From Candidatus Iainarchaeum sp. (GTDB lineage: Archaea; Iainarchaeota; Iainarchaeia; Iainarchaeales; GCA-2688035): a DNA stretch of 32,000 nucleotides. How positions within the stretch are numbered: position 1 is the stretch's first letter; each line of letters begins with the position of its first letter. Location: the NCBI GenBank assembly GCA_028713935.1, contig JAQTNI010000005.1, positions 7,582 through 39,581 of the forward strand, read 5' to 3'. The translations under genes were made by a program, and so were the position numbers. The notes below the pieces were generated by a model. It did no database searches and was not told the DNA's origin. It saw only the letters and a program-made list of their open reading frames with translations. Shown in pieces: positions 1 to 32,000 of the stretch.

Positions 1-10
1 GCATTAAATT

Positions 11-610
11 ATGGAACTTGAGTTTAAAAAGAACAGGATTTTTCTTGAAAGGGAGCTTTCAAATCTTGACAAATTAGTTGTCAGGTTCACAAAAATTTTG
101 CACAGGCTTGGAATTGATTATGTTATTATTTCTGGTTACATTGCAATTTTGTTTGGCAGAAGCAGGCATACTGAAGATGTTGACCTGTTCATTGAAGAAA
201 TGCCATTTGAAAAATTCAGGCAATTCTGGCAAGAGCTTGACAAAGAAGGCTTTGAGTGCATGAACACTTCGAATGTTGAAGAAGCTTACACGGATTATTT
301 GAAAGAAATGCTTGCATTGCGTTTTTCTGAAAAAGGAATGATTCAGCCAAATTTTGAATTAAAATTCCCAAAAACAGATTTGAACCAATACTCCCTGAAA
401 AACAAGATAATTGTCGAAATAGGAAAAGAAAAGCTTAACACTTCAAAAATTGAATTGCAAATTGCCTTCAAGTTGTATCTTGGTTCTGACAAGGATATTG
501 AGGATGCTGTTCACTTGTGGGAAATGTTTAAAGGCAGTTTGAATATGGAATTATTTAATGGGTTTACAAAGAGATTGAAAGTAGAAGGTAAAATAAGATT
601 GTTAAAGTGA
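11..610 (+). CDS. Nucleotidyltransferase-fold protein (minimal NTase / AbiEii-like), 199 aa
   Basis: Complete ORF. The N-terminal segment ISGYIAILFGRSRHTEDVDLFI fits the G-[SR]...D-x-D pattern of Pol-beta-superfamily nucleotidyltransferases. Assignment is by motif only. Confidence 0.55.
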   Translation: MELEFKKNRIFLERELSNLDKLVVRFTKILHRLGIDYVIISGYIAILFGRSRHTEDVDLFIEEMPFEKFRQFWQELDKEGFECMNTSNVEEAYTDYLKEMLALRFSEKGMIQPNFELKFPKTDLNQYSLKNKIIVEIGKEKLNTSKIELQIAFKLYLGSDKDIEDAVHLWEMFKGSLNMELFNGFTKRLKVEGKIRLLK

Positions 611-616
611 TTTTTT

Positions 617-775
617 ATGGAAAAATTCCCAAAAATTGATTTGTCTGAATTGAAAAAAGAAATGGAATTAAACAGGCAGCAAAGGCTGGAGTTTGTAAGG
701 GTGTATGCGGAATGGCTCAAAAAAACTCCAAACAAAGTCTGGAGCAAACAACAGGCAAAATACATGGATAAATAA
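617..775 (+). CDS. Small hypothetical protein, 52 aa (MEKFPKIDLSELKKEMELNRQQRLEFVRVYAEWLKKTPNKVWSKQQAKYMDK)
   Basis: ATG lies 7 nt after the stop of the NTase-fold gene on the same strand. The product is predicted helical and charged. It is below the 60-aa ORF-track cut-off. The overlapping minus-strand ORF 511..765 is low-complexity and looks spurious. Confidence 0.4.
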   Translation: MEKFPKIDLSELKKEMELNRQQRLEFVRVYAEWLKKTPNKVWSKQQAKYMDK

Positions 776-805
776 GCTAGTTTTTCTACTTTTTTGGTTT
801 TGTTT

Positions 806-1537
806 ATGGCTGATGTGAAAAAAATTGTGAAAGAAAGTTATTCCAAAATAGCAAAAACAGGCCGCGGTTGTTCCTGCAATGCAAGCAAAGAAGATATTTC
901 AAAGCAGATTGGTTACAGTGATTCTGAATTGGCCAATGTGCCTGAAGCCAATATGGGCCTTGGCTGTGGCAATCCGACTGCTCTTGGGGAAATAAAACAA
1001 GGGGACACTGTTCTTGACCTTGGAAGCGGTGCCGGAATCGATTGTTTTTTGGCTTCAAAAAAAGTCGGAGAAAAAGGGAAAGTAATTGGAGTTGACATGA
1101 CTGAAGCAATGGTTGAAAAGGCAAGAAAAAACGCCGAAAAGTATAGCTACAAAAACGTTGAATTCCGCCTTGGAGAAATTGAAGCCTTGCCAATTGAAGA
1201 AAAATCAATTGATGTTATCATCAGCAACTGTGTGATTAATCTTTCCCCTGACAAGGAAAAAGTCTTCAAAGAGGCGAGGCGCGTTTTAAAAGAAAACGGC
1301 AGAATGTATGTTTCCGACATTGTTCTTTTGAAAGAGCTTTCGAAAGAGCAGAGAAAGGACAAAAAATTAATTGCAGGCTGTGTTGGCGGTGCGCTTTTGA
1401 AAGAGGATTACCTTGCAATAATAAAAAAAGCAGGCTTGAAAGCAAAAATCCTGCACGAAGACAAGCAAATAAGCAAGACACAATACAATGGCATCGCGCT
1501 TGAAAGCCTAAAACTGGAAATTACGCTTCAGAAATAA
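806..1537 (+). CDS. arsM: Arsenite S-adenosylmethionine methyltransferase (ArsM-like class I SAM methyltransferase)
   Basis: SAM motif I is [11 protein letters not shown]. ArsM-type conserved Cys contexts are [15 protein letters not shown] and IAGCVGGAL, plus an N-terminal CSC. ATG at 806 is preferred over the TTG at 794 used by the track. Confidence 0.8.
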
Positions 1538-1568
1538 TCCTTCGCCTTTCGACGCCAGTTTTGGATGT

Positions 1569-1898
1569 TCATGCAAGCGCTGTTGCTTTTTCCGGCTCGA
1601 TTTTTTCCATGGCATTTTTCATCAGCTTGTTGTCCAATTCAATTAGCTGTTTAACAACTGGGTTTTTTTTGTTGATTTTGTACATTTGTGCCTTGCCAAC
1701 CTTGCGCGTGAAAGTAACCACGCCTGTTTCTTCTAAGTTGTTCCAAAAGCCTTCCAAAGTATTCCAGGAAACATTGGCGTTCTTGCCAATGTCCTTTTTT
1801 GAATAGTCAAAAATGTCATTCTCTACTAAAAAGTCAAGCACCCTGATTATTGGATAGTCCCCAAAAAATTCCACAAACAAAGATTTATCTTCACTCAT
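1569..1898 (-). CDS. Winged-helix DNA-binding transcriptional regulator, 109 aa
   Basis: IRVLDFLVEN...YSKKDIGKNANVSWNTLEGFWNNLEETGVVTFTRKVGKAQMYKIN is a typical archaeal wHTH (helix-turn-helix plus beta wing). It is convergent with arsM. Confidence 0.6.
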   Translation of the reverse strand: MSEDKSLFVEFFGDYPIIRVLDFLVENDIFDYSKKDIGKNANVSWNTLEGFWNNLEETGVVTFTRKVGKAQMYKINKKNPVVKQLIELDNKLMKNAMEKIEPEKATALA

Positions 1899-1925
1899 AA
1901 ATTACCAACAATTATCAATTTTATA

Positions 1926-1948
1926 TTTGTTTATAACTTTGTTTATAA
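1926..1948. promoter_or_regulatory. Direct repeat TTTGTTTATAA x2 (period 12) in an AT-rich divergent promoter region
   Basis: Perfect 11-mers at 1926-1936 and 1938-1948, between divergent genes 1569..1898(-) and 2011..2286(+). They are TATA-like or operator-like. Confidence 0.3.
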
Positions 1949-2010
1949 TCTAGTATAACACAATTACAATATAAATAAGTTTAAATATTTTACTCTTAAT
2001 ATTTCAATAA

Positions 2011-2286
2011 ATGAAACTTTCTTCTTTTGAGATTAGGCGGAGAATTTTGCATAAAATGGTTAGGCATAATTTGTGGGGCAGCAAGCACACTGCCTTTGAT
2101 AATATTCCAAAAGGCCTTCCAAAAGAGCTCTGGAAGGATGTCAAAAACGAGCTGGAACAGCTTATAAGAGAAGGTTTTGTTGTAAAAAAGCCCACTGGCT
2201 ATGGTTTGCATGTTTCACTTAATGTTGGCATGAAGGCAGAGATTGAGAAAATAATTTTTGATAATCATTCAAGTTTGGAGGCGTAA
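2011..2286 (+). CDS. Small hypothetical protein, possible winged-helix fold, 91 aa
   Basis: Complete ORF with ATG. The C-terminal LEQLIREGFVVKKPTGYGLHVSLN resembles a wHTH recognition helix plus wing. No firm family assignment. Confidence 0.45.
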   Translation: MKLSSFEIRRRILHKMVRHNLWGSKHTAFDNIPKGLPKELWKDVKNELEQLIREGFVVKKPTGYGLHVSLNVGMKAEIEKIIFDNHSSLEA

Positions 2287-2288
2287 GA

Positions 2289-2579
2289 ATGTGTGGGTGG
2301 ACACACATAATTTTGGAAGCTTACTGTAGCAGAAAGTGGAGCACAAAAAAGGACAAGCATCTTTACAAATTGGTTGATTCAAAGAGCCTTAAAATGGAGA
2401 AAGAGCCTAATCCCAATTATGACCCGAATTATAAGACTCCGAAAAAGCCAAGCTATTGCCCAAATCTTCCGCGCTACATTTGCCTTGAAAAGAATTGCCA
2501 TCACTTGGCATACACTGATGCTTTGGAGGGAGACTATCACTTTCTGGACAAAAAATATAACAAAAGCAAGCGTAAATAA
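2289..2579 (+). CDS. Hypothetical Cys/His-containing basic protein, 96 aa
   Basis: ATG lies 2 nt after the stop of the preceding ORF, suggesting translational coupling. CPNLPRYICLEKNCHH is a possible metal-binding motif. A small GC hairpin (TGCCC-TCG-GGGCA) follows the stop. Confidence 0.4.
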   Translation: MCGWTHIILEAYCSRKWSTKKDKHLYKLVDSKSLKMEKEPNPNYDPNYKTPKKPSYCPNLPRYICLEKNCHHLAYTDALEGDYHFLDKKYNKSKRK

Positions 2580-2689
2580 TTTTTTGCCCTCGGGGGCAGT
2601 TGGGCGAACTGAGCCACTTGTATTTTTAATTATTTTTTGGCGTTTTTTCCTTCGATAGCTTTTTATTTGGCAAATTCCTTTTTGTTGGC

Positions 2690-4819
2690 ATGCAGAAAAA
2701 GGTTTTTTTTGCTTTTTTTCTCTGCTTGGCTGTCCTTTTCAGCGGCTGTGCAGAGCAGCCACAGGGAGACCCAAACAGCAATCCATTTGGCGGAAATCCC
2801 GCTGGGCCTGGGCAGTATGATCCGCAGGGAGAACATTCTTCCTGCACTGATGATTCCCAGTGCATTATTGACAATTGTTACGGCTGCATTTTCAAAGGAG
2901 AAAAATTAACTGACCAGTGCGCCCAGATTGTTCCTCCTGATTGCAAATGCATTCAGGGTTATTGCAATCCAGGGCCTCCGGGAAATCAAAAACCAGGAGA
3001 ACAGCCAAATACAGGGCCTGGCCAGCCTCAAATAAATCCAAATGCGCCTCTGCCTGGCCTGCCAGAAAATTTTCCTGAAAGCAAATTTGTTTCAAAAAAA
3101 TTGGATGCTGTTGAAATAACTTATTTTTCAAGCGCAATTGCAAGGGGCCTGACTGAAAATGGGGCTGATTTTTTCATTGGTCTCAAAAACACTGGAACTT
3201 CAAAGGCAAGCCTTTGCTTTGATTCGATGAATGGGGAATTCAAAAAGCCAATTCCAGAATGGAACCTGCATTTTTTTTCAATGCAGGACCCGCCAGTTGA
3301 AATCGCTCCAGGCGAAGAAAAAAGATTATGGTATTTTTCTTCTGTTGATGCTGAAGGGACTTTTGCTTTGACTTTCAAAATCTGGAACTGCGGAGATAGT
3401 GCTGATTCAATTGAAATTCCAGTCACTTTCGGTTCAACAGGCGAGAGCTTTTTTGGAAAAGAAACAAGTTATATTTCAGGAACCGTAAAGGATGAGCAGG
3501 GAAGCCCTGTTGCAAATGCGCGTGTAAGCGCAATAATGAACTGTGGCCGATTAAATTTTTACGGCAGTGCAGATGATTCCGGCAATTATTCAATTCCCCT
3601 TCTTGGAATGGAGGACATTGATGCAATTTATCTCGGAAAGCAGCTTGCCTGCGATTCAACTGATTATTTTGTTTCAGTGGAGCAGGAAGGTTATGAATAT
3701 TATTTCAAGGGCAATATTGCCCCAACCAGAAAAGATCCGAAAAATCTTGACATTGTTTTGAAAAAGAAAATTTCTTCGGCAAATTATTCCCTTGAATGGG
3801 AAAAGCAAGTTCAGGACAACTTCGGTTTTTTTTGGGTAAAACCCTCTTCTGATTGGAGTGTTTTTGCTGCAGCTCAATCAAAGCACCCCCCTGAACTGAA
3901 CAAGCCTGCAAATTTTTACCTGTTTAATTCCCAAGGGGGGATTTTGTGGAAACAGCCAACCGGCAATGAATGCTGGGGAATTGCAATTGCAAAAGACGGA
4001 AGTGAGATTGTTGCGGGCTGCCATGATGGAAAAGTTTATGCTGTTGACAAAAGTGGAAAGCTCCTCTGGACTTCTGATTTTTCTTCAATGGTGAGGAGCG
4101 CATGCATTTCCAATGATGGAAGCAAGGTTCTTTCAGGAGCAATGCCTGCACTGCTTGATGCAAAAACAGGTGCAAAGCAGGAGATTTCCTGGCAGGGAGA
4201 CTGGCTTAGGAACTGCGCCTTTTATCAGGATGATTCCGGCTTTGTCGCAGGCGCAAGAGAATTAACTGGGTTTGATTTTTCAGGCAAGCAGGAATGGCGC
4301 CAGATAATTGGAGAATTCCCCATGTTCTTGGCTGTTGATTCCCAGAACAATGTTTTTGCATCGGGAAAAAGCAGGACTTTTTTCTCATTTGATTCACAGG
4401 GAAACCTGCGCTGGAAACACAGGATTCCGGATCATACTGCAGGAGCAGGGGCTGCAACTCCTGATGGAAGCAGGATTGCATTAGGCACTGTAGGCGGAAT
4501 GGTTTATCTTTTTGACCTGCAGGGAAATCTGCTCTGGAAAAGGGGTACAATGGCTTTTCCAAAATGGGGCGCAACAGGGCATAATGCTGTTGCAATTTCA
4601 GAGGATGGAAAAATAATTGTTGTTGGGACAGCGCCGCAAAACTGCATTACTGCTTTCAATGATAATGGCACAATAATCTGGGAAAAATGCTTTGAACCCG
4701 ATGCCAGCAACAAAGACCTTTTGCTTGGAGTAACAAACATTCAAATTTCAAAAGACAAAAAACAGATAATTGCGGCTTACGGAGACAATTACATCAGGAA
4801 ATTCACTTTGCAGGAATAA
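2690..4819 (+). CDS. Secreted lipoprotein with a Cys-rich/Pro-rich N-terminal region, a carboxypeptidase-regulatory-like domain and a PQQ/WD-like beta-propeller
   Basis: Signal peptide plus lipobox (LAVLFSGC). A 10-Cys module is CTDDSQCIIDNCYGC...CKCIQGYC. SGTVKDEQGSPVANARVSA is CarboxypepD_reg-like. Blade motifs repeat: GKVYAVDKSGKLLW, GNLRWKH, GMVYLFDLQGNLLWK, NDNGTIIWEK. Confidence 0.75.
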   Translation: MQKKVFFAFFLCLAVLFSGCAEQPQGDPNSNPFGGNPAGPGQYDPQGEHSSCTDDSQCIIDNCYGCIFKGEKLTDQCAQIVPPDCKCIQGYCNPGPPGNQKPGEQPNTGPGQPQINPNAPLPGLPENFPESKFVSKKLDAVEITYFSSAIARGLTENGADFFIGLKNTGTSKASLCFDSMNGEFKKPIPEWNLHFFSMQDPPVEIAPGEEKRLWYFSSVDAEGTFALTFKIWNCGDSADSIEIPVTFGSTGESFFGKETSYISGTVKDEQGSPVANARVSAIMNCGRLNFYGSADDSGNYSIPLLGMEDIDAIYLGKQLACDSTDYFVSVEQEGYEYYFKGNIAPTRKDPKNLDIVLKKKISSANYSLEWEKQVQDNFGFFWVKPSSDWSVFAAAQSKHPPELNKPANFYLFNSQGGILWKQPTGNECWGIAIAKDGSEIVAGCHDGKVYAVDKSGKLLWTSDFSSMVRSACISNDGSKVLSGAMPALLDAKTGAKQEISWQGDWLRNCAFYQDDSGFVAGARELTGFDFSGKQEWRQIIGEFPMFLAVDSQNNVFASGKSRTFFSFDSQGNLRWKHRIPDHTAGAGAATPDGSRIALGTVGGMVYLFDLQGNLLWKRGTMAFPKWGATGHNAVAISEDGKIIVVGTAPQNCITAFNDNGTIIWEKCFEPDASNKDLLLGVTNIQISKDKKQIIAAYGDNYIRKFTLQE

Positions 4820-4871
4820 AAAAAAGAAAAAATTCCAGCCCCATAAGAGCTGGTTGGTTTGCTGTTTTATT

Positions 4872-5747
4872 TTACTGTATTTCGAACTGGACTGTTACTG
4901 TTGTTGTCAGTTCTATGTCTCCTGCAATTATTGGCGTTGTGACCTTTGACGATTCAGCTGCGCCTGCATCCATGGCTGACCTGTAATAGTAAGGCAGGTT
5001 GATTGCAGAATTTTCGCTTGCACTGTAGACTTTGCCGATTGCAATTCCAAGGCCTTCTGCAATGCTCTGGGCTTTTTCTTTTGCGTTTGCAGATGCTTCT
5101 TTCAGTGCTGAAACCCTTGCTTCTGATTCTTTCGCATTGGACAGGCTGAAGTAAACAGAGTCAATGCTGTTTGCCCCTGCTTCTGAAGCAGCGTCAATTA
5201 TTTTTCCTGTCTGGGCAAGGTCTTTCACTGTCACCTGTATGCTGTTTCTTGTCCTGTAACCAACTGACTCTGATTTTTTTGTCATGTCGTTCCATTGGAA
5301 TTCTTCGTTGAGGGAATAGCCGCTTGTTTTAATGTCACTCTCGGCAATTCCGGAATCTTTGATTGCTTGTACAACTTTTGCAGCTGTTTCCGCATTGTCA
5401 CCCTGGCTTTTTGAAGCGCTTTTGTCAAGAGTTTCAACGCTCAATGCAATTACTGCCTTGTCTGGAGAAATTGTTTTTGTTACAGAACCACTCACTGTAA
5501 CCAGGCGTGGTGTTTCAGCGCTGCCAGTGCTTGCCAGCAAAACTGTGCTGTCAGCAGGGGCTGTTTGCTCTGTGTAACTTGCAAAATCAAGTTTTCCAGT
5601 TGCAGTTGCTATTGGTGCAGTGCTTCCAAGGCTGTTCTGGCTTTCATTGCTCATTCCAATCCAGAATGCCATTCCTGAAACAAACAGAATTGACAATGCA
5701 ATTATTGCTGCAGGCAATACCAGGTTATTTCCAGATTTTTTTTCCAT
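4872..5747 (-). CDS. SIMPL-domain (DUF541) membrane-anchored protein
   Basis: There is an N-terminal TM segment. VTVSGSVTKTISPDKAVIALSVET...ESDIKTSGYSLNEEF...GYRTRNSIQVTV is typical SIMPL/DUF541. The start was moved to ATG 5747, which is preceded by GGGGGTGATAATA. The track ORF extends upstream into low-complexity sequence. Confidence 0.8.
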   Translation of the reverse strand: MEKKSGNNLVLPAAIIALSILFVSGMAFWIGMSNESQNSLGSTAPIATATGKLDFASYTEQTAPADSTVLLASTGSAETPRLVTVSGSVTKTISPDKAVIALSVETLDKSASKSQGDNAETAAKVVQAIKDSGIAESDIKTSGYSLNEEFQWNDMTKKSESVGYRTRNSIQVTVKDLAQTGKIIDAASEAGANSIDSVYFSLSNAKESEARVSALKEASANAKEKAQSIAEGLGIAIGKVYSASENSAINLPYYYRSAMDAGAAESSKVTTPIIAGDIELTTTVTVQFEIQ

Positions 5748-5960
5748 TATTATCACCCCCTTTACACTATAAAAAAGATAGTAGGCTCTTGTTTTAAAAG
5801 GCTTTTTTTTGTTAGCAAAAAAGCTAAAAACATTTTTTTCCAAAAAAACTTGTTTTATTTTTATGGCGAGCATGGCTTTAAATTCTTATTGCAGCACTAT
5901 TTTTTTATCAATTTTTAATGCTAATAATGCGAAATTTTGTGCTATTTGGGGGTTTTTTTG

Positions 5961-6398
5961 ATGGCTAAAGACAAGAATGCTGTAACAGCCCAGCAGACCG
6001 AGGCAGCAGTTGAAGAGGCAAAAGAAGAAAATATTGAACAAAAAATTGAGGAAATGGAAGAATCAGGCGAAGAAATTCCAGAGGACAAATTGCCTTTTCC
6101 AAGGGCAACAATTGTCAATATGCTCAGAAAGCACTTAAGCAGGGGAAAGCAGATTAAAGGCCAGGTAAAAGACGAATTGAATGTCTGGCTTGGAAAAATG
6201 GTCGAAAGGCTTGCAAAAAAAATGGACACTCATCCTTACACTTATGTTGACGGTGGAATGTTCCGCGAAGCAATAGAGCCTTACGAAACAGTCCAGGACA
6301 TTGAAAAGGAAAAAGAAAGAATAATCAAGCAGCTTGAAAGCATAAAAGCAGCCTGCGATGTGCTAATAAACGAAGTTGACCGCAAGTTCGTGAAATAA
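5961..6398 (+). CDS. Histone-fold protein with an acidic N-terminal tail and a coiled-coil C-terminal extension
   Basis: LPFPRATIVNMLRKHLSRGKQIKGQVKDELNVWLGKMVERLAKKMDTHPYTYVDGGMFREAI aligns by eye to helix1-L1-helix2-L2-helix3 of archaeal histones and NF-YB. ATG at 5961 is preferred over TTG at 5937. Confidence 0.6.
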   Translation: MAKDKNAVTAQQTEAAVEEAKEENIEQKIEEMEESGEEIPEDKLPFPRATIVNMLRKHLSRGKQIKGQVKDELNVWLGKMVERLAKKMDTHPYTYVDGGMFREAIEPYETVQDIEKEKERIIKQLESIKAACDVLINEVDRKFVK

Positions 6399-6452
6399 AA
6401 AAATTCTTTTTTTTTAGTTTTTAATCAGGGAGAATTTTCTCTCTCGCTGGAT

Positions 6453-7412
6453 TCAGGCTTGCGGCGCATAATACACTTTTTCTATTTTGAATATTGTTAT
6501 CCAGCTGAATTCTTTTATTATTTCCGGGAATTTTTGGCGGATTTCCCTCATAAGCTCGTGGAACTCTTTCGGGGTTTGCAGCATTGCTTCAAACTCGAGG
6601 TCTGAAACCCCAATTGCTTCTGTTACAAACATTACATTTGTTTTTGATTTTAAATAAGAAATCAGCCTTGAATATTTTTCTTCGGAAAGATTCTGCAGGC
6701 GCAGAAAAACCTTGTGCCAGGTATAGCCGATTTTTGAATAATCAAGCATGATCATATACCCAAGAATGAATTTATTTTTTTCAAGATTTTTTATCCTGTA
6801 TCTGGCTGCCTTGTCTGAAATGCCAAGCTGCTTTGCCATTTCAACAAGGGAAGTGCGGCTGTTCTTTGCAAGAACCTGCAGAATTTTTTCATCAACAGCA
6901 TCTATTTCAGAGCGCGAAAATTTTTGCTCCATCACAAGTTCATGCAGTGTTTTTTCTTTTGTAAGATACCTGTGCGAAATGTGGTGTGCCCTGACAATAA
7001 AAGAAATATCCACTTCTTTAAGGAAAGCCCCAAAATTAAAATTGAGCTCTTTCAATGCATTGTCAAAATCTTTCAAATCCTTTGACCAGAAAACCATTGC
7101 CATGTCATATGCGCCGTCAGTTTTCAGGACCCAGCCTGCATCGGGCATTTTCAGGCAGAATTTTATGATTTCATCTTCATTGTAACTGCCCTGCAGCTTA
7201 ATCCAGAGCCTTGCACTCAGCCTCTGCAGCCTGAAAATATCAATCACTGCATAATAACCAAGAATTATTTTTTCATGCTCAAGCTTCTCAAGGCGCTTCT
7301 TGACAGCCTGCTTTGAAAGCCTGACTTTTTTCGCAAGCGCAGAAACAGGCTGCCTTGAATCAATATCCAGCTCAACGAGAAGGCGCCTGTCTATTAAGTC
7401 CAAACCAAGCAT
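6453..7412 (-). CDS. Tandem-fused double Lrp/AsnC-family transcriptional regulator (two HTH + ligand-domain modules)
   Basis: Module 1 is IDRRLLVELDIDSRQPVSALAKKVRLSKQAVKKRLEKLEHEKIILGY. Module 2 is VDEKILQVLAKNSRTSLVEMAKQLGISDKAARYRIKNLEKNKFILGY. Each is followed by an ~80-aa alpha/beta domain. Confidence 0.85.
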   Translation of the reverse strand: MLGLDLIDRRLLVELDIDSRQPVSALAKKVRLSKQAVKKRLEKLEHEKIILGYYAVIDIFRLQRLSARLWIKLQGSYNEDEIIKFCLKMPDAGWVLKTDGAYDMAMVFWSKDLKDFDNALKELNFNFGAFLKEVDISFIVRAHHISHRYLTKEKTLHELVMEQKFSRSEIDAVDEKILQVLAKNSRTSLVEMAKQLGISDKAARYRIKNLEKNKFILGYMIMLDYSKIGYTWHKVFLRLQNLSEEKYSRLISYLKSKTNVMFVTEAIGVSDLEFEAMLQTPKEFHELMREIRQKFPEIIKEFSWITIFKIEKVYYAPQA

Positions 7413-7454
7413 AAATTAACAATTGTAAAAATCTATTAATAAATTTTTCCTTTT

Positions 7455-7476
7455 ATTCTTAAAATTCTTAAAAATT
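7455..7476 (+). promoter_or_regulatory. Tandem perfect 9-mers TTCTTAAAA x2 (TATA-like or Lrp operator) in the divergent promoter region
   Basis: Copies at 7456-7464 and 7465-7473, about 45 nt upstream of the first micro-ORF ATG. Archaeal TATA boxes are A/T-rich octamers near -26. Confidence 0.35.
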
Positions 7477-7517
7477 ATTATTAATGTGGCAAGCAGCTAT
7501 TAGTAGGTGGTGGTAAT

Positions 7518-7598
7518 ATGCAGAAGTGGATAACTGGCACTGTGGCAAAAAGGCACTGTAAAAATAAAACCAGTGGAGGCTGTTGTTCAAATCTTTAA
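7518..7598 (+). CDS. Micro-ORF A, 26 aa: MQKWITGTVAKRHCKNKTSGGCCSNL (candidate precursor peptide)
   Basis: ATG is preceded by GGTGGTGGTAAT, a strong SD-like motif. It is paralogous to micro-ORFs B-D. Its 3' end is homologous to ORF C at nucleotide level (AGTGG.GG...TGTTCAAAT.T.TAA). Confidence 0.5.
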   Translation: MQKWITGTVAKRHCKNKTSGGCCSNL

Positions 7599-7620
7599 AC
7601 GCAAAACTTGGGGTGAAAAA

Positions 7621-7704
7621 ATGGAAAAGAACTGGATTAAGAATACTTCAAAGAAAAGAGTATCTGCTTGCAAAACTCACGGCGGCATGGCTCCTCTTGT
7701 TTAG
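7621..7704 (+). CDS. Micro-ORF B, 27 aa: MEKNWIKNTSKKRVSACKTHGGMAPLV (candidate precursor peptide)
   Basis: ATG is preceded by GGGGTGAAAAA, the same SD type as the thermosome, Alba and SIMPL genes. It shares the N-terminal K-(N)-W-I, the basic middle and the GG motif. Confidence 0.5.
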   Translation: MEKNWIKNTSKKRVSACKTHGGMAPLV

Positions 7705-7712
7705 GCGATTGT

Positions 7713-7790
7713 ATGGAATGGATTGAATTCAAGAAATGCGAGAGAAACCTCAAGCAAAAGAGTGGCGGCGGGTTCTGTTCAAATTGTTAA
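7713..7790 (+). CDS. Micro-ORF C, 25 aa: MEWIEFKKCERNLKQKSGGGFCSNC (candidate precursor peptide)
   Basis: It starts 8 nt after the ORF B stop, with a weak SD (AGGCGA). The SGGGFCSNC tail is paralogous to SGGCCSNL of ORF A. Confidence 0.45.
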   Translation: MEWIEFKKCERNLKQKSGGGFCSNC

Positions 7791-7799
7791 GTGGAACTT

Positions 7800-7889
7800 A
7801 TGAAAAAATGGGTTAAAGGCTTGCTTGCTGAAAGGCAGAAGAAATCTGATAATAAAAGGTATGCGTCTGCATCAGATATCAGGTTATAG
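7800..7889 (+). CDS. Micro-ORF D, 29 aa: MKKWVKGLLAERQKKSDNKRYASASDIRL (divergent family member)
   Basis: It starts 9 nt after the ORF C stop. It shares the MKKWVKG N-terminus with ORF A (MQKWITG) but lacks the GG/Cys tail. Confidence 0.35.
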   Translation: MKKWVKGLLAERQKKSDNKRYASASDIRL

Positions 7890-7943
7890 CAGCACAGAAA
7901 TCTGAAAATAGTGCCGGCTTTTTTTTTCAATCAAGGATTTTCA

Positions 7944-9521
7944 ATGAAATGCATTTTGGTCCGTTTAAAGGACAATCGCAGCAGTGACGTTCTCTATTTT
8001 CCAAAAGTGGAAAGCCTTGCAATTGGATATCTTGCAGGTTACCTGCGCGCTAATTCTTTTGAAGCTGCAATTGTTGATGAAGAGCTTTCAGGCTCTTCAA
8101 GAGAGCAAACAATAAGACAATTGCGGGATTCTGATTTGATTGGTTTTACTGCAATAGCAAAAACACAGATTTTTCAGGTAATCGAAACAACCAAAGAGCT
8201 GAAAAAGAGCAGGTGCAATGCCCATATTTCAATTGGCGGGCATTATCCGAGTTTCTTGCATAAAGAACTTCTTTCCTTGAAAAATACTTTTGATTCTGTT
8301 GTAAGGTTTGAAGGCGAAGAAACTTTTTCAGAGCTTGCAGAGGCAATCGAAGAAAAAAAAGCCTTTTCTGGAATCAAAGGGCTTGCCTTCAAGCAAAATG
8401 GAAAGATAATTGAAAATGGATTGAGACCGCTTATTGAAGACCTTGATTCTGTTCCTTTTCCTGCAAGGGACACTTTGCCAATGGTTTTGGAACAGGGAGG
8501 GTTGCCTGTAATTTCTTCCAGCAGAGGCTGTTATAACAGCTGCAGTTATTGCTCTATCAGCAGTTTTTACTCTGCTCCTGGCGGAAAACAATTCAGGACA
8601 AGAAGTGCGGAAAACGTTTTGGCAGAGCTTAGCGAATTAAAACAAAATTTTCCCGCAATGAATGAAATCTGGTTTGTAGATGATAATTTTGTAATGCCTG
8701 GAAGCAAAGGATTAGAGAGAACAGTCAAACTCTGCAAAGGCATAAAAAATCTTGGCCTGGAATTCCAGATTTACTTGCGCGCCAACCACATCAACAAAAA
8801 ATTGCTGTGCCTGCTTAAGGCAAGCGGCCTGCAAAATATTTTTATTGGCGCCGAGGCAGCAAATGATTTTACTTTGCAGGCTCTTTTCAACAAAAATATT
8901 TCTGTGGAGCAAACCCGCAAAGCAATAAAACTGTGCAATCAAATGAAAATCAGCATTGACCCCGGCTTTATAATGTTTCATCCCTGGAGCACAATGAAAG
9001 AAATAGAAGAAAACATAAAATTCTTGGAAGAAACAAAACAATTCACTCTTTATGGCATTGCAAGCTTTCTCACGCCTTATTCCTTTACCCCAATTGGCAA
9101 AAAAATGCTCAGCAAAGAATTGGCCTACAAAAAGCCGGCTGTTCTGCCTGCACAGAAACTCAATGATTTTGTGCCTTATGAAATAATGAACGAAAAAGCA
9201 GAATTGTTGCTTTGCCTTACTCTGGATGCTTTCGAAGAATTCAGCCGACTGCCAAAAATTTTTTCAAAACTAAAGCAAAAAATAAGGAAGCTAAAATCTG
9301 AAAAAAATCAAGATGCGATTGTGCTTGAAAAAAAATGGCTTTTTGAAATCAAAAAAATGAACCAGTCAGGAATGCGCTTTTTCAAGGAATTGTTTTTTTT
9401 CATCAAGGCAGCAGAGTTAAGCGACAATGAAATAAAGCCTTTTTTTGAAAAATTCAGGGCAAGAATCAAGGCAGAAATTGAAGAAACAGCAAAAGGGCTG
9501 GAAGAACTGGTTAACAACTAA
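7944..9521 (+). CDS. Class B radical SAM enzyme (N-terminal B12-binding-like domain + radical SAM core + helical C-terminal extension)
   Basis: The N-terminal Rossmann-like region (LIGFTAIAKTQ...ISIGGHYPS...VVRFEGEETF) is typical of the cobalamin-binding domain. It is followed by the CxxxCxxC motif SSSRGCYNSCSYCS. ATG at 7944 (MKCILV) is preferred over GTG at 7911. Confidence 0.85.
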   Translation: MKCILVRLKDNRSSDVLYFPKVESLAIGYLAGYLRANSFEAAIVDEELSGSSREQTIRQLRDSDLIGFTAIAKTQIFQVIETTKELKKSRCNAHISIGGHYPSFLHKELLSLKNTFDSVVRFEGEETFSELAEAIEEKKAFSGIKGLAFKQNGKIIENGLRPLIEDLDSVPFPARDTLPMVLEQGGLPVISSSRGCYNSCSYCSISSFYSAPGGKQFRTRSAENVLAELSELKQNFPAMNEIWFVDDNFVMPGSKGLERTVKLCKGIKNLGLEFQIYLRANHINKKLLCLLKASGLQNIFIGAEAANDFTLQALFNKNISVEQTRKAIKLCNQMKISIDPGFIMFHPWSTMKEIEENIKFLEETKQFTLYGIASFLTPYSFTPIGKKMLSKELAYKKPAVLPAQKLNDFVPYEIMNEKAELLLCLTLDAFEEFSRLPKIFSKLKQKIRKLKSEKNQDAIVLEKKWLFEIKKMNQSGMRFFKELFFFIKAAELSDNEIKPFFEKFRARIKAEIEETAKGLEELVNN

Positions 9522-9606
9522 GTTTGTTCCAGAATTTTTGCAACGTGCCATTTTTATTTTTTTGGTATCTTCTTTGCTTTATCTTCTCATTGATAGGGGC
9601 AATTAA

Positions 9607-10068
9607 ATGAAGCTGACTTTCGTTGAGTTTCAAGGGGAAATTCCAGATATTGCGGCAGCTACTCTTGCTGCAATATCATACGACTCCAGAAATATTTCTC
9701 AGCCTCCTGAAGGAGCATTTAAACTTATTTCAAAAAGCATACAAGACAGGCTTGGAGCGGACAGTCATCTGAGAATAGCATTAGCAATGGATACTGATGT
9801 TCCAAAGCCGAATCCGGTTGGTTATATCGAGTATTCCGTGATTGACGGCAAAGTTTTTGCGCATGCGCGATATGTGCGTGGTGAAGGCAAGTCTTTTGGG
9901 ATTGTAAAAAAAAGACTGTTAGAACACATACGAAGACAGGGCGAGTTTCACTGTTGGACTCAAACCATAACTGGCAGGCGTGCTTTTCGTGCTGCTGAAT
10001 TAAGATTAGAACGAAAGCAAAAACGGGAACAAAGGAAAAGGTTCCCCCTGGGAAGGCGCCCCATATAG
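9607..10068 (+). CDS. Hypothetical protein, 153 aa, possible GNAT-like fold with an Arg/Lys-rich C-terminus
   Basis: AGGGG lies 8 nt upstream of the ATG. VRGEGKSFGIVKKRLLEHI loosely resembles the acetyl-CoA motif A (R-x-x-G-x-G/A). GC looks higher than in neighbouring genes. Family call is weak. Confidence 0.45.
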   Translation: MKLTFVEFQGEIPDIAAATLAAISYDSRNISQPPEGAFKLISKSIQDRLGADSHLRIALAMDTDVPKPNPVGYIEYSVIDGKVFAHARYVRGEGKSFGIVKKRLLEHIRRQGEFHCWTQTITGRRAFRAAELRLERKQKREQRKRFPLGRRPI

Positions 10069-10094
10069 AGACAAAAAACCTAGAAAGGAAATTG

Positions 10095-10670
10095 TTAATT
10101 TTCCAGAATTTCCCTTATTTTTTTTGCAACGCTTCCTTTTGGATTTCTGAAAAGGAAGGCCTGCAATTGGTTGAAGTTTTTGCTTTTCCTTGCCTGAGAG
10201 GCTTTTTCAAAATCAATTATTATTGGCAGGAAATTTTTTTTCACCAAAATGTTTGCGCCCCTGCCTGCAAGCTGGCCATGGCTTAATCCGATTTCATCAA
10301 GTTTTTTTGCCTGTTCAAGAAGTGAATCAAGGCATTTCTGCAGATGTTTTTTTTGGGGATTTTGAAAAAGCCATTTTGAAAAAGGGATTCCTTCAATAAA
10401 TTCCATCAGCACAATTCTTTTTTCACAATCAAAGCAGATTAATTTCGGGCCAATTCCAATTCTGTTTGCGGCTTTCAAATTTGCAGCTTCTTTTTCAACC
10501 ATTCTTTTGCGCTGGCTTTTTTGCTTTTCAACTTTTGCGGCAAATTTTTTTCCTTTCCTGTTTTTCACCAAAAAAATTTCGCTGCTCCAGCCCTTTGAAA
10601 TTTTTTCAGCAAGCTCCAAGTTTTTTTCATTCAAAAATCCAGCCAATCGCAAAGCAGAATCAGGAATCAT
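10095..10670 (-). CDS. Small atypical protein kinase (RIO/Bud32/COG2112-like), ~191 aa
   Basis: The kinase subdomain order is visible: G-loop-like KGWSSEIFLV, FAAKV (Lys), EKEAANL (Glu), hinge LMEFIEG, catalytic HGQLAGRGANILV, and IIDFEKA (DFG-like). ATG is at 10670. A TTG at 10685 would overlap the upstream gene by 4 nt. Confidence 0.6.
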   Translation of the reverse strand: MIPDSALRLAGFLNEKNLELAEKISKGWSSEIFLVKNRKGKKFAAKVEKQKSQRKRMVEKEAANLKAANRIGIGPKLICFDCEKRIVLMEFIEGIPFSKWLFQNPQKKHLQKCLDSLLEQAKKLDEIGLSHGQLAGRGANILVKKNFLPIIIDFEKASQARKSKNFNQLQAFLFRNPKGSVAKKIREILEN

Positions 10671-10681
10671 AAAAACCAGTG

Positions 10682-11269
10682 TCAAGCGCCTGGCAAAATT
10701 ACATCAACAAGAATCCCTTTTGTCTTGCCCTGGTCAAGAAGCTCTTCAAGAGGCTGAAACACAGGGCCTTTCATATTATGCATTACCCAGTGAGTGCCAT
10801 TGCGTTTTCCAAGATACAATACTGTGTGGGTATAAAGCCTTCTTGGATGGCTTATTTGCTCTGGGCTCCAGGGCAGATAAATCCCCAACAGGCAGCCAGG
10901 CACAAGATGATTTTCAATTTTTTCCAATGGAACAACAGGCCTTTCAATTCTGCTTGAACCCCAACCAGTTTTTGTTGCAAGCCTTAAGGACAAATGATTC
11001 CATTTCGCCAGGTCCCATGCATGGCCTTTTTCATAATCCAGCCCGAAAATAATTTTTGCAACCCTTACAGCATAGCCAGCACAATTACCATCTTTGTTAA
11101 AATCCTTGGTTCTGCCTTTCCTGTCAGTTTCAATTGGAACACGAATTGCATTGCCGGTTCCAATTGCAGTTAATCCTGCCTGTGCAAGCCCCGGAATCCT
11201 TTCACTCCCTACTAAGTGGGAAACCCTTGGCTTAGAAAAAATCCTTTTCAGCCTGCGCATTCCCCTCAT
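10682..11269 (-). CDS. Putative papain-fold (NlpC/P60- or CHAP-like) cysteine peptidase/amidase, 195 aa
   Basis: The candidate nucleophile context is NCAGYAVRVAKIIFG, with downstream His residues (HTVLYLGKRNGTHWVMHN). The order and spacing fit papain-like hydrolases. No signal peptide is seen. GC is ~47% in sampled lines versus ~32% in the nearby islet. Confidence 0.45.
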   Translation of the reverse strand: MRGMRRLKRIFSKPRVSHLVGSERIPGLAQAGLTAIGTGNAIRVPIETDRKGRTKDFNKDGNCAGYAVRVAKIIFGLDYEKGHAWDLAKWNHLSLRLATKTGWGSSRIERPVVPLEKIENHLVPGCLLGIYLPWSPEQISHPRRLYTHTVLYLGKRNGTHWVMHNMKGPVFQPLEELLDQGKTKGILVDVILPGA

Positions 11270-11344
11270 ACAGCCACTTTCCCAATATCAATTATAATCG
11301 GAAGAGTTTTAAAAAAGAAAGCCCCTTACTTTAGCGTGGTTTAA

Positions 11345-11572
11345 ATGGAATGTTATTCTCCCACAAAACTCGGCGCACTGGCTTATGCAGTTGTTTTGAC
11401 AGTTGCTGCAGTAATTGTCCTTGCAGTTGCAAGATACTTGCTTGCAAAGCCAATTCTCACAATAGACCTTGCAGCCACAGCCGCAATTGTGTTCATAATA
11501 GGCTTCGCAGTGCAATGGTATATGCAGGCACGCTGCTGCAAAAGCCCTTCAAAAACAAAGGCAAAAGAATAA
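11345..11572 (+). CDS. Small two-TM membrane protein, 75 aa
   Basis: There are two clear hydrophobic helices (LGALAYAVVLTVAAVIVLAVA and AATAAIVFIIGFAVQWY) and a basic C-terminus. It competes with a Cys-rich antisense ORF. Confidence 0.45.
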   Translation: MECYSPTKLGALAYAVVLTVAAVIVLAVARYLLAKPILTIDLAATAAIVFIIGFAVQWYMQARCCKSPSKTKAKE

Positions 11573-11599
11573 TTGTTGCCTCAAAAAGCCGAGTTTTTT

Positions 11600-11821
11600 T
11601 CAAATTAATTTCAGGAATTCTTCTTTTGAGAGCCCTGCTTGTTTTATTATTGCCAACAGGGTTCCCGGTGCAATTGTTTTGTGGTTTGGAACAGTTACTC
11701 TTCGGAAAGGCATTTTGTTTTCCCTGAGAATGAAATGGCTGCCTGTTTGATGATCAACTTCAAAACAAACTTTGCCTAGTGCTTTTACAATTTTTAATCC
11801 CGGTAAAACAGGCAATTTCAT
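11600..11821 (-). CDS. hicA: HicA-family mRNA interferase toxin
   Basis: LKIVKALGKVCFEVDHQTGSHFILRE...VPNHKTIAPGTLLAIIKQAGLSKEEF is typical of HicA/YcfA, including the G-S-H motif. Confidence 0.85.
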   Translation of the reverse strand: MKLPVLPGLKIVKALGKVCFEVDHQTGSHFILRENKMPFRRVTVPNHKTIAPGTLLAIIKQAGLSKEEFLKLI

Positions 11822-11855
11822 GCAAAAAACTTCCTGAGAATTTGAAAAAAATTAT

Positions 11856-12071
11856 TTAAACAGAAATTGCTTCAATTTGCACAAATCGTTCAAAAACTTT
11901 TTCTTCCGGGTGTTTTTTCAGGCTTTCGAGATAACCCAAAACAGCATCCTTGATATTCAAAAGCGCCTGTGCTTTTGTTTTTCCCTGGGAAATGCAGCCA
12001 GGCAGGTTTGGTACTTCTGCAACAAACCAGCCGGTTTCAGAATCCTTAGTCAAAACAACCTTGAAATCCAT
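11856..12071 (-). CDS. hicB: HicB-family antitoxin (UPF0150 fold)
   Basis: FKVVLTKDSETGWFVAEVPNLPGCISQGKTKAQALLNIKDAVLGYLES is typical of the HicB N-terminal domain. It lies directly upstream of hicA. ATG at 12071 is preferred over GTG at 12080. Confidence 0.8.
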   Translation of the reverse strand: MDFKVVLTKDSETGWFVAEVPNLPGCISQGKTKAQALLNIKDAVLGYLESLKKHPEEKVFERFVQIEAISV

Positions 12072-12113
12072 ATTTATCACTATAAATATAATTCCCTAAG
12101 CGGCTATAAAAAC

Positions 12114-12233
12114 ATATCCTGGAATCCGACAATTGCAATTCCCAAAGAAAACTGGGAAGCATTGTCAAAACTCGGCAGCAAGAATGAAACTTTCGACGAG
12201 ATAATAACAAGGCTGCTGAAGGAAAAAAAATAA
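12114..12233 (+). pseudogene. Possible remnant or non-canonical-start ORF of a small ribbon-helix-helix-type antitoxin (…TIAIPKENWEALSKLGSKNETFDEIITRLLKEKK)
   Basis: The tail of track ORF 11877..12233 resembles archaeal short antitoxins (pattern TI.I.dE.w..L..lk...eSFSDvI..LL). No ATG, GTG or TTG occurs in frame after the part that is antisense to hicB. Confidence 0.25.
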
Positions 12234-12248
12234 GTAGGCACTTTGCTT

Positions 12249-12593
12249 TCATTGCTTCTTCTTTTTAGCTACGGATTTTTTGTTTTCAGATAGCTGGGAA
12301 TTTATTGTGTTTATCTTCTGGCTCAGATTATCGGTTATATCCAATAGCAATTTTTCTGTGCAAAACATTCGGACAAGCAAGTAAGTATTTATTGTATTCT
12401 CAACTCTTTGCCAAGCAAATTCATCTTCTTTGCCAAAAACCTCAAACGCTGTTTCTGTCAACTTGTCATATACATCCATATATTGGTTGTAACGCATTTC
12501 CGTGCCAACATTGTCAAGAATTTGCATCATGCGATACTCAAATTCAACTAACTTTTTCCCTTGTTCTTCTTTATTCAAACGGCTCTTTTCCAT
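12249..12593 (-). CDS. Hypothetical helical protein, 114 aa
   Basis: Complete ORF in a low-GC islet next to hicAB. No recognisable motif. Confidence 0.5.
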   Translation of the reverse strand: MEKSRLNKEEQGKKLVEFEYRMMQILDNVGTEMRYNQYMDVYDKLTETAFEVFGKEDEFAWQRVENTINTYLLVRMFCTEKLLLDITDNLSQKINTINSQLSENKKSVAKKKKQ

Positions 12594-12647
12594 ACATAAA
12601 CATATTTTGGAAAAGCGTAAAAAACGATGCCGACTTGCACTAGGTTA

Positions 12648-13109
12648 TCATTGAGATAAGGCGTTTCGAAATAGTAAAATAAGTTCTTTTAGTTCTCTCT
12701 TAATTTCTCTGGTTCTGTCTGGGCCAACATAATACTCTGCGTCTTTTTCCTGAAGTTGGATAGAGTAAAAGGTGATAGCCCTGCCATTTGCCTGTATTAT
12801 TTTTGGCGGCGGTATTTTTTTAGGGGCGCGATAGTTTTTGCCTAATTTTTTAGGTTCTTTGTGGACATCAAGCCCACGTATTGTGTTTCCTTTTTTTTTG
12901 CTAATCCAATGGGTTATTTTTGGGTCATTTTTGTATTTGTCATAGAATTGCACGTTTAGGCACTTTATATAATTCCAAGAAGTATAAAGTGTGTTTAAGC
13001 AAGCCCAAAAGTAATAGTTTTGATACTCTCTTTTTTTGGCTGTTTTCATTTTCTTAAAAAAGAAATCAGCTGCATTTACCCTTTCTAAAGCATCTTCTTT
13101 TGTGGGCAT
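12648..13109 (-). CDS. Hypothetical basic protein, 153 aa
   Basis: Complete ORF on the same strand, upstream of 12249..12593. It is rich in Lys, Tyr and Trp. No recognisable motif. Confidence 0.5.
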   Translation of the reverse strand: MPTKEDALERVNAADFFFKKMKTAKKREYQNYYFWACLNTLYTSWNYIKCLNVQFYDKYKNDPKITHWISKKKGNTIRGLDVHKEPKKLGKNYRAPKKIPPPKIIQANGRAITFYSIQLQEKDAEYYVGPDRTREIKRELKELILLFRNALSQ

Positions 13110-13219
13110 GTAATTTCCACTGCCCTCTAAGCAGGTTATAAATCTTATAATGAGTATAGGTTTTTAAACATTCATATCCATCAATATTTTAGTCTTTTTT
13201 CTATTCAAATAATCAAATT

Positions 13220-13288
13220 AATTCAATTGTGAGCTTTGCTTTAATTTGATTGTAAATTTTGAAGAAATTGAATTGTGAATTTTGGAGG
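13220..13288 (+). repeat. Three tandem 23-bp repeats (consensus AATTNNATTGTRARYTTTG...) directly upstream of the thermosome start
   Basis: Units are at 13220-13242, 13243-13265 and 13266-13288. 14 of 23 columns are invariant. The last unit runs into the SD GGAGGGTGA. Confidence 0.55.
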
Positions 13289-13297
13289 GTGAGTTTT

Positions 13298-14944
13298 ATG
13301 GCGGACAATAATAATCAGCAGGTTGTTTTTCTTCCTGAGGGAAGCAAGAGGACAAGAGGAAGGGATGCGCAAAGAATAAATATTCTGATTGCAAAGGCTG
13401 TTGCGAATGCAGTCAAATCCACTTTGGGGCCGAAAGGAATGGACAAAATGATTGTGGATGAGCTTGGCGACATTACTATTTCGAATGATGGCGCAACAAT
13501 TCTCGGAGAAATGAGCATTGAGCATCCTGCGGGCAAAATGATGGTTGAAATTGCAAAAACCCAGGACCAGGAAGTTGGCGATGGAACAACCACTGCAGTT
13601 GTAATCGGCGGCACTCTTTTGAAAAATGCGGAAGAACTGCTTGACGATGAGATTCACCCGAGCATAATTATCAAGGGTTATAGGTTGGCTGCAAAAAAAG
13701 CAAAGGAAATTGTTGCTGAAATTGCAGAGCCGATTTCTTTCAAGGACACAAAAATTTTGAGGAACATTGCCCTGACTTCAATGACTGGAAAAGCCGCTGA
13801 ATCAGCTGAAGAACTCACTGACCTTGTTGTAAAGGCAATTACGCAGATTGCGGATGAAGAGGATGGAAAAATAAAAATTGACATTGACAATGTCAAGGTT
13901 GAGAAAAAGCATGGAGCTTCCCTTGCCGAAAGCCAATTGGTGCAGGGAATAATTGTTGACAAGGAAATAGTTCATAATGGCATGCCAAAAAAAATCAAGT
14001 CGGCAAGAATTGCCCTGGTTGATGCCGCTTTGGAAATAAAAGGGCCTGAAACAGACACAAAAGTGGAAATCAATTCTCCTGAACAATTGCAGTCTTTTTT
14101 GGACAAGGAAGAGGAAATGCTCAGGAAAATGGTTGACACAGTAAAAAAATCAGGTGCAAATGTCTTGGTTTGCCAGAAGGGAATTGACGATGTTGCACAG
14201 CACTTTCTTGCAAAAGAAGGAATTGCTGCTATCCGCAGAGTAAAGCAATCAGACATGGAGGCGCTTGCAAGGGCAACTGGCGCAAAAATTGTTTCTAGGA
14301 TACAGGACTTAACTGAAAAAGATTTGGGAAAAGCAGACCTTGTGCAGGAAAAGAAAATCGGCGGCGACTCAATGGTTTTCATTGAAGGCTGCAAAAACCC
14401 GAAAAGCGTTTCACTGCTGTTAAGGGGAGGCTCAGAGCATGTGGTTGAAGAAGCAGAAAGGGCAATCCACGATGCATTGATGGCAACAGCCACAGCAGTA
14501 AGAGACGGCAAAATTGTTTATGGCGGGGGAAGCCCTGAAATGGAAATGGCTGTAAGATTAAGGGAATTTGCCACTACAATCGGCGGAAAAGAGCAATTGG
14601 CAATAGAAGCCTTTGCCTCTACTTTGGAAGAAATCCCAAGGACTCTTGCAGAAACAGCGGGAATGGACCCATTGGAAACCCTTGTCAACTTAAGGTCAAA
14701 GCACAAGGCAAAAACAGGCAGGACAATTGGCGTTGATGTTTTCAATTCCACAATTGGGGACATGAAGCCATTGAATGTAGTTGAGCCTCTTTCAGTTAAA
14801 ATACAGGCAATCACTTCAGGAATAGAAGTAGCGGAAATGCTGCTGAGAATTGACGACATAATTGCCGGAAACAGCAAAAGGCCATCAATGCCCCCAGGCG
14901 GAATGGGCGGAGGCATGGGCGGAATGGGAGACATGGAAATGTAA
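13298..14944 (+). CDS. ths: Thermosome subunit (group II chaperonin)
   Basis: Motifs are [19 protein letters not shown] and [12 protein letters not shown], with a GGM-repeat C-terminus. ATG at 13298 follows GGAGGGTGA. Confidence 0.95.
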
Positions 14945-15020
14945 CTGCCCTTTTCTTTTTTTGAAAAAAGAAAAGTGCAAGGTGCCCAAAAGAAAAAACC
15001 ATGCACTTTTGCTAAACAGA
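14944..15020 (+). repeat. Copy A of a ~77-nt repeated element (12-bp polypyrimidine/polypurine hairpin plus a conserved 3' part)
   Basis: ACTGCCCTTTTCTTTTTTTGAAAAAAGAAAAGTGCAAGGTGCCCAAAAGAAAAAACCATGCACTTTTGCTAAACAGA starts at the last base of the ths stop codon. A partial sub-repeat (…ATGTAGGTTGCCAAAAGAAAAGAAATCAT…) follows at 15021-15058. Confidence 0.6.
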
Positions 15021-15110
15021 AAAGAAAATGTAGGTTGCCAAAAGAAAAGAAATCATAAAAGAAAAAGAAATTCTGAATTTTTGAATCGGGAATTCTTTTT
15101 CTTTCTTTTT

Positions 15111-15656
15111 TTAATTTTTTATTTTTTTTAAAACCAGTTCCAATTGCAATTCAAATTCTTTTTTTGTCCCCTCGTTGATTATTGTATAATCTGCCATTGC
15201 AATCGGGCCGCCTTTTTCAAGGTTTTCAATTTCCGCCTTGTCTCTTGCAATGCACTCTTCTTCCGGCAACGGCCTTTCTTTCCTGTTTAACATGCGGGCA
15301 TGCCTTGTTTTCGGGGAAGCAAAAACCGCAATTGTGGAAATTTGCGGAAATTTTTGCTTCAAAAAAACAAGCTCGCTCCAGCCCATCAAGTCCTCTATTA
15401 TAATATCCTTTTTTTTTGCAATAAGCAAATTTATTTTTTGCTCAGAAAGCACTGCAATTGCAGCCATTCCAAGCTTTTTTCTCAGGTCTTCGCGCACAGT
15501 TTTTTCATTCTGCTCATTGATTTCCAGGCCGCGCTTCCGAGTTTCTTCAAGCACAACCCCTCCAAAATAAACCTTTTCAAAGCCCTTTGAAACAAAAAAA
15601 TTTGTTGCAAAACTCTTTCCAGCTCCTGTCATTCCCACAATTACTGCAAATTTCAT
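15111..15656 (-). CDS. P-loop nucleotide kinase (dephospho-CoA-kinase-like / UPF0200-type), 181 aa
   Basis: Walker A is VIVGMTGAGKSF at the N-terminus, with a kinase-like length. The track ORF 15111..16436 continues upstream only as an antisense read-through of the membrane gene. Confidence 0.75.
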   Translation of the reverse strand: MKFAVIVGMTGAGKSFATNFFVSKGFEKVYFGGVVLEETRKRGLEINEQNEKTVREDLRKKLGMAAIAVLSEQKINLLIAKKKDIIIEDLMGWSELVFLKQKFPQISTIAVFASPKTRHARMLNRKERPLPEEECIARDKAEIENLEKGGPIAMADYTIINEGTKKEFELQLELVLKKIKN

Positions 15657-15720
15657 AAAATAACTTAAAATAGAAACATTTAAAAACAAGAAAACCTTTT
15701 CTATTATCGGTGATTTTACA

Positions 15721-16431
15721 ATGGCTTCTGATTTAATCGGCATGCTCCGGGAACAACTTGTCTTTCCAATGGCAAGCGTGCTTCTCTGGCTAGTGCTGGC
15801 TTTGGTAATAATGGTTGTCTTTTGGCTGATTTCAAAAGCAGTCAAAAGAATAGTTGTGCAAATACTGCAGAGCTTCGGGGTTGACGCCTGGATTGAAGAG
15901 CACAAAATAGGCAGTGCAATCGGAAACAAAAAAGTTTCAGAAGTCCTCGGAAGCCTTGCAAAATGGTACTTCATAGTTTTCGGATTGGCAATCGTGGTTG
16001 AAACACCAGCCTTTTTTGGAAAATTCCTTGGCTTTGACATAATTCCAATGCCGGGCCTAAGCGATTTCCTATGGACACTCGCAAAATACCTTCCAATGGC
16101 ATTAGGCGGAGTACTATTCTTTGTGCTAGCACTCTTGTTTGCCAAATACATCGGCAACCAGGTCCTTTCAATACAGCACAAACTAAAGCACCTCGCAGCG
16201 GCAATACTTGAAGGATTAATAGTATTGTTTGCCGCAGTAGTGGCACTCCAAATGATTCTTGGAAACGCAATTGCCCAGACAATACTCCAATTGTTGCAAA
16301 TATTCATACAGCCATTCATTATTGCATTGGCAATAGTATTTGGAATAGTGGCAGGATTGGCAGCAGGGCTTGGATTCAAGGACGAACTGCAAAAATTCGC
16401 CAAAGAAGTCAAAAAAGAATACTGGCCATAA
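15721..16431 (+). CDS. Multi-pass membrane protein with repeated 'conserved TM helix'-like segments
   Basis: Several hydrophobic helices are separated by short amphipathic linkers. It resembles the TM_helix repeats found in N-terminal regions of MscS-like proteins. Confidence 0.65.
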   Translation: MASDLIGMLREQLVFPMASVLLWLVLALVIMVVFWLISKAVKRIVVQILQSFGVDAWIEEHKIGSAIGNKKVSEVLGSLAKWYFIVFGLAIVVETPAFFGKFLGFDIIPMPGLSDFLWTLAKYLPMALGGVLFFVLALLFAKYIGNQVLSIQHKLKHLAAAILEGLIVLFAAVVALQMILGNAIAQTILQLLQIFIQPFIIALAIVFGIVAGLAAGLGFKDELQKFAKEVKKEYWP

Positions 16432-16453
16432 ATCAAACTTGGCGCAATTGTAA

Positions 16454-16487
16454 AAAGGGCTTTACAGCCCCTTTCTTCTTTTTTTTA
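16454..16487 (+). terminator. GC hairpin (AAAGGGC-TTTACA-GCCCCTTT) followed by a T-run
   Basis: It lies 23 nt after the stop of 15721..16431. The stem has 4 G-C pairs plus A-T extension, followed by CTTCTTTTTTTT. Confidence 0.5.
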
Positions 16488-16550
16488 ATTTTCTCCAAAA
16501 AGGCGAATCCATACTTTTTTAAACAATTCACAGGCAAAATTGTGTTATGA

Positions 16551-16587
16551 GAAGGGATTTACAAATACTGCGAAGGGATTTACAAAT
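16551..16587 (+). repeat. Perfect 16-nt direct repeat GAAGGGATTTACAAAT x2 (period 21)
   Basis: Copies are at 16551-16566 and 16572-16587, ~140 nt upstream of the tRNA. An adjacent inverted repeat is ACAATT...AATTGT at ~16522-16545. Confidence 0.5.
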
Positions 16588-16726
16588 CTTGGGCACTTAA
16601 GCCAGAAACTGTTTCTTTTGCCCGCACAAAACAAATAAATACAAAAAAATTCATTTTCAATGCATTCAATTCTTATTTAAATAATTGCAATTTAAAATTA
16701 ACAAGGCAACAAGGAGGAAACAAAAA

Positions 16727-16893
16727 GGGCGTGTAGCTCAGCCTGGTTGGAGCAATGGTCTTATAGAGCCTTTTCTTGCAAGCAAGAAAAGCCTCGGGAA
16801 AAGAAGCTTTTGCAATGCAAAAGCAGTATTGTCCCAAAAGAGCAAGAGGTTGAAGCAAGCCATAGGTCGAGGGTTCAAATCCCTCCATGCCCA
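16727..16893 (+). tRNA. Intron-containing tRNA, anticodon UAU by canonical fold (tRNA-Ile), with a 92-nt intron at 37/38
   Basis: - Acceptor: GGGCGTG (16727-33) pairs with CATGCCC (16886-92).
- D arm: GCTC/GAGC.
- Anticodon stem: ATGGT (16755-59) pairs with GCCAT (16859-63).
- Anticodon loop: C-U-UAU-A, then the intron (16766-16857), then A.
- T arm: GAGGG-TTCAAAT-CCCTC.
- Discriminator: A16893. No CCA is encoded.
- A TATA-like ATTTAAAATT lies ~30 nt upstream. Confidence 0.7.
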
Positions 16894-16970
16894 CTGCCCT
16901 TTTCTCTTTTGAAAAAAGAGAAAAGTGTAAGTTGCCCAAAAGAGAAAAACATGGACTTTGGATAAACAGA
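16893..16970 (+). repeat. Copy B of the ~77-nt repeated element
   Basis: ACTGCCCTTTTCTCTTTTGAAAAAAGAGAAAAGTGTAAGTTGCCCAAAAGAGAAAAACATGGACTTTGGATAAACAGA starts at the tRNA discriminator base. The hairpin arms carry a compensatory T-A to C-G change relative to copy A. Confidence 0.6.
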
Positions 16971-16998
16971 TTCCAAAACAAAAAAGAGCGTGGAAAAA

Positions 16999-19878
16999 AT
17001 GGGGAAACAATTGGAACAGTTTTCAAGGCAAAAGGAAGAGGAAATAAGGGAATTCTGGAAAAAACAGAAAATTTCAGAAAAGGCGCGCAGGCAGAATGCA
17101 AAATCCAAAAAAAAATTTTATTTTATGGATGGCCCGCCATATGCAACAGGCCATATTCACATGGGAACAGCCCTGAACAAGATTCTCAAGGATGTTGCAA
17201 TGAGAAGCAGGCGCATGCAGGGCTTTGATGTTTTTGACAGGCCAGGCTATGACACACACGGAATGCCAATTGAATACAAGGTAGAGCAGAAATTCGGCTT
17301 CCGCACCAAGGAGGAAATTGAAAAATTCGGCATTGAAAAATTTGTCCAGGAATGCAGGAAATTTGCAACAGAATTCATTGGAGTAATGAACAGTGAGTTT
17401 GATGATTTAGGCGTATGGATGGACTGGGAAAATCCTTACAAGACACTTGAAAATTCTTATATTGAATCAATCTGGTGGACATTCAAAAAAGCAGAGCAAA
17501 AAGGCTATTTGTACAAGGGTCTTTATCCTGTTCATGTCTGCCCGCAATGTGAAACAGTGGTTGCCTTCAATGAAATAGAATATTCAAAGCAGACAGACAC
17601 TTCTGTTTATGAAAAATTAAAGGTAAAAGGGACTGAAAACAAATATTTTGTGGTATGGACAACAACTCCCTGGACAATTCCTGCAAACACCGGAATAATG
17701 GTTCACCCGAATTTTGATTATGTCGAGGCACAGGTAGGCGGAGAAATCTGGATTATTGCAAAAGAAAGATTGCAGGGCTTAATGACTGCAATAGAAGCGG
17801 GCTATACAATTTTGCGCGAATTTAAGGGAAAAGAACTGGAAAACATGCAATATGAAAATCCCCTTGAAAAATATCTTGCGCTTCCCGAATTAAAAAATGC
17901 TTTCAGAGTGATACTTTCAGAGAGGTATGTGCATCTTGATGCAGGAACAGGCCTGGTTCACACTGCTCCAGGTCATGGAAAAGAAGATTTTGACGCCGGA
18001 AGAAAATCCGGCTTGCCAGCGATCTGCCCAGTTGGCTTGGATGGCTTAATGACAAAAGAAGCGGGAAAATATGCTGGCAAAAAAGCCAGGATTGTTGATG
18101 CGGAAATAATTGAAGACCTTAAAACAGAAAATGCTTTTGTTTATTCGCATCCAGAAACGCATGATTATCCAATCTGCTGGCGCTGCAAAAGCCCTTTGCT
18201 CATGCTTTCAGTTGACCAGTGGTTTTTAAGCATAAAAGAAATCCAGAAAAAAGCAATTGAACTGAATAAAGAAGTGAACTGGGTTCCTTCCTGGATGAAA
18301 GACAGGATGAATGACTGGCTTGAAAACATTTATGATTGGCCAGTGACAAGGGCAAGATATTGGGGAGCTCCCTGCCCTGTATGGGAATGCAAATGCGGAG
18401 AAAGGTTAGTAATCGGCTCTTTGAAAGAGCTTGAAAAAGCCTCTGGTCAGGAACTGAAAAGCCTTGAATTGCACAAGCCATACATTGATGAACAGGTGAA
18501 AATAAAATGCAGAAAGTGCGGCAATGAAATGAAAAGAGTTCCAGATATTCTTGATGTTTGGTTTGATGCAGGGGTTAGCAGCTGGGCAGCGCTTGGTTTT
18601 CCCCAGAGCAGCAAATTGTTTGATGCTTTCTGGCCAGCAGATTTGAACATTGAAGGCACAGATCAGGTAAGGGGCTGGTGGAATGCGCAATTGCTTTGCT
18701 CAATAATTTCTTTTGAAAAAAAGCCATTCAAGGCAATCGGCACTCACGGAATGGTTCTCGATTTGGGAAAGAAAAAAATGTCAAAATCATTCGGGAATGC
18801 TGTGCAGCCAAAAGAAGTTGTTGAAAAATATTCAAGGGATTACCTGCGATGCATGTTTGCAAAAAAAAGCACTGGCATTGACATGGCTTTTGACTGGGAA
18901 AGCCTCGAAGAAATCCACAGGTTTTTCAATGTTTTTTTCAACACATATAATTTTGCTGGAATGTATCTTTCAATTGATTTTTCAAAAATCCTAAAAACAA
19001 AAAAATTCTCTTCCAAAGGGCTTAACCCTGAAGACAAATGGATTTTAAGCAAATTCAATTCCCTTGCAAAAGAATGCATTGATTCATACAATAATTACGA
19101 ATTTTTCAGGGCAGCGAATGCAATAGAACAATTTGTAATGGAAGAACTAAGCAGGACTTACATAAAAATAATCCGCGACAGGACAGGCGGGAAAACACAA
19201 AAAGCGCTTGAAACTTCGCTTGGAACAGTATTGCTCGGCCTGCTAAGGCTTTCAGCGCCAATAATTCCGCATTCCTCTGAATTTGTTTACCGGGCACTGC
19301 GCTCAAAAACAATGCCTGAATCAGTGCACTTGCTGCAATTGCCAATGCCAGACAAAAAACTGGTTGATTCAAAGCTGGAAACAGAATTTGAAAAAACAAA
19401 GCAATTATTGCAGGCAGCGCTTGCACTGAGGGAAGAGCAAAAGCTCAGGCTCAGATGGCCTTTAAGGGGGCTTGTGATTGTTTCAAAAACAGGAAAAGAA
19501 TTCTCAGAAACAAAAAGCATAATTGCAACAATTGCAAACGTAAAAAAAGTTTCCGAATCAAAAGTTTCCCCTGAAGGAAATTTTGCAAAAAAAGAAATTG
19601 CAGGAATTTCATTGTTCCTGGACATTGCTGCTGATGCCGCTTTGAAAGAAGAATGGGAATTCCAGGAGCTCAGGAGAAAAATACAGGAACTGCGGAAAAA
19701 AGCAAACCTTGCACCAGGCCAAAAGGCAATTCTCCTGCTTGACTGCAGCGACCCGGCCTTTACAAAAAAATTTTCAAGGCAGATTGAAGAAGAAACAAGC
19801 ACAAAAATCAGGCCAGCAAAAGGGCAAATGGAAAAGCTCCTTGAAAGGGAATTTTTTGTGCAACTTGAAACCAAGTGA
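16999..19878 (+). CDS. ileS: Isoleucyl-tRNA synthetase
   Basis: PPYATGHIHMGTALNKILKD is the HIGH region with the IleRS-type LNKILKD. KMSKS is present (KKMSKSFGN). The editing-domain block is TTTPWTIPAN. ATG at 16999 is preferred, with GTG at 16990 as the alternative. Confidence 0.95.
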   Translation: MGKQLEQFSRQKEEEIREFWKKQKISEKARRQNAKSKKKFYFMDGPPYATGHIHMGTALNKILKDVAMRSRRMQGFDVFDRPGYDTHGMPIEYKVEQKFGFRTKEEIEKFGIEKFVQECRKFATEFIGVMNSEFDDLGVWMDWENPYKTLENSYIESIWWTFKKAEQKGYLYKGLYPVHVCPQCETVVAFNEIEYSKQTDTSVYEKLKVKGTENKYFVVWTTTPWTIPANTGIMVHPNFDYVEAQVGGEIWIIAKERLQGLMTAIEAGYTILREFKGKELENMQYENPLEKYLALPELKNAFRVILSERYVHLDAGTGLVHTAPGHGKEDFDAGRKSGLPAICPVGLDGLMTKEAGKYAGKKARIVDAEIIEDLKTENAFVYSHPETHDYPICWRCKSPLLMLSVDQWFLSIKEIQKKAIELNKEVNWVPSWMKDRMNDWLENIYDWPVTRARYWGAPCPVWECKCGERLVIGSLKELEKASGQELKSLELHKPYIDEQVKIKCRKCGNEMKRVPDILDVWFDAGVSSWAALGFPQSSKLFDAFWPADLNIEGTDQVRGWWNAQLLCSIISFEKKPFKAIGTHGMVLDLGKKKMSKSFGNAVQPKEVVEKYSRDYLRCMFAKKSTGIDMAFDWESLEEIHRFFNVFFNTYNFAGMYLSIDFSKILKTKKFSSKGLNPEDKWILSKFNSLAKECIDSYNNYEFFRAANAIEQFVMEELSRTYIKIIRDRTGGKTQKALETSLGTVLLGLLRLSAPIIPHSSEFVYRALRSKTMPESVHLLQLPMPDKKLVDSKLETEFEKTKQLLQAALALREEQKLRLRWPLRGLVIVSKTGKEFSETKSIIATIANVKKVSESKVSPEGNFAKKEIAGISLFLDIAADAALKEEWEFQELRRKIQELRKKANLAPGQKAILLLDCSDPAFTKKFSRQIEEETSTKIRPAKGQMEKLLEREFFVQLETK

Positions 19879-19884
19879 TAACAA

Positions 19885-20811
19885 ATGGAGAAACCGGATG
19901 AAATAATTGATTTTTCCCTTGAAGGAAAAAAAACTGCGAATGATTTTGTGCAGGGCCTTGCAGGGGTTGGGTTTCAGGCAGGGCATCTTGCAGAAGCAGT
20001 TGAATTGATTGAAAAAATGAAAAAGGAAAAGGCAACAATTTTTTTCGGCTTTACTGCAAATCTTGTTGCATCTGGCCTGCGAGGGATAATCGCTGAAATG
20101 TGCAAAAAAAAATTTGTCAATGTTGTTGTAACAACAGCGGGCGCGATTGACCATGACATAATAAAAACTTTCAAGCCTTACCTTAAAGGAAGCTTTAACC
20201 TTGATGACATTGGATTGCACAAAAAAGGGATTAACAGGCTTGGAAACATTCTTGTGCCTAATAAGCGCTTTGAATTGCTGGAAGAAAAAACACAGGCCTG
20301 GTTCAAAGAAATTTTTGCAAAGCAAAAAGCAATTTCTCCCAGCGCACTTGCAAAATTCTTCGGTGAAAAGCTTGATGAAACAAGCTTTTTGTATTGGTGC
20401 AATAAAAACAACATTCCTGTTTTCTGCCCCGGAATAACAGACGGGGCAATTGGCCTGCAAATGTATTTTTTCAAGCAGGACCACAAGGATTTTGTTGTTG
20501 ATGTAACAGGGGACATGAAACAGCTTGCAGACATTGTGCTTAATGCGGAAAAAACAGGTGCAATTGTTTTGGGAGGGGGAATCTCAAAGCACCACATTAT
20601 TGGAAGCAACATTGTCAGGGAAGGCCTGGATTTTGCTGTTTATGTCTGCACTGCCCAGGAATTTGACGGAAGCTTAAGCGGTGCCCAGACAAGGGAGGCA
20701 AAAAGCTGGGGAAAAATAAAAGAAGAAGCCAATTCAATAAATGTCAATTGCGATGCAACAATTGCCTTTTCCCTTATGGCGGCTGCATTGAAAGACAAGA
20801 AATTGCTGTAA
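19885..20811 (+). CDS. dys: Deoxyhypusine synthase
   Basis: FFGFTANLVASGLRGIIAEM...VVTTAGAIDHDI...GGGISKHH is typical of DHS. It starts 6 nt after the ileS stop. Confidence 0.9.
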   Translation: MEKPDEIIDFSLEGKKTANDFVQGLAGVGFQAGHLAEAVELIEKMKKEKATIFFGFTANLVASGLRGIIAEMCKKKFVNVVVTTAGAIDHDIIKTFKPYLKGSFNLDDIGLHKKGINRLGNILVPNKRFELLEEKTQAWFKEIFAKQKAISPSALAKFFGEKLDETSFLYWCNKNNIPVFCPGITDGAIGLQMYFFKQDHKDFVVDVTGDMKQLADIVLNAEKTGAIVLGGGISKHHIIGSNIVREGLDFAVYVCTAQEFDGSLSGAQTREAKSWGKIKEEANSINVNCDATIAFSLMAAALKDKKLL

Positions 20812-20885
20812 ATTTTTATTGCGGATTTTTGAATCAGTACTGGCAAGAAAACGTTTTTTAACCCTTATTGGCTATTCTTTTAGCA

Positions 20886-23800
20886 ATGTCACGGAATATA
20901 ATTCTTTTTGGATTGTTCTTAGTTTTTTTTTGCGCAGAAGTTTTAGCAACCCAAAGTATTGCTGTTATAGCGCCTAATGGCGCTCAGGATCTAAACGGAA
21001 TAATTGATGTTCAGTTGAGCATTCAGAATGCAGATGATACCTTTAATCTTGATTTGAATATTTCCAGTTCCAATGACCAGAATGGATTGGTGGTTTTTAA
21101 TGACGTGAACTGGTCCTATTTGTCATGTTCTGCAAATACTTTTATTGCCTCTCCTGCAACCTGCCATTTTGCCTTACAAACCAGGAAATATCCCGACGGG
21201 AACTATTTTGTTCGAGCGGCTTTGGATGACGGCGGAACAGTTGCAGCAGATGCCAGCGATTCCTCTTTTTACATTGATAATCATGCACCAAAGATAAGCT
21301 TTGGCACGGTTGGAACAGACAAAACGGTTTCTTTCCAGGTAAATGACAATAGTTATTTGGACAATAACATAATGGCGGTATATGAAGACACAAACACTAT
21401 TCGGGTTTATATGGACCGCGGCCTTCCAAATGCCTTGCAGTGGGGAATGCACAGGATTGATTCCAACAATGTTTGGGGCATGACTCATGCAACCATTGGA
21501 ACAATGTTTGGCCAACAAGAATTTTTTGATAATTTGGATACAGCACACGTTTCAACCACTGGCAGTTGGTCTACAATAACTAATTCGAGCGCATATGGCG
21601 GTTCTTATATCTATTCCTCACAGGTCGGGGCAACTGCGACAATTACTTTTACAGGAAATAAAATAACACTATTGACCGCGAGGAATACTCTCGGGGGGCA
21701 AGCCAATGTAAAAATTGATGGCCGTTCTGACTTGGCAAACCTTCTTCCAGTTGATGTCAATGGAAACGCGTTCATCACGTTTTATTGGGGAAGTGGTTTG
21801 GACCGTAATGCACAGATTCCCATTGCAGACGATTTGAATAGTGGAACACACCAATTAGTAATAACCCACAGGTATAATTCTGCTTATCCAAGTGGTGTAA
21901 CATATGTAAGCGGAGCAGTAGACCAAAATTACCTGTATTCCTTTTCTAATCCATCTTCCTTTGTCAGCAAACAAAAAATTGTAGACGGCACCTATGCCGG
22001 AACAGCCAACGAATACGTTTTTTATTATACTGGCGGCGGCTTCATGGGAAATGGCCACGCGAACGATAAAATACAGTGGGATGCGGACGGACAGGAAATT
22101 GAACTATTGTTGGATGGAATACCAACAACCATGAATGTGGGGGATGTAAACATTGTTCATTCTTTTGAATTTGACGAAAATTCTTTTTTAAGCCGGCCAA
22201 CAGGAGCACTGGACCAAAACATTGGAGACGTTCAGCGAAAAGAAATCTTCACAAGCGCGGGGTTAGATGTTAATTATTCCGTTAGATGGTTCAATACTGA
22301 CACGCCCTATTCTCTGGGGAACAATGCATCATGCTATATCGCCATGCTGCCAATTGTTGGGGATTATAACACAAGCCAATTCGGAACAATAAACGGAACA
22401 AGATACCTTTTCCTCAAAAACGGAACCTATGTTGGAAACGTAATAGCAACCAGTGCGCTGTTCACCACTTCCTACAGCAACCTGTATTCCGCTCTTGAAA
22501 TAATGAATCCTGAAAACAGTTACACCCCGTTTTCTGGGAGAGGCACGCTTATCCTGTCATATGCAAACAACACTATAGACAAAGCCTACTTTGATATATG
22601 CCAAGGAGCCGCCATAACACCAACAGAAAACCAAACATTTACTGTACAAAGCCGCTACACAGTCGATTACAACACTGCTTCAACCGGAACCCCAATAACA
22701 ATAACCGCAACCCTTTCACCCGGAACAGGCACTTTCAATCAGGAAACTGATTGCACTGGTTCATCGCAAGCCAGTTGTTCCTATACCGAAAATGGCATTG
22801 TTAGCGGGAACAACACTCTTTCGGTAACGGCTGCTGACAATTTGGGTTCTTCTTCAACAGCCCTGTCGAGTTTTTACTTTCCTTTTCCGCCGGATGGGAA
22901 CATTGCCAAAATTGATGGTTATCCTGACAATCAGGCACTGCCTGTTTTTTCGTATGTTCGCGATGGAAATCTTACTATTGATTTTAATGTCCAAAATATT
23001 GATGTGAATAATTTGTTGGTTGACTTGAATTATTCTTCTCAGAAAACCCAAGGAACAGGGACTGTGATTGTTGCTGATTTGAATCTGAACACGTTGGGCA
23101 CAACAGGGGCGTATCATTGTGAAGACACTAATTTTTTGAATGCTACGGATTGTGGAATTGACTGGAACATTGCAACTGTCCCTGACGGAAATTATTATTT
23201 GTTGCTTTTGGTGAAAGACGGCGTTAATACGGATTTTAATTCTTCTGACAACAATTTTATGGTTGACAATACTGCTCCAACTGTCAGTATTTCTTCGCCA
23301 ACTGATGGTTCTACAAGTACTTCTTCAACAGTGACACTTCAGTATTCGGGAAGCGATTCCAATTCCGGCATTGCGCGTTATTGGGTTGCAGTGGACAGCA
23401 ATGCAGCTGGCTCGTTCATAGATAATAATCTTAATGCCAGTTATTCTTTTACTGGCCAGGTTAATGGAATCCATGTTTATTATGTGAAAGCAACTGACAA
23501 TGCAGACAACAACAGTTCTGATGCAAATGTAACTGTTACTGTTTCTGTTTCAGGTGAAAACAATAATGGCAGCGGGGAAATCTGTGGCAATGGCTATTGC
23601 CATTATGCGTTTGAAACCTGTTCTTCCTGCCCAGCTGATTGCGGGGCCTGCCAAACAGCAGGCGACAATGGCAATGGGCAAGAATCTGGGCAGGGGGCTT
23701 TGACTGTAAAGCAGGAGGAAAGCGCTTTCTTAGAAAAAGAATATTTTTCTTTTGTGGATGGCAGCATTGGAATAATCGAAGAAGGCAATGAAAATCTTGG

Positions 23801-24485
23801 GCTGAATTTAAAAAGAATTGTTACGGAAAAAGAAATAAAAATTTCCAGGAGCATGAAAATGTTTTCTCTCCTGAATTCCAAGGCAGAGCAAAAAGGCTTT
23901 TTCAACAAAATAACTCTTTTTATTGAAAACATTTCCGGCAAAAATTTGGACAACTTGGAAATACTGGAAAGCATTCCAAAAGAGTTTGCGGAAAAAGCCT
24001 CACAAATAAAAAGCAATTATCCATTTGAAACAATAAAAGAAGACCCGCTGATAAAATTCAATTTGCCAACGCTTTCTGCTGGAAAAAAAGTGGAAATAAC
24101 TTATGACTTCAACAATACAAGCCAAACAAAGCAAAAAATAGAGGAAGCATTCAACAAATTGGAAGCGCCGGCAGTACTCATTGCAATGACTGAAAAAGAC
24201 AATTGTTTGGGAGTTTTATGCAATGATTCTAACTCCTGCACAGTTGATATCTGCATCGAAGGCGGATGCGCTTACAAGCCAAAATGTGTAAACGGGGCAA
24301 TTTGTGACAATGGCAAGTGCATCAGGGCAACAGAAACACAACAGCCAATCCAGGAACAAGAAAAAACAATGCAAACAGACTCAATAATTATTGTAATAGT
24401 AACAGTGATTGGGATTATTGCTATTGCGATTATAGCCCGCGCTGCCAGGAAGAAAAAGAAAAAGCACAACTTAAGCGGCTGGTAA
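20886..24485 (+). CDS. Giant (~1200 aa) surface protein: signal peptide, duplicated Ig-like modules, lectin/CBM-like domain, Cys-rich modules, C-terminal TM anchor
   Basis: - Signal peptide: IILFGLFLVFFCAEVLA.
- Two ~120-aa modules end in PDGNYF/Y...(I/V)DN.AP.(I/V)S.
- GSWSTITNSSAYGGSYIYSSQVGATATITFTGNKITLL...ANVKIDG resembles sugar-binding jelly-roll domains.
- Cys-rich modules: ICGNGYCHYAFETCSSCPADCGAC and CLGVLCNDSNSCTVDICIEGGCAYKPKC.
- C-terminal TM helix plus KKKKK.
- ATG at 20886 is preferred over TTG at 20868. Confidence 0.8.
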   Translation: MSRNIILFGLFLVFFCAEVLATQSIAVIAPNGAQDLNGIIDVQLSIQNADDTFNLDLNISSSNDQNGLVVFNDVNWSYLSCSANTFIASPATCHFALQTRKYPDGNYFVRAALDDGGTVAADASDSSFYIDNHAPKISFGTVGTDKTVSFQVNDNSYLDNNIMAVYEDTNTIRVYMDRGLPNALQWGMHRIDSNNVWGMTHATIGTMFGQQEFFDNLDTAHVSTTGSWSTITNSSAYGGSYIYSSQVGATATITFTGNKITLLTARNTLGGQANVKIDGRSDLANLLPVDVNGNAFITFYWGSGLDRNAQIPIADDLNSGTHQLVITHRYNSAYPSGVTYVSGAVDQNYLYSFSNPSSFVSKQKIVDGTYAGTANEYVFYYTGGGFMGNGHANDKIQWDADGQEIELLLDGIPTTMNVGDVNIVHSFEFDENSFLSRPTGALDQNIGDVQRKEIFTSAGLDVNYSVRWFNTDTPYSLGNNASCYIAMLPIVGDYNTSQFGTINGTRYLFLKNGTYVGNVIATSALFTTSYSNLYSALEIMNPENSYTPFSGRGTLILSYANNTIDKAYFDICQGAAITPTENQTFTVQSRYTVDYNTASTGTPITITATLSPGTGTFNQETDCTGSSQASCSYTENGIVSGNNTLSVTAADNLGSSSTALSSFYFPFPPDGNIAKIDGYPDNQALPVFSYVRDGNLTIDFNVQNIDVNNLLVDLNYSSQKTQGTGTVIVADLNLNTLGTTGAYHCEDTNFLNATDCGIDWNIATVPDGNYYLLLLVKDGVNTDFNSSDNNFMVDNTAPTVSISSPTDGSTSTSSTVTLQYSGSDSNSGIARYWVAVDSNAAGSFIDNNLNASYSFTGQVNGIHVYYVKATDNADNNSSDANVTVTVSVSGENNNGSGEICGNGYCHYAFETCSSCPADCGACQTAGDNGNGQESGQGALTVKQEESAFLEKEYFSFVDGSIGIIEEGNENLGLNLKRIVTEKEIKISRSMKMFSLLNSKAEQKGFFNKITLFIENISGKNLDNLEILESIPKEFAEKASQIKSNYPFETIKEDPLIKFNLPTLSAGKKVEITYDFNNTSQTKQKIEEAFNKLEAPAVLIAMTEKDNCLGVLCNDSNSCTVDICIEGGCAYKPKCVNGAICDNGKCIRATETQQPIQEQEKTMQTDSIIIVIVTVIGIIAIAIIARAARKKKKKHNLSGW

Positions 24486-24505
24486 CAGAAAATTTTTTTT
24501 GGAAT

Positions 24506-24673
24506 TTATAAAAGATTTTTTATTACCAGAAGAACCACTATTACTATTATTGCAAGCCCAATAAAAAATTCCGGAGTAATTTTCGGGCCTGGTGTCTCCG
24601 CATCAAAAAAGCGCATTATCCCAATGCTGCTGCTTGGCCCTGAAACATTCGGGCCTGACTGAAATTTTACCAT
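24506..24673 (-). CDS. secG: Preprotein translocase subunit Sec61-beta (archaeal SecG), 55 aa: MVKFQSGPNVSGPSSSIGIMRFFDAETPGPKITPEFFIGLAIIVIVVLLVIKNLL
   Basis: It has the hallmark (G)-I/L-M-R-F/Y-F-D-x-E...GPKI-x-P motif followed by a single C-terminal TM helix. It is below the ORF-track length cut-off. Confidence 0.7.
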   Translation of the reverse strand: MVKFQSGPNVSGPSSSIGIMRFFDAETPGPKITPEFFIGLAIIVIVVLLVIKNLL

Positions 24674-24824
24674 AACAAAATCAACCCTTTCAATTCATTA
24701 ATTCAATAATCAATAAACCTAATAGATTATTATACTGGTTAGGAATAAAAATAATAGTGTTTAAGCCTTTCGAAGCGCTCGCTGATGCTCGCTTTCGAAA
24801 ATCTTGGAAAACTAAGTGTTTGGC

Positions 24825-25835
24825 ATGGAAACAGAAAAACTAATGAAAACTGCTTCCCACGCAGTTCTGCTCGTTGTTTTGGTGCTGGTCCTGCTTGGAA
24901 TTCTCACCTGGACAGGTGTTTTGAGGCCAAGCCAGGTCCCAGTAGTTGGAAAAGCCTGGTGCAGTGTTTACTGGGGAGTAATGGGTTATTCCACTGGCGG
25001 CCCAAAAGTGCTTATTGTTTATGGCGATGACGGCCTTGGAAATCCAGATGGCCCTTGCGAAGCAGGCCTGCAGCAATGCAGCCTGAAAGAAATTCTTGCA
25101 AACCCAGAAATTTTAGGGGTAAGGGCTGACACAATGCGCTTAAGCAGCGTGAATCTCGGCAACCTTAAAAGTTACAGCCTTGTAATTGTTGAAAAAGCAA
25201 AAACAATGGAAACAAAATATATGCGGGCTTTCATTGATTATTATGCACAAGGAGGAAGATTAGTCTGGACAGGAGATGCAGGAACAGAACTGGGGCATGA
25301 TGATGAATATTTGTATACAAATGAAAGAAGCGAAACAGACGCAAACCAGATAATAGGGCCATGGGCGCGCAAGCAGGGCGATGTGGCTGTTTCACTTGAC
25401 CAATTGCTTTCAGTGGAATACACTGCAAATTACTGCACAATAAAAACCTGCCCAGCAGGCCAGGCAATTTATGTTGGAAAATTATCCCCTGAACCAACCG
25501 GAACACACCCGCTTATTTTTGGAATGGGCAATAATCTCCCACTGTATGTTTTCAAAGATGAGGATTTTTCAGTTGTAGAAACAATTGCAGGCGGAATAAC
25601 AACACAAGCCCTTACTCTTGATGTCCAATCAAACCTCGTGGGAACAAACGGCAAGGATTATGGAAACCAGCTTCCCCTGATTGTTGCAAGCGGAATGGGA
25701 GACAGGGCAGTTTACTATGCCTTGCCACCAGAATACTATGCAAACCCAAAGCTTTACAATTCCACAAAGCCAGGAACTCCAGGCCCGTATTTTTTGCCAA
25801 TAGAAAATTTGTACTATGGCATGATTTGCGGATAA
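24825..25835 (+). CDS. N-terminally membrane-anchored extracytoplasmic protein with a flavodoxin/GATase1-like (ThuA/DUF4159-like) module
   Basis: The TM helix is HAVLLVVLVLVLLGILTW. KVLIVYGDD...YSLVIVEKAKTM...FIDYYAQGGRLVWTGDAG fits the strand-helix pattern of class-I-amidotransferase-like sensor/anchor domains. ATG at 24825 is preferred. Confidence 0.6.
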   Translation: METEKLMKTASHAVLLVVLVLVLLGILTWTGVLRPSQVPVVGKAWCSVYWGVMGYSTGGPKVLIVYGDDGLGNPDGPCEAGLQQCSLKEILANPEILGVRADTMRLSSVNLGNLKSYSLVIVEKAKTMETKYMRAFIDYYAQGGRLVWTGDAGTELGHDDEYLYTNERSETDANQIIGPWARKQGDVAVSLDQLLSVEYTANYCTIKTCPAGQAIYVGKLSPEPTGTHPLIFGMGNNLPLYVFKDEDFSVVETIAGGITTQALTLDVQSNLVGTNGKDYGNQLPLIVASGMGDRAVYYALPPEYYANPKLYNSTKPGTPGPYFLPIENLYYGMICG

Positions 25836-25862
25836 AGCCCGCAATGCTGTTTAGGTGACACA

Positions 25863-26993
25863 ATGAAAATCTTTCCAAATGTGCCAATTGTTTACAAAAA
25901 CAATTTTCCAAAAAATTTTGTTAATGATGTGAACGGCTGGGGCTTTTCAAAAAAAGAACTGGCAGAAAACAAGGGAAAAATTCTTACTCTTGACATTGAT
26001 TTTGGAAATTCCTGCAGCCTTAATTGCCCCCACTGTTTCAGAAAAAACAACAAAGTTGATTCTGAAAAAAACAATCTGCTGAAATATGAGGATATAATTG
26101 GTATTATTAACCAGGCAAAAAAGCTTGGCCTGAAAACAGTGAAATTTTTGGGAGCTGGAGAGCCCTTTGAAAGCCCAAGGTTTTTGGAGTTTCTCGGATT
26201 TCTAAAAAAGTCAAATGTCACTCCGCTTATTTTTACAAAAGGCCATGTAATCGGCGATGACTCGCTTGTAAAAAAATATTATTCCCAGTATGGGCTTGAA
26301 ACAGGCACTGCTCTTATTGAAGAACTAAAAAAAGTGAATGCCAGCATTCTGCTTGGCTTCAATTCTTTTGACACTGAAATTCAGGACAAAATGGTTGGCG
26401 GAATAAAGGGATACACTTTGAAAAGAAACCGTGCCCTGGAATTGCTTGCAGAAGCGGGCTTTAACAAAAACCCGGTAAGAATTGCCTTGATTGCAACGCC
26501 AATAACAAAAACGAATTATTCTGAAATCTTTGAAATTTATTCATGGGCAAGGCAAAGGAATTTGTATATTGTTACCACACCCACAATGATTAGCGGCAGA
26601 TGCTCAAGAGGCGCTGCATGGAAAAAAATAACTCCTTCAAAAAAAGAGCTTGTTGATTTATACGCAAAAATTTACAAATTCAATATTGAAAAAGGAATCC
26701 AGACTCTGGAACAAATAAAAGAAGAAGGAATTTCAGCTTATGCAGGAGTCCATCCCTGTAACCAGGTTGCCTGCGGAATGTATGTTACACTAACAGGAAC
26801 TGTTTTGAGATGCCCTGGCGACGATACAACTGTGCTTGGAAATGTCAGGCAGGAATCCCTCAAGGAAATATGGGAAAAATCCGAGAATTACAAAAGAGCG
26901 GGGATGTTCAATTGTGGCTGCCCTCCAAAGCAAGGCAAATCAATTCCAAAAAATTTCTACTCTGATGTGCTAAAAAAATTGCAAAAAAATTAA
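25863..26993 (+). CDS. Radical SAM enzyme with a C-terminal SPASM/twitch-like Cys cluster
   Basis: CxxxCxxC is in DFGNSCSLNCPHCF. The C-terminal part has CGMYVTLTGTVLRC (a C-x(n)-G-x4-C half-motif) plus FNCGCPP, six Cys in total. AGGTGA lies 5 nt upstream of the ATG, and the gap to the upstream gene is only 27 nt. Confidence 0.85.
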   Translation: MKIFPNVPIVYKNNFPKNFVNDVNGWGFSKKELAENKGKILTLDIDFGNSCSLNCPHCFRKNNKVDSEKNNLLKYEDIIGIINQAKKLGLKTVKFLGAGEPFESPRFLEFLGFLKKSNVTPLIFTKGHVIGDDSLVKKYYSQYGLETGTALIEELKKVNASILLGFNSFDTEIQDKMVGGIKGYTLKRNRALELLAEAGFNKNPVRIALIATPITKTNYSEIFEIYSWARQRNLYIVTTPTMISGRCSRGAAWKKITPSKKELVDLYAKIYKFNIEKGIQTLEQIKEEGISAYAGVHPCNQVACGMYVTLTGTVLRCPGDDTTVLGNVRQESLKEIWEKSENYKRAGMFNCGCPPKQGKSIPKNFYSDVLKKLQKN

Positions 26994-27150
26994 ATTCAAA
27001 ACCGCAGAAGCCAGCCAAAAAGCTTTTAAATAAGAAAGAGGTTATTGATTACAGCAAAACAATTAAAAACCTTAGAATGCAATAAATAACATAGTAATTA
27101 ACATTTTAATTGGAAAAGATTAATTTGAAAATTTTTGAGGTGTGTTCTGG

Positions 27151-28005
27151 ATGTATCCTGAAGAAGGCGGCGCTGCTCCTCCTGTTATGGAAGGTGGCGG
27201 CATGAGATCTGGTGCTTTGAAAAATCTGGAAGGATTAATACCCCTTATCCTGATTATTGTAATTGCGGCTTTTTTGGGCGCAAAATTTGGCTTATGGAAC
27301 ATTCCTTTTTTGAGCGCTGCAGAGCCAATGCAGGTGCTTGTAATTGGAGAGCCAAGCCCGGAACTTGAAATTATTCTTGACCAGGACAGGGACTTGGCAT
27401 GGTACAGGGTAAAAGACCCTGGCGCGCTTTCAGTGAATCCCGCTGACCAGCTTGCACAATACGATCTGGTGATTCTTGACCAGCATCTTGGCGCAAGCAT
27501 GTATGAAAAATCTATTTCAAGGACTCTCGGAGAAGGCCTTGAAAATTATGTGAGAACAGGCGGAAAGCTTGTTACAATAATGGATTCCGGAATTTACAGG
27601 AGCGGCGGAATTTATGGCACTGGAGTTGCCAGTGATGTTGTTGGATGGACAGCAACTTTCAGGGACATTATTCCTGTTGACTGTGATGCCGGAAGAAACG
27701 GAATCCCAACCTGCACAAACCCGATTCATATAACAGGAAGGGTTTACAGGGAAGATTTTGACAGCAAAATAATGGAAGGCATTGAAGTAGCACCTGCAGA
27801 CCCAAGATATCCTCCCTTGACAATGATTACTTTTGATGTCAAGCCAAACGGAAACCAGGACGCTTACATTAAGAACGAAGTAACTCCAAGCTATTATCCT
27901 GCAATAGTTGAAAAAAGGCTTGTAGTTGGAAAAAGCATTTACTTCAATTACGACCCGGCCTTAACACCAGGAATCTGGGAAAACACCTTGGAATACCTGA
28001 GATAA
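27151..28005 (+). CDS. N-terminally membrane-anchored extracytoplasmic protein, distant paralog of 24825..25835
   Basis: The TM helix is LIPLILIIVIAAFLGA. MQVLVIGEPS...YDLVILDQHLG...LENYVRTGGKLVTIMDSG occurs in the same order as in the upstream protein. GAGGTG lies 8 nt before ATG 27151. Confidence 0.6.
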   Translation: MYPEEGGAAPPVMEGGGMRSGALKNLEGLIPLILIIVIAAFLGAKFGLWNIPFLSAAEPMQVLVIGEPSPELEIILDQDRDLAWYRVKDPGALSVNPADQLAQYDLVILDQHLGASMYEKSISRTLGEGLENYVRTGGKLVTIMDSGIYRSGGIYGTGVASDVVGWTATFRDIIPVDCDAGRNGIPTCTNPIHITGRVYREDFDSKIMEGIEVAPADPRYPPLTMITFDVKPNGNQDAYIKNEVTPSYYPAIVEKRLVVGKSIYFNYDPALTPGIWENTLEYLR

Positions 28006-28039
28006 GTTTTCCTTTCTTTTTCTTTTTTTTTATGCTTGT

Positions 28040-28215
28040 GAGCGGAGCGAACCACATTTGCTTCGCAAACTGTTTCTTTCCCACGTTGTAAAGCAATGCT
28101 TTACGACGCGTCACAAACCCTGGGTTTGCAACGAGGCTTTTTATGAATCAACTCTTTTGCGAAGTAAAAGATTTCTTTCCCAAGCCTTTCTTTCTTCAGA
28201 AAGAAAGGCTTTTTT
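28040..28215 (+). ncRNA. Candidate structured small RNA or leader (multiple hairpins closed by a long-range helix, ending in a terminator-like hairpin + T6)
   Basis: - Long-range helix: TTGCTTCGCAA (28058-68) pairs with TTGCGAAGTAA (28157-67).
- H1: 28084-28108, 10 bp.
- H2: 28114-28128.
- H3: AGCCTTTCTTTCT-TC-AGAAAGAAAGGCT (28183-28210), followed by T-run 28210-28215.
- Direct repeat TTTCTTTCCCA at 28073 and 28172.
- The strand assignment is tentative. Confidence 0.3.
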
Positions 28216-28296
28216 AATGTTTTGAACAAGGTATTTTTCAGACAGCACTGCTTTGCAGTGTTAGCGGTTCAATGTGTATCTTTGGGGGTGTAATCA

Positions 28297-28581
28297 ATGG
28301 CTGAATTGAAAAGCAATGAAAACATTGTTTTTGTAGGACAGAAAGGAACAATGAGTTATGTGCTGGCAGTAGTGACCCAGATGAACCAGGGAGCCAGTGA
28401 AGTTTTGGTTAAAGCAAGGGGAAAAGCAATCAGCAGGGCAGTTGATGTTGCAGAGATAGTCAAGAACAAATTCATGACAACTGCAAACACTGACAGCATA
28501 AAGATTTCAACAGAGGAAATTTCAACAGATGAAGGAAACCCTTTGAAATTGTCCGCTATTGAAATCAAAATCATAAAGTAA
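28297..28581 (+). CDS. albA: Alba (Sso10b-type) DNA/RNA-binding chromatin protein
   Basis: [49 protein letters not shown] is typical of Alba. GGGGGTG lies 7 nt upstream of the ATG. Confidence 0.9.
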
Positions 28582-28586
28582 AAATT

Positions 28587-28636
28587 GCTTTTTTTTCCGA
28601 AGGTTAATTTTTTTTCCTTCGAGTTTCTTTTTTTTA
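28587..28636 (+). terminator. T-runs and a CGAAGG/CCTTCG hairpin downstream of albA
   Basis: T8 at 28589-28596, a 6-bp stem (28598-603 with 28616-621), then TTTCTTTTTTTT. Confidence 0.4.
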
Positions 28637-28708
28637 GAATCAGATAGATTTAAATCGGTTTTTCCTTATCCTTTCTTTGTAATTGGAAATTTTTTAAGGT
28701 TTTGCTTT

Positions 28709-29200
28709 ATGGATGGGCCTATTTGCTTTGAAGATGCAAAAACAAACCGCTTGTGCAGGATTTGCGAGGCAAAGCTCAAGGCAGGCTTTATCAGCGAGAA
28801 TGACATAAAAATCTGGAAAGAACTGGTTAAGCTTGCCGAAAAAAGCTTTTTGGACCTGGATTTTTTGAACAGCTTTGAATTGAACGGAATGCTTGTGATT
28901 GTCTGCAAAGGCAGCATAGGCGCCTTGATTGGCAAGGGCGGAAAAAACATCAAAGATATGGAGCAAAAGCTTGGAAAAAAAATCCGCATAGTGGAAAAAA
29001 CATCCGATGCCAAAGAAACAGCGCAGGCATTGCTTGGCTATTTGAAAATAGTCGCTGTCAACAAGGTTTTCAGGCCTGATTCTGAAGAACTCAAAATAAT
29101 CCTTTCAAAACAGGATGAAAAAAAGCTCAGGCAGAAAGAAGAAACAGAAAAAATCCTGACAAAGCTTCTTGGCGCAAAAACAACAATTGAATTTGCTTAA
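28709..29200 (+). CDS. KH-domain RNA-binding protein with an N-terminal Cys pair (NusA-like/KH type)
   Basis: GALIGKGGKNIKDMEQKLGKKIRIVE is a KH GxxG motif. The N-terminal C-x(n)-C-x2-C (CFEDAKTNRLCRIC) is zinc-ribbon-like. Confidence 0.7.
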   Translation: MDGPICFEDAKTNRLCRICEAKLKAGFISENDIKIWKELVKLAEKSFLDLDFLNSFELNGMLVIVCKGSIGALIGKGGKNIKDMEQKLGKKIRIVEKTSDAKETAQALLGYLKIVAVNKVFRPDSEELKIILSKQDEKKLRQKEETEKILTKLLGAKTTIEFA

Positions 29201-29280
29201 ACTATTTTTTTTGCCTGCAAAATAATTTATATACCAATAAACAATACTTTAAGGCAACAAAGTTGTTTTTGGAGACTCTG

Positions 29281-31848
29281 ATGGCTAATAATCCACCAAA
29301 TGAAACTAATTATTGGGCAAAGGGCTCAGCAGAAGTGTTTTCCCTTCTGGAAACTTCTGAAAACGGGCTTTCAGAAGAAGAAGCAAAACAAAGGCTCCTG
29401 CACAATGGCTCCAACGAAATTCCCCATGACAATGCAAGAGAAGTTTATGAAATTGCCTGGGCACAATTCAAAAGCCCACTGGTTTTGATTCTTGTTGGCG
29501 CTGCAATTATTGCTTATTTTTTGGGGGATTCAATTGACGCAATTGTAATTATTGCAATTGTTTTGATGAATGCAGTTCTTGGTTTTTTTCAGGAATTCAA
29601 GGCGGAAAAAGCATTGCAGGCATTGCAAAAATTCATTGGAACTTATGCAAAGGCAATCCGTTCAGGCGAGCTTATTGAAACAGAATCCAAAAATCTTGTT
29701 CTTGGAGACATTGTTTTTATGGAAATCGGGGATTTTGTCCCTGCTGATATAAGGCTTTTCAAATCCAAAAACCTTTCAATTGACGAGTCCTCCTTAACAG
29801 GGGAGTCAATGCCTGTTGCAAAAAGCACAGAACCAATTATTACCAATGATTTTTCTCCGCAATCCTTGCACAACACTGTTTTTATGGGAACTTTTGTTTC
29901 AAGCGGTTTTGGTTATGGCGTTGTTGTTTCAACGGGCCTGAACACTTTTTTTGGAAAAACAGCTGGCTTGTTAAAACAAACCCAGGCAGAAACAGATTTC
30001 AACAAGAATATCCGCAAATTCGGAAATTTTTTGTTAAAAATTGTCCTTGTAATGACAATTTTTATTTTCATAGTGAATGCGCTTATGGGCAAGCCTGTTT
30101 TTGGCTCATTGTTATTTGCAATTGCACTTGCAGTGGGAATTACGCCCGAAGCATTGCCGATAATTATTACAATAACTCTTTCAAGCGCTTCCCTGAAAAT
30201 GGCAAAAGAAAAAGTCGTGACAAAAACCCTTGCTGCTGTTGAAGACCTTGGAAACATGGATGTTTTGTGCTGTGACAAGACAGGAACGCTCACGGAAGGA
30301 GAATTCGCACTGCAGGATTACAAGACAATTGACGGCAAAAAAGATTCAAAATTATTGCTTTATGCTCTGCTATGCAATTCCGCAAAAAAACACGGCAAAA
30401 AAATTGTTGGCAATTCCATTGACAGGGCAATTATGGCAAGCAAAGAAGCGGAAACAGTTTTTCCTGCCTACAAAGAATACAGAATTCTGGATGAAAACGA
30501 ATTTGATTTTGAAAGAAGAATAATGAGCGTGATTGCGGAATCAAAAAATTCTTCTGTTTTGGTTGCAAAAGGCGCAGTGGAATCAATTCTGCAGGCATGC
30601 ACTGGCCTTGTTGAAAACGGAAAAGAAAAAAAATTGTCCCCTGAATTAAAATCAATGGTTTTAAGCCAGGCAGAAAAATTCTGGGCAGATGGCTATTATG
30701 TTATTGCGGTTGCGGGCAAACAATTTGCAAAAGAAAAGGTTTCCGAAAAAGATGAAAGCAACCTGGTTTTTTTTGGATTCCTGCTTTTTTTAGACCCTCC
30801 AAAAAAAACAGTCAAGGAATCATTGCTTTTGTTCAAAAAACTTGGCATTACCATAAAACTTCTTACTGGAGACAACCCAGTTATTACAAAAAAAATCTGC
30901 AGCGAAGTAGGCATTGAAATTGTTGAAAACAAAATTGTTTCAGGAGAAGAGCTTGAAGCACTTTCTTCCAAAGAATTTGAAGATTATTGCAACAAATACA
31001 ATGTTTTTGCAAGAATAACCCCTTCCCAAAAATTCAGGATTGTTTCCGCTTTGGACAGGGAAGGCCATGTTGTAGGAGTTTTGGGAGATGGAGTCAATGA
31101 CGCCCCTGCCCTTAAAGCAGCTGACATTGGAATTTCTGTTGATTCCGCAACTGGAATTTCAAAAGAAGCAGCTGACATTATTCTTTTGAAAAAAAGCCTT
31201 AATGTCCTTGCAGATGGAATTGTCCAGGGCAGAAAAACCTTTGGCAATATCACAAAATACATTCTCAATACAATCAGCGCTAATTTTGGAAACATGTTTA
31301 CTGTTGCGGCTTCCTCGTTTTTTTTGAAGTTTATTCCGCTTCTTCCAAGCCAGATTTTGTTCAACAATCTTGTAAGCGACGCGCCTTTGCTTACTATTGC
31401 AACTGACAATGTTGACGAAGAATTTTTAAAAAAGCCAAAAAAATGGGATATCAAGCTTATTTTTGATTTCATGGTTGTTTTTGGATTATTAAGCGTTATT
31501 TTTGATTTGGCCCTGATTATCCCGTTAATTGTTTTTTTTAATGCTCCCGAAGCTGTTTTCAGGACTGCCTGGTTTATTCTTTCAGCGCTTTCGGAAATAA
31601 TAATTACTTTTGCAATCAGAAGCAGAAGGCCTTTTTACAAAAGCAGGCCAAGCAAATTGCTGTTTGTTTCGTCTATCATCACAATAATTGCCACTGTCGG
31701 CATTACTTACACCTGGATTGGCAATGTCCTGTTTGAATTTGTCGCACTCCCCTTGACAATTCTTTTGTTCATAGCGGCACTGCTTGTCCTTTATTTTGCA
31801 GCAGCAGAAACAGCAAAACACTTTCTATTCAAAAAATTTGAATTATAA
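29281..31848 (+). CDS. mgtA: Magnesium-translocating (MgtA-type) P-type ATPase
   Basis: Motifs are TGES, DKTGTLT and GDGVNDAPALK. MgtA-type blocks are FLLFLDPPKK and SANFGNMFTV. ATG at 29281 follows GGAGAC; the TTG at 29263 used by the track is less likely. Confidence 0.85.
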   Translation: MANNPPNETNYWAKGSAEVFSLLETSENGLSEEEAKQRLLHNGSNEIPHDNAREVYEIAWAQFKSPLVLILVGAAIIAYFLGDSIDAIVIIAIVLMNAVLGFFQEFKAEKALQALQKFIGTYAKAIRSGELIETESKNLVLGDIVFMEIGDFVPADIRLFKSKNLSIDESSLTGESMPVAKSTEPIITNDFSPQSLHNTVFMGTFVSSGFGYGVVVSTGLNTFFGKTAGLLKQTQAETDFNKNIRKFGNFLLKIVLVMTIFIFIVNALMGKPVFGSLLFAIALAVGITPEALPIIITITLSSASLKMAKEKVVTKTLAAVEDLGNMDVLCCDKTGTLTEGEFALQDYKTIDGKKDSKLLLYALLCNSAKKHGKKIVGNSIDRAIMASKEAETVFPAYKEYRILDENEFDFERRIMSVIAESKNSSVLVAKGAVESILQACTGLVENGKEKKLSPELKSMVLSQAEKFWADGYYVIAVAGKQFAKEKVSEKDESNLVFFGFLLFLDPPKKTVKESLLLFKKLGITIKLLTGDNPVITKKICSEVGIEIVENKIVSGEELEALSSKEFEDYCNKYNVFARITPSQKFRIVSALDREGHVVGVLGDGVNDAPALKAADIGISVDSATGISKEAADIILLKKSLNVLADGIVQGRKTFGNITKYILNTISANFGNMFTVAASSFFLKFIPLLPSQILFNNLVSDAPLLTIATDNVDEEFLKKPKKWDIKLIFDFMVVFGLLSVIFDLALIIPLIVFFNAPEAVFRTAWFILSALSEIIITFAIRSRRPFYKSRPSKLLFVSSIITIIATVGITYTWIGNVLFEFVALPLTILLFIAALLVLYFAAAETAKHFLFKKFEL

Positions 31849-32000
31849 AAAAATTGGACTGCACAAAAAATCTCGTTTCTGCACAATAAGGAGTTACAGT
31901 AGTTCTGGTTTTTATGTTATCCTACTAATTCCTGTATCTGCAAGTATAAATTGACTTTTTGCCAGGGATATTTTTTTTCTTTCAATAATTTAATTTTGTA

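Follow-up and report, generated by a model that had tools for sequence, protein, structure and literature searches.

In the 32,000-nt stretch of Candidatus Iainarchaeum sp. DNA analysed here (the window), a radical SAM enzyme is encoded directly behind four very small open reading frames and next to a divergent Lrp/AsnC-family gene (Table 1). With a probability of roughly 60% we think that this class B enzyme modifies the cores of the encoded peptides by way of a shared leader, probably by C-methylation and under control of the Lrp protein, and that the module belongs to a clade of the Iainarchaeia. A functional association of peptides, enzyme, and regulator is well supported by comparative genomics, because leader-sharing peptides are present in all 19 distinct orthologous loci whose upstream DNA is available and the enzyme reaches no family known for a non-peptide function. 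The first-pass annotation had described four co-directional small ORFs together with these two larger genes, and all of these main elements are present at the positions given there.

Table 1. Features of the putative peptide-modification module, in window positions.
Feature	Position	Strand	Description	Basis or sequence
Tandem (fused double) Lrp/AsnC-family protein	6453..7412	-	319 aa; divergent from peptide operon	Pfam, AF2
Divergent control region	7413..7517		between regulator and p1 genes	sequence, 9-locus comparison
Palindrome	7419-7426		in control region	ACAATTGT
AT-rich TATA-like boxes	within 7413..7517			ATTAATAAAT and TTATTATTAAT
Two abutting boxes	7456-7464, 7465-7473		in control region	TTCTTAAAA
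Shine-Dalgarno motif of p1	within 7413..7517	+		GGTGGTGG
p1	7518-7598	+	26 aa, core type B (..TSGG-CCSNL)	MQKWITGTVAKRHCKNKTSGGCCSNL
p2	7621-7704	+	27 aa, core type C variant (..HGG-MAPLV)	MEKNWIKNTSKKRVSACKTHGGMAPLV
p3	7713-7790	+	25 aa, core type B (..SGGG-FCSNC)	MEWIEFKKCERNLKQKSGGGFCSNC
p4	7800-7889	+	29 aa, core type A (..KRYASASDIRL)	MKKWVKGLLAERQKKSDNKRYASASDIRL
Spacer p4-enzyme	7890..7943	+	54 nt; GCCGGC and T9 run (7913-7927), AAGGA Shine-Dalgarno motif	sequence
Radical SAM enzyme	7944..9521	+	class B (cobalamin-domain), 525 aa	Pfam, NCBIfam, ortholog alignment, AF2

All peptides start with the same leader. In the alignment of 31 peptides W0, [K/E]7-R8-Q9, and K11 stand in a gap-free register, with R8, Q9, K11, and W0 conserved, and three types of core follow downstream. 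Both p1 and p2 keep the register of the whole family (W0/R8 in p1). Core type A (KR[H/Y]ASASDH) is found in every locus and is always the one nearest to the enzyme, type B reads GG-(C/F)CSN-x, and type C PADMPxR or APLV. The three types have no single target residue in common. The peptide originally regarded as defining the system was the GG-CCSNL type; this has to be revised, as the universal partner of the enzyme is type A, and the GG-C types are accessory and missing from many loci. Cleavage of the leader after GG, also suggested at that stage, is not borne out either, because type A carries R[H/Y] at this site and neither a C39 peptidase nor an ABC exporter was found to be conserved nearby.

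The residues of the peptides are kept although their codons change. Within type A, serine codons alternate between TCT/TCA and AGT/AGC (TCN and AGY), and alanine (GCN), histidine (CAY), aspartate (GAY), and arginine (AGR) vary synonymously; types B and C follow the same pattern. L004, L005, L155, and L156 likewise contain type B cores, whose codons differ synonymously and which have Shine-Dalgarno motifs before them. The GGFCSN of p3 is encoded in L005 and L155 by other codons (GGC/GGA/GGG, TTC/TTT, TGT/TGC, TCA/TCT/TCC, AAT/AAC), and the APLV end of p2, which has a GGGGTGA Shine-Dalgarno motif upstream, reappears in L065 as PACAPLV. A Shine-Dalgarno motif (GGTG/GAGG) precedes each peptide ORF. 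Together with the synonymous changes this shows that the ORFs are translated and, judging from the substitutions, under purifying selection. In addition, AGG-TGA stop codons serve at the same time as Shine-Dalgarno motif of the following ORF, and translational coupling inside one operon is evident from this layout.

Among the distinct orthologous loci with upstream DNA, one to five such ORFs lie on the same strand just upstream of the enzyme gene in 19 of 19, so that neither orthologs lacking adjacent peptides nor a loss of peptide conservation, the two outcomes that the first-pass annotation had named as damaging, was encountered. The array order is constant, with B followed by C, A, and the enzyme. 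All 25 fetched copies (19 distinct loci) contain the type A motif [KQ]R[HY]AS[AVS][STAP][DN], and it is absent from all of the 136 other fetched loci (six frames, 1.2 Mb). When 5.8 and 1.84 billion proteins were searched with profiles, 13 and 10 peptides matched (23 in all), those among the 1.84 billion amounting to only 10 representative clusters; one further match of 1055 aa was discarded as spurious. On readable contigs every peptide adjoins the enzyme, and the tandem Lrp ortholog is divergent in every locus that reaches far enough upstream. Across the loci, conservation is limited to the Lrp gene, the peptides, and the enzyme; the flanking genes are unrelated housekeeping genes. The 153-aa ORF at 9607-10068, which had been included as a small GNAT-like protein, is by the same comparison an orphan outside the module. 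It forms a singleton cluster and is missing from all orthologous loci, and since it has no Pfam or NCBIfam match nothing supports the GNAT-like label.

Three parts make up the enzyme: a B12-binding domain of the Rossmann type, the radical SAM barrel, which carries the motif CYNSCSYC (CxxxCxxC), and three helices at the C-terminus (about residues 417-524 of 525), which are at most a candidate for the peptide-recognition element suggested before. These domain assignments agree with the earlier description: Pfam reports B12-binding at 57.7 bits (cut-off 32.1) and Radical_SAM at 60.6 bits (cut-off 29.5), and the three cysteines are invariant in an alignment of 21 orthologs. Ortholog identities range from 45 to 85%. 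None of the NCBIfam models is reached at or above its cut-off, and thus no family of known non-peptide function; the tetrapyrrole enzyme BchE ranks second and the RiPP enzyme ApyD third. The structure predicted with AF2 (pLDDT 91.3) is closest to OxsB (TMq 0.73) among solved structures, followed by TsrM, CysS, AprD4, TokK, and MgmA. Each of these neighbours belongs to the cobalamin radical SAM enzymes, and MgmA among them is a protein methylase. Translation starts at ATG 7944 (MKCILVRL), giving the same length as in the public protein P0001, and not at GTG 7911. The p4 stop codon lies at 7887-7889 and the gap is therefore exactly the 54 nt given before. In other loci the spacers between the type A ORF and the enzyme gene are 20-92 nt long. 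A role of the T-run as terminator or attenuator is not supported, because the T-run is not conserved in the other loci; the spacer sequence is not conserved either.

The divergent gene encodes a fused double Lrp/AsnC protein, as had been recognised before, with orthologs of about 320 aa. Pfam places PF13404 (HTH AsnC-type, 78.7 bits) on two stretches, corresponding to two HTH domains, and the AF2 model (pLDDT 93.6) consists of two halves each having an HTH and an alpha/beta-sandwich. Each half resembles archaeal Lrp/AsnC regulators (20-28% identity, TM about 0.85). The protein is presumably the regulator of the module. The control region has a mean identity of 74% with 29 invariant columns in nine loci, which together with the short spacers between peptides and enzyme fits one regulated operon. 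Of the tandem TTCTTAAAA boxes noted previously, the two abutting copies are indeed located in this conserved stretch; the word itself is, however, not enriched across the window (three found, 2.1 expected). The boxes of this region may act as TATA elements or operator.

Based on these data the module would be minimal, chromosomally inherited, and confined to one clade within the Iainarchaeia (Diapherotrites, DPANN). A single operon, transcribed from a conserved promoter region shared with the divergent tandem Lrp/AsnC protein and controlled by it, would provide one to five precursor-like peptides and then the enzyme. The short basic leader (W0-[I/L]1, L4, [K/E]7-R8-Q9, K11) probably forms an amphipathic helix that could be bound directly by the enzyme, without an RRE domain, so that the peptide is held in a fixed register. 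The 8-residue spacer would then bring positions ~18-22 to the active site, which are A-S-A-S-D in type A, C-C-S-N-L or F-C-S-N-C in type B, and M-A-P-L-V or M-x-P-F-R in type C. There, the enzyme would use the 5'-deoxyadenosyl radical and cobalamin to alter an unactivated carbon. Going by most of the class B enzymes that have been characterised on peptides and proteins, one or more C-methylations (+14 Da) would be the most likely result. In judging this mechanism we counted against it that the link between peptides and enzyme is one of genomic association, that methylation is simply the commonest class B chemistry, that OxsB as best structural match is not a methylase, that the cores lack a common target residue, and that the surrounding genes include no conserved leader peptidase, exporter, or RRE/PqqD-like domain.

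Several known systems share single aspects with the module. ApyD of the aminopyruvatide pathway (NCBIfam NF050148) likewise belongs to the class B radical SAM enzymes and has a ribosomal peptide as substrate, in which it beta-methylates a tyrosine close to the C-terminus, within a short conserved motif, GYLYD, whose last residue is Asp (PMC11117315). However, the window enzyme reaches only 122 bits against this model, far below the cut-off of 750, its peptides are unrelated, and its host is an archaeon. ApyD itself has an RRE domain, and its pathway further includes a P450, a methyltransferase, and an MNIO enzyme, whereas the window module has neither an RRE nor another tailoring enzyme. The C-methyltransferases of proteusin or polytheonamide pathways (PoyB/PoyC), which are cobalamin radical SAM enzymes, act on ribosomal peptides at unactivated carbons of several kinds of residue, and such multi-residue methylation would fit the heterogeneous cores. 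But proteusin precursors have long NHLP or Nif11-type leaders instead of about 16 residues, and the score against TIGR03975 (rSAM_ocin_1) is 59.6 bits (cut-off 281.85). MgmA (MCR glutamine C-methyltransferase, TIGR04014; structural match 9ccb, TMt 0.72, sequence profile E = 1e-10) and Mmp10 are archaeal cobalamin radical SAM enzymes methylating a polypeptide residue, but their substrate is the large enzyme methyl-coenzyme M reductase and not a dedicated mini-peptide, the window enzyme scores 69.8 bits against the MgmA cut-off of 360, and Iainarchaeia are not methanogens. OxsB of oxetanocin biosynthesis (PDB 5ul2-5ul4; Foldseek E = 1e-26, profile E = 3e-35), which has a helical domain after the barrel, differs in its nucleotide substrate, in catalysing ring contraction instead of methylation, and in an extra N-terminal domain, at 17% identity. 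In the PQQ and mycofactocin systems (PqqA/PqqE, MftA/MftC), too, a single radical SAM enzyme is paired with a single tiny peptide whose C-terminal core hardly varies, and the pair is inherited vertically; in a similar way, type A remains KRHASASDH although enzyme identity falls to 45%. In contrast, PqqE and MftC are SPASM-type and not cobalamin-type, and these systems depend on additional enzymes and on an RRE protein (PqqD or MftB), all of which the module lacks.

Alternatively, the substrate of the enzyme could be a small molecule, for instance an amino acid or a derivative, and the mini-ORFs would encode regulatory leader or arrest peptides (uORFs) whose translation tunes expression of the enzyme gene. 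An amino-acid-sensing regulator of the Lrp type would be in line with such a substrate. The closest non-orthologous sequences are bacterial proteins of about 550 aa (for example P0031, P0034, and P0036; Deltaproteobacteria MAGs; 34-36% identity over >90% of the length) whose genes are accompanied by a branched-chain-amino-acid-type (LivKHMGF-type) ABC transporter, two or three class I methyltransferases (GNMT/UbiE-like), an M24 (creatinase/Xaa-Pro) peptidase, and a 1358-aa protein, and neither a tandem Lrp nor type A motif peptides were found in these loci. A related methyltransferase is inserted in the archaeal locus L157, and a relative of the tandem Lrp protein elsewhere in DPANN pairs with a similar methyltransferase. 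The type A ORF always lies shortly upstream of the enzyme gene (in L157, of the inserted methyltransferase), and it is conserved in its C-terminal part, which is also the case in arrest peptides. Given the peptide-free context of the bacterial proteins and the methyltransferase of L157, the ancestral substrate may have been a small molecule. For the archaeal enzyme we nevertheless regard this explanation as unlikely. Up to five tandem paralogs with one leader and three unrelated cores are the pattern of substrates and not of an arrest sequence, stretches of one sensed amino acid are missing from the peptides, the region shows neither a conserved RNA structure nor a match in Rfam, and the spacers are not conserved in sequence. 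To our knowledge, leader-peptide attenuation is not established in archaea.

It is harder to imagine that the tandem Lrp-like protein is a working partner, either as a NirDL/AhbAB-like pair on a tetrapyrrole or as an RRE stand-in presenting the leader. RREs are winged-helix domains, the Lrp protein is co-conserved as strictly as the peptides, its only full-length structural match is the fused siroheme decarboxylase NirDL (TM 0.64-0.67), and BchE is among the best matches of the enzyme. The identity to NirDL is only 12%, however, the scores for AhbA and AhbB (24 and 18 bits) are far below those for LysM (82) and LrpA (71), the resemblance of each half is to DNA-binding proteins, and relatives are encoded in other DPANN genomes that lack the enzyme; a divergent gene with a conserved palindrome-bearing intergenic region is the classic arrangement of an autoregulated transcription factor. 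Slightly less probable still are independent small basic proteins (nucleic-acid-binding, toxins, or signals) that are merely co-regulated by Lrp and untouched by the enzyme. In favour of this, the peptides are strongly basic (p4 contains nine K/R and three D/E), and Pfam and the AF2 model reveal no identifiable recognition domain for them in the enzyme. Against it, adjacency and co-orientation are kept down to 45% enzyme identity, the peptides are absent elsewhere in the loci and proteins searched and are translationally coupled within one operon, and a leader-to-core register that never shifts would hardly be expected unless the peptides shared a binding partner. That the mini-ORFs are open merely by chance in AT-rich intergenic DNA can practically be dismissed: 20-30-aa ORFs are plentiful in any frame and the peptide ORFs are unannotated in public records, but residues maintained in 19 loci through synonymous changes, the Shine-Dalgarno motifs, and a motif exclusive to these loci effectively refute this explanation.

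If the enzyme does modify the peptides, the almost invariant type A core suggests a conserved physiological role for its product, and types B and C would be accessory, diversifying substrates. Judged by the comparisons made here, this looks like an undescribed peptide-modifying system of tiny-genome archaea.

The arrangement that the first-pass annotation described for this region, an Lrp-type ORF on the minus strand facing four small plus-strand ORFs and a radical SAM gene with the motif CYNSCSYC, is found as described (see the table of features), and it recurs in related archaea. About 29 sequences are closely related to the enzyme (45-85% identity), all of which are from Iainarchaeia/Diapherotrites-type MAGs or metagenomes. 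Collections of genomes and metagenomes, together with look-ups of the exact proteins, supplied the orthologous loci. All 19 distinct loci with upstream DNA (25 fetched copies including the window) carry small ORFs on the same strand directly 5' of the enzyme gene, so that the peptides are conserved together with the enzyme, as a role as its substrates had led to expect. The ORF nearest to the enzyme always encodes [KQ]R[HY]AS[AVS][STAP][DN], typically KRHASASDH, which we call the type A motif. In a six-frame search of 161 sequences (1.2 Mb) this motif was present in those 25 copies and in none of the 136 others. When all ORFs of 14 orthologous loci were compared by BLAST with the genes of the window, the tandem Lrp gene (a fused double Lrp/AsnC protein) and the enzyme gene were the only ones to recur. 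An ortholog of the tandem Lrp is divergently oriented in every locus reaching far enough upstream, even where its identity is only 28-33%. The flanks vary between the loci and contain housekeeping genes such as those for tRNA synthetases, Sec61-beta, NAC, and GatB, and the orthologous loci share no gene for a protease, an exporter, or an RRE. The members of the module are thus the tandem Lrp, the peptides, and the enzyme.

Features of the window with their coordinates
Feature	Coordinates	Strand	Description
Tandem Lrp	6453-7412	-	319 aa
Palindrome	7419-7426		ACAATTGT
Abutting boxes	7456-7473		two copies of TTCTTAAAA
Peptide p1	7518-7598	+	core type B
Peptide p2	7621-7704	+	core type C variant
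Peptide p3	7713-7790	+	core type B
Peptide p4	7800-7889	+	core type A, KRYASASDIRL
GCCGGC and nine T	7913-7927		spacer between p4 and enzyme gene
Radical SAM enzyme	7944-9521	+	525 aa
ORF behind the enzyme gene	9607-10068	+	153 aa
Cys-rich ORF	11309-11515	-	68 aa
Hydrophobic ORF	11345-11572	+	75 aa
HicA toxin/HicB antitoxin pair (Pfam)	11600-11821 and 11856-12080	-	
ORF upstream of the SPASM radical SAM gene	24816-25835	+	339 aa
SPASM radical SAM (Pfam)	25863-26993	+	

A few loci show local peculiarities. In L157 a class I methyltransferase gene (3197-3997, +) is inserted between peptide and enzyme, and in L150 a reverse transcriptase (RVT_1; 6922-8088, -), possibly of a group II intron, lies just 3' of the module. 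In L159, from an NCBI MAG, the orthologous radical SAM (1569-3115) is called as fragments of 79, 242, and 166 aa next to an intact long-form peptide and an intact tandem Lrp; a pseudogene, an assembly error, or a frameshift error are possible reasons. The Woesearchaeota locus L020, whose radical SAM enzyme is 28% identical, was rejected as a peptide-array locus because of its different context of a carbamoyltransferase and further radical SAM genes.

The peptides are built from one leader and three kinds of core. Anchored at the leader, 31 peptides from orthologous loci can be aligned without a single gap. Counted from the first leader residue, the common positions are W0 (F in the long-form subgroup), I/L1, a hydrophobic residue at 4, K/E7, R8, Q9, and K11. 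The leader is followed by a spacer of eight residues and by one of the three core types. Type A has R[H/Y] at 16-17 and continues with A-S-A-S-D-H. Type B has G-G at 16-17, followed by C-C-S-N-L, F-C-S-N-[CLF], C-C-P-N-F, C-R-S-S-R-L, or similar residues, and type C consists of P-A-D-M-(P/S)-x-R or of G-G-M-A-P-L-V/A-C-A-P-L-V. Within type A, serine switches between TCN and AGY codons and the alanine, histidine, aspartate, and arginine codons vary at the third position, and the amino acids are kept. Therefore, these are translated ORFs under selection and not a DNA or RNA motif. Types B and C were found again in other genomes, also with synonymous codon differences, and each peptide ORF has a GGTG/GAGG Shine-Dalgarno motif. 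The type C ORFs in L004, L005, L065, and L156 (e.g. L004 1451-1528) end in AGG TGA. This last sense codon and the stop codon together serve the following peptide ORF as Shine-Dalgarno motif (AGGTGA), a compact solution that points to translational coupling. Wherever several types occur the order is type B, type C, type A, and enzyme, and types B and C seem to be accessory substrates that add diversity. A subgroup of loci with 50-54% identical enzymes encodes a long form of type A of 62-67 aa, which is extended at the N-terminus and retains the segment GFLELVVAEAQ...EKRHASATDH.

The window peptides p1-p4 are absent from the public protein collection and are thus unannotated. Profile searches, for which a 67-aa long-form peptide was the first sequence of the query, gave just 13 and 10 peptide matches of 32-76 aa in 5.8 and 1.84 billion proteins, respectively, and one spurious match of 1055 aa in the latter. 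Those matches located on contigs of inspectable length adjoin the enzyme. The proposal that the peptides carry leaders of the double-glycine type had to be abandoned. The GG at 16-17 is limited to type B and to the type C variant p2 of the window, type A having R[H/Y] at this position, and no C39 peptidase or ABC gene, and hence no exporter of this kind, is present in any orthologous locus inspected.

The longest ORF of the enzyme begins at GTG 7911. However, the alignment of 20 orthologs and the public protein P0001, a 525-aa sequence from a Candidatus Iainarchaeum MAG with 100% identity, place the start at ATG 7944, which confirms the 54-nt spacer between p4 and the enzyme gene noted at first sight. 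The Pfam domains suggested at that stage are likewise present, with scores above the respective cut-offs for B12-binding (PF02310; 57.7 bits, cut-off 32.1; residues 34-142 of the GTG-start translation 7911-9521) and Radical_SAM (PF04055; 60.6 bits, cut-off 29.5). C198, C202, and C205 of the CxxxCxxC motif are invariant in a 21-ortholog alignment. The AF2 model (pLDDT 91.3) consists of a β/α Rossmann domain, a barrel, and, at the C-terminus, three long helices (model residues 419-526). Its closest solved structure is OxsB (TMq 0.73), followed by TsrM, CysS, AprD4, TokK, and the archaeal protein methylase MgmA, all of which are cobalamin radical SAM enzymes. The enzyme is a class B, cobalamin-domain radical SAM, with cobalamin binding and methyl transfer as its putative activities. 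It stays below every NCBIfam cut-off, the highest scores being those for HpnJ (TIGR03471; 138, cut-off 577.6), BchE (TIGR02026; 126, cut-off 481), and ApyD (NF050148; 122, cut-off 750), followed by the lipid B12 radical SAM model (104, cut-off 360) and PhpK (103, cut-off 600). The scores for MgmA (TIGR04014; 69.8, cut-off 360) and rSAM_ocin_1 (TIGR03975; 59.6, cut-off 281.85) are lower still. Thus, judged by its HMM scores relative to the curated cut-offs, the enzyme belongs to no described family. A PqqD/RRE domain was not found by Pfam at E <= 0.01, and the AF2 model does not contain a winged-helix domain. The first C-terminal helix and the preceding segment (VPYEI..AELLLCLTL.AFEEF) are highly conserved in the 21-ortholog alignment and are therefore a candidate surface for leader binding. 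A role in anti-phage defence was rejected as none of the PADLOC defence models matches the enzyme.

The tandem Lrp contains two AsnC-type HTH stretches according to Pfam, and its AF2 model (pLDDT 93.6) combines two halves of an HTH and a β-α-β-β-α-β fold in one chain. Each half resembles DNA-binding archaeal Lrp/AsnC proteins (PH0061, PH1519, and LrpA; 20-28% identity, TMt about 0.85). The sole full-length structural match is the fused siroheme decarboxylase NirDL with 12% identity, but the HMM scores of 82 for LysM and 71 for LrpA versus 24 for AhbA and 18 for AhbB favour a regulator. In PADLOC, just the HTH parts of the Csa3/CasR models are matched. The family is not exclusive to the module because relatives of this length with 27-33% identity exist in other DPANN genomes that do not encode the enzyme. 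The tandem Lrp thus seems to be a general DPANN regulator type of which one branch became dedicated to this operon. The roughly 105 nt that separate the start of the Lrp gene from the first peptide are 74% identical over nine loci and contain the invariant palindrome ACAATTGT. The tandem boxes that had been noticed in this divergent region are real; they are two abutting copies of TTCTTAAAA within a partly conserved TTC-N2-AAAA stretch between AT-rich boxes, which we interpret as putative divergent TATA elements. Based on the divergent orientation and the conserved intergenic region with ACAATTGT, the tandem Lrp presumably binds DNA sequence-specifically and controls the adjacent operon. An Rfam scan of 7300-8100 (E <= 1) yielded no family, and the idea of a riboswitch or another known RNA element was dismissed on this basis. 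The GCCGGC and T9 run between p4 and the enzyme gene resembles an archaeal oligo-T terminator. A conserved archaeal terminator or attenuator at this run was rejected, since the other loci do not have it.

The remaining window is ordinary chromosomal DNA encoding, for example, a thermosome, a class I tRNA synthetase, deoxyhypusine synthase, a P-type ATPase, and a HicAB pair. The ORF directly behind the enzyme gene was initially taken for a GNAT-like member of the cluster. With the thresholds applied, neither Pfam nor NCBIfam assigns it to a family. In a clustering of about 15 billion proteins it is a singleton, and none of the orthologous loci contains it, so that it was rejected as part of the module. 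In L001, whose enzyme is 85% identical, a RIO kinase gene directly follows the enzyme gene instead. This ORF may have been inserted recently or may be specific to the lineage. The HicAB pair of the window is 83-97% identical in L001 and is thus conserved at least as well as the radical SAM enzyme. Nearby, a Cys-rich and a hydrophobic candidate ORF overlap on opposite strands, neither of which has a Pfam family. The window encodes a second radical SAM protein, with a SPASM domain, downstream of a 339-aa ORF without a family. The NCBIfam models that match it best are those of the tungsten-cofactor oxidoreductase maturase (59 bits, cut-off 380), WgkB, and the mycofactocin maturase, with scores that all fall far short of the cut-offs. 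A function in the maturation of another peptide or protein is conceivable.

With a shared leader, variable cores, a position next to the enzyme gene in 19 of 19 loci, and coding constraint, the peptides have the properties of RiPP precursors. Modification of the cores by the enzyme, which would complete a RiPP system, is a prediction. The most likely mechanism, to which we assign a probability of about 0.6, is a leader-guided modification of the peptide cores by the enzyme under the control of the tandem Lrp. The operon would yield several precursor peptides, whose common basic leader would be bound directly by the enzyme. The fixed register would then present residues at about 18-22 to the [4Fe-4S]/SAM/cobalamin site, where the enzyme would modify an unactivated carbon in the core, and the tandem Lrp would regulate both divergent promoters. 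By analogy with ApyD, the proteusin methylases, MgmA, and Mmp10, which are all precedents for C-methylation, this is the most probable chemistry of the enzyme. ApyD generates β-methyl-Tyr near the C-terminus of its peptide (PMC11117315).

The main reservation about this mechanism comes from relatives of the enzyme outside the archaea. The nearest sequences outside the archaeal clade are bacterial with 34-36% identity. In the Deltaproteobacteria-type loci L145-L149 they are part of a conserved cluster encoding a LivKHMGF-like ABC transporter, two or three UbiE/GNMT-like methyltransferases, the B12 radical SAM, an M24 peptidase, a 1358-aa protein without Pfam domain, and a 271-aa protein, and a six-frame search revealed no peptides with the type A motif at these bacterial sister loci. 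The GNMT/UbiE-like methyltransferase inserted in L157 shares 28% identity (E = 2e-14) with that encoded immediately 5' of the bacterial enzyme (L145 5021-5992, +). A similar methyltransferase (30% identity, E = 3e-12) is divergently paired with a tandem Lrp in another DPANN genome (L161 2958-3893, -). This bacterial neighbourhood and the shared methyltransferase hint at an ancestral enzyme handling an amino-acid-like small molecule, and leave some room for a regulatory role of the mini-ORFs upstream of the enzyme. We regard such a role as quite unlikely because the tandem paralogs join one N-terminal leader in fixed register to three unrelated C-terminal cores, which is how enzyme substrates look and not arrest or attenuator peptides.

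The type A core is near-invariant while the enzyme drifts to 45% identity, which argues for a conserved physiological product and not for a fast-evolving antimicrobial. It could even be imagined that type A (KRHASASDH) is not bacteriocin-like but is turned into a peptide-derived cofactor or an intracellular signal specific to the lineage, with the tandem Lrp sensing the product or serving as the otherwise missing partner that binds the leader. PQQ and mycofactocin would be the parallels, except that a cobalamin-type radical SAM enzyme would be the maker here, and we consider this reading unlikely. If true, DPANN archaea would have their first system of this kind, and hosts with reduced genomes would invest scavenged B12 in a peptide product.

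Pairings of radical SAM enzymes with peptides are of a known kind. In NCBIfam, Pfam, and the literature searched, nothing described corresponds to these peptides as a family, to their association with a tandem Lrp and a class B enzyme that is devoid of an RRE, to the strict architecture of three genes, or to the confinement to a DPANN lineage. This literature mentions neither the type A motif nor a cobalamin/radical SAM enzyme in the Iainarchaeia lineage and contained nothing specific on RiPPs or radical SAM enzymes in DPANN or on cobalamin in Diapherotrites; as far as it shows, what is known biochemically about ribosomal natural products of archaea comes largely from haloarchaeal lanthipeptides. 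The module is compact, has three parts, and comes with about 30 natural substrate variants already known. Because of the clear leader and the fixed register it is directly testable by co-expression, and because the enzyme does not have an RRE it could reveal a new, possibly ruler-like, mode of peptide recognition for class B radical SAM enzymes. The unannotated peptides illustrate how small-ORF biology is overlooked by automatic annotation. The genome of the host lineage is small, and the strict retention by vertical descent of a peptide system that requires B12 suggests that its product is physiologically important. Such a product could bear on the interactions of these archaea with their hosts or communities.

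What the first reader, a model, noticed from the sequence alone, without database searches (positions are those of the whole stretch)
7518..7889. Four tandem unannotated micro-ORFs encode a paralogous peptide family with GG motifs and Cys-containing C-terminal tails
The ~500-nt 'empty' gap between the Lrp regulator and the radical SAM gene contains four back-to-back ORFs:
- A: MQKWITGTVAKRHCKNKTSGGCCSNL
- B: MEKNWIKNTSKKRVSACKTHGGMAPLV
- C: MEWIEFKKCERNLKQKSGGGFCSNC
- D: MKKWVKGLLAERQKKSDNKRYASASDIRL

The gaps between them are 22, 8 and 9 nt. They share an M-x-K-W-I/V start and a Lys/Arg-rich middle. In A-C a G-G(-G) motif is followed by only 5 residues.

A and C are also homologous at the DNA level at their 3' ends (AGTGG.GG...TGTTCAAAT.T.TAA), and both place a Cys four residues from the C-terminus (CSNL, CSNC).

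A and B carry the same strong SD-like motif (GGTGGTGG, GGGGTGA) seen before ths, albA and the SIMPL gene. Together, a conserved leader-like part, a double-glycine-like junction and a hypervariable short core are the classic shape of RiPP precursor families.
Basis: seen in the sequence. Interest (0 to 1): 0.85.

Follow-up and report, generated by a model that had tools for sequence, protein, structure and literature searches.

The report
Unannotated peptide genes beside archaeal radical-SAM enzyme

Summary
Four back-to-back micro-ORFs (25-29 aa) lie at 7518-7889 in a Candidatus Iainarchaeum (DPANN) genome and are not chance.

The same family occurs in about 20 related loci. It is always on the same strand, in the gap between a divergent tandem Lrp/AsnC regulator and a cobalamin-binding radical SAM gene. 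Nothing else is syntenic.

The peptides share an N-terminal M-x(1-3)-W-[IL]-x-x-[LV]-x-x-[KE]-R-Q leader-like segment. Their C-terminal cores fall into three conserved classes:
- Class 1, KR[HY]ASA[ST]DH: window D. It is universal and always next to the enzyme.
- Class 2, GG[FC]C[SPA]N[LFC]-stop: window A and C.
- Class 3, QPADMPFR or [MC]APLV: window B.

Synonymous codon turnover shows selection at the amino-acid level, and most ORFs have a GAGGTGA-type ribosome-binding site.

No Pfam or NCBIfam family, paper or gene call covers them. The enzyme has no close characterised relative; OxsB, TsrM and CysS are 14-18% identical.

The best reading is a minimal, lineage-specific RiPP-like cassette in which the B12-radical SAM enzyme modifies the cores. 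The chemistry is unknown and methylation is the default guess.

The GG is part of a conserved core motif rather than a cleavage junction, and the cores are not hypervariable.

The parts
6453..7412 (-). Tandem (two-unit) Lrp/AsnC-family transcription regulator, 319 aa, divergently transcribed from the peptide operon
   Evidence: There are two HTH_AsnC domains. Both halves (residues 4-120 and 171-309) align to full-length archaeal Lrp/FFRP structures such as LrpA and PH1519, and no AhbA/B appears among the hits. The gene is syntenic with the peptides and the rSAM in every locus that has enough upstream sequence, at 28-79% identity.
7413..7517 (.). Conserved divergent promoter/operator region. 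It holds an invariant palindrome ACAATTGT (7419-7426), an AT-rich TATA-like block for the regulator (TTAATAAATTT, 7436-7446), a TATA-like block for the peptide operon (AAAATTATTATTAAT, 7471-7485) and an SD-like GGTGGTGG (7506-7513).
   Evidence: Alignment A4 of 10 loci has 75% mean column identity and a near-constant length of 110-117 nt, although the rSAM proteins are only 60-70% identical. The palindrome was also reported (I6). Assigning these blocks as promoter and operator is inference.
7518..7598 (+). Micro-ORF A, 26 aa, class 2 (core GGCCSNL, Cys at position -4 from the C-terminus)
   Evidence: Leader-HMM E-value 1.8e-6. The class-2 motif recurs in 12 ORFs, counting three contig copies of one sequence, in window, L005, L151-L155 and L157, with synonymous codon variation.
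7621..7704 (+). Micro-ORF B, 27 aa, divergent class 3 (core GGMAPLV; compare L065 PACAPLV and the commoner QPADMPFR)
   Evidence: Leader-HMM E-value 5.1e-5. Class-3 relatives appear. GGGGTGA lies 4 nt before the ATG.
7713..7790 (+). Micro-ORF C, 25 aa, class 2 (core GGGFCSNC)
   Evidence: Leader-HMM E-value 0.0029. Its 3' end is homologous to that of A at the DNA level (D1).
7800..7889 (+). Micro-ORF D, 29 aa, class 1 (core KRYASASD), the universal member of the family, adjacent to the enzyme
   Evidence: The ortholog in L001 is MNRWIKVLFAKRQKKADEKRYASASDHSNSAI. The core motif was found in 22 places (18 distinct), all on the + strand just upstream of the rSAM. All four Ala codons are used, as are both Ser codon families and both Arg families.
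7919..7927 (+). T9 tract between the last peptide gene and the enzyme gene; a possible leaky archaeal terminator
   Evidence: Read directly. It is not conserved in most other loci, so this role is a weak inference.
7944..9521 (+). Cobalamin-binding (class B) radical SAM enzyme, 525 aa; the presumed peptide-modifying enzyme
   Evidence: Pfam B12-binding and Radical_SAM domains are both above gathering score. The CxxxCxxC motif (C196, C200, C203) is invariant. The AF2 model has pLDDT 89.6 and a C-terminal three-helix bundle at 417-524. The nearest solved structures are OxsB, TsrM, CysS, TokK, AprD4 and MgmA, at 14-18% identity. All NCBIfam hits are far below their cutoffs.

Best explanation
The four micro-ORFs are real, translated genes for precursor-type peptides of a lineage-specific (Iainarchaeum/Diapherotrites, DPANN) peptide-modification cassette. 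The cassette has three parts: a divergent tandem Lrp/AsnC regulator, one to five tandem peptide genes, and a single cobalamin-dependent radical SAM enzyme.

**Proposed mechanism**
1. The peptide genes are transcribed from a conserved promoter that the regulator controls.
2. Each peptide is translated from its own Shine-Dalgarno site.
3. The conserved N-terminal amphipathic segment (W-[IL]-x-x-[LV]-x-x-[KE]-R-Q) docks the peptide on the enzyme. Docking is probably on the C-terminal helical bundle, because no RRE domain is present.
4. The enzyme then modifies a residue in the short C-terminal core by radical chemistry.
5. The default expectation for this enzyme class is methylation of an unactivated carbon. 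A cross-link or rearrangement is also possible.

Class 1 (KR[HY]ASA[ST]DH; window D) is the universal substrate. Classes 2 (A, C) and 3 (B) appear to be duplicated paralogues with new cores.

**Shown:** the genes, their conservation, their linkage to the enzyme and regulator, and the enzyme class.
**Inferred:** that the peptides are substrates, how the leader is recognised, the chemistry, and the role of the product.
For: **Linkage**
- Family members lie upstream of every intact Iainarchaeum-type ortholog of the rSAM that has enough upstream sequence. They are always on the same strand, between the tandem Lrp and the rSAM.
- I scored a leader HMM against 8700 small ATG-ORFs from 1.07 Mb, both strands. 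The top 34 hits all fall in that gap.

**Selection on the amino-acid sequence**
- In class 1, Ala uses GCA/C/G/T, Ser uses TCN and AGY, and Arg uses AGR and CGN.
- Classes 2 and 3 show comparable synonymous variation.

**Bipartite conservation**
- One shared leader is combined with three alternative cores.
- Copy number varies from 1 to 5, with the order 2, then 3, then 1, then rSAM in 14 of the 15 loci classified; the window itself is 2-3-2-1.
- This is what duplication and divergence of substrates for one enzyme predicts.

**Translation and regulation signals**
- GAGGTGA-type ribosome-binding sites lie 4-9 nt before most of the ORFs.
- The divergent promoter region is conserved.

**Distribution of class 1**
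- The class-1 core persists down to 45% rSAM identity, including a long-leader form of 62-67 aa.
- An exhaustive profile search of 1.84 billion representative proteins finds only 10 clusters, all with the same core.

**Enzyme**
- The enzyme is a bona fide class B radical SAM. This class includes peptide- and protein-modifying methylases such as MgmA, which is hit.
Against: - No experiment or expression data exist, so modification is purely inferred from gene linkage.
- No leader peptidase, exporter, immunity gene or RRE domain is in the cassette.
- The class-1 core is nearly invariant. That is unusual for antimicrobial RiPPs and fits a cofactor-like, signalling or regulatory role better.
- The three core classes share no obvious common target residue.
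- The nearest non-archaeal homologues of the enzyme (34-36% identity) have no micro-ORFs. They sit with an amino-acid ABC transporter and an M24 peptidase instead, so the enzyme clade is not intrinsically peptide-linked.
- One lineage (L148/L149, rSAM 81% identical) lacks the class-1 ORF in the 154 nt upstream, and its rSAM has a truncated N-terminus.
- Pairwise comparisons of close relatives show many non-synonymous changes outside the motifs.
Confidence: 0.6

Rival explanations
1. The micro-ORFs are regulatory upstream ORFs (ribosome-arrest or attenuation peptides). Translating them would tune expression of the downstream radical SAM gene in response to a metabolite. Their conserved amino-acid sequence would act inside the ribosomal exit tunnel rather than as an enzyme substrate.
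For: - The class-1 ORF always lies immediately upstream of the rSAM, on the same strand.
- The conserved stretch from W to DH is about 25 residues, roughly the length of the exit tunnel.
- The residues after DH are variable or absent. This is tolerated if the functional event happens at DH.
- In the window a T9 tract follows D.
Against: - Up to five tandem paralogues occur, each with its own strong SD and with distinct conserved C-termini. A single-sensor attenuator does not predict this.
- The long-leader relatives (62-67 aa) are conserved well beyond tunnel length.
- The spacer between the class-1 stop and the rSAM start varies from about 25 to 100 nt, and neither its sequence nor the T-tract is conserved.
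- No Rfam element or terminator-like hairpin was found.
- To my knowledge, no such mechanism is established in archaea.
Confidence: 0.1
2. The peptides are unmodified small proteins that work with the cassette in some other way. They could be accessory subunits or substrate-binding 'tails in trans' for the radical SAM enzyme, or ligands or anti-regulators of the tandem Lrp. The enzyme's true substrate would then be a small molecule such as an amino-acid derivative.
For: - The regulator is of the amino-acid-sensing Lrp/AsnC type.
- Bacterial homologues of the enzyme sit with amino-acid transporters and an M24 peptidase and have no peptide genes.
- Related B12-type rSAM families carry functional Cys-rich C-terminal tails in cis. 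ArsL's RCCLKC tail binds its arsenite substrate (NF040542 hit at 90 bits). Class-2 peptides end in GCCSNL or GCCPNF.
- No protease or exporter is present.
Against: - A shared leader combined with three alternative cores, and a variable copy number, fits substrates better than a stoichiometric subunit.
- Class 1, the universal member, has no Cys in its conserved core.
- NCBIfam scores for the tail-bearing families are far below cutoff: 90 against 450, and 70 against 500.
Confidence: 0.2
3. The ORFs are chance open frames in an AT-rich intergenic region, and their similarity reflects low-complexity or repeated DNA.
For: - They are very short (25-29 aa) and Lys/Arg-rich.
- They lie in a 38% GC region.
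- They were never called as genes.
Against: - Shuffling test: 4 of 5000 shuffles reach four ORFs, and 0 of 5000 have two ORFs with the N-terminal motif.
- Reading frames are intact in about 20 loci, with 42 family members tabulated.
- Synonymous codon turnover occurs at conserved residues.
- SD motifs are conserved.
- Only one short DNA repeat lies inside the ORFs, and it corresponds to the shared class-2 core.
Confidence: 0.02

Closest known systems
RiPP pathways that use cobalamin-dependent radical SAM C-methyltransferases (proteusins/polytheonamides PoyB/PoyC; NCBIfam TIGR03975 'RiPP maturation radical SAM C-methyltransferase'; ApyD, NF050148)
   Same: Small ribosomal precursor genes sit next to a B12-binding radical SAM enzyme. 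A conserved leader precedes a short modified core, and there are several precursor paralogues per cluster.
   Different: - The enzyme scores 59.7 bits against a cutoff of 281.85 (TIGR03975), and 122 against 750 (ApyD).
- The peptides match no NHLP/Nif11 or any other Pfam or NCBIfam leader family.
- No epimerase, MNIO, protease or transporter partner is present.
- The cassette is archaeal, and its only other component is a tandem Lrp regulator.
Peptide-derived cofactor systems made by radical SAM enzymes (PQQ: PqqA/PqqE; mycofactocin: MftA/MftC)
   Same: A very short precursor with a near-invariant core is encoded directly upstream of its radical SAM enzyme. Its distribution follows the enzyme, and no exporter or immunity gene is present.
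   Different: - Those enzymes are SPASM-domain proteins with an RRE partner (PqqD, MftB), and further tailoring enzymes follow.
- Here the enzyme is class B (B12 domain, no SPASM, no RRE) and stands alone.
- The extra core classes 2 and 3 have no counterpart in those systems.
Archaeal class B radical SAM protein methylases of methyl-coenzyme M reductase (MgmA/QCMT, TIGR04014; Mmp10)
   Same: These are archaeal, cobalamin-dependent radical SAM enzymes that methylate an sp3 carbon of a residue in a polypeptide. MgmA is among the structural neighbours (rank 16).
   Different: - Their substrate is a large enzyme subunit, not a dedicated micro-peptide.
- The TIGR04014 score is 69.9 against a cutoff of 360.
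- They have no associated peptide genes or Lrp regulator.
Double-glycine (class II bacteriocin / PCAT-processed) leader peptides
   Same: A, B and C contain GG close to the C-terminus, and the peptides are small and cationic.
   Different: - GG is followed by only 5 residues that are themselves conserved together with the GG.
- Class 1 and most class 3 members lack GG.
- No C39 peptidase or ABC transporter was found.
ArsL and 'RCCLKC-tail' / 'CUAEP-CCAEP-tail' B12-type radical SAM proteins (NF040542, NF040546)
   Same: These are related B12-domain radical SAM enzymes in which a short Cys-Cys C-terminal tail is functionally essential, because it binds the substrate. Class-2 peptides end in ..GCCSNL..GCCPNF or ..GFCSNL.
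   Different: - In those proteins the tail is part of the enzyme, whereas here the motif sits on separate peptides.
- The scores are far below cutoff.
- The universal class-1 peptide has no Cys motif.

Membership tests
RiPP precursor/maturase cassette (generic definition) | Small ribosomally encoded precursor gene(s) adjacent to and co-oriented with a tailoring enzyme | tested here: met
   One to five micro-ORFs lie directly upstream of the B12-rSAM in about 20 loci.
RiPP precursor/maturase cassette (generic definition) | Bipartite precursor: a conserved leader for enzyme recognition and a separate core | tested here: met
   The leader W-[IL]-x-x-[LV]-x-x-[KE]-R-Q is shared by all classes. Three distinct core classes exist. 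That the leader has a recognition function is inferred.
RiPP precursor/maturase cassette (generic definition) | Enzyme-dependent covalent modification of the core | not testable with these tools
   This needs co-expression and mass spectrometry.
RiPP precursor/maturase cassette (generic definition) | Leader removal and/or export functions (protease, transporter) in the cluster | tested here: not met
   Only the regulator, the peptides and the rSAM are syntenic. No peptidase or ABC transporter appears among the 20 window ORFs scanned. Not every RiPP cluster has this feature.
Proteusin / TIGR03975-type B12-rSAM C-methyltransferase RiPPs | Enzyme reaches the family model cutoff | tested here: not met
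   TIGR03975 scores 59.7 bits against 281.85, and ApyD NF050148 scores 122 against 750.
Proteusin / TIGR03975-type B12-rSAM C-methyltransferase RiPPs | NHLP or Nif11-type leader on the precursor | tested here: not met
   The peptides have no Pfam or NCBIfam hit at E <= 10.
Class B (cobalamin-dependent) radical SAM superfamily | N-terminal B12-binding Rossmann domain plus a radical SAM core with CxxxCxxC | tested here: met
   PF02310 scores 57.7 bits (cutoff 32.1) and PF04055 scores 60.7 (cutoff 29.5). C196/C200/C203 are invariant. Fold matches to OxsB, TsrM, CysS and TokK have E-values from 1e-25 to 1e-16. Actual cobalamin binding was not tested.
Double-glycine leader / PCAT-processed bacteriocins | GG at the leader-core junction in all precursors, with a C39-peptidase ABC transporter | tested here: not met
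   GG is confined to class 2 and to window B, and it is part of the conserved terminal motif. No C39 peptidase or ABC transporter was found.
Lrp/AsnC (FFRP) transcription regulators (for the neighbour 6453-7412) | HTH_AsnC DNA-binding domain followed by an effector (RAM) domain | tested here: met
   There are two HTH_AsnC domains. Both halves align over the full length of solved Lrp/FFRP proteins. NCBIfam equivalog cutoffs are not reached (LysM 82 against 180), so it is a family member but not an ortholog of a named regulator.
Siroheme decarboxylase AhbA/B-NirDL (Lrp-like enzymes; considered for 6453-7412) | Match to the AhbA/AhbB/NirDL models or structures | tested here: not met
   AhbA scores 24 bits against 140, and AhbB 17.8 against 125. 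No AhbA/B structure appears among the 25 PDB hits.

The most novel reading that the evidence does not exclude
The cassette may be a minimal, self-contained system for a peptide-derived cofactor or signal, specific to DPANN archaea. In this reading a lone cobalamin-dependent radical SAM enzyme converts the invariant KR[HY]ASA[ST]DH core into a conserved modified peptide. The tandem Lrp regulator encoded next door senses that product or its precursor, closing an autoregulatory or cell-cell signalling loop. Classes 2 (C-terminal GG-x-C-x-N-x, Cys at -4) and 3 (ADMPFR) would be neofunctionalised products of the same enzyme. That would be a new RiPP class, a first for this archaeal lineage, and possibly new class B radical SAM chemistry.
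Probability: 0.2. Interest if true: 0.85.

Novelty: new variant of a known kind. Interest (0 to 1): 0.62.

Why it matters
DPANN archaea have tiny genomes and are thought to carry little specialised metabolism. Very few archaeal RiPPs of any kind have been characterised. I found no Pfam or NCBIfam family, no paper and no gene call for these peptides.

A conserved module of regulator, peptides and B12-radical SAM enzyme gives three things:
- A concrete, cloneable test case of one enzyme and four 25-29 aa substrates, for discovering what an uncharacterised clade of class B radical SAM enzymes does.
- A case in which standard annotation misses an entire conserved gene family because its members are shorter than 30 codons.
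- A possible handle on signalling or cofactor biology in an uncultivated symbiotic lineage.

Tried and rejected
**Searches and tests that found nothing**
- Pfam and NCBIfam scans of the peptides at E <= 10 gave no hit.
- An Rfam scan of 7300-8050 at E <= 1 found nothing, so a riboswitch or sRNA explanation is dropped.
- The sigma-70 promoter and hairpin-terminator scan found no terminators, and its promoter hits were at background level; the model does not suit archaea anyway.
- Literature searches for DPANN or Iainarchaeum with radical SAM and RiPP, and for the core motif strings, found no description.

**Ideas tested and rejected**
- The tandem Lrp is not an AhbA/B-type siroheme decarboxylase with the rSAM as a tetrapyrrole enzyme. 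The Lrp matches regulators, not AhbA/B.
- The double-glycine/PCAT idea was rejected.

**Analyses with limited power**
- Pairwise dN/dS-style counts on close locus pairs were not informative alone. There are too few sites, and many changes fall outside the motifs. Motif-level codon turnover across many loci was used instead.
- The AF2 model of the long-leader precursor is poor (pLDDT 60). Only a moderately confident helix covers the leader motif, so I did not run a fold search on it.
- The first profile search failed because the first sequence was shorter than 40 aa. I repeated it with a longer first row.
- Bacterial homologues at 33-36% identity were checked for micro-ORFs and none were found.
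Full report
**1. What is in the window**

Reading 6800-8400 and listing ORFs confirms four ATG-initiated micro-ORFs on the + strand:
- A: 7518-7598, MQKWITGTVAKRHCKNKTSGGCCSNL
- B: 7621-7704, MEKNWIKNTSKKRVSACKTHGGMAPLV
- C: 7713-7790, MEWIEFKKCERNLKQKSGGGFCSNC
- D: 7800-7889, MKKWVKGLLAERQKKSDNKRYASASDIRL

They are separated by 22, 8 and 9 nt. Upstream, on the opposite strand, is a 319-aa protein with two HTH_AsnC domains (6453-7412). Downstream is a 525-aa protein with a B12-binding domain and a radical SAM domain (7944-9521). The enzyme is 100% identical to an NCBI protein from a Candidatus Iainarchaeum MAG, a DPANN archaeon.

The arrangement is not chance. In 5000 dinucleotide-preserving shuffles of the 531-nt gap, four non-overlapping ORFs of at least 25 aa arose 4 times. 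Two ORFs with the M-x(1-3)-W-[ILVM] start never arose, whereas all four real ORFs have it.

None of the four sequences, nor their GTG/TTG-extended forms, is present among 15 billion predicted proteins, so they have never been called as genes. Rfam finds nothing in the region.

**2. Comparative evidence that these are genes**

I used an alignment of rSAM orthologs (A1) to fetch related loci from genomes and metagenomes. More came from exact-protein look-ups.

Every intact Iainarchaeum-type locus with enough upstream sequence has micro-ORFs of the same family, on the same strand, in the gap before the rSAM. I tabulated 42 peptides from 15 loci of the short-leader clade.

A profile of the first 16 residues was scored against all 8700 ATG-ORFs of 15-90 aa in 1.07 Mb of fetched DNA plus the whole window, on both strands. 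The top 34 hits all lie in that gap, and unrelated ORFs begin only at E > 1.

The leader consensus is M-x(1-3)-W-[IL]-x-x-[LV]-x-x-[KE]-R-Q. The hydrophobic i, i+1, i+4 spacing suggests an amphipathic helix, and a low-confidence AF2 model of a long-leader relative puts a helix there.

**3. Three conserved core classes, not a hypervariable core**

- **Class 1, [KQ]R[HY]AS[AVS][STA][DN](H).** This is window D. It occurs in every intact locus, always as the last peptide gene before the rSAM. It persists down to 45% rSAM identity, where the leader is 62-67 aa long (...GFLELVVAEAQEGRVEKRHASATDHADN..).
- **Class 2, G-G-[FCY]-C-[SPA]-N-[LFC]-stop.** This is window A and C. The Cys is usually the fourth residue from the C-terminus.
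- **Class 3, Q-P-A-D-M-P-(F)-R, with variants.** Window B (GGMAPLV) resembles L065 (PACAPLV).

Gene order is class 2, then 3, then 1, then rSAM in 14 of the 15 loci; the window is 2-3-2-1.

Selection acts on the amino acids. In the eight class-1 core codons the invariant Ala uses all four codons, the invariant Ser uses both TCN and AGY, and the invariant Arg uses AGA, AGG, CGC and CGG. Second codon positions are almost fixed. Classes 2 and 3 show the same kind of synonymous variation.

The class-1 motif occurs in 22 places, all on the + strand just upstream of an rSAM. It occurs nowhere else in six-frame translations of all the DNA held.

Most ORFs are preceded at 4-9 nt by GAGGTG(A) or AGGTGA, which often overlaps the previous stop codon. 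This matches the archaeal anti-Shine-Dalgarno sequence (my own knowledge).

Pairwise comparison of close loci shows that positions outside the motifs change quickly.

**4. The module**

Blast of all ORFs in 13 orthologous loci against the window shows that only three things are syntenic: the tandem Lrp, the peptide gap and the rSAM. Flanking genes differ from locus to locus, and no protease or transporter is attached.

The 105-nt region between the regulator's ATG and the first peptide ATG is strikingly conserved. Mean column identity is 75% and length is nearly constant across genomes whose rSAM proteins are only 60-70% identical. It contains an invariant perfect palindrome ACAATTGT (7419-7426) and two AT-rich TATA-like blocks. 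I infer divergent promoters with an Lrp operator, but this is not shown.

Both halves of the regulator align to full-length archaeal Lrp/FFRP structures and not to the Lrp-like siroheme decarboxylases.

**5. The enzyme**

- The CxxxCxxC motif is invariant.
- The AF2 model is confident (pLDDT 89.6). It shows a Rossmann B12 domain, a radical SAM barrel and a C-terminal three-helix bundle at 417-524.
- The nearest solved structures are OxsB, TsrM, CysS, TokK, AprD4 and the MCR glutamine methylase MgmA, all at 14-18% identity.
- The best NCBIfam hits (HpnJ, BchE, ApyD, PhpK and others) are three- to six-fold below their cutoffs.
- So it is a class B radical SAM of unassigned function. No RRE or SPASM domain is detected.
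- The nearest non-archaeal homologues (34-36% identity) have neither micro-ORFs nor the Lrp. They are coupled to a Liv-type ABC transporter, SAM methyltransferases and an overlapping M24 peptidase.

**6. Distribution and prior knowledge**

A word-indexed profile search of 5.8 billion proteins found 16 called class-1 relatives, none named beyond 'hypothetical protein'. An exhaustive HMMER search of 1.84 billion cluster representatives found only 10 clusters, all with the same core.

The peptides have no Pfam or NCBIfam model. Literature searches found no description of this system. A 2025 survey of archaeal RiPPs lists only YcaO, ranthipeptide/sactipeptide, lanthipeptide and lasso classes.

**7. 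Interpretation**

The most economical reading is a minimal RiPP-like cassette. One enzyme, one shared recognition leader and alternative cores are what duplication and divergence of substrates predicts.

The default chemistry for class B enzymes acting on peptides is C-methylation. Other outcomes are known for B12-rSAMs in RiPP clusters and for OxsB-type enzymes, so the chemistry remains open.

The near-invariance of the class-1 core and the absence of export or immunity genes point towards an intracellular cofactor-like or signalling product rather than a diversifying toxin. This is inference.

Rivals:
- Regulatory arrest or attenuation uORFs. These are disfavoured by the multiple SD-led paralogues, by long-leader conservation beyond exit-tunnel length, and by the unconserved spacer.
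- Unmodified accessory micro-proteins, for example Cys-Cys 'tails in trans' by analogy with ArsL's RCCLKC tail.
- Chance ORFs, which the comparative data refute.

**8. Exceptions and caveats**

- In L155 the class-1 ORF has ACG where the others have ATG.
- L148/L149 (rSAM 81% identical) have an N-terminally truncated rSAM and no class-1 ORF in the 154 nt available upstream. This may be a decaying locus.
- Window D itself lacks the usual His after the Asp (ASASD-IRL).
- No expression or chemical data exist.

**9. Verdict**

The feature is a new, lineage-specific variant of the 'radical SAM enzyme plus precursor peptides' theme, and it is worth experimental follow-up.

Noticed in passing
window 25863-26993 (+), with 24816-25835 (+) upstream: There is a second, unrelated radical SAM/SPASM protein (376 aa). 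Its best NCBIfam hits are far below cutoff (tungsten-cofactor maturase 59 bits against 380; WgkB, mycofactocin maturase). It is preceded by a 339-aa ORF with no family. It could be another peptide or cofactor maturase.
   Followed up: partly
window 10095-10685 (-): A Bud32/RIO-like small kinase lies just downstream of the B12-rSAM, convergent with it. It is syntenic only in the closest relative, L001, so it is probably not part of the cassette. The class-1 core (KR-x-A-S-A-S-D) does look like a basophilic Ser-kinase site.
   Followed up: partly
window 9607-10068 (+): This 153-aa ORF has no Pfam or NCBIfam hit. It occupies a 573-nt gap that is absent in L001, where the rSAM stop and the kinase stop are 5 nt apart. 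It is a lineage-specific insertion or a spurious ORF.
   Followed up: no
window 7419-7426 and alignment A4: The perfect palindrome ACAATTGT is invariant across 10 loci, between the regulator's ATG and its putative TATA box. It is a candidate operator for the tandem Lrp.
   Followed up: partly
L155 1463-1560: The class-1 ORF is intact, but it has ACG in the position of the ATG start, after a normal AGGTGA SD. This could be a non-canonical start, a recent start loss or an assembly error.
   Followed up: no
L148 1-170 and L149 1-60: Two independent contigs carry an 81%-identical rSAM that lacks the first ~16 codons. They have unrelated sequence, and no class-1 ORF, upstream. This may be a decaying or rearranged copy of the cassette.
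   Followed up: partly
L009 3995-6683; L073 81-7686: The nearest bacterial homologues of the rSAM (34-36% identity, Deltaproteobacteria) sit in an operon with a Liv-type branched-chain amino-acid ABC transporter and SAM methyltransferases. A start/stop-overlapping M24 (Xaa-Pro/creatinase-type) peptidase follows. There are no micro-ORFs and no Lrp.
   Followed up: partly
L067 4757-4960, L068 1703-1906, L072 566-766; P0121-P0130: A long-leader subfamily of the class-1 peptide (62-67 aa) has a conserved N-terminal extension (..Y.G..V.G.P.KVSV.Y.P..W.LSRQD.GFLELVVAEAQ) and an invariant tail KRHASA[ST]DHADN. Several of its members were called as hypothetical proteins.
   Followed up: partly
window 794-1537 (+), 13259-14944 (+), 16990-19878 (+), 19885-20811 (+): The rest of the window is ordinary archaeal housekeeping: a SAM methyltransferase, the thermosome subunit, a class I aminoacyl-tRNA synthetase and deoxyhypusine synthase. 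So the cassette sits in core chromosome, not in an obvious mobile element.
   Followed up: no
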